Of a DNA stretch of 64,000 nt, positions 1-64,000 are shown one piece after another. Source of the stretch: Takakia lepidozioides. Lineage: Eukaryota; Plantae; Bryophyta. Below the pieces are notes generated by a model. That model did no database searches. It was not told where the DNA came from and saw nothing but the letters and a program-made list of their open reading frames with translations. Numbering within the stretch: the first letter of the stretch is position 1; each line of letters starts with the position of its first letter. Where the stretch lies: the NCBI GenBank assembly GCA_030704615.1, contig CM060733.1, positions 16,988,001 to 17,052,000 of the forward strand, in the 5' to 3' direction. The translations under genes and the position numbers were made by a program.

Positions 1-1300
1 GTGGAGGTGCAGGGAATTGCAGATGACTGGTTAGATTGGCAGTGGCCAATCAGATACTACCTTGCTCATGGTCAGTGCCCACCTAGTTATGGTAAGGAGC
101 AGAGGAAGAGAATCGCTATCAAAGCTTTACCTTATACTATGGTAGGAAGCAGAATGTATAAGCTAGGACCTGATGGAGTACTAAAACGATGCTTGTACCA
201 CCATGAAGTAAATAAAGTTTTGGAGGAAGTTCATAAAGGAGTGGTTGGAGGTCATTTTGGAGAAAAGACTACCAGTAGGAAGATACTACTCGCAGGTTAC
301 TGGTGGCCTACTTTGTTCAAAGATGTACACGAGTATTGTCAGAGTTGTGATGAATGTCAGAGGCTAGGACCTTTGCAGAGATCTGGAAGGATGGCCTTGC
401 ATCCTACAATGCCTACGGAACCATTTCAGAAATGGGGACTAGACTTTGTTGGACCGATTAACCCACCAGCCAAGAATACACGGAACAGATACATAATTAC
501 AGCCACTGATTATACTACGAAGTGGGTGGAAGCTAAAGCTTTGAGGGACAACTCAGCCAAGTCCACAGCAAGGTTCCTGTATGAGAACATACTTACACGA
601 TTTGGCTGTCCCTTAGCATTTATCAGTGATCAGGGAAGTCACTTCATGAATGAGACCATTGAGTTGTTGACTAAAGAGTTCATGATTGTACATAGAAAGA
701 GTACAACATATTACCCACAGGGTAATGGGCAGGCAGAGGCTACCAACAAAATACTATGCACTATCTTGGCTAAGATAGTCAATGCAAACAGAACGGATTA
801 GGATACAAAGCTGCTGACAGCTTTGTGGTCATACAAGACTTCATATAAAGTCACCACTAAGTATACACCATTCCAATTAGTTTATGGTATGGAAGCCTTA
901 CTTCCAGTGGAATTCCTGTTACCTACCATGAGAACGGAGTGGGAAAGAGAATGGAATTGCAAGATTCCATTAAGGTCAGGAAACATGAATTATACCATGT
1001 GGAAGAAGTACGTGATGATGCAGCTGATAATATGACCAGAATTCAGATGAAGAGAAAGGAACAGTTTGATGAAGGCAAGTTAAAGACTTTTAAGACGGGG
1101 GATTTGGTTCTATGGTTGCAGAAGAAAGGAAAGATTAAAGCTTTTAAGCTTAAATCACCATGGAAATGACCTTATGTCATACAAAAGATGTATGATAACA
1201 ACACCGCCATATTACAAACCATTAACAAAGAAATGATGGGAAGAGTCAATGCCAATAAGTTAAAGGGATACAGTGGTATCCATGACAAACCATTGCAGCA
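1..1300 (+). mobile_element. Ty3/gypsy LTR retrotransposon pol 3' end (integrase), degenerate
   Basis: ORF 1-801 has the HHCC zinc finger (H..GGH...CQSCDEC), WGLDFVGP, ISDQGSHF and YPQGNGQAE (D,D35E core). Premature TAG at 799-801. Integrase-like reading (YKTSYK..TPFQLVYG, FKTGDLVL) continues in other frames to about 1270. Confidence 0.93.
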
Positions 1301-1416
1301 TGATTTGCATGTTGAAACGCAAGAGCAGTCACGGGCTGCACCAGTGTTACCAACGGAGTATGGAGCACTTGTCGCTAGGCCAAGCATATATGACCAGGGC
1401 GGGCGGACAAGGCGAA

Positions 1417-1570
1417 ACACAGCCTGTCACAGCCCATCAAGGTGAAACACAGCCCATCACAGCCCAGCACGGCGCAACACAGCCTATCACAACCTACCAC
1501 CGCGTGTCACAGCCTATCACAGCTTACCACAGTGCATCACAGCCTGTCACAGCTCAACACAGCCTACTAG
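1417..1570 (+). repeat. Tandem ~21-bp CACAGCC(T/C)(A/G)TCACAGC repeat array
   Basis: Repeated acagcctgtcacagc / acagcccatcacagc units; reverse complement of the GGCTGTGAC array at 4890-5190. Confidence 0.8.
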
Positions 1571-2273
1571 GGTTACACGATCCATAGAATCAGTGACAGG
1601 TGGACGCACAATAACTTCAGGAAAATGGCTGACAGAAGAAAAGACGGAAACCAGTTTAAAAATAGACACGTGGAAGTCAGGGCGCGACACACAGCTGAGA
1701 AGGAAGTGCAAGAACAGGTGTCATCAAGAAAGAGGACAAGAATGGCCGTCAAAATACCTAATGAGCGTGTCAAATTGGATGAAAGGCGGGCCCATTAATG
1801 AATACGGAAAAAGGGGAACGGAACAAACGGCAAGTACAGAAAAGCGAAGATCTTGTCACATGTGTGATCCTAGTGGACTATCCAGCAGGGAAAGTCCACT
1901 AAAGAAAATGAAATCTAAAATCCAGTCACAGCGGTTACAGCCAATAGAAAGCCAGAGAAAGGATCAAGAGATTGGAGGGAAATTAAGCGCAAGAGGCGCC
2001 GTCGTTCTGAGTAACGGGCGTCTCGCCAGGACAAACCATCAATGCTATAGCTTGGAAACTATGGAGGAACTAACAGACTATACGCTCGCAATATTACTTA
2101 CGCAGTGGCATAGACACGAAAGAACAGAGCGGAGCTTTTCTCTTGATCGATGCTTGCAAGCTCCACAGGCTTACAAGAAATTACCCATAGCTTTTTGTGG
2201 CAACCATACGTTTATGCTTTGTGCACTACAGGCATTTTTGCAGTTGTTACAGCCAAAACATTTATGTGGGTCT

Positions 2274-4908
2274 AAAATGAAGAGAGTGAGAGGAATGGAG
2301 GAAATCAGGGTGAAGAGCACCACAATTCTGCAGAAACAAACGATTGCTACCCCACAGGCGATACAGATACTGAAGGAGTTGAGATTGCAAGGATTGCAAA
2401 GCATAGATTGGACATTACACCATAGACAGTACATGTTACAATTTTGCAGAACTTTGAGCCAAGGACAGGAACAACAACGGTGAAGGGAGTTGAATTAGTA
2501 ATTACTCCCCTATACCTCCAGCAATTGTTTCGATTGCCAGCAGGTCAGGTGCATGTGGAGGAGCACAGGGCAAGACTGCAAATAGGGGACTTATTCCAAG
2601 AAGGGAGTTTCTTTAAAACTCAGGGTTATGCTTGTACCAAGGCCGTGTACCCAGGGCTAAAGGAGGTAGGCCAGGTATTGAACGTTCTGATTGCCATGAA
2701 ACAGAACCAATAGTATTTGAGCAGATCTTTCACGAAGGAAATACTCAAAGCCCTGAAAGGACAAGAGGTAGAATGGGCGGACATAATGTACAACGCACTG
2801 GTAGAGGAGATGAAAAGATTACAAGGTACTACCGCAAAGTCTCCTATCATAGTGTCTGGCCCAATCATTGCTCAAATAATTCTTGATTCTGGCATACTTG
2901 ATGCGCAAGAAAGAAAGGAGATGGGAGTGTTTGAGCCAGAAACCACTGCAATGGAAGAGCAAGGCTCTTCACACAGTGAGGGTGGACTAGCAGGGCAACC
3001 CGAGACTAAGAGGCAGAGACGGGGAAAGACTGTAGTGGCGGATCCACTGGCTTCACGGATTCCGCATGATAATGTTTCCCAAGCTCATGTGAAGGGGCAC
3101 AGCAGCACAAAGAACTGCTATTACTGGAAGCAGGACCTTCAGAGAGGGAGGAGGAAGTTACTTCAGTATCACAACCATCACAGCCAGCTGATCGGCTTGT
3201 CACAAGGTTACAAGTTGTCCATGCAGCTCAACCAGAAATAATTGATTTGGAAAAGAAGGGTTAGATATTCCAACTACAGAACAGATAGTGGCAGAAATTG
3301 AGAAGGGGGACCTTCTCTATGAATATTCTGGTCTGGTCAAGGAGACAGAGATTCCAGAGGTGCAGCAGTTGCCCAAGGGAAATCCTGAGGTGCATATAAT
3401 ACACACACCTGTGTCGGAGGTACCACAGGCAGAAGGTCATGACACTGCAGCACCGGTGATAGATGAAATGGTTCAGGAAGAAAATCCGGTGGGACAATGG
3501 CCTGAGTGGTTCGTGAGACATCACACTGTTGAGGATCAGGAGGAACAGCAGCAACCTCACCATGATGACCCTCAACAGGCAATGCTGATGAGTTCCATAG
3601 GCAGGACACTTAATTTGTTGGGGACTTATGTCAAATCCCATGTTCCAACTACCCAATTGACAGCCTTGAGAGAGGAACTCAAGAAGGAGTTTGAGGCTCG
3701 ACTAGCCACTGAGTGTGCAAACAAGGTCGATGAGGAGGTCACTCTCAAGATGCAGCAAGACTTGGAGAATACAGAAGCGGATTTGCAATTGGCCAATGAA
3801 CAATTGATTGAGGCAGGCCTCGCGCAAGACCAGTTGCACGAAGCACATAAGCAACAGCTATACCAAATGCAGGTACAGCATGAAAGCAAGTTGCAAGAAG
3901 TGAATGCACTACATATGGAGTTGCAGACAGTGCATGACAGGATGGCCATACAATGTGCTACACTCACAACTATGCTTGACCAAACTACAAAAGAAATAAA
4001 CAGTCAAGCAGAAAAAAGTATGAAGGCAGAAGCAGAGAATGTTGAGCAAATGAAACTCATTGTCGACATGAAGAATACAATCTGTCGCAATGATGATACT
4101 TTCAAGCAATACAGGCAGATTGAAGCTGATCAAGAGAAGCACATCGTGGAGTTGCAACAAACGATCATGGCCAATAGAAATGAAATCGCGGTCAATAACA
4201 AGGCTTGGAAGGAAGCCAATAATCTACTTGCTGCCTACGCAAATTTGGTTGAACCTCATGCGAAGCACATGGAGGTTTTACAAGCGCGCTTTCTGAGTTA
4301 TTCCAGTGGGGATCATTGGGTCTTACCTTCAGTGCCACCTCATATGTACCTATATGAGGCAAAAATTATGATGCAAAGGATTCTCAATTCGTTCATGGTT
4401 TCAAGCGGCCTGGAACAATTTGTCAACACAGAAATTCGGCATTGATGATATTTTCTATAAGGGACATGTGGCATGGAAATACTTGCACGCTGCACAAGTA
4501 ATTGGTACCCCACTCACATGGACAGACAAGGAGCTCAGTGTCTACACCAATTTTGCTGTTCAGCGGTTACAACAAGTTGTAAAATATAAACTTCCAGACA
4601 TGGTAGGACAACATTGTATGCCCCAGAGGATTCCACAAAAAGTTCAAAAATTAAAACACCTGAGAGGCGATGAGGATTCTGATACAACTGTTTCTTCAAC
4701 GGATTCTTTTGACATGGGAGAAGACTATGCAATTCAGATGGCAGAGAAGAAGCGACGGGGGTTTCCTATGCCTGAAAGGTTACCTCGATATCAGCCTCCA
4801 GAGGGCCTCACTTATCCAGGAAGTGTTCTTTGCAGGTGTTGTTCCCCACAGTCGTTCCCTGTCCTGCTCTCCGTTCCCTATGATCGTGACAGCTGTGTCA
4901 AGCTGTGA
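2274..4908 (+). pseudogene. Retrotransposon-associated accessory ORF (plant transposon protein-like N-terminus plus long coiled coil), interrupted
   Basis: Consecutive + frames 2444-2713, 2717-3241, 3288-4445 and 4420-4908, broken by stops and frameshifts. The segment 'NFEPRTGTTTVKGVELVITP..LQQLFRLP...VEWADIMY' resembles gypsy extra-ORF proteins. 3288-4445 is a Q/E/L-rich heptad coiled coil. Confidence 0.5.
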
Positions 4909-5190
4909 CTGGCTGTGTGAAACTGTGACGGGCTGTGACTGGCTGTGCGACTGTGTTTGGCTGTGTCGGGCTGTGACTGGCTGTGTGGTTGTGTCGGCTG
5001 TGACGGGCTGTGTTGGCTGTGATGGCTGTGTCGGCTGTGACGGGCTGTGTTGGCTGTTTGGCTATGTCGGGCTGTGATGAGCTGTGCTGACTGTGTCTGG
5101 CTGTGTCGGCTGTGACGACTGTGATGGGCTGTGTTGGCTGTGTCGGCTGTGACGACTGTGACGGGCTGTGTTGGACTGTGACGGACTGTG
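4890..5190 (+). repeat. GGCTGTGAC/GGCTGTGTC 9-10-bp tandem array
   Basis: About 30 imperfect units visible directly. Confidence 0.9.
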
Positions 5191-5352
5191 TAACCCCCCT
5201 CTACAGTGCGCTGCTGTCACCCCTAAGGCTCCTGTTGGTCTCAGTCTGTGCAAAAATTAAGGGTACCCTACAGATCCCGTATAAGTGTCTGAGTCCCAGA
5301 CAGTCCTCTAACATTACCCCTTCCCCTCTCAAAAAGCCGTGTCCTCACGGTT
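5189..5352 (-). mobile_element. Minus-strand polypurine tract and LTR-like start
   Basis: Minus strand reads GTGAGGACACGGCTTTTTGAGAGGGGAAGGGG-TAA-TGTTA, a typical gypsy PPT/LTR junction. The TGTTA...TTACA-bounded segment spans 5313-5189. Confidence 0.45.
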
Positions 5353-6239
5353 TACTGATTGCGATTAGCAAACCTTTGTGAGTGAGCACCTTTCTGACGT
5401 TGAGAGTTTCGTGGTGGACTGTGTGTACGAGCCCGAGGTCTGTCACTGGTTGACGGAGAACATGTTAGTTCACGGACGACGATTAGTGAGGGAAACGGTT
5501 AGAGCCACGGGTAGGAAGATAAAGGGAGAAGCAAGGACTGAGAGAGGGGGATTCTTGGAAGCACTTCACGGGGGGATGACTTCTTGGGGGTCATGCATGA
5601 GAGGAGATCGGGCGGAGAGAAGAATGGAAGCAAAGATGGAGAGCACGACAAAGATGGAGAGATGATTAGTAGATGCTTGTTATATGCAAAGCTGTAGTGA
5701 TATTGTAGAGCAGATTATAGACACAATGGCTTTGGCCTGATACCTGATAAATCATAATCTGATACTTATACGATACAATCACACTGTGTAGAGAGATCTG
5801 AGTGAAGCTGTGGAATGAATGGATGAGTTGATGGAAACCGATAGATTGATGAAGCAAACTGATACTTAATTATCAATGATAAGGTAGCTAAGATGAATGC
5901 GGAAAGGGAAACAAATAGGAAACACCCCCATGATACACTAGCTGTAGGTCATGACTGATTGTTTTGCGCGGGCTGAGTACTTAGAGATTTCCAACTCTTC
6001 TATCTTGGAGTTTCCGCCTCGGATAGTGAAGGGATGGGTGAGTAAAAGCCGCGCGACAGAGCGCGTGAGCGCAATTGCGCTCACACCACGTCACCTTGCG
6101 CAAATGCCACGTCACGGGGCTCACTCCACGTCATCACACGTGAAGGCCGCGTCACCACGCGCCCAGAAAGAAGTGGAGTGTATTCCCGCGGATTGGCACC
6201 ATTTACCGCGGAAACAAACTGGACGACATAATAAAAGGC

Positions 6240-6600
6240 ATTGAATAAAGGATGGATGAATGTACAGTTGGATGATAAACAGATGGATGAGTGTGAAAAA
6301 TGAATGTAGATGGATGACTGAGGGATGGATAAGAGTAAAATGGATGAATGTATAATGGATGTTGAGCATTGACAAAAATTCATGACAGGAAGATGCATGA
6401 CCAAAACTTTTGACGAATGCACAACGTATATGAAATGAGTGTGGAAGGTTTGTGGGGTGGATTAAAGAGTACATAGGATGAATGTACAATGGATGTTGAA
6501 CAAAAGAAAAAATTCATGAATGAAGCACGCATGAATACACTGCAGATGAAAGCACAATGGATATGAGAAGAGTCAGGGAGGTTTGTGAGATGGATTCATA
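6240..6600 (+). repeat. Low-complexity GGATGAATG-rich degenerate repeats
   Basis: Repeated ggatgaatgta(c/t)aatggatgttga units. Confidence 0.6.
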
Positions 6601-7055
6601 CATATTGCAATTTAAATGAAAGTTGATTCTGTGATTATTATTTGTTCTAAAGGAACAGCTACGGTGGAGGAAGGGGATTCAACGTTTTCCAGATAGTATG
6701 AAAATGAATATTAAAAGAATACAGTTCAGTCTGACTCAGAGTCAGTACAATGTATCCCCGCTTCCACTGCATCTAAGTCTAAGTATTTTAGAACACCGGA
6801 TCCACGCTGGATACACCTACGGCTGGCCACTAAAAAGTCAGGGGATAGGGACTCGGCCGCGTGAAGTGCCATTGCTTCGGCATAAACAGGAAGCAGAAAA
6901 TTGGAAAGGGGGCTGTCGAAAACAGACTCGCCAGAAATGACTGTATCTCCTGAAGATCCACCGCTGCCTTTCCTGAAAGACAGCCTGAAAAAGTTATTAC
7001 TGTAACTTTGATGTTGTTGAGAAATTGAGTATGGCTCCCAAAGAGGGTTTAGCAC

Positions 7056-10000
7056 TTACTCACATGAAAAGTCGTTGTCGACCTGCTTATCTTCAGGATC
7101 GTCATCATTTCGAATTTGAATCCGATCAGTCTGTGTGCCTGAAGTGGAGCCAAACAAAAGGGGGAGGAGCACTGTGTTATAGAGGTCAGAATCACCCTCC
7201 ATGCCAAAAAGGCTTCTTCCGCTTGCCTTGTATGCATGGTAAGTTGCTCCTGCACCAGACAGGAGAACATGAACAGTTTGGTGGGGGGGATTTAAGCAGA
7301 TAAAACTGTTGAAAGAAAACCAATTCGGAAGGGAAAGAACGAACTGTGGACACAGAAAGATCGACCACCCGTGCAGAACGGTGGCTGCATGACTCCAGCA
7401 GTATTTGCATGAAGGCTGGGGACTTTTCCTTTGCACCTCTCCAGGGAGTGCCATCTGGTCTCTTCAGAGTCTGACTGGACTGCATGAAGTTGTACAAAAT
7501 GTCATCGACATGGGGCTCATAGGGGGGGTTGACGAAACAACCCTGGTCAGAAATCTCAAAGCTGCGGATGGAGGATGGTGTCTTTGAGGTGCGAATCCTC
7601 CGCAGGCAAATCGCCTCGAACATCCTCGTTTGCCAAAGATAGCAGGTTAGTGTGGTAAACACAATCTTTAGTGGAAGTGTGTACATCGGCTATTCAGAAC
7701 TCAGACACAAAAAAATCATGAATCGGTGATGATCGGTGTCGATCATAACACATTCTACTAGAGTAGAGCTGCAGAGAACATTGAATCTCATCATGAAAGC
7801 ACAAGCAGAAGGGAGACGGCATACCAGCTGACCAGGGAAACCCCCTTTCACAAGGTAGAGGCTGTTCACACAATTCCATGTGCGCAAAACTTCAAACCCT
7901 GAAGACTTGAGGTATGATGCCAATGCCCGACGACTATCATTGTCACATGACTGAAAAAGCAGAAGTGTCCCTGCATCAGACAGGAAGTTGTTACAGAACC
8001 CGAACACCCAACTCCAGTAGTTGTCCTCAAATTTGTTCCAGCCTGGCGTCTTGCCCTTTGGAAGAACTTTTGGCACAGCCTGGCCATCCGGGATGTCGAG
8101 AATGACAATGTCGGCCGCATAAGTTTTCTGCACACCGCACACGAAGGTGGGACCTGTGCTCACCTACAACAGACATGTTTTTTATAAGAACGATGGCAAG
8201 AATGTTTTCAAAGAACGAGACTGAAATACTGCCAACGAAACTTTCAGAGAAAAATGAAAGAAATTGGAATTCTCACCAGATTGAGGAATGAGATTATATT
8301 GTCGCAGGTAGGGGATGGCACCCCAGTGTATCCTCTCTTTCGACTCTGCATCATCGATAGCCAACCCTCATTAACAATTTTCATCTCTCCTGCCGAATCA
8401 GAACGGAAGGGTGTGGCTTGGCATCGAACACGCACTGAACAGTGCAGGTATATCTTCCAGCAGTAAAGTCCTGCCCACTCTCCATCTCCTTTTCTTTCTC
8501 CTTCCCCTTGTCCTTTTCCTTCTCTTTGGACTTGACTTTGTCCTTTGGCTTTGCTGGTGAGATGGCTATGACATCAACAGCCTTGTCTTTTGGTTTGCGG
8601 ACCGCCTTCTTTCCCTTCTGCGGCGTTCCCTGAGCATCAGGCTCCTTGGCAGCCAATGTTGCTATGTTTTGTTGGTACTCTTCGTCAGTAAAAGGCGCCA
8701 GCATCTCAGCGTTATTGTTCAAGTATTTCATATGCTGTTCTTGAAAGGTCGTGTGCTCCGGTGGGCAGTCAAGGTACCACCCACAGTCTCTGAAGTGAGA
8801 AGGACTCCAGTCCTTCAATATCCCTGCAGTATACATGGTTGGATTGTTTGCAGGGTCCGACCACATGTCAAGATAGTCTGGAATTCCGCTCAGGTGATTT
8901 CCTTCCATAAGCACATATTTCGTGTACCTGAAAAAATGAGATAAATCCCAACCCACAAAAGCGCTCAGTGAGTAAGATGCAAGTAGAACAGAAATGAAAT
9001 AATAATTGGGCGATACATAGTCGATCTGCTATGTTGTTCCTCCAGATCAGAGGGGCCACCCAAACGTTCCCTGATACGAAATGTTGCCGGCACTAGAAAA
9101 GACATGTCGTTACTGGATACCTAATAATATCTAATGGTATATTATCCAAATACCCGTCCCTGTTCTCTCTTCTTCGGAGTCTAGCTTCGCCCCTTGGTAA
9201 CTTTGGGAGGACCAAAAAGAGAAAGGATAAGTGAAAAAAAAGTGAAGGGGATGGAGGGGGGAAGAGCTCCGCTCGTATGGCGAAGCCTTACTAAGGGCGT
9301 AGCCGGAGGGCTGAGTGAAAAAAACATAGATTGAAATGGCTCTGAGAACTTCTTCAAGGACCTTTCAGGACCACACGACTGCTCCAGATGTGAATGTCGT
9401 CAACGCCATTCAAAACATTCAATTCAATGATACTGTAAATACACCCTAATCCAGGTGAATGCAAACTATATATCGTTTTGGAATGACACAGACATAGAAG
9501 TGAATGTCATCAACGACATTCACTAATCAAGCCTAATTATTCCTCAAATGAAGCAAAATCACAGGATGGAAATCATAAACTCGAGAAAGAAACCCTCCAG
9601 GAAAACTCAATGCACATTCATAACGAACATATCACTGAGGACCTCACAACAACACTGTATGTGAATGGCGTCAACGCCATTCACAAAAATACCAAAAAGA
9701 AACCAATTACTTAGCTCCCAATCCATGTAAATTCAAATTGTCGCTGTTGAATAATACAAACACAGAAGTGAATGTCGTCAACGACATTCACTTTGGATTT
9801 CTCATAACAGAGCTTATCAAGCCTCCAGATTCCTCGCAAGAGGCAAAAACAATGCAGAACAACTGAATGTCTGCATTGACATTCAGCAAAATGAAGTGAG
9901 GAACCCTCACTGTAACCTCTATGGACATTACAAAAATTTACATAACTCTGAGGACCTCTCAACAACTCCGGATGTGAATGTCGTCAACGCCATTCAAGGA

Positions 10001-10730
10001 CATTATCAATTCTAATCAGGGACACTATAATTACACCCTTAGATCCTAACCAGGTGAATTCATATACTCGCTTAAGAATGACTCAGACAAAGAAGTGAAT
10101 GTCGTCAACGACATTCAATCTGGATCTATGATTGCAATCCTTATGAAGCCACATTTTTTCCCAAAAAAAGTAGTAGAGTTTCAAGTATGACATTGCACCT
10201 GTACACAACTCGCATCATGGCCCACTCTCCTCCAACCTGACTGTCAAAGTCGTTGGACCGTAAAATGTTACCATCTTTGGAGAACTCCCGGAAAAAACAG
10301 TATCTCCAGGTGAGACCTCTCCACTTCATTATGTATGCCTCCAATGACATTTGGGGAGGGGAAACAATCGAAATGTTCAGGTCCTTCAAAGTCTGATCCA
10401 GCACAATGACGGCGCGCTTTTCGAGCTGCAAATAGTATATTTGTCAGAATTGCAAATAAGATACTCATCACATACTTGAAGAGAAGAAAACAGCATGTTT
10501 GAATACACACCTGACTCCAAAATGTAGCCTTGTGAATCTAGTTATCAAACACCAAATCACTGATTCCTTCCACCTTTGTGCCAGGCTGTATGGTGCTCTT
10601 TGGGAACTGATTCAAGTCCTTTACTGTTTGATCTGAGTTCCATATCTCCAGCCACCTTATTTTTGTTTGTGGGTCGACCATCGATATGGCCAGCCGGTGC
10701 AATTTCTCCTGCTGCATCTCCAAACTGTCC
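7056..10730 (-). pseudogene. Spliced gene 3' half ending in a beta-class N6-adenine/N4-cytosine DNA methyltransferase domain (N6_N4_Mtase-like)
   Basis: Exon 8163-7825 (AG/GT bounded): ADIVILDIPD (motif IV position) ...PGWN...FLSDAGTLLLF. Exon ~7630-7345: PWRGAKEKSPAFMQILLESCSHRSARVVDLSVST. Exon from 7249: GATYHAYKASGRSLFGMEGDSDLY. This matches the KP..L...LI..S.....V.D...G.G.T..A....GR...G.E.D..Y pattern with catalytic motif before SAM motif. Upstream exon-like frames at 10723-10538, 10431-10141, 8927-8450 and 8390-8275. Some splice sites look decayed. Confidence 0.75.
9390..10118. repeat. Array of six 24-bp palindromes GTGAATG(T/G)CGT-CA-ACG(A/C)CATTCAC within a ~3x 270-310-bp higher-order repeat
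   Basis: Copies start at 9390, 9500, 9661, 9768, 9974 and 10095. Copies at 9661 and 9768 have perfect 11-bp arms. Confidence 0.9.
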
Positions 10731-11459
10731 TCCTGAAAACAAGCTTGTCATCATTCTGAATATTGGATGTTTTTGTTCTGCACCACGGGTGCCCGTCGTG
10801 TTTCTTGTCCATTCCATGCATCATGATTGTTACATCTCCAACTCGCGGAGGAGGAGGCAGCTCAAATAGGATATCGCCATCAAAAGTCTCCGGGAAGAAC
10901 TTCACAGGCGCCTGCTTCAAAGATTCCCAATCAATTCCCCGCAACTCACTTTTGAATCCAGCCATTCCTCCCATCGCCCGCAATTTTGGAATGACACTAC
11001 AAATCTCTTCATCATCAGCTTCTCCAACCACAGTAGGAAGGACTGGATTTGAAATATGTCATCATCGGAAGAATCCGAAAGCTCAACGATTGGAGTGGAG
11101 GACGTCTGTTCTTTTTTCACCACCACCTCCCTCTTGTCTTCAACGACCGAAGCAGCAGTCCCGGGTGTCACATATGACCCAAGGGACTTTCGCCGAGGCT
11201 CCCCAAGTACTCTGTATCGACCATGACGCACTCTCCACTGGCTGATATGAGCCGTCTCATCACGGTTTTGGAAAGAGTATTTCAACAACTTCCCTTTAAG
11301 ATCGTACACCTCTTTCTCCAAAAAGATGGAGCCATTCTGCAGCTGAAAACGGGTAGCCAAGACATGTTCCAGAACAATTGCAAATCCATTGTCAAGGACT
11401 TCCTGGGAGAACGGCACTGGTTTGTCGTCAGAGAAGAACTCCGCTTCAGAGGAAGCCAT
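10730..11459 (-). pseudogene. 5' part of the MULE-family transposase gene (N-terminal region), frameshifted and truncated
   Basis: ATG at 11459 (MASSEAEFF...), frameshift near 11035, then FPETFDGDILFELPP...GMDKKHDGHPWCRTKTSNIQNDDKLVFRR. I recognise this from memory as the N-terminal block of this plant transposase family; it stops abruptly near 10730. Confidence 0.6.
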
Positions 11460-12300
11460 CTTCCTTCCTCGCGTACGTTTGTACCTTGCTATCGCAGATC
11501 TAGTGTAAATCGGTTTACTGATGTCTCCAAAACACAGTTGAAGAATGAGCAGAGAATATGGCGGAGGAAGCTCAGACAACGACTGTGCATATTATGTTAT
11601 TCTTTCCAGATAATTACTTTTCTTGTGGGCCCAGTGGTCAGAGTATCCCTAGGAGCAGTGTCGGCAGCTGTTAAACCGTTAACCAGAACCTCATCAATAA
11701 ACCCAATAACAAAGCCGACTTCCTGGAAGCATGCCACAGGATCTGAGGATGGAATTGCAGATTAAGTAAATGTATCTTTATACTACTACCAATGATCATG
11801 CGCACCTGGAAAGTTCCAAATGTGAAACGAATGTGGGGTTTGGCTAACAAGGATGACCGTGTATGATATTCCAAGATTTGTCATCAAACTCTCGTTCATT
11901 TACATTTATTTGTGTAAGACTGTGCGCCAAGATTTCTGGGATTCGTTGTTATTTTTAAATATTGAAACCGTTCTAATAAAGAACACGCCTTTTTTTTTGG
12001 GCGACACACGTCAGACATCCATAACTAAATACAAACAGTTGTACACCAATTGTTGGCATGTGCACTAATAAGAGAACGACTATGTGTAACGGTCACGCGA
12101 GAAGGAATCCGATGCTTCTAGAGACACGCAAGAACGCAGGCAATCCTGCAAGAAATCGGGAGTCACTGCGTTTTTCTACTTTTCGCGCTTAGAGAGAGAG
12201 AGTGGTAGTCAAGCTGGAGAGGGTTCCTTCTACAATACGAAAGAGAAGAAAGTCTCTTTATTTTACTTCCCTTAGAGAGAGACGCAGAGCAAGAGAGCAA

Positions 12301-14406
12301 ATGACGAGGCGTCGTTTGTTGGAGAACACAGGGCCAAGGCAGCAGGTGAACGCGGAGACTATTTCAGAAGAGCAGACGGAGACTGAGGCAGCGGCTGTGA
12401 CACAATCGGCGATAAGAGTGCGCCAGCCTGTGGAGGCAGAGATGATTCGCAGGGACACTGAAGGAGGTGGAAGCACGCGGAACGCCGAACCGGGAGAAGG
12501 TCCAGAAACCCTAGAGCAGACATAAATTCCAGCAGATGTGAGAGGGAAGAGGAAAGCTGCAGAAGGGGATCCAATTTCAAAACCTAAGAAGGCGCCAGTA
12601 AGTTTTATCTAACTTACATTTCATTGTTGAAGATATGCGTAGAGATTGAGTGGAATGTCCCAGACAGGGATTGTCGTTACCGACCATCACAACGGTGATT
12701 TGCTTTCTACTCCTCTGCTAAGGGTTTACCGCACAATGAGTGGGTGACTATCGGTACAGTCATTCACTGTTGTTCAGATCATACAGTCTGTCTGATTGCC
12801 TTTCAAGGAGTCCTTCCTCTTCCCTTCTTTAGCAGGAACTACTGAATTGCGAGCGTCGTTAACGCCATTCGATTATCCTCGTGAGATTTATGTACCTATG
12901 TGTTTGAAGAGAGAGTGAGGGTCGGCATACCGTCAATCATCGTTGTTTACAGTCTGTCTGATTGCCTTTCAAGCAGTCTTTCCTCTTCCCATGCTGGCGA
13001 CGGTAATCACAGTGGAGTCAATCTGAATAATCTGCACTTACTGTCCGCCCTAAACTTTACTGAATGTCGTTGCCGCCAATCAGTTGCACATAGATGTCAT
13101 TACACAACACCGATCCGGCAGGTCGTTATCTTTTGTGATTGTCGTTAACGCCGTTCGCTATCGCTCTCGCTTTTGTTTTGAATACGGCAGTATCAGCTTT
13201 GCTTGCGTAGATTGTGCTGAATTGTTTCACACCATTCATAGTGAGTTTCTTTGAGACAGAGTGATGGTCGTTACCGCCATTCACTATTTGCAAATTACTC
13301 GGTCAGAACTGAATGGCATCGTGCAAAAAACTGTGAGGTCGAAGCCTACAGGATCAGAGGGAAAAGGATCTGGAGATGGGGACGAGTCCGCAAAAAGCTC
13401 AGAGAATACAGATGAAGCAGATGAATCTGAAGTGCACTACCTTGACAAGGTGAAAGAACTCATATCATTCCAGAAGGTAAACTCTCAGGAGGTTATAAGG
13501 GACATGCTCGTATCTAGAGGGCGTCTGGACATCCCTCTGTGCCGGATGATATCAATGCCTGTTGTGCATCCACCTCTTTCCCATGACATAACAAAATTGG
13601 AGAGTGATTTTGTGCATGGATATAGATTTGGTGCACAAGTTTTTTATGTGTCACTGACGGATATAAATGGGAAAAGCACAGAGATCAGTGATAACTGGGA
13701 TGAGTGCTGGAAAGATACCAATGAGGAGTTCGAGCTGGGCCTCATGATGAGAAAGAACACCCAACAATTCTGCAACCACATGTTCTACGTCTGGGACGGC
13801 AACCACCGATTGCTGGCATGGATGGGATACATTCAGAAACACCATGCGAAAGACAAAGACAAGCATGTTGTTGTGGAGGCAATGGTTTTGGATCCTGGAA
13901 ATGACATCGCTAGGCTTCTTACAGCTATGCACGACGTAAACAAGTAAGTCATCCAAGAGATTTCATTCCCTCTGTAGTGTCTTATTAATCCTCAAAAAAT
14001 AGTGTTAAGGAATGCAATGTTTCCAATGTTTTTGCAGATCGACAGAGAAATCGCATGTGACAACAAGCTTGGTTCACACACTATTCCGAATTCAAAGGAT
14101 TGGTCTGATGAAGCTGGATGATTTTCGGACAGTACTACCACCCAATATCATCAAGAAGTGCGAAACAGGAAGAGCTGCAGGCACTTGGTATTCTTTGACA
14201 CGAGAGGCGTTTCTAAAGTACATGTATGCGGTAAGCCCAAGTCTGTACTCTGTTTACTTTTTGAATACATGTTTGTAGTCCCTTCGGAGCTAATCACTAC
14301 TTGAATCAATGCAACAAGAACTGGCAGAGGCAGCTGAGAAAGGAAAATAGATCCTGGACTTGGTCCTGAGTTCCTTCAGCAGATCAAAACACACTATGAC
14401 AAGCAT
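12301..14406 (+). pseudogene. Spliced gene 5' half encoding a ParB/Sulfiredoxin-like domain
   Basis: Exon ~12301-12597 is low complexity with a frameshift. The exon in 13261-13943 reads RLDIPLCRMISMPVVHPPLSHDITKLESDFVHGY...FYVWDGNHRLLAW...MHDVNK|gtaagt, containing the ParB/Srx box V.DG.HR. Further exons ~14038-14230 (ag|..MYA|gtaagc) and ~14315-14406. Confidence 0.7.
12660..13285. repeat. Degenerate copies of the same GAATGTCGT..ACGCCATTC palindrome in the first intron of the ParB-like gene
   Basis: For example 12855 gtcgttaacgccattc, 13061 tgaatgtcgttgccgccaatca, 13137 gattgtcgttaacgccgttc, 13261 gtgatggtcgttaccgccattcac. Confidence 0.7.
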
Positions 14407-15734
14407 GTGGGGACTAAACTTGACGGTGCAGCATTGGACCTGGTCGTGGATCATTTCTCCACTTTAAGTTCACCTAACATTCGGCATCAGATCAATGCAT
14501 TGAGAATGGGCTCTGGGATCAGAGGCTACATAGACAATATTTTGGAATTGAAACGAGTGAGCAAGTACGATTACATCCAGGACAATGTATTCCCAGGTCA
14601 AGGTGCCATCAAAGTTTTTCTTTTCAAAATGTCGACTGTTGGGGAGGGCAGTGGGGTTAGCCTCGTGAAGCGGATGCAGAAGACTGGGGACTTGCAGAAC
14701 TGTTTTCTTATGTTTGATCATGTGAAACGAGTGAAGGATTGGACGACAATGGCTTGTCATGTCTACGATCCAGTGTACCAAGGAGTTATGACAATTGCAG
14801 TTTGTGACATGCAATTCGAGGATACGGAATCCCAGAAGCTCATGTGGAATTCCCTGATACGTGTCATGGGCTGCCATCTCCAAATTTTGCAGGTTTCATG
14901 GCGAATAGTGCTCAAGCAATTTTCAATGCTGTTCGTATTGTCTTCGGATCGGGCGACCCAAAAGTGCCTATGCCAGGAAGAGAGCGTACATGTCTATTCC
15001 ATTGGACACAATCTCTGGAAAAACATACAAAGTCAGACATCAAACCAGAGATGCAGACTCAGCACCGTAAATTGTGCAAAGAGTACAAAGATGCTAGAAC
15101 AATGAAGGAGGCGGACACTTTGTTCCAGACAATTCGTGCCTGGTGGTTCTCTTCTGAAGCTGCATCACTTGAGAGTATGAGAACATTGGAAGATTGGCTG
15201 GCGTTTTGGCACTTCCGGTATAGACAGTGGGGAGCAGCCATGACAATGGTACGAGGCTTCTATTTCATGCTTTATTCATACATTTGCTTTCCATATTTTT
15301 GACTCATTGCTTTCTTTATGTTGTTTCCTGTGCACTGTTCTGAAGTGTGGTTATCTTCTTTGCAGAACATGTCCATTGAGGAAATGGCGGACATGCCATC
15401 TTGCAATTTGGCAGAAACTGTGCACAACGCATGGTTGCAGCAGTCTGGGAAACGAGGTCGGGATTTGTATGTGGCAACAACAGATGATTTGATACGTGCC
15501 TTGCAACAACAAACCCGATACCGTGATTTCTTACGAGGTGGGGTTGGTGGCAAGGGTCCGGACAAATGTGAGTTGATGTTGCGTGCTGCAAACAGATCTG
15601 GGGATCCAATCAAGATAGCACGGGCGGTGAGCATGTATGCCCAGGGAACGCCACTTGTTTCTAGAGTTCCACATCTTGAAGGGGAGGAGAGATTCGGCTC
15701 CTGTAAGAGGAAATTGAACACTCCACGACCATGA
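14407..15734 (+). pseudogene. MULE-type DDE transposase catalytic core (3' part), frameshifted
   Basis: LMFDHVKRV (first D), GFMANSAQAIFNAVRIVFG (second D apparently mutated to N), CLFHWTQS (MULE CxxH), intron ~15249-15365, then SCNLAETVHNAW (E). Frameshift near 14870. Confidence 0.8.
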
Positions 15735-16365
15735 TTTGAAATGTGTAATTCACATCAATTCGTCGGCTGTGCAATGATATGGCCTCCAACTATACGGAGT
15801 GAGCTCTGAGTGACAACTTTTAGGTAGTGCACATTTATCATTGCACCGTTCGAAGTCTACATGTCTTGCTGTCGCTATGCACTACAATCATCTTTTGAAG
15901 ATGATCCTAACTCTCATTGTTATTTGAGGAGGGAGGAAGGTCTTCCCGTGGTAGTCTTTATGGCGCACACTTTGTGAGGATATTTTGTCGTCCTCGTAAT
16001 TGTAAAAGTGAAACAAGCATTTGTAATTGCACAATGTTGGATGCTGCAATTGTAGGCCTCAACGCTCGTCTTGATTCTATTTAGGCAAGATTCCCTGCAT
16101 TAATTCCACGGTCATAGGACCATCCACGGTTATAGGCGGCGCATGTTAATGCTGACGTGGCAGATGACGGACAGTGCCACGTCATCATTTACTGCCACAT
16201 CAGCATGCTGACATGACGCTCACGCCACGTCAGCGTGTGTGCAGGCTCATGCCACGTCAGCTGGCGTAAGCGTACGCTCACGCCACATCACTCCTGCGTG
16301 AGCGTACGCTCGCGCGCTCACGCGCAACGCTCACGCGCAACGCTCACGCCATTGCGTCGTTGCAT

Positions 16366-17151
16366 TGGTTACAGTGGGTCACAAAGGGTTACATGGGTTA
16401 CAGAGGGTCACAAAGGGTTATATGGGTTACAAAGGGTTACATGGAGTGAGGGTTACATAGGGGTGAGGGTGACACTCTGCGGTGTTACAGAGGGATACAC
16501 GGGTTACAGAGGGTTACATGGTGGTGAGGGTTACACCTGGTGAGGGTTACGGAGGGTTACATGGAGTGAGGGTTACATAGGGGTGAGGGTGACACTCTGA
16601 GGTGTTACAGAGGGTTACATGGTGGTGAGGGTTACAGGGGGTTACAGGGGGTTACAGGTGAGGGTTATATGTTGAGGGTTACAGAGGGTCATGGGGTTAC
16701 ATGGGTTACAGAGGGTTACATGGGTTAAGAGGGTCACAGAGAATCACATGGGTTGCAAAGTTTTACAGAGGGTTACATGGAGTGAGGGTTACATAGGGGT
16801 GGGGGTGACACTCGCGGTGTTACAGAGGGTTACACCTGGTGAGGGTTACAGAGGGTCATGGGGTTACATGGGTTGCAGGGGTTGCAGAGGGTTACATGGG
16901 TTACAAAGGGTTACATGGTGGTTAGTGGTTACTGGCGGACTGGTGGAAGCGGCGTACTGGTGTCGCATAACGACGACGCGCCGGGGGCGACGACGCCGTT
17001 GGGATGAGAGCGGGGGTGGGGAGGGATTGACCGAGCCCAGCCGGCTGCCTTTCGATGGCTGCCGGAGGCGGACAACTGGCGGTACGGGGTGTCAGGGCTG
17101 GACCGTCCTGACGCGCTCGCATTAAGTTCTTACATTATTCCTATTATCTTC
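16366..17151 (+). repeat. GGGTTACA-rich tandem array plus conserved ~245-bp terminal module of an unclassified element
   Basis: Dozens of GGGTTACA(T/G) units in 16366-16920. 16909-17151 is nearly identical to 31559-31804 and partly matches 34735-34839. All three end in CCTATTATCT(T/G)C. Confidence 0.85.
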
Positions 17152-17796
17152 CAATTTCAGGGGCTTAATCTTGCCAACGTTGACCAGTTAAAACGTGCCA
17201 TATGGAAAATAGCCACTTTTCTAGCTCTGTCACCTCGATATTCTCGCCACTCGGGCACCGGTTAGAATTCACAGGTGGCCTCGCCAGCGATTTTGGAAAT
17301 ATGAAAAAAGAAACATTGCTCTGAGCCACTCGTGCTGTTTTCCAAATTTCTTCAAAAAAACAGTGTGAATTACACTCAACCCAGCTGCACTTAGACTTGG
17401 AGCAATTAGTGATGTGATGTGTTAAGTAATGGGAGAGGCTAATGATGGCAAAGATTTCAGAAGCAAGGAAGGGCAAGGATTTTCTTCAGATGATTGCTTT
17501 ACACTTTTGTTTCAACCGTGGATATGGAAGAAGAACAACACTGAATCTTTCAAATTGAAGGGCACCACTGGATGGGTGTTTCTAATCGAGGGCACGCTGC
17601 TGACAGACCTACTGATAACTTTTTACATATCCAAAGTGAGCGTTGGATATCCATCGCTCAACGATTTAGCTGCTTGCATCTCGTATGTCCGAGTCTCTGG
17701 ACGATTGTGAAACAAAACCCACAAGATGGAACAATTCCAATTTTGAGGTGTGCTGAGAGAGCTGAAGGTATTCATGCGGGAGAGCTTGAGGCGTCC

Positions 17797-20588
17797 ATGG
17801 CAGCAGTGTCGGTCTCTACTTGGCCAGGCCGCTTGCCAGTGCAGTTCTCATCGCGCCAAAGCTTCTTGCAGTCTTGCTGTTGCAAACCTCTCTCTGCTCT
17901 TATAAGGCACAGTCAGACGAAGAAGATATTAGGTCAATGTCATCCTTGCTTGTTTTGGATGGACCAGGGGCGATCAAGGCTGGTGCAGCCAGTATTTTCT
18001 CAAACCACCCGGGGTGCAACAGGGGGCCAAGGCTTGATTGTTGAGGACGAGGCAGAGCGGCTCCGGCTGGATGCCCAGGCACGCGATGCTATGGCCCAGC
18101 TTGCAAACACTCAGAGCGAGGACGCCCCGGGCGCATGGAAGTGGGAAATTCGCAAGCGTGTGTGGGACCTGTTGGAGGCCGAAAATTTGGCTCGGGACCC
18201 TCGTCCCGTGCACCACCGCATTCCTAATTTTGTGGGTGCCAACGGTGCCGCTGCAAAAGTGAGGAACAATCTAAACCCCCAAACCTCTTGGAGCCTCTAG
18301 TGAATGCCTGACATTTCACGATTCATCATATTTACTTGTAGCTCATCTGAAAATGCCACAATCCTCTGGCTGGGGCCCAAATGGCCTGGGAACTTCACCG
18401 CGTGACGGGCGGCAGTGTTGCATTTAACCGTGAATTGCATATGGCAAAAGAAGATTTTTTCCCTGGACTTTTGATACATCTTTCTTCTTTTCAATGTGGC
18501 GTTTTCTTTATGTCCTGAATATTGCATGCTGCGGCTGTAGGAAGCTCGAGGTGGTGGTGGTGGGTGTTTAGATTTGTGATGCATGGTCTTCTTGGGAATG
18601 CAACAGTTGGCCAGTCTGCCTCTATTTCAAGCTGCCCAATGTGTGAAGGTCAATCCAGATACACCTCAAAAGCAAGTACGCTTGTTGACGTTGAATGGTA
18701 ATTTTCCAGCCTTGCACACTGTGCCTCCAAGCAAGGGTTAGGCATCATGGATGATTTGTTTTTATCGTCGGTAGGCCCCCCACCATCTCATACGGGCAGT
18801 ACTCTAGCAGTGACCAGAGGTAGGGAATGTGTTGTGCAGAAGGCCCAATCTAGATAAGTGTCTTCCTCCTCTTCACTGTGTTTTGCCACAAAGTGAAGAC
18901 CATCAAAGGCAACAATTGAGAATTTTGGAGAATAGAGAGCAGAAGGATTTGGAGACGATGCTTTGCAATGTCAGTGATTTCCTAGACTTGCCAAGTATAT
19001 CTGCAGTATCAAGCTCGTTTGCAGCAGAGCTGGTACTCGAGTGAGCTACTGATTGCTACATTTGTGTGTACTAACAGCTGGCAAAAAGCTGTTGACACCG
19101 CAACCTCGACTGCGAACAGGGTTTTTCTCTGTGCTGGAGGCAGCATCTGTGCCCTCAGTACAAGACGCATGCAATAGTGCTGGTGTGGCCAAGTACGGCA
19201 CACCTGTGGGACTTGATGAAAAATTCAAAGTGGATTTGCTGGTCATTGGCTCCGTAGCTGTGGATCCCACTACTGGCGCACGTCTTGGCAAAGGCGAGGT
19301 ATTGTCTGGCTGATAACTTGCTCTTGGCCTGCAATATGTTTGAAATTTGTCTTGTTTTCTAGTTTGAAAAGTTGAACTTGTTGTCCATTGCACATTTGGG
19401 TTCTGTGCATGGTGGAAATATGCTGAGCTCCGGAGTCGTCGTGCCATAGCCCACACATGCCCTAACAGATGAGAAATGGCTGTCGGGCAGGGTTTTGCAG
19501 AGCTGGAGTATGGTTTACTCCGGTGGATGGGGGCTGTAGATGATTCCACCTGTGTAGTAACCACAGGTTAGTACAGCTTTAACCACAGCTTCTGAATACT
19601 TTATTGTTGCTCACTGATTTTAGAGTAGGTTTTGCTACAAATTTGTCTGAGAAGTATGATATATTCTTGTTGCAAAGGTTGTCAGTTCTGGCATTGACAT
19701 TCCAGTCTGAAGGCCAGGCTAAGGAGCTTTCAGTGACTGCAAATGTCATTCCACCAATGATACTGTATGATCGGCGGCAGTAGCAAACTCTTCCATGTCA
19801 GCTGATGCATCTTATGGGTGCCACTTTTTGTGCATGTTTGTGGTTGGATTCAAGCATTGATCTATGGATGAATGCAGTGCACGACAAGCAACTAGTCAAT
19901 GATATTCCTGTGGAGAAATTATTAATTCATGATGTGCCAGTGGACATCATCTGTACCCCAACACAAATAATCCACACCAACACCTCAATTCCGAAACCTC
20001 AAGGTGTGCATTCATTTGTTGTGGGAACTTGCCAGTTTGTTCTCCTTTGTGGGCATGTGATAGTTTGGAAATTCTCATTCAGAGCAACAACTTTTACATC
20101 ACAATTTCATGTTTTTTAAGGGGGTGTCACCTAATGCAGGCATCTACTGGGACAAGTTGTCACCACAAAAGCTGGAACAGATTAGGATACTGAGGGATTT
20201 AAAGCGCAGAATTGAGAAAGAGACTGGCAAGCGCCTTCCCTCGGGTCCCTCTGAAACACTCCCTCCACTTGCTGCACGAAACAGGCCTGGGAAAGGCCAA
20301 AACAACCCCAGACAACCGACAACCACATCTGGGCAGACTTTGTTCATGTGGAATATCCCTTCTACAACAACTTGGAGACAGGTTCAGGATCACGTGGTGG
20401 AACTGGGAGGGGCAGTCACAAAGGTCAGTCTGTTCAGGAAATCCGGAAACCCAACACAAATGGGCGTTGTATCATTGCAAGAAGGTGCTAATTTGGCAAA
20501 GTTGGTGGAAGATGTGGACAAGTCAATGTTGCAAGGAGCAACTGTGCGCGCCAAAATCGATGGAGCTCCTGATGTAACTACCACTTGA
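17797..20588 (+). CDS. 5-formyltetrahydrofolate cyclo-ligase-like protein COG0212 (MTHFSD-like), with plastid-type transit peptide and C-terminal RRM-like extension; 6 exons
   Basis: [27 protein letters not shown] | [13 protein letters not shown] | [29 protein letters not shown] | GFAELEYG | [18 protein letters not shown] | [16 protein letters not shown] introns; exons approx 17797-18258, 18607-18697, 19078-19298, 19491-19566, 19878-20003, 20140-20588. Confidence 0.93.
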
Positions 20589-20844
20589 ATGTATGTTGTA
20601 CTGCAATATAGTGTACAATCTTGTAACCTCCAATTGTTTTAGATTCTTCCAGCACGTCCAGTTTGTTGCACAGTTCTGTGTGCCAATCAGCAATTTTAAC
20701 CGCCAAGGAGGCATTCACTCAATACCTTAGATAATGTAACCATGTTGCTGGAGCTCTCTACTCTGCAACTGGTGCTTGTAAACAGCTTCAAGCTTCATTT
20801 TCAAATATCTCTCTCCATCTGCCTACATGTTTTTATCATTGAAG

Positions 20845-21930
20845 ATATATTTTAATCTGCCTGTACCTACTCGAAGGGAATAAATACACGAATACAATGT
20901 TTTGCAATCCCTCGCCTCCCTCGCCTCATCTAGGTCAAAGGAGTGATATGTCATCCATCCCTTTATTCATCCAGTGTATATAGGGCAGCCGCCTCTGTGC
21001 CTGCTTCTCTCTTTGTCGCTCGCTGCAGCTGTCCACTTCGTCGGAGTGAAGGTGGGCCTCTAACGTTAGGCCTCAAAATGGCACCTGCATCTCTGCCTGC
21101 GGTTTGTGGAGTGGATGCCGTCGCAGTAAGGTGGGGGTTAAGATGCGGGGATGGTATGGTGGGGCGTGGTGGGCAGGATGGCGGCTTCGGACCTGATCTG
21201 GTTGTTGGTAAAGAGAAACGGAAACGGCAATGCCTCTATGACAACTTGAACACGTTTAGATATGCAGGTACATGCCAAAGATGTTCGCTTAGAAACTAGT
21301 AACATCTGGGTTTCCTGTTTTGCTGTTCTCCCTAGTATGGATCGCCTTGTTGGGTTCCATAGTCCACTTGAGCGTGCTGGACGAAGGATGTAGGTCCCGT
21401 GCAGTGATGAAGAAGGGGGGTTCCGGCTGTATGGCAGGGACTTAGGGTGTCACACTGCTGTCTTTCATGTCTGCAGTCAAATGGTTTGTACCTCTCTGTC
21501 TATCAGGATTGTGACTGGAAGTGCTTGTCTGTGGGAATCGTTCTTCTCAAGTCAAAGTGGGGTGGTTTACGTTGGCCTTCCATGGTCGGCGGGTTTCTCC
21601 TCTGCCTTTGAAAGACTCGACATGTAGTGTTCAGTAGGTTTGCAACCTGCAAACTGTGTCTCCCAAGTCGAAAGAGCTGGGCAATGCAAACCCTAAACGC
21701 GGGTTTGTAAGATGCTGAAGAGATCCGGAGCAACAAATGGTCTCTCAGAATCCTGAATGAGGCACCAAAAACAAAAACAAAAAAAAACAACCGCTTCCAG
21801 ATAGAGCCCTCCTCCCAACCTAGGAACACAGTTTTGGTGTGTTCCACCCCCGAGCTCATGCCGGGATTGAACCCAGCGACTCCTCGTTGGGGCAGCTACA
21901 CGCTGTCCAAGGAGCTATGTCCGTGAGGAC
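20845..21930 (+). pseudogene. Deleted DNA-level copy of the RPL28 locus (promoter, exon 1, intron 1, downstream SINE)
   Basis: [20 protein letters not shown]...NLNTFRYAG|gtacat plus intron 1, homologous to the reverse complement of about 36915-37800, then a jump to the 35550-35795 region. Confidence 0.85.
21745..21930 (-). mobile_element. tRNA-derived SINE-like element
   Basis: Minus strand: A-box-like TAGCTCCTTGG, B box GGTTCAATCCC, followed by a non-tRNA body. Homologous to 35553-35715. Confidence 0.6.
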
Positions 21931-24164
21931 AGTATAATAAGTATAACAATTTTATTTATACACCTAAATTAAACAATTATTTATGGTTTGTGTTCATTAA
22001 TTTATGGCAATCTTCTGAGTTTATTTTTCCTCACTTGCTCTGCTGGAACAGCTTGTCCACCTCTTTTTCCCATTTTCTTTTTCTTTTTCTTTTTCTTTTA
22101 ACAAAATGGTATATATAAGTCGCCTCAGATTGAGCCATATACTTGTGAGACAGTGTATGGGGCTGCAGGTCCCGCAACAAAGCATGGCAACGACTGCCCG
22201 TAGCGCCCTGCTGGAAGAAGTAATAAGAGCAGGCGTGGTGTGCTTGGTGGGATGCGGAGAACCCATAGGAGCCAGCTTAGGAACTTTGTACAGGTTTGTT
22301 CTTCTAACTTGAGAAGAAGGATTCTCTCGGCGAAGGATGGCAACCTTCACTAGAATGGCAGGGCAGTATCCCACCTAAAGAAAATTTGAAACCAGGCTAG
22401 TCAGATCACCCAGTACAGCTTCCCAAATGCTGCATCCCCTGGAACTAATTAGGATATCAGGCGGAATGATGACCCTTTGCGAGAACTGTGCATGCTGAAC
22501 CCTAGACCCCAACACTTGACCCTAGATGCTGCAAACACAAATTGCACTGACAATCAGCCGGGGACTGAATTGCAGTGGTCACACAATTACCCAGTGCCAG
22601 CGTATTACACAGAGCAGAGATAACTATGACTCTTTTAACGGGGTCCCTGCCAGGACAATTGAGGTGATGTAAGAGAAAGGTGCTCATTTCCTCAACCATG
22701 CCAACTGGGCTTCGGTCTTTTGAAGTTGATATGGCAAAACTTGTTTGTTGGCAACATTCTGCCATTGGTGTATCTGTAGGTGCGTCATTGATGATTCAGC
22801 ATCAAACATTCTTTTGCAACACTAGTGGGTAGGGGTGGTATATACCTTCAGAAGAATAGTAAGCAGTTTCTTTTGCAGAGTGTAACGTGAGGTGAATATG
22901 GTTGGCAGATAAGGATGCATGGGGGCTACAAAGACGTTTCTCCACAATTAGGCTGTGAGACAGTTTCCAGAAGATCAAAGCTTGAGCTTGACACTGTGTC
23001 CTTGATGCAGGAACACGGCTGTATGTTCCTTTTGCCTTCTTTGCTTGGTTTTGTCTTGTTTATACCATGCTGACCTTGTTTTGGTGTTTTGGTTTCTCTC
23101 CTTGTCTCACAATCTGTGCATTTCGCATTAGGCCGAAGATGGCTATTATTTTCTAATTCATTGTAATGTGTTCTCTACTGAATGAGTGGCCCACTTTGAA
23201 AGGATCAAATAGACTGTCACTACGCCTCTTTCCGTTCAGTTTGAGAGGCTTGTGACACCATGGGTCTGAGTTTTTGGGGGAATGGTACTCCAAATTGATG
23301 CTAGAGTTGTCCTCTTTCTACCCTTTGGGCGATCATGCCCTCAGTGGTATCTCAAAGCCAAGGTTTTGAGGATGGCTGCAAATGATTACATTCTCTCTTT
23401 GGCCACAAGCCTACAGCATATAAACCCTTTCTCTGCTTGTCTCTGCTTCTCCAAGACCAATTTCTCAGGTGGTTGGATGATGGATGAAGGAGATGGCTTG
23501 TAATTTGTAATTTTTCTGGTTCCATAATGAATCACTATACTCATTAGGCTTTTGCAGGACCAATCTATGGCTCCATGTGAAGAGCATCCATTAGGTAAGG
23601 AAGCTTCACCTTTCAGCTATGGCGTTCTCAGCTCTGGTGGGTTTCCTCTAGGGTTAGCACATTTCTGTCGCACACATTTTATTCATTTTGATAGCACCCA
23701 TCTTTCTCTCTTTCCCCAAAGAAGAGACAATGAAGAGTCTTCATCACCCTTGCGGCACAAGATTCTCGGATCTACTGGCTCCCTGAGCCACACGCAAGTT
23801 CACACTCATATTTCTCTCCCCAAGGTTTAGAGAAGAAGCAGCAGCTCAGGACCTCCCCTTCAACAGGGTTGGTGTTATTTTCTCTCCTAGCTGTGACATC
23901 ACTTTGTAACTGTTATCCACATTGAAGCTGGATCCTGTTTTCATCACATCCTAATTTGTGTCTCCCAAAATGGTCCTTCGGATCTGTTAAACTTTTGGGG
24001 TCATGATTCATCTGTTGTGTGATTTTCTGATTCTTGAAGCTACGAATTGAGAGGCTTGGAGGTAGCAGTGGCTGAGCAACAAATTGAGTAAGGCTTAGCC
24101 AAGGATCTATCCGGGTGCAGAGAGCGAGGTTTGCAGAGGTGTGTGCGTGTGAGAGGTCGCAGCT

Positions 24165-24268
24165 ATGGCGGTGGCCAGGCGAGGGAATCCATTTGTGAAG
24201 TACGGAGTTCCGCTCATTTCTTTCACGGTCTTTGGGTCTCTGGCCCTAGGTCATCTGCAACAGGGCCG
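24165..24268 (+). pseudogene. COX16: Exon 1 of cytochrome c oxidase assembly factor COX16; downstream exons not found
   Basis: MAVARRGNPFVKYGVPLISFTVFGSLALGHLQQGR|gtaaat matches the plant COX16 N-terminus (PFVRYGLPMISLTVFG..GL..LLQG). Transposon DNA begins about 16 bp into the intron. Confidence 0.75.
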
Positions 24269-26539
24269 GTAAATGCTTATCTTCTCACCCTGTCCGGTGG
24301 CTTGTAACCCTGCGTTGTGTCACCCCGGCCCGTGGGTGTCCCATTGAGTGGATTACATAGGTTGAATGTGGATGGAATGGCAAAGTGAATAACAACCCAT
24401 GAACAGACATGTACTTCATATTAAACCTGGTGATCACAAAATAAGTGTCATTGCCAATGGACTTAATGGTCACTTACTATGGAACCGGTCTACAAAATCC
24501 ATTTTCCAGAGCTCAATATGGTGGAGGAGCGAGTGGTCATGGTGGGGTTTGGTCAGGAGACACAACGAAGTGGGGCTCCTAGCCAACAACAACCACTACC
24601 CCAACGTGCTCAAGGCAACAAGGGGGCTCAGGCGAAGCCCAGGGAAGGGCCGAGAGGATCTCAATTGCAGAGGTCACTTCCTTCATTCTCACACCAACAA
24701 TAGTCGGGTGTGACATGTTGGGATTGTGGAGGACCCAATGTTAAGAGAGATTGCCCGGAAAGAGGCAAAGGGCCGGCACAGGCACAGCCTACACAACTAC
24801 AATGTGGGCATTGTGGCAAGTATGGGCATGAAGAAGCCCATTGTTATGATTTGCATCCTGAGCTACGGCCAGGCCAGTTCCAAGGGAACAATGGTGGCCA
24901 AGGACAAAGCAATGTAGTCCAGAGAGGTAGAGGAGGCAGAGGTCGGGGTGGAGGACGTAACCAAAACCAAGGAGCACACGGTCAGGGTCAAGGTCATGAC
25001 CAAGGCATGGTGGATAGACTTACCCAGCTAGAGCAACGTCTTGTTGCCATGGCCACTATTCATGTTGCGCCAGCTCCAAGTCTTGAGGTTCAAGCCCCAC
25101 TTGCACAACCTCCTATGCTTAGGGAAGACCAGATTGGTATGGGCTTCATGTGTGGAGCCACACTTGCGGGACCATTGCATGTGGACTCTGCAGCTGCTGT
25201 CACTTGAGCAACAACGCGTGCTCCTGAGCCAAGAGGAACGGATGTGGATTTTGATCCACAAAGAGGGGAAGCAAGTCGGCAGAGAAGGCTTCCACAGTCT
25301 TTCACATTGGCTGACACAGTGCCAACTATGCCATCGACGGCACCAGCTCATCCAAGTGTGTCAGAGGTAGAGCCTGCAAGAGTGTCAATGGGGATAGTTG
25401 GCATGGCTCGGGGGATGTCAGTGGATGATACTGCAAAGCAAGGTGCAGCCAGTACATTGTTGGGGGCGGCTACGGCAATTTGCCAAGCTCCATTGTTTTC
25501 TGCCACGACAATTGCAATGCCAGGGATGCGGCCAACTGCAGTGTTTAGACTGACAGCTAGACTCTGTGAGAGTGGTGATGCATCGGCACTATCTGCGGGG
25601 ATAGCAGATCAGGTGTAGTGCATGGATGCTCTGGATTCAAGGATGAAGACAGCCACAGCTGCGCCATGGCAAGCGGCAGCTGGAAGATTGCAAGAGTTGC
25701 CAGCTAGACCAACCATTGAGTGTAGTATGGTGACTCCTGGGGTAGTCATGATGGACAATCAGGATGATGTGTTTCAGTGGGTGGCCCAGCCGGGAGGAGG
25801 TATAGGCCATTGCGGGTCTTGTTGGACTCGGGAGCACAACCATTGATGTTGGGGAGAGCAGCAATTGCAGGCTTGGGTCTTACAGAGGCTGATTTGGAGC
25901 CTTGCCCTTTCCAAATTCAAACATTTTTGGGCGGTTCAGAGAAGGCACGAGGGATTACACGCCATGAGCTCTTCATTCGATTGCAGCTAGATCATCCTAC
26001 AGATGGCTTTGTCATGAGAGCTAAAGCCATTGTTACAGACGCGATGTCTTATGATGTACTTGTTGGTGGGGTTGTGTTATACCTGATGGGCTTTACTTTG
26101 GACTTTTGGGAGGAAACGACATCCTACAGGCCGGAATGGCAATCAGGGGATGGTCGGCGTGCACTGCTCCCAGCGCGGTTTATTGGGAATGTAGCAGTGG
26201 ATCATAGGAACATGATGCCCATATTGGCTACATTCTCAGGGGTGGTGGCTTGGGGTGGTGAGCTCTTGGAGGGCAATAGCCATGCAGATGATAGGCCACC
26301 ACCTGATGAGGACAAACAATTGGCATACAAGGCTGATTTGCTTCCTCATGTGTCTGTTCATATTCCACTGTGGGGTACAGTTAGGAATTTGCATCGAGTA
26401 ACAGGCGAGTGTGTGCACCAAGCATGGCAGGAGGCCTATCCATTGGTGAGCGATGGGAGTTCAGTGACATCACCTGGATCTCCTCAGTTAGCTCCTTTGG
26501 ATACAGTGCCCATTACCTGGCAACCACTTGACTCAGGGA

Positions 26540-27500
26540 TTTGTTTGCTAGACCTGTTTGGAGGCATGAACACTGGGCTTGCAGGAGTATTGCAAGCTGG
26601 GATTAAAGTACGCAAGTACTTGTATGTAGAGAAAAATGAGATAGCTCGGCGTATTTCTATGTGCCACATCGCCTTGCTCACACACCGGTATCCTGAGTTG
26701 TTGCATCTCTTAGCAATTCAAGGGTATCAAAAGGCCTTTCCAGCAGACATTACCTTGCTGGGGCGGATGATTTGGACCGGCATGGAGCCATTGACTTGGT
26801 GATAGCTGGATGGCCTTGCCAAGGACACTCTCCCGTAGGTCATGGGAACGGCTTGCATGATGCACGATCGCATTTGTTTTGGGAGATGTTGAGAGTGTTG
26901 CGTGACTTGCAGACGAGGCAAGTACAACCTCTAGCCTATATCTTGGAGAATGTTCATCTTATGGGGGACTCTCGGGCCAGGATTATGGCCAGTGTGCATC
27001 AGGTGCGGTCTTGGATTGGATCGGCGGTGCTATTGGATGCAGCAGCGGTGGGATCACGAGCGCATCGACCTCGATTGTGGTGGACCAATCTTACACCACT
27101 AGAGCTGCTCAAGAGAGCATACGATTCCATTCAACGGCCACCCAATTTCACAATTGAGGGCATTTTGGACCAAGAGAGGCAACCACAGAGGGTGCGACAT
27201 GATGACTATCCACCTCTAGCAGTGGTAAATCGAGTGGGGCAGCCATGTGCGGCCTTGCCTACGCTCATGAGATTTCCCTTGTCTCATGCTTTTCGAGACA
27301 ATGGTCCTGGGTTGATTTGGGACAGTGTGCTACTGCAATTGGTGGAGCCCAATGCAGATGAGCGAGAGCGGGCAATGGGATTTGCCATGGGCACTACAGC
27401 TGTGCCAGCTTTGTCAGAGGCATCACGTCGACATGTGTTGGGTCAAACAATGGATCTAAATTGCTTGACATGGGTCATTGGCTTGTGCATGGCTGAGCAA
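26540..27500 (+). pseudogene. C5-cytosine DNA methyltransferase domain (DNMT3-like motifs) inside retrotransposon pol
   Basis: Motif I LLDLFGG, II YVEKN, IV IDLVIAGWPCQGHS, VI YILENV, VIII HRPRLWW, IX ERERAMGF, X VLGQTMD. One frameshift at about 26760. Confidence 0.92.
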
Positions 27501-27899
27501 TGGAGGTTGCAGATAGTGGTGGCTACTTCTGCACTCCCATTTGGTATTGTATCCCCTCTGCCAACCGGGACGGTTGAGGCAGTGAGTGGGGGCGAGCATA
27601 GAATCATGGGGTGCAAACACCCATGGCAGATGTGGGATGAGATGCGCAAAGAGAGAGTCATTGGATCTCTCAAGCAGCAGTATGAGGAGTGGGGAGAGCC
27701 ATACATTGAGGATCAGTTGGAGGCCAAGGTGGCCAATATTTTTGAAGAGGTTGAGAATGTTTCTTCCCCAGAGGATGTTTTCAAGGTGGCTATGGCGGAG
27801 CAAGTGGAGGCTACGCCACGGTTAGGGTGGGCGGATAAAGCCCAAGAGGTTGCTATCTAGCAACCAAAGGATGCGTCTCCTACTTCCAAGCCTGGTGTA

Positions 27900-29350
27900 C
27901 CCAAGGTTGCAGTCACTGAGGACAACTGGGAACCAGATGTTAGACCTACAGTCACCGCAGGAGAGAGATGGAGGATCCAGCGATTTCTAAGGGCTTATAG
28001 AAATTGCTTTGCCTTCGGTTTGAAGGATTTGGGGAGTTTGAAGGGCCAGGAGATTTGTATTGATTTGGCAAGTGACACGCCAATCTTTCGAAGGCCCTAC
28101 CGGTATAGTGACATGGAGAATTTATCGATCTAGTCACGGACTATGGAGTTGTTTGAAGCTGGATTCGTGGAGTTGTTAGGTGGGGAGTATGCCTCGGCAA
28201 CGGTGATGCCAGCTAGGAAGGATATCTATGGCAATTGGACAGAAAGAAGGATGTGTGGAGACTATCGTCCTGTGAACCGTCAGACTAAGTCCGATAGATA
28301 TGCCATGCCAACTCCAGAGGAAATCTTTGATGCCATTGGGCATGCGAAGGTGTTTAGCACATTGGACTTGCGATCCGGTTACCACCAGTTGCCAATCAAA
28401 GAGGCTGACAAGCAAAAGACGGCATTCTGGGGGACTGACCAACATGGGAATGATTGCTTGTACCAATGGCGCTTCCTACCGTTTGGGTTGAAGAATGCTC
28501 CTGCAGAGTTTCAGAGGGTTATAGATAGGATTCTCGCGGGGTTAGACGTTGCCCGATGTTACATTGATGACATCATCATCTTTAGTGCTACAATTGAGGA
28601 GCATGAGAGACACCTTCAGGTGGTGTTTGAGCGCTTGAGAGCACATGGGTTGAAATTGCACCCTGACAAGTGCAAGTTCTTCCACAACCAGATTGAGTAT
28701 CTGGACCACATGATATACCTTGGAGGATTGGGTGTTCAAAAGACGAAGGTGGAGGCCATTGCACGCATTCCACGCCCCATATATGTTAGCAGAGTTCGTG
28801 CTTTCATGAGGTTGGCAAATTACTATCGACGGTTTGTCAAGGGATTTAGCAGCATTGCAAAGGCTCTTACTAAGTTGACCAAGGTGGGTCAGGAGTGGCA
28901 GTGGGAGGAGGAGCAGGAGGAAGCCTTTGAGGAACTCAAGGCTCGATTGACTTCTGAGACGGCCTGTTTGGGGGCGGTCTTTCCAGCTACGTACGGATTG
29001 GATTATGCTGGGGATTGGAGCAGTGCTCACACAAATGGATGATGAGGGAAGAGAGTTTGTAGTGGCATATGCTAGCCGCTCAAACAATGATGTCGAGGCA
29101 AAGTATAGTTCCTATGAAGGGGAGTGTGTAGCTGCGGTATGGGCAGTGGCACATTTCAGATGCTACCTCTATGGCGATCTCTTCACCCTTGTCACGGATC
29201 ACCAACCATTGAAGTGGTTGATGGAGTCAGACAAGCTTACATGGAAGCTTGCACGGTGGGCACTTATGCTTCAAGAATACGACTTTCAGGTGGTGTATCG
29301 AGCCGGTATTGTCAATCGGGATGCAGATGGATTGAGTCGTAATCCATGCA
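27900..29350 (+). pseudogene. Reverse transcriptase and RNase H of the gypsy element
   Basis: ORFs 28143-29042 and 29005-29817 carry canonical motifs, with frameshifts. Confidence 0.95.
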
Positions 29351-29699
29351 CGAGCGAGCATGATGATACTGGAGCTCGGTGGCATGGTGAGACGGATGAG
29401 GAGATGGTGCCAGGATGGCATGCATCTGCCTTTTTGTGCATCCTAGCAATGGGAGCTCAAGCTGGTCCATCCCATAGCATTGGTCATGTAGATGGTGTGC
29501 ATGACGATTCGGAGATCAGTGAGGAGCTTGGAGGTGTTAAGGATGTACATGAAGATGCAGCAGTGTTGGCCTACCTTCGTACTGGAGAGACAGCAGCCAA
29601 TGTGACTACTAAGGAGAGAGATCGGATCCTACAACAAGCCAAAAGGTTCAAGTGGGAGGGGACTCACCTACTCCGAGTATGGGAGGATGGACGAGTGAG

Positions 29700-30762
29700 G
29701 ATTGTGTCTCATCCAACACAACGAGCGCGATTGGTACACCATGCCCAAGGGGAGTTGGGACATTTTGGGGTGCGGCAGACTCATAGTTTGCTTCAAAGAC
29801 AGTTATGGTGGCATTGACTGACAAGGCAAGTGAGGGGGCTGCGTATACATTCATAGATCGAGTGCTTAGCCAATTTGGTGCTCAAGCCGAGGTACTCACG
29901 GACCACGAGAGAGTTCTTGGGGGAGTTTCAGGCTTTGTGTGAGCAAGCCTTGATAGACCGCACTACTTCTCGGGATCATCCTGAGGCTGATGGCCTGACA
30001 GAGAGGGTTGTACAAACAGTCAAGCGAGGCTTGCGCAAGTATGGCTTGCAGAAGGGACACTTAGGAGATTGGGACCTTCAGCTACCTTGGTTGGCCATGG
30101 GCTACAGGTTTAGCAAACAAGCATCACTTGCCTCGTTCTCGCCGTATTTCCTTCTCTTTGGCCGAGAGCCAGATTTGTCTGCATCTATTCACAGGGAGAC
30201 TGCAGTAGTTCTCAACCTTGATGATCCGGATGTGTGGACACAAGCATGTGCCCAACGGGCAGAGTTATTCAAGAGAGTCATGCCTATGGCTTTTGAGAAC
30301 CTTGCTATTGCCCAACACCGAGACACGTTGAGGTACGCCACTATACGTGGAGGGGGATATCGGCCAAGTGTTTAACGTTTCCACCTTGGGGACTATGTGT
30401 ATCTGCAGCAGACAACGCCTACGACTTTGGATGTCATAGCAGGACGTGTGATTCTAAGGGTCCGGGAGGTGTTGCATTCAGGAGTGTTGATTCTGGAGGG
30501 TCGAGATGACATGGTATGGAAGGACCATGTGCGCAATTGTGCGCCATTTCACCTTCCACATGTGGATGGGAGGATAGATCCCAACCTTGCAGTGGTACCT
30601 GCAGGGTTGCGTTGCATGCTATGTGGGCATGCTAGTGGTGCCGTGACCATGTTGGTGTATGACAAATGCTCAAGAAGGTGATACATGGAATGCTTGACAC
30701 CGCCACTTGAGGAGGTTCCTAGTGGAGAATGGTTGTGTCCACGATGCCTTGGACATAGGTAG
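29700..30762 (+). pseudogene. Integrase (internally deleted) with C-terminal PHD finger
   Basis: HHAQGELGHFG, a gap, then HPEADGLTERVV..FSPYFLLFGREP. C-terminal CMLCG..MLVYDKCSRR*YMECLTPPLEEVPSGEWLCPRC fits a decayed C4HC3 PHD finger. Confidence 0.85.
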
Positions 30763-31019
30763 TGGGCATGACAATGGTGGAATTGACAAGTGATCCAAGG
30801 TCTAGCTGATGGGAGCTCAACGCCATGGATACTTAATTGAAGATCATGGATTGCAAGAAGGCGAGTAACGACGGGGCTATTTTTGCACCCGACCTCTTGA
30901 TCTATTGACTTTAGATACTGGGACATGTGCGATTGAAGACCAAGCGATGATTTTATTGAGATGGATACTTGTCAGCTATCCGGTGTTAGAGGGACCTAAT
31001 CACCAGCTAGGGGGGCGAT

Positions 31020-31558
31020 TGTGGCATAGCTTGCTAGGATTGTGTGCTTAGAATGTAAAGTGGACAGCGATGTATGTTGTGGCACGATGCTTAGGTGCGC
31101 GACAGCTGTCATGGTTTTAGTCATGGTTAACTAGAATTACCTACTTCTAGTTAACTAGGACATTTTGGATATTTATATTTGTATTTTGTGTGTTGGGACT
31201 TCATTTGGTCTCACATGCTAAGTGAGGTATTAAACCTCACTTGGGACATGGGGATGGGTTTTCCCCTTGTGAGTTTTGAGGAGGGCTCATCTTCTTGTAG
31301 TTGAGCCTCCATGAGTTCTCCCACCTCCATAGCTCTAGGTATTGAGAGGGAGTGTGGTGAGGGCTTTGTAGGTGGATTCCTTTAGCAAAGGTGCCCTTGG
31401 CTTGACTTAGTTTATGTGACTGAGTGGATTCATGAGTGGAGTGTTTCCATTGTGTGTTCACTTCCATTATCATTGTGGCATAGCTTGCTAGGATTGTGTG
31501 CTTAGATTGTATGGTGGACAGCGATGTATGTTGTGGCATGATACTTAGGTGCACGACA
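31020..31558 (+). repeat. 3' LTR (TG...CA, 31020-31472) followed by a second copy of its first 85 bp (31474-31558)
   Basis: 31020-31104 is nearly identical to 31474-31558 and follows the PPT directly. Confidence 0.75.
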
Positions 31559-31804
31559 GGTTACATGGTGGTTAGTGGTTAGTGGTGGACTGGTGGAAGC
31601 GGCGGACTGGTGTCGCAGAACGACGACGATGCGCCGGGGGCGACGACGCCGATGGGAGGAGAGCGGGGGTGGGGAGGGATTGACCGAGCCCAGCCGGCTG
31701 CCTTTCGATGGCTGCTGGAGGCGGAGAACCGGCGGTACGGGGTGTCAGGGCTAGACCGTCCTGACGCGCTCGCATTAAGTTCTTACATTATTCCTATTAT
31801 CTTC
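31559..31804 (+). repeat. Second copy of the GGGTTACA-family terminal module
   Basis: Near identity to 16909-17151. Confidence 0.9.
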
Positions 31805-33109
31805 CCCTGAAATTTATCTGCTGCTGCTTTTTGGTGAAAAAATCAGATTTTACCCCCCATAATTCGGGTGTGCCATCGCTGGAAAAGCACTTGATTGTTG
31901 CCTGACTCTACCCTTGGTAAGTTTCGTTCAAGTTCGTGGCCAGTCGATTTGGTGTGTGGCATATCTGGAATTAGGTTCCTGCAAGCATGAATGTTTATGT
32001 CGTAGCGCTTGGAAAGAGATGGCAGATTGCCATCCAAATGATGATCATGACTAGTAACTTTCCACTTGAACTCTACAAGTACGAGCCACCGCTGCGATCT
32101 TTCATGCCTGATTCTATACTTCTTGCATTGTGCATTTGAACACAGTGGTTAATTGCCTTTCTTGAATCTTGACATTGATGCCTGTTTTGTTTATCATTCT
32201 CTATGGTGTGTTCCTTGTTGGGTTGGTATTTCTCCATTTTTTTCCTTGCCCAAAGAAGGATATACTTACGTCTTGTTAGTGAGTCTAGTTGAGCTAATTT
32301 TTGGAGCTACCTGCTAGCAATTCATGTTGTAAAACCCTAAAAATTTAGGCTGCACAGTCATTCATACATGACAATTTGTATGTGACCATTACGGTGAGGG
32401 TACCTGCACGATGATTGATCACAAAAGTCTGCTTACTATTACCTTTGTGAGGGGCTCACTCCAGTAGTTGGAGCTACCTTGATATAAACAATTTGTACAA
32501 GTGGCTGACGTTGTTTCCCGGTCAAAATCTGGCAATTTTTCGCCAGAAAGAAAAACACTGCTACAGAGTTTTGCAGAAAATAGCGGTACATTCTGTTCAT
32601 CCACCTCTATACCATAATCCATTTATATCATCCATATTTGGTGAATTCATCCATAATTTATTTTTTTATTTGATGAAATTTGGCAATTTCATCCATGACG
32701 AAATAGGGGATTTGTGACAGAATATTCCATTTTATTTTTTGAGATCGAAATCTGGCGAAAATTTGCCAGTAAAAAGCGCTGGTAATTCACCAACCTGTGG
32801 CAAAAAAACAACGAGCATCCCTTGGAATCATCTCCTCATCCTCTAAATTGTCAATTTGCGAGGAGGAAACAGTAGCAGACTCACGTACAACCATCTCCTC
32901 ATCCTGTAATTCCTTGGCCTGCTGACTAGGAACCGTCCCCCATGTATGGGATTGTGGAGGGGCCCCATAAACAACTTCATGCAGTTCACGCTGAGCATCA
33001 AAAAGGTTTTTGATCGCATTGCGCACTAGTAAGGTCATGAGCTCGGACTCATCTGCTCAGGAAAAAATATACTTTAGTCATGGAACAGGGTACATTGACA
33101 TGGGTACAT

Positions 33110-33625
33110 TCACCGTTTGTGGTTGCAATGCATAAGTGTTACACAAGGTTACATTGACTACATGGTTACATGACTCAATATGGTTACACAGACTACAAGG
33201 AGGACATAACGTGGGTTACGCTTAAAGTGGGACTAATAGTGGTTACACTAACGACGACATTGAAGGGGTTACATGACTCAATAGGATTACATGGACTACA
33301 AGGAGGACATACCATGGGCTATGCTTAAAGTGGGACTAAGACAATGGTTGTGGTTACACGAATGACCACATTAAAGGGGTTACACGAAGAGGGTCACGGT
33401 ACCTTGAATGACACATAATGGGTTACACTACTTTGGTTACATGACTCAATAGGGTTACATGGACTACAACGGGCACATAACATCGGTTACACTTAAAGTG
33501 GGGCTAAGAGAGTGGTTGGGCTTAGACTAATGACAACAAAGGGGTTACACAATGAGGGTCACACTACCTTGAATGACACATAGTGGTTTGCACTGCATGG
33601 GGTTACACTACCTTGGTTACACCTT
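33110..33625 (+). repeat. Degenerate tandem repeats (~100-170-bp units) rich in GGTTACA
   Basis: Recurring ggttacatgactcaata..ggactacaa..cttaaagtggg units at about 33165, 33268 and 33435. Confidence 0.8.
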
Positions 33626-34298
33626 ACGGGTAACACTGAAACTGAAATGGGTTGGAGTGTATGGGATTACACAAAGACGCCTTCACTCGATTCAATTCCT
33701 CCATCACTAACGGGCTCAATCGTCGCTTGTCTGTCTCGTTTGGAACTTGTCGAATAGAAGGACCAGAAACAGAAAGACCAGGAACAACTGAAGAGGAGGG
33801 AACATAAACAGAAAGAGGAAGAGCCATAGAAGAAGGAACTGATAGAGAAACAGTGGAAGGAGGTACAACATCAGGTAATTCAACAGGAGTTGCAACCTCA
33901 CCCAAAGCCGCCCTATTTTGCAGAATCCATCCATGATATGCATCAACAAAAGATTTTGGAACAGAATTGATCACATTATCAACAGCTATGGCATGCTTGC
34001 CCTCCGCATCAGGAAAAGGTTTTGTAAATTTTGGTCGCGCCATGCAAGCGACTGCTCCATCGACAATATGCCGATTCAATCTGATCTTATCTATCTTTAC
34101 ATCCCCACAATACGGACATTTGAACTTAGGCCGTCCTTTTGCTCCTTCCACCTTGGCCTCTCTACACCTAGTGTGGCAGTAGGCAATCATTGTGGCATGC
34201 TCATGCTCTGTGTACCAGTAGTGAACTCGTTCACCATCCCTCTTCAAGTGATCATATGAAACAGTAGCCTCTCCAGGGAACAAATAACAATTAGCCAT
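33624..34298 (-). CDS. Hypothetical protein with a C2H2-like zinc finger and S/P/V-rich tail, inside the GGGTTACA-family element
   Basis: 224-aa ATG ORF with FKCPYCG...LNRHI. Flanked by GGTTACA repeats and the third terminal module (34735-34839). Confidence 0.45.
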   Translation of the reverse strand: MANCYLFPGEATVSYDHLKRDGERVHYWYTEHEHATMIAYCHTRCREAKVEGAKGRPKFKCPYCGDVKIDKIRLNRHIVDGAVACMARPKFTKPFPDAEGKHAIAVDNVINSVPKSFVDAYHGWILQNRAALGEVATPVELPDVVPPSTVSLSVPSSMALPLSVYVPSSSVVPGLSVSGPSIRQVPNETDKRRLSPLVMEELNRVKASLCNPIHSNPFQFQCYP

Positions 34299-34848
34299 GG
34301 CAAAACAAAAAGCTGACCAAACCCCACACGAAATAAGAGAGAAGCAAGAGCAAAAAGAAGATTAAGAGAATTGCGAAGAGAGCAAAGAGCTGATCAAACC
34401 CCACTCAAAGTAAGAGAGAAGCAAGGGCAGGAGGAAGATTAAGAGAATTGCGAAGAGAGCAAAGCATTGCGAGAAGGAAAAAAGTGAAGAATGAATCTAA
34501 CAATGAAGCCAACTAGGTGTACCCGTAAAGCACATCGGTTTAGCAAAAGACGGCGGTTCATTTAGTTCTGGCGACATGCAGTAAATTATATCTGCCATGG
34601 CACACACGTGTGAGAGTGACACTCTGACTTGTAACCTATATGAGTGCCACGTGGGGTGTAACCCTCCATTATGTAACCCTCTTATAACATAACCATACAC
34701 CATGTAACCATTCACTATGTAACCCACGGCGCCCATGGGATGAGAGCGGGGGTGGGGAGGAAAACCGACGGTGCGGGGTGTCAGGCCCTGACAGGATGCC
34801 GCGCTCCCATTAAGCTCTTATGTCATTCCTATTATCTGCCCTCACTAA

Positions 34849-35485
34849 GAGCATCCCCACCCTACACTGAACTCAGGGCCGAGTCTGATGAGAGGGCAAA
34901 ACAGGCTGAAATAGGTCGAAGAAGAAGGTGACATTGTCCCGCTTCAAGCCGTTCTTTTGCATTCCTTCAAATAGTTGCAGGACCTCCCTATGACAACCAT
35001 GCTGGGCATATCCTGCGATCATCGCATTCCACGACACCACATTTCGTTCAGCCATATTGTCGAACACTCCTTTTGCATCCTCAATGCACCCACATTTGGC
35101 ATACATGTCCACCCAGCACGCCAATGGAATATCAGGTATACACTTTCAAGGTGGGCAGGAAAAACGTCCACACTGAACCCTATATTCCATGAAAAGCGGG
35201 CACTGAATATTGTTCCGTGCACTGAACCCGAGCGCCGTATTCAGGGCCCGAATGTGCCCCTGAATCCACCACGCCCATGTCTAGCGCGTGCGTATCAACA
35301 TCTTGGCAGCGACCACGCCCCTTCCTGCCAATGGGAGGCGAATTGCACGGAAATAGCATGGGCATTTCAGGGGCTAGGGTGTGCACGAGTCGGGGCTGCC
35401 TCACCACAAAACCCAACAGGCCCTGAATCAATCGAGCAATTTTGGCATTATAGGGAGTCTTTCGGGCTCAAGGTTGGGGATGCTC
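34849..35485. mobile_element. Non-autonomous PIF/Harbinger element carrying a PPR gene fragment
   Basis: TIRs GAGCATCCCCACCCT / AGGTTGGGGATGCTC (14 of 15 match). TAA target-site duplication at 34846-34848 and 35486-35488. Confidence 0.88.
34920..35125 (-). pseudogene. PLS-class PPR gene fragment
   Basis: VDMYAKCGCIEDAKGVFDNMAERNVVSWNAMIAGYAQHG..EVLQLFEGMQ..GLKRDNVTF. Confidence 0.9.
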
Positions 35486-35552
35486 TAAGTGTGTATAAAG
35501 ATATTGAATGTACTAAATCCAGTTAATACGTAACTCCTGAGTCTGCATTTTC

Positions 35553-35715
35553 CTGCCCCAACGAGGAGGCGCCAGGTTCAATCCCGGCATGAGCTCAGGG
35601 GTGGAACTCAACAAACCTTCCGTGCCTGCGATTGGGAGAGGGCTCTACGTGTAGGCGGTCGTTCTTTTTATTTGCGCCTCATTCAGGACCCTATTCTTTG
35701 TCCAGGAGACCACTG
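35553..35715 (+). mobile_element. tRNA-derived SINE-like element (5'-truncated)
   Basis: B box GGTTCAATCCC; homologous to the minus strand of 21745-21930. Confidence 0.55.
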
Positions 35716-36168
35716 AATGCATCCAATGGCCGAGGGATGAAGGAGAAGAGCTTATTTAACTGCAGACCAACCTGCACACCGGGGATCTCCTCAGCCCTCA
35801 GTCGCATTTCAGACTAGCATAGAATGATTGGTGGTATTAAAAACTTGTTGTAGATGCTAATGGCATTGCAGCAAAATGATTCAGAAGCAACAGGGACAAG
35901 TGATTTTGGCAGCCACAAGACACAAAAGAGGTGTACAAGGCACAGGACAAATGCTACAAAACTACAGACCTGGTTCTTCAAGCCAAGCCATGTATCAAAA
36001 CATTCAAAATTGATAGCCCGTGTATACTGCAGCACCGACAGAAACAACATGACAAATCTGCCGCTTGTTGAACATGGCTACCATCTCTGCGTCTCATGTC
36101 CTGGACATTACCTCAACCTTCCTCTTGTTACTAATATCCAGGAAGCTGGTTAATTCCAAATGAATATC

Positions 36169-37496
36169 TCACTTTCTCACAGACTTCCTAGACTTGGAGG
36201 AGCTCTTCTTGGAACCACCTGCTTTTGCCACACGCAGGCTTTTGTGGACTGCACTCAACCTAGCCAATGCTGCTGCCTTGAGATCCGGTCTGTACCCATT
36301 TGATGCCACCTGCATACTCACGGCCTTCCAATCATTTAAATACTCACACAAACACTACATGCAACCAGAACCCACTAACAATGCTGAGGGTGTGCATTGA
36401 ATATCTTAAGTCTTAACAACCCCAGCACATCCATCCCCAATTGCCAGCTCGTCTCAATTCAGTATGACTCTGATTAGATAGAATCATCCTGCTATATATC
36501 ACTTGATCGCTGCAAGTGTAGCTCAGTTCACCAGCTTCTGTGGTGCAATTGCAGCAACTCCATGCTATACAACTTCAACAGAAGTGCAGGGGACAGAGAC
36601 TGGCGACTCTTACAGTGTCAGGTGATTATCACTGCAATTCCAAAGCCTGGTGAGGAAGACAGAGAAAGAGCAGGGAAGACAAGGAATGGAGGAGCCAAGA
36701 AGGCACCTGGTTGACCACAGCCTTGGCCATTTTCTGGAAATCCTTCTTTAGGTGTGATCGGTGAACTGAAGCTGAGGGCTGGTTCACCTTCTTAGTTTTG
36801 GTGGTGGCAAGCACAACTGATAGACCCTCACCAGCTGAGGCAACAGCCACTGTCTTCTTGTTGGCAAGCCCTGTCACATAATATTCCAGTACCTCAGTCA
36901 ACTGAAATCAGCTCCTTACCAATCCGCGTTTAGGGTTTTCATTGCCCCAGCTCTTTTGATTTAGGAGACACAGTATGCAGGTTGCAAACCTACTAAACCC
37001 TAAATGACAAGTCTTTGAAATGCAGAGGACAAAACCGTCGACAATGGAAGGCCAACGTACAGCACCCACTTCGACTTCAGAAGAATGATAATCACAGACA
37101 AGCACTTCCAGTCACAATCCTGATAGACAGAGAGGTATAGACCATCTGTGAAAGACAGTAGTGTGAAACCCTAAGTCCGTGCCATAGAGCCAGATCCCCC
37201 CCCCCCCCCTTTCATCACTGCACGGGGCCTGCATCTCTCGCCCAGCACGCTGAAGTAGACTACGGAACCCAACAAGGTGATCCGTTCTAGGGAGAACAGC
37301 AAAACAGGAAACCCAGATGCCATTAGTTTCTAAGCGAATATCTTTGGCATGTACCTGAATATTTGAACGTGTTCAAGTTATACAAATTGTTCGGCTCAGA
37401 GCTGAATGTCACAGAGGCATTGCCATTTCCGTTCCTCTTCACCAAAAACTTGTTGTTGTTCTTTACCAACAACCAGATCAGGTCCGAAGACGCCAT
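36169..37496 (-). CDS. RPL28: 60S ribosomal protein L28 (eL28); exons 37496-37355, 36870-36707, 36309-36169
   Basis: [41 protein letters not shown] | LANKKTV..KAVVNQ | [21 protein letters not shown]. Splice phases are compatible. Confidence 0.97.
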
Positions 37497-38222
37497 CCTG
37501 CACTCCACGCCCCACCATACCATCCCCACATGTTAACCCCCACCTTACTGCGACCTACAGGCATTGAATCCACACTGCAGGCAGAGATGCAGGTACCATT
37601 TTGAAAGCTTCACGCCTAACGTTAGAGACTCACCTTCACTCGGTGGAGGGGATCCTGCTCCAACGAAGTGGACGGCTGCAGCGAAATGCAACGAGCACGA
37701 AAGAGAAGGAACAAGGAGGGAGGCGGCTGCCCTATATACAATGGATGAATGAATAGATAAGCGGATGACATAAAACGTCATCGGATGATATCACCCCAAA
37801 CACCTCTCTGTGAAGAGGAGGAAGACAATTCACTGCAGAGCTGAACACTGTTGCACCAAGGAATTTAGCATCTGAGAACAGACGGAGTGGAGTGTGTGTA
37901 TCCAGAGAGGGAAGAGAAGACCCGCAATGGGGTTCAGAACATTCAACAAAGTTCATGATTTATGGCTCTAGGGTTCCATATACAGTGGTGATACCACCCT
38001 AAACAGTGCCCAAACATGTTTTTTGTCAGTCTCCCCATGCTCAGGTGAAGTGTGCACTTTTGCAGGTTTAGCATGCAATGCGCTGCTTCATGAAGTATGC
38101 TGTCGCTGTTAACAAATATGAGAGGTGCCTCTTCATGTCACAAGTGTTACAGATAGCAAATGATTGTTTGCCACACTGGTCAAAGTCTGCCGCTAGTCTA
38201 GAGGAAAATACTTGGCCACTAT

Positions 38223-40125
38223 TCAGGACCGTGACAAGAAGGGTGCAACGTGCTCTCGCAGCATCTCACAGTCTGTTGCTGAGAGGCCTTGCCATCTTGA
38301 TTGAGCATCCTTGGAACTTCCTACATGGGCTGGCCAAAGCTTGCTTACAGGGTCCGGTCCTCCTGGTCCACAACAAGCTAAGTTAGCTACAGTGCACTTG
38401 GAAGAAGCAGGAAGATTGTCTTGAAACATAACCACCCAGCCAGAACAGGAGCAAAAGAGGCACACTCTATACCAAAACAAAATTTTACTCATTGCATAGG
38501 AAGCATAATGAGTATGGATACATGGGCATGAAATCTCTTCACATTGGGACGATGAATAACAAAAAATGGACATCAGTTTGTTAAAGTAAGTTTGAATCAT
38601 TAACCAGCTGATACCTCACAGTAGAGAATACCATGGGATGGAATTGGCAAGGCCTTTATTGCAGCACTAACTTGTTGGAAATCTGTCTCTGTAGCCAAGC
38701 CTAACATTTCTGCCAAACGCTTAAGGCACTCCAGTTCGCCCCGACCCCTATCGATTATATCTTCATAAGATAAGACAGCATGTGCTACATTCTGCCATTT
38801 GGTGTGGTCGACCATATAATCCTCCAAAAATGACTTGAGAAACCTGGAAGGGACAATTCAGTATGTTCATTGAGGAGAATGCCACTAAAGCTATTGGAAG
38901 GAGAAAATGTCAGTCGAAGCAAACCAAGCTTTACAGATGCTCTGATGTTCTTCTACTTATATGCAACACCTTTGATAAATCTAAAGGGATAAGATTAAGG
39001 CTCCTGCTCTTGCTGATTGCAGGGCATGCTCAGGAACAGCCAATTGATGCTCCCACTACATGAAGTTCAATGTAGTGGCTTCCAATGTTTATGAAAAATG
39101 TTTCCAAGTTGATGGCATCCTCTCATTAAGATATTCTTCAACTCAGACACCCTTGAGATCGACCTAAAAACTCTTGAACTTCTTCTCGGATCTGTCCAGT
39201 CTTAACTCAACCTTCAGAGCTTCCTGATCCAATTACAGTTTCAGCATCATGGACAATCAGTGTGAAGAGTAATAGCAACGTAATCAGTGTCGTATTCGTT
39301 TACATCAGAGGCCTCAAACACAGTGAATAGATGAGCATGAGAGGCTTTGACAAGCACTCACGACATGTTATAGGGGAGCCATCCAACCCGCAGGTGAGAG
39401 TTGACAACCCCGCACACATCTCGATCGGTCAACACTATGACATCGGCTACGGCAGGGTCCCATTGGGAAGACCAAGCATGGGTCTTGATCAATACGTGGG
39501 CTACATCTTCCTCCCGCCCAAGACCACGCTTCTGCAGCTTTTGAGCAGTGATGGTGTGCAGCCAGTAACTGTGCACTCGCTCACCACTCCCTTCCAGCAG
39601 CAGCCGCAGCGCATTGAATAGCCATGTTGAACCTTGAGGTCACAGATTCAACACGCCACATCAATGCCAATTTCTCTGCACTCAGCCTGCCCACTCAAAT
39701 TCGCTGGTAACATCTTAACAAGTATTGCTGCCCTTGGGTCCGGTGGACAAATCTTGAGTTACAAATAACAGGGATGGTCAAGCGAGGACTTGAGAGACAG
39801 AGAGAGAGAGAGAGATTGGCACAATACCTGACCGCTCGGGACCCGCGCACACAATGAGCTTTCCACGTCCAGGAGGCACCCGGCAATGTCTCTCGGCTTG
39901 TTCATGCGAAACATGCAACTTCTCACACTCGCCGTCCGAGCACTGCAAATTCCTTCGGCAAAGCAAACTGCTTGCCCAACTGGCAACTAGAATTGCCTCT
40001 TTCTCTTCTCCAGAATTTTTTCCCCTGGAGTTCTCAACGGTGCTTGGCCGACACTCCTCGTTTGAAATCTCATCAGCAGCCCCCATTCTTGTTTGGTTTT
40101 TGTTTCGAAATGAATCGTCTTCCAT
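38223..40125 (-). CDS. Sulfotransferase-family (P-loop) protein, multi-exon
   Basis: LIVCAGPERSG|STWLFNALRLL (PAPS-binding loop), VLIKTH, RDVCGVVNS, LSYEDII, terminal exon DPVSKLWPAHV...SRS*. Start codon is uncertain. Confidence 0.75.
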
Positions 40126-41161
40126 TATGCGGGCACGAGGGTGTGCGAGACAAACTGAGCCAGAAAAGCAGCAGCAAAATGCAGAAGTTGGTTTGTGCAA
40201 CAAAATTGAACCCCACCTCAGAGGAGCTTGAAAACGGCCATGCCGAGCCACAAGCATGCTTCAGACTATCGCTCCTTCATCAACACATTTCAGCCTGTTT
40301 TCCCTGTTATCAGAGTCGTCCCTAAATTTCCTTGTTGAATTCTGCAACTTAGCTGGTTGAGTGAATCTAGTTTGGAGTGACTTTGACATGATACTGGCAA
40401 TGTGACAAAGGAAAGTGTCCAAAAACAGGTAACAGAGATGAGGAGAAGCCTGCTACTGCTGACAGCCTACGACAGATTGCCTCTTCTTCTCTCAGTTCCT
40501 TACTACTTAGTATTTAGTTTCTTAGGACATGTTTCTCAGCTTGCCGAGTTACTCAGTGAACCGGTTGTCCCGATTAAGCTTCTCCCATGGGGGCTGGTTT
40601 TGGGTGCTACCCAATCTATTATGATGTACTGGCTCATGGGCCTCTATTATGGTTATTTTTCCCATAACACCTTGGCTAGTACAGGAGGGCTACTATCCCC
40701 TTTCTGGGAAAAAGAAAATGCAATCCAGTGTACTCCTAAATGAACAATCACCTAAGACGGCATGTGTGTCAGGTATGGAGAAAGAAGATGAGCAATATCA
40801 GTCAGTCATGGATTGACCTCACTTAAAGAAACACGGATTGTGTAGTGCAGGTTGATGTGCAAGAATGGATTAATTATATAAACTTTCTGAGATAAAAACA
40901 ATCAGAAGAGAGTCCCCACCAATAATTTGGAGAGACAATCAACTTTTAATGGCAAAGTACTCGATAAAAAAGGAGAGTCCCCTTCCTGACAGTTCACCAA
41001 TGATTTGGGGAGAAAACTAACTTTCAATGGCAAACTATGAGATACACAGAAGCAAAGAAATTCAGAATCTGTTCACTACAAGTAATATCAGTACAATACT
41101 TCCTGCCAATATTATAGTCTCTCCGACCGATCAAGGAAGATAACCACAACCCATATGATTC

Positions 41162-43729
41162 TTACAACTCACCAGCACTTGCTTTGGATTTAGACTTGGG
41201 GGTAGTTGTAATTGGAGACTTCGTGGAGACCTTACCATACCACCAAGCATTCAACTGGGCAACTGCTCTATCACCTACATACAGCATACCCTGTAGAAAT
41301 TTGCGTGCCCCAACTTCTAAGTGTGAACTGAGATGCTTTGATATGGAAGGGTAACCAACAAAGAATCCTTGTGCACGTGTACCAATTTGGCTAAATGCAT
41401 CTTGAATTTTCTCCACCACACTTAACTTCAAGCCAGTTTGTGTACTTCTAGTCGATTTGGACCCTTCCCCCTGTGAAACAGCCTGCAGTCAGTGTGTGTG
41501 GTCAACTACATCTCTTATTAGAAGCACCAGTTTTTGTACTCTCAAAAACAGATTTGCCTTTCACAATGATATGAACTTGAAATAGAAAAAGATAAAAAGG
41601 TACACACCAGGGTGTCAGTGCCCAATTCTTCATCATCCTCTTCATCGGAGTCATCTTTGCCTCCAAGCAAATCAGGGTTGTTCACAAGGTCATCCCGTGA
41701 ATACATCTTCATTCCACCTGCTCCTGGCATATCCTGCGCTTTCACATAATTCCATTGCTCAATACAATACAGAGCGACCATCTCATTATCCTGCAGAAAA
41801 GATCAACTTACCTGCAACTGCGATGAGACATACACAGATTGATGGGACTTACACTCATTTGGCGCATCAACCGCTCCATTTCAGCGTCTTTCAATGACTT
41901 TGGAATGAATGGTTCTCCTGGCTCTCTATCCTGTGCATCCATGGACACAGGACTGTCACATCCCCAAAGAATCTTGTATCCCAGATATTTCCCAAATCAC
42001 AGCAGTCTGGCTTGGAAATATGTAGAACTGCCAGTTTCATCAAGATGGCAATAACCAGTCACCTTTGATACACAGTTTACATCTTGTACAGCAACTTCAC
42101 TGCTTCTGCATGTGTGTTTACAAGATAATATGCAGCATGCAGACAAACATGTCGAAGTCTTACTGAGCCGTTGTGGGCACAGAAAAGGGCTTCCAGGGCC
42201 AATTGCAGAAACTTTACTAACAAGCAGGACAAAATCTCCGCCCACTATAGGATGCATGCCACAAGATAAAAGAGAGCATAAGAACCATGTGTGCAGAAGC
42301 TGCGGCACCTCACATGTTAGCGCTATTACCTTGGGCACAGGTGCCAATTTGCCCAGACAAGATCTACTAAGATCCTTGCATAATAGTTTTGATAGGTTGG
42401 CTCGCTGTGCCCCACTCTTGAATAAAAATTCTGCAACATCTGTGTCATAATCACCCATGACCTGACCCATAACCCAATTCTCAGTGCCAGAAGAGACCAA
42501 TTGTTGATATGTACATGCTACTCACCAAACAGCACAATGCTATGACAGTCATATCTGTCAACAACTGCATCAGCAATCACTTAGGTCTCCTAACCATACA
42601 AGAGGACACAGCCATTCATTGCATAGAAAAAAAAATCATCAGTACAATCCAACTGTAAGCTGAATGACTTGCATTTAGAAGCTCAAAGCTTTCCGAAATA
42701 GTGCATGAATCACAAGGGAAACATAAACCAGGCCAGAGCAAGAGGCGTGGCAGCAGTACAGTGAAGCCTCTGGTATGCTTAGTGGTGATCACTTTGCATG
42801 CTATGTTGGTGTCTAAACTCAAGGCCACTGTCAAGAGTGGGAAGCAGTGAGGTGTCCAGTACAACTTGATCACAAACATAGCCAAGGGCAGTATACCTCC
42901 TGGCAAGCACGCTCTATGGTCCTGCACTCTGTGTTGCATTCTCCCTCTTGTTGCTGCTCTACCAGCTTCAACAACAAATACAAGCAATGGTGAATGTCAC
43001 GATAGGGTTGGTAGAATATGCCAACCAGAGGAAAGAAACAAACAATTCTTCCTAACAGAGGTGCAACGAAGTTGCTGAATTCGTTATACCTGATACAAGC
43101 TGGAAGTACATCATCATGCTGCACCTTAAAACCCTGACTCAAATGCTGATTGAAATATTCTCCAGTGCACACCAATGAGACTGTACCTATATGAGGTTGC
43201 TTCAGTATGAAAGGCAAGAAGAGACAACCTTAAGTCTGTCACGCTCCTCAACAATGTCGAGCCATAAAATCCAGTCGCCTTCTTCCCTCTTCATGTTGCA
43301 AATGTTCTCAGCCAATTCAATAATTTGAAACTCTGTGAGCTGCGGACATCATGTAACAGGATGTTTGTGATTTACCGCCAACCTATTAAATCGAAATGTA
43401 GTATCACACCTAAGGCCTACCCTTAGCCAACAGAATCAACCATGAGAGCTCTATGCATCAGACAAAGTAGGCGTAGCTCCTGCATGCCAATACACACTCA
43501 CAAATACCCCAGGCAAAATAGGGGGAACCTTCTTTGGAGCGATTTTGTCCCTCATTTTCTTCACATGACGTGACAGTTGCTTCACTATTTCTTCACACAC
43601 ACCACATTTGATGAATTTGATGTCTTCCCTCCTGGCAACGCTTTTAGTTTCTTTCTTGCAATCCACGCAGAAACACACACACATCATCACCATCACAAGA
43701 AGGAAGGACGACAATCCGCGATACGCCAT
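41162..43729 (-). CDS. Saposin-like Canopy/DUF3456 ER protein (Arabidopsis SES1-like), multi-exon
   Basis: Signal peptide; ARREDIKFIKCGVCEEI; AENICNMKREEGDWI..DIVE; EGECNTECRTIERACQE; VMGDYDTDVAEFL; DMPGAGGMKMYSRDDL; C-terminal ER-retention-like AGEL*. Confidence 0.88.
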
Positions 43730-44679
43730 GGCAACACTCCTTGAACAGATCTCGGCAAGAAACCTCCTCTTCTGTAATCCCTAACCCCATGTAGCAGCAT
43801 GTAGAGATGGTGTTGTTGTCAATGAGATACACACTAATATACCTCTATGAAGGTAATTATGACCGAGCATTCATCCATCTATTGCAGGTTGGAGGAGAAG
43901 GGCTTGGCGATGTGAGTTCAGAGGAGCACGAAGACCTTATGGTCCTCAGCAAGGTATGTGTTTGGATCTGGTCGTATGCTTTCTTACCTTGCTTCGTGCT
44001 CTTTTCTTTCTTTACCCAATCGTTTGTCATCTGCTTCGTGCTTGCACTTGGCTGCATCAGTTTCCTCTGGTGCGTTTTCTCGGACGGTAAGTATGTGTTG
44101 TACTGTTATGGGACTTCTGGAACGCTGGTTTTCTTGACTTCCTTGTCCTGGCTTGAGGCTTCTGGGGTTAGCGGTTTTCGTTCCGACTGCATGTGTGTTA
44201 TTTTGCTGGGGGCTTGTGATCCGTGGTGTTTGCATGAGAGTATAGTCCAGTAGTGCAGACGGATCGCAATATGATATTCATATGATTTGGATTTCAATTA
44301 GGAAATTCCATAGGGGTTGTGAAGTTCATAGGGACTAAAGAAAAGTTGAATTCAGGAGTAGGCAAGAATTCTCCTTATGAGGGCTTATGTTGCATGATAA
44401 GTATGGTTGAGTTTCTACAATGTTTGGGCTGCATGTGATTGCCTTCAAATGGTTGGTTGATCAGGGGAGATACACTCACATTGATAACCTTGTTCACGCA
44501 TACACCAACTTCAGGGCAGTGTTGTGCTCATCCCAACAGATCAGCTACCAAACAACAAAGGGTTCAATGTGAGAAATGTCAAATTGCAAAATGCATGCCT
44601 GTTTGCTTACTCTACTTGTGGTGCATTTTCTCCAAGCAATGCTTGACGCCAGAGGCACATCTCCATCTCACATCCTGAG

Positions 44680-45400
44680 TGCAGAATTCGCATGCGTGCC
44701 ACTGCAAACTGAGGCCCTCTTCCGGCTTACAATTTTTTTGCATAGGTTACATGCCCTTCCCCCAAGGGGCTTGTGGCCAGAGCCCTCGCAACATCTATCA
44801 GGCTCAAAAATGCAGGTTTCAAGCAATCCTGGTATGCTCGAGTGGATACCATTTTTGAACGCCATGGACTCTCTGTGGCTTCACTACTACCAGTGATTCC
44901 AGAGGGGGTGGACATCACATCCAAGCACGATTGCAACAGACTCAAAAGAAGGGAGCTTATGGAACTACATGTCGGGAGAACTTGGAAGCTACCCAACCTC
45001 ACGACAAAGCTCCATTTCTATCGAGAAACATTCTTGGTTCTCCGAGATGATAGAATCTGCGGCCCAATTACCTTTCGGCATCTGTATCTCCTTCTCTCCT
45101 GAGGGCATTGGGGCAGTTCAGGGTGGGCTCCCATAACCTACGGATAGAGACTGGCAGATGGGAAAACCTACAGCGGGAGGACCACCTATGTCCAGCTTGC
45201 ACACAGGGCGCAACCAGGAAAGTGAAACCGACGAACATTTCTTCTTCTATTGCCCTCTATATACTGAGATCCGTGGGAGATTCCACTGTCCATTCCGTGG
45301 AACCCAATCTCTCAATGAAGTCTTTCCCTATGAAGATCAGAAATGCTTGGCAGCTTACCTGCACGAGTCACTCACCCTTAGACAAATCACTCGAACAATA
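44680..45400 (+). mobile_element. 3' fragment of a non-LTR retrotransposon (LINE) ORF2
   Basis: LGQFRVGSHNLRIETGRW...RE.HLCPAC...ETDEHFFFYCPLY.EIR is the C-terminal CCHC region typical of RTE-X/L2-like LINEs; frameshifted. Confidence 0.8.
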
Positions 45401-45519
45401 GTTTTTATCTCTGGCTCTGGGTTTTTGATTCCTCTCTCATGTTTTCTTCCATCTCGTCCCATAAGCTCTATGACCATTCCACGGGCGTTATAAAGCACCA
45501 TTTCATTTCATTTCTCTCT

Positions 45520-46762
45520 TTTCCTTTGTCTCATAAGCTCTTTGGTCATTCCATAAACTTCGTTCCTTTTTTCCAATTCGTTTCTTTTTGGCCTATTTTC
45601 TTGGTCCCTCCTGGCAGCGTGACCAACCTCCAAATTGTTGTGCCCAATTGACGGCAACATAGTTACAGATCAGATTGTAGCTTACAATCAAAATATCAGC
45701 ATGACTCTTCCTGAACGTAAATGTGACAAGTGGCTACTACTATTCAAGCGCAGGAGATCATAGAGGCCACGGGCCCCAGAGGGAGAAAAGGAAAGGGAAT
45801 TAACTTTGTAGCAGCCAATGGAAGCCAAAGAACTTATGGGACAAGAACGCAACAAACCAAGGCCCCAGATGCTAACCTTCATAGCAGATAACATTGACCT
45901 TCTCAGCCTCCAGACTTGGAATGCATTCCTCTGCCTGGAAAGGGCCTTGTCCAGTACAGACACAGAGCTTGGATGCTCAAACACTGCAGCCATTTGTGTA
46001 TTCTCCTGGCTAAATGCAGGTCTCTTCACGGAGAATCCTTCTGGGCTCAGCACTTTGGAGAGCTCTCTCTCGTCAGCGTCGAATGCAGCAACCTGTACAG
46101 CCAGAAAGATTTTCCGACCAGCTCAGGACAATGTAGGTGAAATGTATTCAGTTCTACTTGAAGGGAAGAGAGGTCAATTCCCCTCACTACTGTAGGATAC
46201 TTCCGTCAGTTTGGGCAGTTTTTTGGTGGCTGCTCAGAGCTATCCAGAGAATTTCTTCTCCGCACAGTCTCATCTTGAAACTGCACCATTCAGCCGATAA
46301 AGAATCCATTTCAATAACTCATAGACTTCTCTATGCACCAAAAATAAATAAAAAGCGATTTCTGTGCATTGGGCGATGGGGCGATGCTGTCATGTTTTTA
46401 GTAGAAATGAAAGAGTACACAGATACCTTGCACAGTAAGGCAGAAAGAAACTTCACAAAATCCGCATGAAAAGTACAGAGAGCCTGCTTGCCCAGCTGGC
46501 AACTAGAATTGTCTCTTTCTCTTCTCTAGATTTTTTTTCCCGACACTCCTCGTTTGAAATCTCATCAGCAGCCCCCATTCTTGTTTGGTTTTTCTTTCGA
46601 AATGAATCGTCTTCCATTATGCGGGCACGAGGGAGTGCGAGACAAACTGAGCGAGAAAAGGAGCAGCAACATGCAAAAGTTGGTTTGTGCAACAAAATTG
46701 AACCCCACCTCAGAGGAGCTTGAAAATGGCCATGCCGAGCCACAAGCATGCTTCAGACTATC
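45520..46762 (-). pseudogene. Chimeric duplication of fragments from neighbouring genes
   Basis: About 45520-46208 matches 49296-49978 (TRM exon plus introns), 46252-46482 matches 53935-54162, and 46484-46762 matches 39968-40271 (sulfotransferase 5' end). Confidence 0.88.
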
Positions 46763-48090
46763 GTACCGAGCTGTCGTTCCGTTCGTCTTCTCCACTGCAT
46801 ACCTTCCTCCCTGCGCTGGCATAATACCATGAATTGAGGGGAACCCATCATCACCGAAGCTCTGAGCCTTGTCAGTGTTTCTCACGACAGGACAATGATA
46901 AGAAAACTTCTCTGCAATTTCGACAGTGTTCTACAATAGCTTCAACATATCATTCTAGCCATGCGCTAGGAGGTCTATCGATCCTCAAATCAGATAGTCC
47001 TAGGCTATATTTTCACTTTGCTTCCACCCAGCTACAAATAAGAACCTTGCTTCGCGACTCAGTTGGTGTATTGAGGGTTCTAAAAGAGAACCGTCCAAAC
47101 AAAAAACAAAATCCTAGATGAAGATGGACCGTTGTGGAGTCCGGTCGGTGGGGATTGCACCAATTCTATAAGTATGCTGAGGGATTACCACCGAGCAAGC
47201 CACATGGGAATGTTTTCTTGGTTTTTCAATGCATCTAAAGGATCTCATGTCGAAATTGTAAAACGTGAAAGCACTCAGTCAGATTTGCGAGTCTAAAGCA
47301 TCCTTTGTAAAGTTTCAGTGTCTGATGTTCAGCTTGACATAATGGCTAAAGCAAAGAAGATGCGTCCTTGCCAGTTCTGGAAAACGGAGTTTTTGGTTCG
47401 AGTCAACTGAAGAGCGAACAACCAAGCATGCCCTTGGCGTTCATTTGCAGATTCTAAGCGCAGGGACCTGACATTGGAGGGGTGTAGTGTGTTGCTACAA
47501 TGGATCCTGTGCTGACCTGTGGGAGATGATGATCTTGGGCCTTGCACTCTTCTTTGGAAGCATTGAGGCTTATGAGTGCACTCCGTGTCGTTTGGTGCAG
47601 ATCTTTTCTTCTTCTATCAATTGCATCCATGGTGTTCACAGTCCTGCCCCACAGGGATGAGTTTGGAGTGCTTGCAGAAGTACACAACACTGTGAGGTAA
47701 GAGACCTCCCCAATCTTCTTTCTCCCAGCTAGATGTGAAACAATCATAGTAAGAAGTCCCATCATACACATGTAATGTTCATCACTCAGTAAAGTAGGAT
47801 GTTTCAATCCTAGGTTAAAGAAACTTTATCCTAGCAGTTCCCTGACATGTAGAGATTTCAATTATACCTCTGAAGACTAGAGTGTGAATTACCACATGAA
47901 TGGAAGTACAAATAAGGATGGAACTGGGAAGGGAAGTGAGAAAACTGGAAAAGGTAGACCAGAAATCAATCTGCTGTCTATTTCAATTTAAAATGCTACA
48001 TTTGTTGGTATTGTACATGCCATTTGAGTAGATCCTTCTTGTTTGGTCAAGTAGACCTCTTCTTCTCACTTCTGTGTCCTCAACCGTCGG

Positions 48091-51000
48091 TCATAATGAA
48101 GGCTTCTCTGTGCTCATAGATATTAGATCCCGTGCAGCTACTTCCAACATGTCCTCAAATATCATCTTCTCCAAAGCGCAACTAACCTCCCCAATCTCAA
48201 CTCCAAAATCCAGCCATTTTGTGCCCTTCTGTGCTAAGTCATTCTTGAGGATGGCTTGTAAAGCATCGTAGTCATCTGTCAGCGGGCAGTACATCTCTTG
48301 CAATTCATCCCAAATCTCCTGGAGTAGCTGCTGGCCTACAGGCCTCTTGCAGAGGGTCGGCATGCTCCATGGCTGTGGATTCAAATACCTGTACAGCTTT
48401 CTTTCCAGAACATCACTTATACTATCGAACAGTGCTCGTCGGTTGACGGCCTCCCTTAGTCTCTTCTCCGGGCTCTTCATCAGTTGTCCATTCTGAGCTC
48501 TGATGCACTCCTGCCGCTGCAATCGGTCATCCAATCGAGCAAAGCAGGTGGGATCAATGGCATATCCTGATGCAGGCCACTTACTATCGCAAGAGCTGGT
48601 CTCCTCCATACACCCCGACATGATCAGAATCTCTTGTACATAGGCCCTCTCCTCCTCTTTGTTCTGGAAGGAGCTGCCTAAAGCAGTCATGCCTTTGTCT
48701 ATGGCTATATCACTGCCAAATGCAGCTTGTCCTTCCAGTGTTGATTTTTCAATGTGCAACTCTTGGTCATTGAGCTCAAGAGCATGTGTGACTTTGCTCG
48801 ATAAGTCCGTCAGAGGATCAGTATTTTCTTTGATAATTTCTGGAGCAGTTGTAGTGGGGGTATGTGGTGCGTGTCCATCAACAAATACAGCAGGATTGCA
48901 AGTCGTCTTAGTATCGTTTGCATGGAACATGCCTGCACAAAAAAAGAAGATCAGGTCATGTTGTCTCAAATTTCCTTTGCGACAGCATGAGGCACATTTG
49001 AGTCAAGTCTCATGTACGCACAACTTACAAGACCCTTCTGGGCTGAGCAAGGCACAGACATCCAAAAGGGCACATCCAGAGTCTGAAATGTGCATCTCTC
49101 AGTCACCAGGGGCCAGCTTTGTGGAGGCTCCAGGACAGTTTCCACATAGTGGCCATGAGATAACCCTTAAAGGGTAGATTCCCCAGAAGGGGCAGATCCT
49201 CCTGGAGCCACTGGTGACTCTTTCTCTCTCTTTTCCTCTTTTTCTCTTTTTCTCTCTCTTTTTCTATGGCAAACAATGTCTTATGAGTACATTCTTTTCC
49301 TTTGTCTCAAGCTCTTTGGCATTCCATAAACTTCGTTCCTTTTTTCCAATTCATTTCTTTTTTGCCTATTTTCTTGGTCCCACCAGCGTGAACAACCTCC
49401 AAATTGTTGTGCCCAATTGATGGCAACATAGTTACAGATCAGATTGTAGCTTACGATCAAAATATCAGCATGACTCTTCCTGAACGTAAATGTGACAAGT
49501 GGCTACTACTATTCAAGCTCAGGAGATCATAGAGGCCACGGGCCCCAGAGGGAGAAAAGAAAAGGGAATTAACTTTGTAGCAGCCAATGGAAGCCAAAGA
49601 ACTTATGGGACAAGAACGCAACAAACCAAGGCCCCAGATGCTAACCTTCATAGCAGATAACATTGACCTTCTCAGCCTCCAGACTTGGAATGCATTCCTC
49701 TGCCTGGAAAGGGCCTTTGTCCAGTACAGACACAGGGCTTGGATGCTCAAACACTGCAGCCATTTGTGTATTTTCCTGGCTATATGCAGGTTTCATCACA
49801 GAGAGTCCTTCTGGGCTCAGCACTTTGGAGAGCTCTCTCTCGTCAGCTTCGTTTGCAGCCACCTGTACAGTCAGAAAGATTTTCCGATCAGCTCAGGACA
49901 ATAGTAGGTGAAATGTATTCAGTTCTACTTGAAGGGAAGAGAGGTCAATTCCCCTCACTACTGTAGGATACTTCCGTCTGGCCAATCATAAGCAAAATTT
50001 GACATCTGGACCCACAAGCATGTCTCCCCTTCTGCATTGACTTACCTCTGCCTCTTGGTGCCTGGTTGAGGGAATTGAAATGATACTATGCTGTCCTGAA
50101 GTAGTGCTAGACAAAGCATCCTCAGGGCCGCTGTTGTTGCTGCAGCTCTCTGAGACTTGGATATAAGATTCTGGCAGCACCACAATATGTGGCTCTTGAA
50201 TTTGTTCAACCACCTGCGAAGCTTTCTCTTCAAAGACCATGTCAACTATTGGTCTGGGACTGTCTGGCCATGTAACAGGTGCAGAGGCAAAGGTAACCAT
50301 AGGAACAATATCTGGTACTATCTCCAGAATCAAGTCTTTACTTCTAGCCTTGTCCAACTGGTGTCGGTAGTCTTCTGGAACTCCATATAGTGACGTAACC
50401 TCACTATTCTCAGAGCTGATTTTCCCCGTCGCAGGCAACTCTTTGGATCTGTCCACTGAGTTTTTGGCCCTGCCTGTTGTTCGCTTAGTCCGCAGAATAG
50501 AAACCTCTGCAGGAATCCTGCCACCATGAGCGCTATTCAAAGAAGGGTCCAGCAAGACAGGGTTCTCACTGAATTCCATGACAAGGTGGTGATCAGATCT
50601 GGTACGGCTTGGAACCCTGGATGTTTCATGGTTGTTGCTTGCCCTTCCCTCCAGTATGCCACCACTGGGTTGGGACTGTAATGATCCCAACGTGGCTTTT
50701 GTCTCTTCCCTGACCTTTAATGTGGACTTTTCAGGCTTCTCTCGAGCCCTTCCACCCTCAGTCATTTGGCTAGACGTACTACCAAATGTGGTTGTACCCA
50801 AGGACCCAGACTTCGTTCCCCTAGCCATGGATGCCCGATCTCTTAGCATTGGGGGAGAGATGGATCGTGCAGCCCTGGGGTTTGATTCCCAAGGGCGAAA
50901 TTCTCCAACCTCAGAAGCCACTTTCACTGTTTGTGCTGCAATGCGTTCCCTTCGTGAGAGTCTCATGGCCGTGCCCAGCTGTATGCTGTGTTGATCAAGT

Positions 51001-54000
51001 GAATCCTGTGATTGGGACCTTGATGACCTACCCTTGTTCCCTGCCTTGGAAGTTATGAACTTACTAGTGCCCCTGCAAGCCACATTAATTCCTAGTTAGC
51101 ACCCATCCAAAGTATCATTGTGCCTTAACAGTGTAACTGATGTACATCAAAGACTCTATCCACAATGATGGGGGGTTATGCTTATGCCTTCTCCTGTCAT
51201 AATCTCTTGGTCCATATTTTCCCAAGTTAGACTCAATGCAAGTTAGTAAAGCCTACCAGCCCCTCTTAAGTTAACCCTCATATCAGCAAGCATAGGAAAC
51301 ATCCATGAACCTAACTGGGTCCTTCCCTTTCGAAATTGGGTAGCTATCTCTCTGAAAACCAGTGGTAGCTTTCAGCTGTGCTCCAAGCAAGGGGTTCTGG
51401 GCCAATATATATGCCCCACACAGCATGGCAATTCAGAAAAGTAAAATGATACTTAGAAACCCAACTGAATTTCTTAACTAGGTGTGATGACCCTAGGTGA
51501 CATTCAAAAGTGTGGAGAGGCAGAAGATACCAGTTGCTGCTACTGCTCAGATCCTCTCTGTCAATGCCAGCATGAGCTGGGCCCCTGGCCGCTCCTAAGC
51601 TGCTGGATACCCAACTTGGCACACTTGCCGAGTCCTTGTTTCGCACTAAAAGTGGGAATTGACTGGAAGCAGTTGCAGATTTTAAATTGAGCGGTTTCAT
51701 CACCACAATTGAAGCCTTGCCAGTGGCAGGATTGACAATCTGCAGTTGGCTATCTAACATACTTGACTTGCTACCGTCGACTTCCAGAGCTCCCTCATTC
51801 TGCACCCTGTTGTCCTTTTTCATCGTTTCTGAAGCAGATCTGAACTTAAGAACATCCCTGTACTCCTGGTCCATCTTTTTAAGCTCTGAAAAGGGGACTG
51901 CAATGGAAGAGGGCGCTAGCTTATTTTTTTGCCAAAGTGGCAGCCCTTCTTCCACTGCCATTTCCGTCGTTAGGACATCTAGCTTATGGTCCTTGAGCTG
52001 CTTGTGCTGAGGGGGGTGTAATAGGCCCTTGAGGTGCATGGCCTCGAGGATTTGTTTTAGGGTTTTGCGTTCCTGGATAGAGTTCCTGATGTGAAGTTGT
52101 AGCAAACGCTGGTCCATGTCACCACATAGAAATCCTTCCCTAGAGGGATTCTGGTTGTCTGGATGTTTCAAGGCAGTGGGCATCCCTTCGTTCAGGTGGT
52201 GCTTTGGAGACATAGGCAGTTTCTGAGGTGTGCAATTTTGTGCATTGTGTACCTTGTGCTGCCAGGTGACAGCGTCCAGCTGGCGTTGAGTTGGCCTTGA
52301 GTGGGGAACCCCTTCCTGTTGTCCAGCAGCGTGTAAGGAAGAATCTGACTTTGACTGTGAGTCTTTATGGACTTGTTTAGGAACTTTCTTCTCTTCCAGG
52401 AATCCCTCATTCCATTGGGACTGCAAGTGATAGTGATCTGAGGCTGGCAGAGAAGCTTCTACAGGTGGAGCAGAGTTCAACAACTTATGCAGTGATTTAC
52501 CCTCTCTGGATGAGGGCCTTACTGTCGGCGAGGGAGGGACAGAATCAGTGCTAGGAAGCTCCTGTAGACCCATCAGGCGGGCCACAACACTCGGAGCCCG
52601 CCATCTTGTTTCACCTGCTCCAATACTGTCGAAGGAGTTCTCTCTCCTGGCCTGAGGAAGTGACTCAATGATCGAGTCGTGCAAAGAATATCTCGAGGCA
52701 CAAGGATTGCTGACCTGCAATGAGTCTCTACCATCTGTTGACAACCGTGGTGTGTGCGATTGATGGGGTTCAGCTCTACTGTCTACAGAGAGCCTGGTTG
52801 AAACAGACGCACGAAGCGGGTCTCTGCCATGAACTGAATGTCGAGACGCATCCCTGTTTTTCTCCAAAGATCTAGATGAGTCTCTGGAATCAAGTGTCCT
52901 TAGGAACTCCCTGAAGTCGTGGACAGGTGAGGGCGTTATGCTGCTCTCAATTGTGTCTCGTCCAACCTCTTTGACACTCGAATGTCTGGGCAGGTCGGTG
53001 CTGCGAACAGAAACTCGCAGACCACCCTTTGATGCAGATAGGCGAGGACTTTCACCTGATGACTGTGTCAATGTGGCCACGTCTTTGCGATCAATCAAAT
53101 TTCTTGGGCTTCTAACATTTCTTTTGACTAATGACCTTGGCAGCTCCCTGCCATCAACTAATAACTGGTCTTTCTCCTGAACAGTCAAACGGCCCGGATC
53201 AACCGATAACTTTACCCCTTCCTTTCCATGAAGGAAAGTCTCTGACAATTTCACCACATGTTGGCCATCGACCAAGATTCTTGGGCTCCCAACATTTTTC
53301 TTGACGAATGACCTCGGCAGCTCCTTGCTATCAACTGATAAATGGTCTTTCACCTTAATAACATTCAAAGAGGGCACACCAAGAGATAACTGTGTCCCCC
53401 CCTTTGCACTATCAGATATCTCTGGCAAGTACTTCCCTTGATCTGGAGCCTGAGCAGCCTTCTTTGGATTCACTGCAGCTGTTTGAGGGTCCTTGCTGTT
53501 GTCCCCTGACACCCTCAACTTTTCCCTGTGAAATGCTGCTTTCAAGAAACCCCTGATGTCCCGGGATGGAGGCTTTGGTCCCTCTGTCATGGAGGTCCTC
53601 CCATCAACAGAGGCCCGGGACAAGACGGGTGCAGTTTTGGAAGGTTCCCTTTGAAGTGGACGGCTAAATGAAGTTTGGGCAGCTTTTTTGGTGGCTTTGG
53701 GGGTGTCAGATGATACCTGGGTTTCATCCTTGACATAGAAAGGGAGGAGAGGTCTTCGTCTTGTGTCAAGAGATGTACGGCCTGGCTGAAGCTTTTGGTG
53801 TACTAAGGGTTGAGATTCCTTAGAAGCTGCCAAGGACCTGGCCAACAAAACCTCAGTGTTGTCTATAGATGTGCGACGGGGGTCTCTTGAAACCTCCATA
53901 CACGCCTTAGGTTGCTCAGAGCTATCGAGAGAATGTCTCCTCCGCACAGTCTTATCTTGAAACTGCACCATACAGACGATTAAAAATCCATTTCAATAAC

Positions 54001-54922
54001 TCGTAGACTTCTCTATGCACCAAAAATAAATAAAAAGCAATCTCTGTGCATTCACTCGATGGGCGATGCTGTCATGTTTTTTGTAGAACTGAAGAGTACA
54101 CAGACTCCTTGCACAGTAAGACAGAAAGAAACTTCAAAAAATCCGCATGGGAAGTACAGAGAACCTCAGCCAGAGCAAGAGCCAACTATAATCTGTGAAT
54201 TACGTCTATGTTGTTTTGCTTTGTCTGATGGGGGAGAGGCATGAGCCTTACAACATATTGGAAAGGACACATTTTCCTCCCAACCCACACATACATATCC
54301 ATCCACGAATAACTTGATAATAATAACCATCTGGCTATCCATCCGCACACAAAGCTACAGAAAGCAGCGTACCATATAATAGCCAGGGATACGGCTCGGA
54401 TCTTTGATTGAAGGGTCTGATCACACAAACACACAAGCACATTCAGGAGCGGCATCTTTAGCATTTCTTCTTTCACCTGATGTTTTCCAAATTCAGGGAA
54501 AGGTTAGTAGAAAACAAAGAAGAGGTCAGAAGAATCTGCCTGGAAGAGAAGCCAAGTAAAAGACTTGAGAGACTTCAAAAGAACTCATTGGCCTGACCCT
54601 GAGAAGGTTGCCTATGATGTGTAGACTTAATGGCTAGTATACCAATCACGGGTTATAAACCTCGTCTAGCCAGTCATGAGGTTCACACAGTACCAACTCG
54701 AAATCGCTAAGAACTTGTGTACAGGTCATTCCAGGACTCTATGTATCACAGATCTGAGATGCCTGACTATGCAGCCAGAAAAGTTGGAGAGACAGGCATA
54801 TAAAGTTACTCCTGAATGACAGAGATAGAGAGCCCACCTTTAGTCTTTTCGCTTTTCTTGGAGCCATTCTTGCGGCCTGCAAGGGCCTTGTAGCGGTCAA
54901 CTAACTGAAAGATTCCTGTCAT
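48091..54922 (-). CDS. LONGIFOLIA / TON1-recruiting-motif (TRM) family protein with DUF4378, multi-exon
   Basis: Exon 54922-54838 MTGIFQLVDR; large exon with PSVVARLMGL, TLKQILEAMHLKGLL, ASIVVMKP; exon with HPSPVSVLD; last exon YVQEILIMSG..RRALFDSISDVL..IGEVSCALEKMIFEDML. Confidence 0.9.
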
Positions 54923-56639
54923 AGTGTTGGCCTCTCCTTTCGGCACACTTCTGGAAGCTACAAAAAAATCCTCCTTGCTTTCTTTCCTGTAAATGTCAGA
55001 TCCAGCTTACTTGGGCCACAAGTTTGCACAAGACATGCTCAGCACCTCCAAGGGCTTGACACAGCAAAGTGGAATCAACCCCCTCCCACCTCCCAGAGGC
55101 ATGAAGCTCTAAACGAGAGATTACATGTCACCAACCTGCACCTTTCTCAGCGCCTGCAAGAGGAGCTTTTAGCATTTATCCAGTATTACTTTATGATAGA
55201 ACAACTCATATTGACCTGCTTAATCAGTGTGCTATGTACTGATCAGTTATTGCCAAGATGTTGTGGAAGCTTTACAAAGACAACAGCCTCTTTCCAGACC
55301 TGACCTTTCGCTCTCTACTTCAAAAGACAATCACTGAATCTGACTCTTGCTATGATTGTCGAAGAGATGTGTAAGGCACCAACAGGATAGCAATATTGGA
55401 TTGCAGCAACGAAGAGTGAATTACAGTTTTGCTCAATTAAACCCTTGGGAAGTCCACCAGGGGTTTCCTACATATGCAATTGTCTCTGATCATACTCCTT
55501 GCCAGTATTGAAGTTGTATTTCCACAAGAATTTGCAACACTGGTGATAATTGTGGCAACCAGCTGACCACGGTTAACTAGTGTATAATCTAAATTATAGG
55601 AACTTCCAAGCTCAAGGGTTAAAATCCCAATAGTGTTGAAATAGATTGAACAGATGGGAGACAGAATCCTCCAGCAGAAGACCATCCATACAAGATTCAG
55701 ATGCTGCCATGTGTGGTCTCGATTGACCCTCTGTATTGCCATCAGATCCTTACCACCATACCTTCCCTCTGTAACTCAATCCAGAACTTCAGACTCTTAA
55801 TGGAATTGGACTGAGATTCTAACTTTACATGTTTGAAATTGTGGGCTTGGACGGTGGACTGTCCCTCAGTGGTGTACCCAAATGAGCACATGACTTTGGG
55901 GACGGATTTGTGGCAAACCATGAACAACCTTTATCTTAACCTGAGTGCATGTGAAGCTTATGCAGATAGTGTCGCAGATAGTGTCTCCTACCGATCGCCA
56001 AGAGGAAGTCCTAGAACCCCATGAGATCATAATGAATTCAGTAAGTTCACTATAATTCAGTTCTTACTCACCTTGGTTACAGATGTAGTGCTGCATTTTA
56101 TGTTGTAGTCAAGTTTGACCGAGATTCCAACTTATTGAAATTCTGTGGATCGAGGTGTTATTTCGGCTGTGTTCTACGCTATTCTCTGAAAGAATGGACT
56201 CGTTGTCACGCGTTTCTCATCGTCGAGGAAAGTAGCCATAGATACTGTTGTAGAGTACCCCTGCCTAATCGAGGCAAGGCGATCTACAAGAACTAAGATG
56301 GATAGCCATTGCTGGTCCACATACCTATAACGATGCGTATCACAGCTCCTATGCCGCATTCCGTCCACACGAGCTCCGTTGCAAGGGATAAGCATTACAA
56401 TTTTGGATATAATTTGCCATCACATCCGATGCCAAAGATGTATCCGACAAAATCCATCGTCCCCGCTTGCACTGACATTGTACTGTCGAACATCGTTCAA
56501 GCCACTTGTAAGATTACTCTTACTCCCGCCATTTGCAAGCACTCTGACCTCGCTGACATCCTTTCCTGATCTTCATCCTAGATCCCTCGAGCCTGAGGAA
56601 GAAGCCAGTCTCCCGTTCCTGGACCCCTTGGGTCTGAGG

Positions 56640-57200
56640 AATGGTAGCGCAATTACAATGAAGTAGCACTCGCCGGTTTGCAAATGCACTCCAACATCTC
56701 TGAAATCTCATTCATTTCCAATCTCCAGCTCATTGATTCCTGTCTGCAAAGGAGAACGTAATCAGAACTGAGAATTTCTTCCAAAATTTGCAAGCACTCC
56801 AAACTTCCCGCAATCCATCATCGTCTTCAATCTCCAGGTTCTTGGTCCCTTGTGTCTAAGAGAAGACAGCGTACTGATCCCAACGCAAAATTTTCGCAAG
56901 CACGATGCACAAGTTCTCCAAAACCCCTGAATTTATGCCTCATTTTCAGTTTTTCCTCCTCCTTAATCCCTTCCGTCTGAATCCCGAGAGCGTACTCATC
57001 ACGCACAATCACCCCCGCAGATTACAGCACTCCACCATCTTCAATCTCCTCCTCCTGGATCTCTCCTGTCTACAAAGGAGAACATAGTAACAACGAAACC
57101 CAATCTCTCGATTTACAACAACTCCAACCTCCGTCCAACCCTTTCAGAATTTCAATCTCCAGCTCCTTGATCTCGTGTGTCTGAACAGATGGAGCGTACC
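56640..57200 (+). repeat. Degenerate tandem repeats (~100-bp scale)
   Basis: Recurring gcactcca..c...caatctccag.tc...tgtct.caaaggagaac.ta units. Confidence 0.55.
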
Positions 57201-59784
57201 CACCAGCAGAAATTACATCCGACACACACAATACTCACGCAGACAACAACCTCCCTGCCACCCTCCTCCCTCGCCACCAATCTCCACCTCCTTGACATCG
57301 ATCCCTCTCTTCCTCGCTCCCAATGCAGCCACCAAGCTCCTGCATCTCGCTGCCATCCCGAGGTGTACCGTTAATATGTGCCGGCTGGGCCGGCCGGCTT
57401 TCCCAGCCGGCTGGACCGTTGGGCCGGCCGTGACAGACTGCTAGTCCCTCGGTCTTACCTCCAGTGAAAGTGAAAAAGAGTTGGTGAGCTGTAACCAACT
57501 CCGCATGATGCTCTGGTTGTGTGTGTCTGTCTTTGCTAACTTATGTGTAAACAACCCATGTTTTCAATCTAATGATGCAGGAGTGGTGAAAGTGGAATCT
57601 CATCTTTTCCTTTGAATGCCCATTAGCTTGAGTACTGTAATGACTACAGCAGAGATTACAAGCACTGGAAGGAGTTCAGATTGTGCAGTGATGGATGTAC
57701 TGTAGGTGGTGTCAGTCCATGGTAGGTCGTGGAGCTCGTCATCACTGGTGCCGACAATTATCATAACTATCATCATCATTAGTTTACTGTGTTGAGTTTG
57801 AAGCTCAGTGGCAATGGCTTACTTGCCTTCGAAACACAAGTTTGTGGATGCAAAAGCTGGGCCTCTGCTTATCACTCCACCTCCGCACTTGATGTCTACC
57901 ACAACATCCAAAAATGCAGAGACAGAAGAGTCCAACTTTCTATCCATTTCTACATTCATTTTTGATAGTCAACAACTTGGTGGTCCCAGTGTGGTTCAGG
58001 GTAATTCCAAGCCTTATAATTATGGCTTCTCACAAGCTTATTTTTCCTTGTCTTTGTAAGCCTTTGGGCTCTTCCAGGTTTTTCCCTCGTTGCATTTCGA
58101 TTACCAGCATCAGTTGGAAACTGCAGTTGGTGTCACCCCAATGGAAGTTTGGGCCTGCTACCTTGTCATGTGTGGTATAATTTCCATTGTGTCTCCTACA
58201 TGCTTCAATTTTCCCCCTCCTCAGTACAGGGCCTGAAGTGTGAGCTGTGGCTCCCAGGTTTCCTTTTCAAAGAACACATGCTGGCGTCCCTGCTTTTTGT
58301 TTACACCAGGATTTGTATCTGGTGGTGCTTCTCTCTTGGGAACTTTCGGGGTGCATGACAGTATCATTTCCCAGCATCCTGCACTTATTATGGCTGGAAT
58401 TGTGATGTGAGCTTTGGACAAAAGACTAGTTTGCTGTCTATCCTCCACAGTGGTGAATATGAATAACTTAGAAAATGCAACACATTCAAGCTTTCATAAT
58501 CCTCAACTTGCACGTTCTCAAACATTTAGTAGGGGCGCACTATGGGCCCACAAGCCAAAAGCGGTGTAGCCTCATTCAAGAGGTCGCTTGAATGAGGTCA
58601 GTACCCCGATTCCCGCGTTGAACAATGCAAGATAATCTCTCCACTTCCTCGCAGTTTCATTCAGCTACTCCTTACTGTCGACAAGGCAATTGAGTCTGAC
58701 AGTACTCCATGGGACACGGAGCAGGAGAGAGGGCGGGGAATCTCACTACGGTTTCACGAATAGTTGCACCTGCGTTGTGACTTGTGCCCCATTTTCATCA
58801 TTGCTGTTTATGTTGTGAGGCGAACATGTCACCCTATCAAGCTCCCTGCTGCAGAGAGGGCATCTGCATGATTTTCCAGCTACAAGATCGGCACTGAGCA
58901 ACACTCGGTGTTCAGTACGAGCAGGGAAGGTCCTTGACGTAAAGTGCCTACTACCTAACCTCTTCGAGCTTTTCTTCCACCATAACATCGTGAGAGGGAC
59001 GTATAAGGAAGTACATGAAACTACCACCTAATTACGATCGTGAGAATTTCTAATGAAAAGGAAAATGAGTTCAGTGTCCAGAGATTGGTCCATTGGTAGG
59101 ATAACCAAATGATTCAGTCATAATTGAAAGGTCTTCATCTTTACAGCTCCAAAGGTATTGAAGGATAGATGGAGGCGTAGGCATAAGAGACTTGTGGTAG
59201 AAATAGAGACCATATACAGGGGCCAGTGCTAGTGAGCAGGAAATGCTCATCCAAATGAGCAAGCTGGACAGAACGTCCACTGGGTTGGTCATTTAATGAG
59301 GGAGCTTTCCATCCCACCTGCTCTAATCAGTGTTCCGATTTGCACACTTCATCCAAGGTTAAATTTAGGTCGAAAGAAGATACTCACTAAATCCAGCCTG
59401 GAGAGCTGGAAGATCCACTCGTTCTGATTTTGTTAGTGTTCTTGTCTTCTTGCTGTGATCTTAAGGCAACAGTACACTCAGTGAGAACCTTACATTTCTG
59501 GTAAAGCAGGCGAAGAACCCCAAGTGTGGACTCTTGCTAGATGACAGTCTCCCTCTTTCTGATAGTGACTTGAAAGCAGACAGACAACGGCGTGTGAGAT
59601 AGCAAAGTCGATGCAGGGGAGACCATCAAAATCAGATGGTGTGTTTGGTGGTCGGTGCACAAGTGTGGACACACAGGTTCAATTTCTCTCGCTGGTGAAA
59701 GTTTAGTTCTGCATAACTCCAACCACTTGACTGTCAACAGATCATATTTCATGTATTAGTAACTCTGACTGCTCTCAAATTAGG

Positions 59785-60845
59785 GGACATCGCGTAAAGC
59801 CACAAAGCACGTAACCCACAATGCGAGTGTAGATCATATAAAACTCTCCAGGGTCCTTCAGAAGATGCAAGAATCACCAATACATACCTGCTTACCTCTA
59901 GGAGCTGCGGATTCCATCAGGACTGCGGCGTCAAGTTCTCCATACAGAACTTTCATAACCGGAAAGACTCTTACATCGTCGAAGGCATCCAGGAGATCGA
60001 TTTAGGTCTTGAGATCAGACTGAAAGTCAAGACTTTTCAATCTCCTGGTTTGCATTCGACATGTCAGAGTCTTCCCTGATGTTTATGCATCCTCTGGAGT
60101 CGCGATACCAACCTTGGCAGAGGTCGACTCAACGTAAAGACACATCACGTAGAGCCACAAAGCGAGAGTGTAGATCACAAAACGCTTTCCAGCTCCTTGC
60201 ATAAGCGGCGTCAAAATTTCTCGCATTGCAGAACGTCCATGAGACTGGACAGACTCTGACATCGTCGAAGTTTATCCATGAGGTCGATTTCAGTCTTGAG
60301 ATCGGACTGAAAGTCGACTTGGTCAAACTTCAACGACGTCAAATCCTGCCAGCCTCGTGGTTCGCCTTCGACGATGTCAAATCTTTCCTAACATTTCTGT
60401 CACGTTCGACAGAAAAGGACAGTTACGTAGAGCCACAAAGCGAGTATAGATCAACAAAAATACTTACCCGGCTCCTTCAGAATGCAAGAATCACCAAAAC
60501 ATACCTGCCTACTTGCAGGAGCTGCTGATTCCAACAGAATTCCGGCGCGTACAGAACTTCCATACCCGTACCCGGAAAAACTCTGACATCGTCGAAGATA
60601 AACCATGAGATCGGATCGTCTTCGCTCTTGAGATGCCACTGAAGATTAAGACTTTCCAGTCCCATGGTGCTTGTCTTCGACGATGTCAAGTCTTCCCTAA
60701 TATTTCCACCTTCTCTCAGCCGATAAGGACACATCACATAACTTTCCTGCTCCTTCAGAAGATGCAAGAATCACCAGGCAAAAAAGAGATGCGGCGCCAA
60801 GTCCTCTCGGAACTTCTATACCGGACCCGGAAAGACTCTGGAGCC
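59785..60845 (+). repeat. Degenerate tandem array of ~280-350-bp units (3-4 copies)
   Basis: Unit starts gac..cacgtagagccacaaagcgagtgtagatca at about 59787, 60139 and 60417, with a partial copy at 60727. Internal gactctgacatcgtcgaag..ccatgag.tcg motifs recur. Confidence 0.75.
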
Positions 60846-61171
60846 CAGCCACCATGACGGAGAGGAAAAGGTGGCGAAAGAGTTGGGAAAACGGCTAGAT
60901 GTCCTACTTTATACACTTGGATGATAGTCGGGATTAGGTCAACGTACACAATGGAAGCATCTGGACTCCTGGCCTGCCCTGTCTGCTCAGGAAGGGTTTC
61001 TTAGCTTTCACAGGGTTTCGCCAGCATTCTCTCGTCTTCCCTCTTTTCCCTCACTCGCTGTGTAGAGCGAGGAACACTATTCACTGCTACAACTTAGCAG
61101 AACTGGAGCAATCCAAGGTCTCGTCGCAGGCGGGGTCGCGCACTGGCGATGGTGACCCGGCGGCGGAGTTG

Positions 61172-62052
61172 ATGGATGATGCGCAAAAGAGCGTGCTGGT
61201 GCAAGCGGAAGTGCAGCGCATGAAGCGTCTCCCGGCCTCCAGTGCGTATGCCACTCATAGGCTGAAAGTGCTTGACAAAATGCTCCAGCTCTTGTCGAAG
61301 GTGTTCATCTCTCCCTTTTTTCAGCACCTGTCCTGCTTCGGTCGATCAATTCGTTGCAGAAGCACTGCATCGATCCCTGTGCTTTCCTGTTTCTAACTCA
61401 TTATTCACGTTCCAAAACTTGTGCATCTGTCGTATTTTCTATGTTGTATTCCCGTTCGGTCTTCGCCTGTCCTTAGAGGTTTCTGCCGTTGCCAAGTGAG
61501 TCGGCTCTCTCTTTGAAACTCCATCGAGCGCTTTACTTTCTTTGTAGTGGAAGACTTCCGTAGCCTTTGTACTAGTTCATACTTAAGCCATGAGGCTTTC
61601 CTTGGTGGAAGGAAATGCAGCGGTTGAGCAATTTATGTCTCCCGTCTGGATGGACAGGTAAAGTACGAGCAGGTGAAGTATGAGGTAAAGAACTGCCTGA
61701 AGCGACTGTTTCAGTAAAGCTAGTACAAAGACTGTTTGATGCTTCGATTGTCTAGATTATTTGTCTTCCTATGGTTGGGAACTGTGAAGTTTGAACATGA
61801 CAGGAGGTTCGTTCAGTCGAAATTGGTGTGTGGCAGTAGTAAGCCTGATTCCCCAATCAAATCTCGAGATTCAATGGCCGTTGGCTGTTCATACTTGTTT
61901 TGTGGATGTCATGTGTGGTTGACTGGCTGGACAAAGATGTGAAGGTTTGGTGGTATTTGTGAGTTAATGATGACTATACCTTGTTTTCATAGGTTCGAAC
62001 ACTTTCAGAGGCTGACGAGTTGGAGGTTCTTTTTGCCAATTTGTCTTTCTGA
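61172..62052 (+). CDS. Small conserved plant protein of unknown function (62 aa); exons 61172-61300 and 61993-62052
   Basis: MDDAQKSVLVQAEVQRMKRLPASSAYATHRLKVLDKMLQLLSK|VRTLSEADELEVLFANLSF*. Phase-0 GT-AG intron; the LP..S.YA.HR.KVL motif is recalled from plant proteins. Confidence 0.8.
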
Positions 62053-62352
62053 ATTCTAAGGTAATCTGCATGTTGTTTGAGTTCTGTGCTCTATTTTGTG
62101 CAAGTTCTTGTCTATCTGCATTTGTGTATCAAGAATTGTCTTGACTGTATCAGAAATCATACATTTGGATTATCTGTCTTTGAGACCCTTGACAGTGTCA
62201 GAAATCATAGAAATCATAGACTCCCATTGTTGTAAGCTGATGTACAGTAAGATGATGTTTGTTTTGACATGATCTTGTGTTTTGACATCAGGTTGGCATG
62301 GGAACAGCGGTGACACTAAGGAACCACACCTGCCAGTTGTACATTTTCACGG

Positions 62353-62484
62353 TGGAGATATTTATCTGTGCAGATATGTCTGTACACGTTATTAAGTGTT
62401 TGAATTAGTCTCACAAATACTCGGAGATATTTATCTGTGCAGATATGTCTGTAGACGTTATAAGTGTTTGAATTAGTCTCACAA
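62353..62484 (+). repeat. Near-perfect ~68-bp tandem duplication
   Basis: ggagatatttatctgtgcagatatgtctgta..cgtta.taagtgtttgaattagtctcacaa occurs twice. Confidence 0.9.
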
Positions 62485-63139
62485 CTACTCGAACAGCCGT
62501 AAAGTCAAGAGATGTAATAAGTATGGACTACTGTTTTGCAACCACTACAGTTGACTGTGCTGTCACAAGGACTCCTGGAAATTTCTCACCTTCTCTTTTC
62601 TACTATAATCTGGTGCCATAGCAGTGCAATGTCTGACTTTAGGAAGGATTTTGGAGGCTTCCAGGAGGGTGGCAGTGTAGAGATAAGATGTTGGAGTGTT
62701 GGTTTTGCTGGGTTGTCAATCCCTGTGTTTTCCTATAGATGTTGTCTTGCAGATATTGTCTTGCTCATGAGTGGTTCTCTATTTCACGGTAATGCCTTCA
62801 ATGCCTTGCTGAAGTGTTCACAGAGCAGCCCACAAACAGCATGGCATTTTTTTATTTCCTTTCCCTAGGAAAGGTGAGGGAGACCCTGCGAATAAGGTGT
62901 TATGGAAAACATATCCGCAATAGGAGACTGGGAGGAATGCTAGTATGTACCATAGAGACAGTAACACCCAGGAACCAACTTCCCTAAGTGCCAAGCTTTA
63001 CCAAACAAGTTTGGAGCATTGTGAATCGAAAAAATAACTAGGATTTAAAACCAGGCGACATGTCTCCAGTCTCCATCTTGAAAGCTGTGCACTTTCTTTT
63101 GGATGAAACTTTGGGCTACATATTTTAATCATTGAACAT

Positions 63140-64000
63140 ATCATATTTTAATCTGCGTGTCCTCGAAGGGAATACATACACGAATACAATGTTCCGCAAT
63201 GTCTCCAATGGAGTGATATCATCCGATGACCTTTTATGTCATCCATTCCTTTATTCATCCAGGGTATATAGGGCAGCCGCCTCTGTGCTTGCTTCTCTCT
63301 TTGTCGCTCGTTGCAGCCGTTCAGTTCGGTGGAGCAGGATCCCCTCCACCGAGTGAAGGTGGGTCTGTGACGTTAGGCCTGCTTTCAAAATGGCACCTGC
63401 ATCTCTGCCTTCAGTTTGTGGATTCAATGCCTGTAGGTCGCAGTAAGGTGGGGGTTAAGATGTGGGGATGGTATGGTGGAGCGTGGTGGGCAGGATGGCG
63501 GCTTCGGACCTGATCTGGTTGTTGGTAAAGAGAAACGGAAACGGCAATGCCTCTATGACAACTTGAACACGTTTAGATATGCAGGTACATTCCAAAGATG
63601 TTCGCTTACAAACTAGTGACATCTGGGTTTCCTGTTTTGCTGTTCTCCCTAGTATGGATCTGTATGGCAGGGACTTAGGGTGTCACACTGCTGTCTTTCA
63701 TGTCTGCAGTCAAATGGTTTGTACCTCTCTGTCTATCAGGATTGTGACTGGAAGTGCTTGTCTGTGGGAATCGTTCTTCTCAAGTCAAAGTGGGGTGGTT
63801 TACGTTGGCCTTCCATGGTCGGCGGGTTTCTCCTCTGCCTTTGAAAGACTCGACATGTAGTGTTCAGTAGGTTTGCAACCTGCAAACTGTGTCTCCCAAG
63901 TCGAAAGAGCTGGGCAATGCAAACCCTAAACGCGGGTTTGTAAGATGCTGAAGAGATCCGGAGCAACAAATGGTCTCTCAGAATCCTGAATGAGGCACCA
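63140..64000 (+). pseudogene. Second deleted copy of the RPL28 locus, running off the window end
   Basis: Near-identical to 20845-21770, including the same exon-1 deletions and the same intron-to-SINE junction. Confidence 0.88.

Follow-up and report, generated by a model that had tools for sequence, protein, structure and literature searches.

A decayed Ty3/gypsy element of Takakia lepidozioides with a DNMT3-like methyltransferase ahead of a conserved in-frame UAG

Published accounts of retrotransposons that carry a cytosine methyltransferase cover dinoflagellates, Klebsormidium and two further algae. The closest described system, KnitGypsy-Dnmt3 of Klebsormidium nitens, was reported with terminal repeats in an A-coding-B-A-B order (de Mendoza et al., 2018; PMC5890265). 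According to the accessible text of that paper, the methyltransferase (DNMT) of this element produced no methylation in yeast, a result which its authors call inconclusive, the Klebsormidium methylome is ordinary and plant-like, and the enzymes of SymbioDIRS-Dnmt3 methylate CG de novo. Our literature search found no land-plant description; Repbase entries, theses, subscription journals and supplements may hold one.

The window analysed here, 64,000 nucleotides of Takakia lepidozioides contig CM060733.1 (positions 16,988,001 to 17,052,000), contains a decayed Ty3/gypsy element, itself dead, with a Gag remnant, protease, DNMT3-like C5 methyltransferase, reverse transcriptase (RT), RNase H, broken integrase and PHD finger in this order. 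Its features, in window coordinates, are:

24509..25795, + strand: surviving C-terminal part of Gag, with zinc knuckles (aligned by tblastn with residues 233-627 of Marchantia P0002)
25792..26200, + strand: aspartic protease, LLDSGA at 25819-25836 (Asp_protease_2, E 0.021)
26527..27506, + strand: DNMT3-like C5 cytosine methyltransferase, motifs I-X (PF00145, E 8.5e-12)
27858..27866, + strand: in-frame UAG with CAA CCA, between DNMT and RT (same stop in relatives)
27921..28950, + strand: reverse transcriptase, YIDD at 28560 (RVT_1, E 6.6e-33)
28975..29280, + strand: RNase H, out of frame through a deletion near 28950 (RT_RNaseH, E 1.2e-32)
29737..30612, + strand: integrase, broken (Integrase_H2C2, E 0.0017; tblastn with P0036 and L060 ORF2)
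30613..30747, + strand: C-terminal PHD finger of the integrase, degenerate here (PF00628, E 9.7e-05, second half)
31006..31017, + strand: polypurine tract (from the sequence; relatives have the same tract ahead of B1)
31018..31104, + strand: terminal repeat B1, ends GCGACA (87 nt aligned with 31472-31558 at 93% identity)
31107..31471, + strand: terminal repeat A2, starts TGTCA (junction motif; counterpart of the 5' repeat in complete relatives)
31472..31558, + strand: terminal repeat B2, with ACGACA closing the element on its 3' side (repeat comparison)

A preliminary description had delimited the element as 25777..30762, which is too short, since the Gag remnant starts at 24509 and the terminal repeats run to 31558. 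It had rightly seen protease and DNMT motif I in one ORF (common stop-free frame 25768-26802, with LLDSGA and, at 26548-26565, LDLFGG), the later motifs in the next frame (IV, GWPCQ, 26808; VI, ENV, 26946; VIII, RPRLWW, 27066; IX, 27360; X, 27441) and RT, RNase H and integrase downstream, all of which the profile searches detected, as they did the methyltransferase. Its single frameshift holds within the DNMT, near 26759, but not for the whole element, which has far more lesions: further frameshifts near 25793, 28950 and 29910, and stops at 24701, 25205, 25616, 28131, 29815, 30373 and 30679 besides the conserved one at 27858. The Gag remnant, with three stops inside, lacks about 230 N-terminal residues, and the 5' repeat A is gone too; the protease frame shares 49% identity with Marchantia P0002. 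The integrase, with frameshifts and stops, has lost about 50 residues, including part of the zinc-binding domain and the first catalytic Asp. The DNMT frameshift is private to this copy, the frame being uninterrupted in sister contigs of run X5, and so is the RT stop at 28131, absent from sister contigs in all four runs compared. Contigs of run X1, which possibly derives from the very source of this DNA, show 0 differences over 26540-29065, so that nothing obvious marks the lesions as errors of assembly, and an assembly artefact was rejected. The pattern of run X1 is RNA-like, which we do not count as evidence of expression. Contig matches show one or more additional copies, about 87% identical, in this organism. 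Host sequence that follows position 24302 in run X8 is absent from the window, and scanning by motif revealed no additional exon of COX16.

The methyltransferase is DNMT3-like by sequence and predicted fold, and it is conserved. Its motifs I-X stand in unrearranged order without introns, DNMT3A/B are the best PDB matches in sequence and fold, with DRM2 far weaker, and the predicted model (pLDDT 96.5) fits DNMT3A best (E 9e-21, TM 0.72). None of the 54 aligned sequences departs from the catalytic Cys, the Glu-Asn or the motif VIII Arg. Between lineages, dN/dS values of 0.11-0.17 in seven of the eight pairs with a value and 0.21 in the other, against 0.43-0.61 for the linker, indicate purifying selection on the DNMT; two decayed peat-moss-type copies compared pairwise gave 0.75. 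While host plant DNMT3s carry DUF3444 (PMC6453930, as far as its accessible text goes), profile searches of the window and of the related locus L060 gave no match to it, and with the motifs in I-X order a recent origin from DRM or a host DNMT3 was rejected. Viral contigs yielded only phage methyltransferases, with 31-53% identity over short stretches.

The DNMT had been described as embedded in Pol; here it forms the end of the Gag-protease ORF, with RT beyond the conserved in-frame stop at 27858. In the peat-moss-type group (L031), 30 of the 31 covering loci, which were drawn from a small number of metagenomes and contain near-duplicates, carry a stop at the equivalent codon; no other of the 707 codons exceeds 7 of 25. 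The stop is also kept in at least four diverged lineages (L059, L060, L064 and L085), and in L060 only TAG CAG TTA separates an open frame of 1369 aa from one of 1047 aa. In Marchantia, judged from protein records alone, four cluster members of 1280-1281 aa terminate, as P0002 does, at this point past the DNMT. Across lineages with dS >1.3 the stop is followed by CAA CCA, CAA CCC, CAG TTA or CAA TCA; the second residue thus varies (P, L or S) while the CAR-YY context is kept, pointing to constraint on the nucleotides. The window, L059, L060, L064 and L085 have UAG-CAR-YYA, and the L031 group, with CAA CCC, is one base off this consensus, lacking the last A. CAR YYA is the readthrough signal of TMV, for which the accessible text of PMC2754532 gives 6-10% in transgenic Arabidopsis and 32% transiently; by analogy with this context the conserved UAG is likely read through. 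Folding of the RNA 3' of the stop in four lineages, run without a shuffle control, revealed no structure in common. Elements of sister family B and of Closterium have the DNMT fused to RT without a stop, so that an excess of DNMT is not required. Conservation of the likely leaky stop suggests that enzyme dose matters.

The two-LTR copies that had been expected are replaced in relatives by split repeats. The full A-coding-B-A-B layout is present in L066, L068, L072, L076 and L079, and the window, in which a second (5') copy of repeat A was sought and not found, has the B-A-B half. The B1/A2 junction, GACA-GC-TGTC, recurs in the window and in 14 of 80 loci. Relatives share TG...CA ends and a 4-bp target duplication with canonical LTR elements; an automatic test found the duplication in three of five loci with both ends, and inspection added L079 and L075; L072 has none. 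Repeat A1 is followed by CTCAAAG or TCTAGAA, not TGG, in all four loci examined, and the canonical pair of full LTRs with a tRNA primer-binding site is not present.

Close relatives occur in multiple copies in Marchantia, Calypogeia and Sphagnum, and the protease-DNMT architecture occurs in named proteins of Marchantia, Calypogeia and Sphagnum fallax. Across all 80 retained loci, or parts of them, and in many proteins the position of the DNMT does not change; it is a constant component of a Gypsy family that is multi-copy in land plants, which refutes the single-copy insertion that the preliminary description had allowed for. RT and DNMT trees are congruent. Two Klebsormidium RTs, whose records are without a DNMT, fall in the same RT clade (98/96), and no named Klebsormidium DNMT came up among the matches. 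ORF2 of L060 encodes an rve integrase (E 9.8e-14) and no tyrosine recombinase family, and membership in DIRS/Ngaro was accordingly rejected. The PHD finger, intact in L060 (E 2.6e-10), resembles those of CHD4, PHF21A, ATXR5, KDM5 and UHRF1, fingers that recognise unmodified H3 tails; the ADD domain of DNMT3A does likewise.

We favour, with middling confidence, a reading in which this dead, 5'-truncated bryophyte copy descends from elements whose first ORF encoded Gag, protease and the DNMT3-like enzyme. Readthrough of the UAG at a few to tens of percent would yield RT-RNase H-integrase-PHD, and the DNMT would be produced in quantity alongside the particle protein, at Gag level. The protease might free the enzyme, which would likely be packaged in the particle and likely methylate cytosines of new cDNA, the substrate that we infer; arriving pre-methylated could benefit the element by making it look like host DNA or by limiting harm. 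The PHD finger may steer insertion to unmodified H3 tails, and the internal B/A junction may be used to rebuild both ends. Only tentatively do we extend this to a Gypsy lineage that liverworts and mosses inherited from streptophyte algae, with a virus-type leaky UAG, several-fold more DNMT3-like enzyme than RT/integrase, methylation of cDNA before insertion, and split repeats combined with a DDE integrase. To this wider reading belong several Marchantia copies with open first ORFs, annotated as hypothetical genes.

With the same anatomy, the DNMT domain might instead bind nucleic acid or chromatin, or methylate RNA rather than cDNA. The inactivity of the algal homologue in yeast (PMC5890265, accessible text) would fit, as would the changed motif IV of family B (PC to EC) and the lack of any special CpG loss: CpG observed/expected is 0.47 in the element, counted as no lower than the 0.50 of the whole window, and element-specific CpG or CHG depletion gave no signal. 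We nevertheless consider this unlikely, given the invariant catalytic residues and the CG activity of the related SymbioDIRS-Dnmt3 enzymes in the same source. Were the target host chromatin, either at the insertion site and its surroundings or in trans through an abundant Gag by-product, the place of the DNMT in the abundant ORF and the kinship of the PHD finger would be accounted for; this is very unlikely, as protease cleavage would leave DNMT and PHD on separate mature proteins and the Klebsormidium methylome stays plant-like (PMC5890265, accessible text).

It is quite unlikely that ORF2 owes its expression to reinitiation or to RNA splicing of the Ogre kind instead of readthrough. In the L031 group and L059 an AUG does lie 3-5 codons past the stop, and Ogre removes a spacer between Gag-Pro and RT (PMC6317226, accessible text). 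Here, however, a lone in-frame stop stands without a spacer, no contig compared has a joint over 27800-28190, ORF2 of the window, L060 and L085 has no Met before codon 85-117, and CAR-YY is retained across saturated divergence. That the DNMT is the neutral cargo of an ordinary Gypsy element, a one-off retrocopy of a host DNMT3, would agree with the broken window copy, but has next to no probability and is already refuted by its fixed position, the congruent trees, the purifying selection and the lack of the DUF3444 of host plant DNMT3s (PMC6453930, accessible text).

Marchantia is a genetic model with methylation mutants, and the multi-copy family there makes the role of the enzyme directly testable. 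Because the repeats are split, surveys based on two LTRs would miss the family; the survey in PMC6317226 used LTR-FINDER, a two-LTR detection, according to its accessible text. The split repeats also raise the question of how an element with a DDE integrase and without a tRNA primer site rebuilds its ends.

Compared with known systems, as far as the accessible text of each source describes them, KnitGypsy-Dnmt3 is closest, sharing the Gypsy domain set, an unrearranged intronless DNMT3-type domain under purifying selection (by the yardstick of Ka/Ks < 0.2, with seven of the eight pairs here below it) and the DIRS-like A-coding-B-A-B layout. It differs in its algal host, the present family being one of land plants, and in having the DNMT in the Pol ORF, an arrangement found here only in sister family B and Closterium elements, whereas in the bryophyte lineage the DNMT closes the Gag-protease ORF before UAG-CAR-YY; the accessible text of PMC5890265 mentions no readthrough signal, PHD finger or target duplication length. 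SymbioDIRS-Dnmt3 and SymbioLINE-Dnmt (PMC5890265) and EpiLTRs and DAM-LTRs (bioRxiv 10.64898/2026.05.21.726589) are likewise retrotransposon-borne DNA methyltransferases, and SymbioDIRS, with CG activity shown, has the same repeat layout, but this group has a tyrosine recombinase or LINE backbone, or a DNMT4-like enzyme at the pol 3' end, unlike the bryophyte family with its DDE integrase and DNMT before RT. Ogre/Tat elements also divide Gag-protease and RT-RNase H-integrase between ORF1 and ORF2, with a spliced spacer of ~274 bp and canonical LTRs in Ogre instead of one in-frame stop and split repeats (PMC6317226). Gypsy-7a_cRei of Chlamydomonas is a green-lineage Gypsy polyprotein with a PHD finger, yet the PHD-bearing elements there have paired LTRs and no DNMT described (PMC9940879). 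With tobamoviruses the family shares the stop codon with the six-base context of UAG-CAR-YYA and an enzyme ORF downstream in frame (PMC2754532); here the stop stands in a retrotransposon, after protease and DNMT.

The element, a broken Ty3/gypsy copy on the + strand, reaches from a Gag remnant at 24509, an upstream extension recognised by alignment to Marchantia and metagenome proteins, to the repeat end at 31558, and lies among host genes as follows.

17545-20588: host gene, 5-formyl-THF cyclo-ligase-like, with an RRM; best named matches in Sphagnum, 63-64%
25768-26802, + strand: frame with protease and DNMT motif I, read from the sequence
26697-27860, + strand: frame with DNMT motifs IV, VI, VIII, IX and X, read from the sequence
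34873-35142: PPR fragment (host)
48091-53992: VARLMGL/DUF4378 host gene

With a neighbouring gene closest to Sphagnum and with VARLMGL/DUF4378 and PPR genes present, the host is a land plant as supposed, likely a moss. As the preliminary description had it, protease and DNMT motif I share one frame and the other motifs follow in the next; the single frameshift postulated there gives way in protein alignments to four frameshifts and seven internal stops besides the UAG at 27858, and about 50 integrase residues, including the first catalytic Asp, are gone. The profile check proposed for the DNMT gives a Pfam match (E 8.5e-12), RT and RNase H are likewise Pfam-supported, and Pfam adds a previously overlooked C-terminal PHD finger. 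This copy is dead. Contigs of sequencing run X1, possibly from the same source DNA, are letter-identical to it over 26540-29065, and in sister contigs of other runs the frame stays open at the DNMT frameshift site and the stop at 28131 is absent.

Searched against longer proteins, with scoring limited to the 7992 candidates sharing most words, the DNMT frame found 56 matches, the best in Marchantia polymorpha (identity reaching 64%, with 79% of the query covered) and Calypogeia fissa, followed at lower rank by Sphagnum fallax and Closterium. Among the members listed of the Marchantia cluster (n=18), chromosomes 1, 2, 4, 5 and V are represented, all annotations read hypothetical or CCHC protein, and five members are 1278-1281 aa long. 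A metagenome scan confirmed at least 307 stretches among 600 listed, and 80 loci were kept, on which every later locus count is based; the DNMT is thus shared by sister copies and is not a single-copy insertion. The final residues of an ORF in metagenome locus L031 match those of the S. fallax protein, linking the L031 group to peat moss.

The DNMT was thought to be embedded in Pol, but its frame closes at a stop before RT. Most homologous proteins terminate about 80-160 residues past motif X, and in the DNA this stop shares the RT frame and precedes a fixed RT anchor by 43-50 codons. Thirty-six loci have 80% or more identity to L031; of the 31 that cover the stop codon position, 30 keep a stop there (21 TAG CAA CCC, 7 TAA CAA CCC, 1 TAG CAA CCT, 1 TAG TAA CCC) and one has a sense codon; at any other of 707 codons, at most 7 of 25 carry a stop. 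As these loci include near-duplicates, the comparison between lineages is the stronger argument: the window reads TAG CAA CCA, L059/L060 TAG CAG TTA and L064/L085 TAG CAA TCA; the lineages keeping the stop are more than 1.3 apart in synonymous distance, and the second residue varies. Two frames of L060 are free of interruptions, one of 1369 aa for Gag-protease-DNMT and one of 1047 aa for RT-RH-INT-PHD. CAR YYA behind UAG is the TMV readthrough signal, for which 6-10% readthrough in transgenic Arabidopsis and 32% in transient expression are reported (PMC2754532).

The most likely course, to which we give about an even chance, is that Gag-protease-DNMT would be the main translation product and the full polyprotein would arise occasionally by UAG readthrough, so that particles would be loaded with DNMT in excess, cDNA would be methylated ahead of insertion and the PHD-bearing integrase would then insert it. 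Counted against readthrough are an AUG 3-5 codons past the stop in the L031 group and L059, and the fusion of DNMT to RT in a second family (B) and in Closterium elements; reinitiation or splicing in its place is nevertheless improbable, and the first Met of the second L060 frame lies at codon 117, within RT.

That the DNMT acts non-catalytically or in an RNA-directed manner is unlikely, if the least so of the alternatives. Against it, 54/54 aligned sequences share the catalytic Cys, Glu-Asn of motif VI and one motif VIII Arg without change; in its favour, CpG depletion in the element is no stronger than in the remaining window, and the DNMT of the Klebsormidium element was inactive in yeast (PMC5890265). 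In an intact relative the DNMT domain is closest to DNMT3A/B both in sequence (6e-08 vs 0.004-0.03 for DRM2) and in predicted fold (pLDDT 96.5, E 9e-21, TM 0.72), and a domain search of the element DNMT found no DUF3444, a domain of host plant DNMT3 (PMC6453930). The element's PHD finger resembles those of CHD4, PHF21A, ATXR5, KDM5 and UHRF1. These fingers read unmodified H3 tails. Action of the DNMT on host chromatin appears slightly less probable still than a replacement of readthrough. Neutral cargo is hardly credible, the DNMT having a between-lineage dN/dS of 0.11-0.21, against 0.43-0.61 in the linker and 0.04-0.10 in RT; for the DNMT, two decayed L031-group copies give 0.75.

A two-LTR organisation had been expected, and relatives show instead a split layout of repeat segments A and B, A-coding-polypurine tract-B-A-B (L066, L068, L072, L076, L079), half of which the window retains as a 98-nt repeat at 31018 and 31472. 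Elements start with TGTCA and end with ACGACA, and the internal B/A junction GACA-NN-TGTC, common to the window and all lineages, may, we infer from these sequences, be the template for both ends. Target duplications of 4 bases were found automatically in 3/5 loci with both ends and by inspection in L079 and L075, and were absent from L072; behind the 5' A copy no tRNA primer site was seen in 4/4 loci examined. The element 3' end adjoins one copy of a GGGTTACA-rich repeat family (16909-17152, 31559-31805, 33138-33538). Directly upstream of the element lies a COX16-like first coding exon (24165-24268; PF14138 E 5e-4), joined GT..AG in an X1 contig to the Gag remnant at 24510, out of Gag frame; beyond 24302 run X8 has another sequence, which may mean that the COX16/element block is polymorphic or that X8 represents a paralogue. 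An unrelated Gypsy integrase fragment (10-906) has 27% identity to the DNMT-bearing family.

In an IQ-TREE phylogeny of 58 of 136 RT sequences, the window falls into a group (100/95) with the Marchantia, Calypogeia and L031-group sequences; a Coleochaete transcript comes next (100/96), and RTs of Closterium and Klebsormidium belong to the wider clade around them (98/96). A FastTree DNMT tree with only phage outgroups recovers the same bryophyte group, and both are compatible with inheritance from streptophyte algae. The sister transcript, P0073 from Coleochaete scutata, encodes RT-RH-INT-PHD and so attests transcription of the lineage in a charophyte. Family B (L069-L083, L089-L110), with DNMT-RT fusion and no stop, has GWECQ instead of GWPCQ as motif IV, and one Calypogeia RT clusters with it. 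The DNMT family comprises 453 clusters at E<=1e-30; in P0038, P0222 and other proteins it stands between RNase H and integrase, a large separate clade (82/129 near-full DNMT matches in a representative search) with one cluster named Scenedesmus, by which DNMT-bearing Gypsy elements likely extend to chlorophytes. More distant RT relatives (P0165, P0169, P0173, P0185) carry a Dam adenine methyltransferase domain (PF05869).

The literature compared (including PMC6317226, PMC9940879, PMC11982613, PMC8616336, PMC6453930 and bioRxiv 10.1101/2021.11.30.470311, though without Repbase, the supplementary files of bioRxiv papers and the bulk of the subscription literature) yielded neither a land-plant description of such elements nor a mention of readthrough in them, and the searched supplement files of PMC5890265 gave no match for Marchantia, PHD or protease. 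The DNMT-bearing Gypsy kind is already known from Klebsormidium, a case that later papers cite as 'streptophytes' with the same reference (PMC12344493; bioRxiv 10.64898/2026.05.21.726589). KnitGypsy-Dnmt3, described by De Mendoza et al. with the same split-repeat layout (PMC5890265), resembles the window lineage in its way of working but differs in the stated placement of the DNMT in the Pol ORF, which the window lineage does not share.
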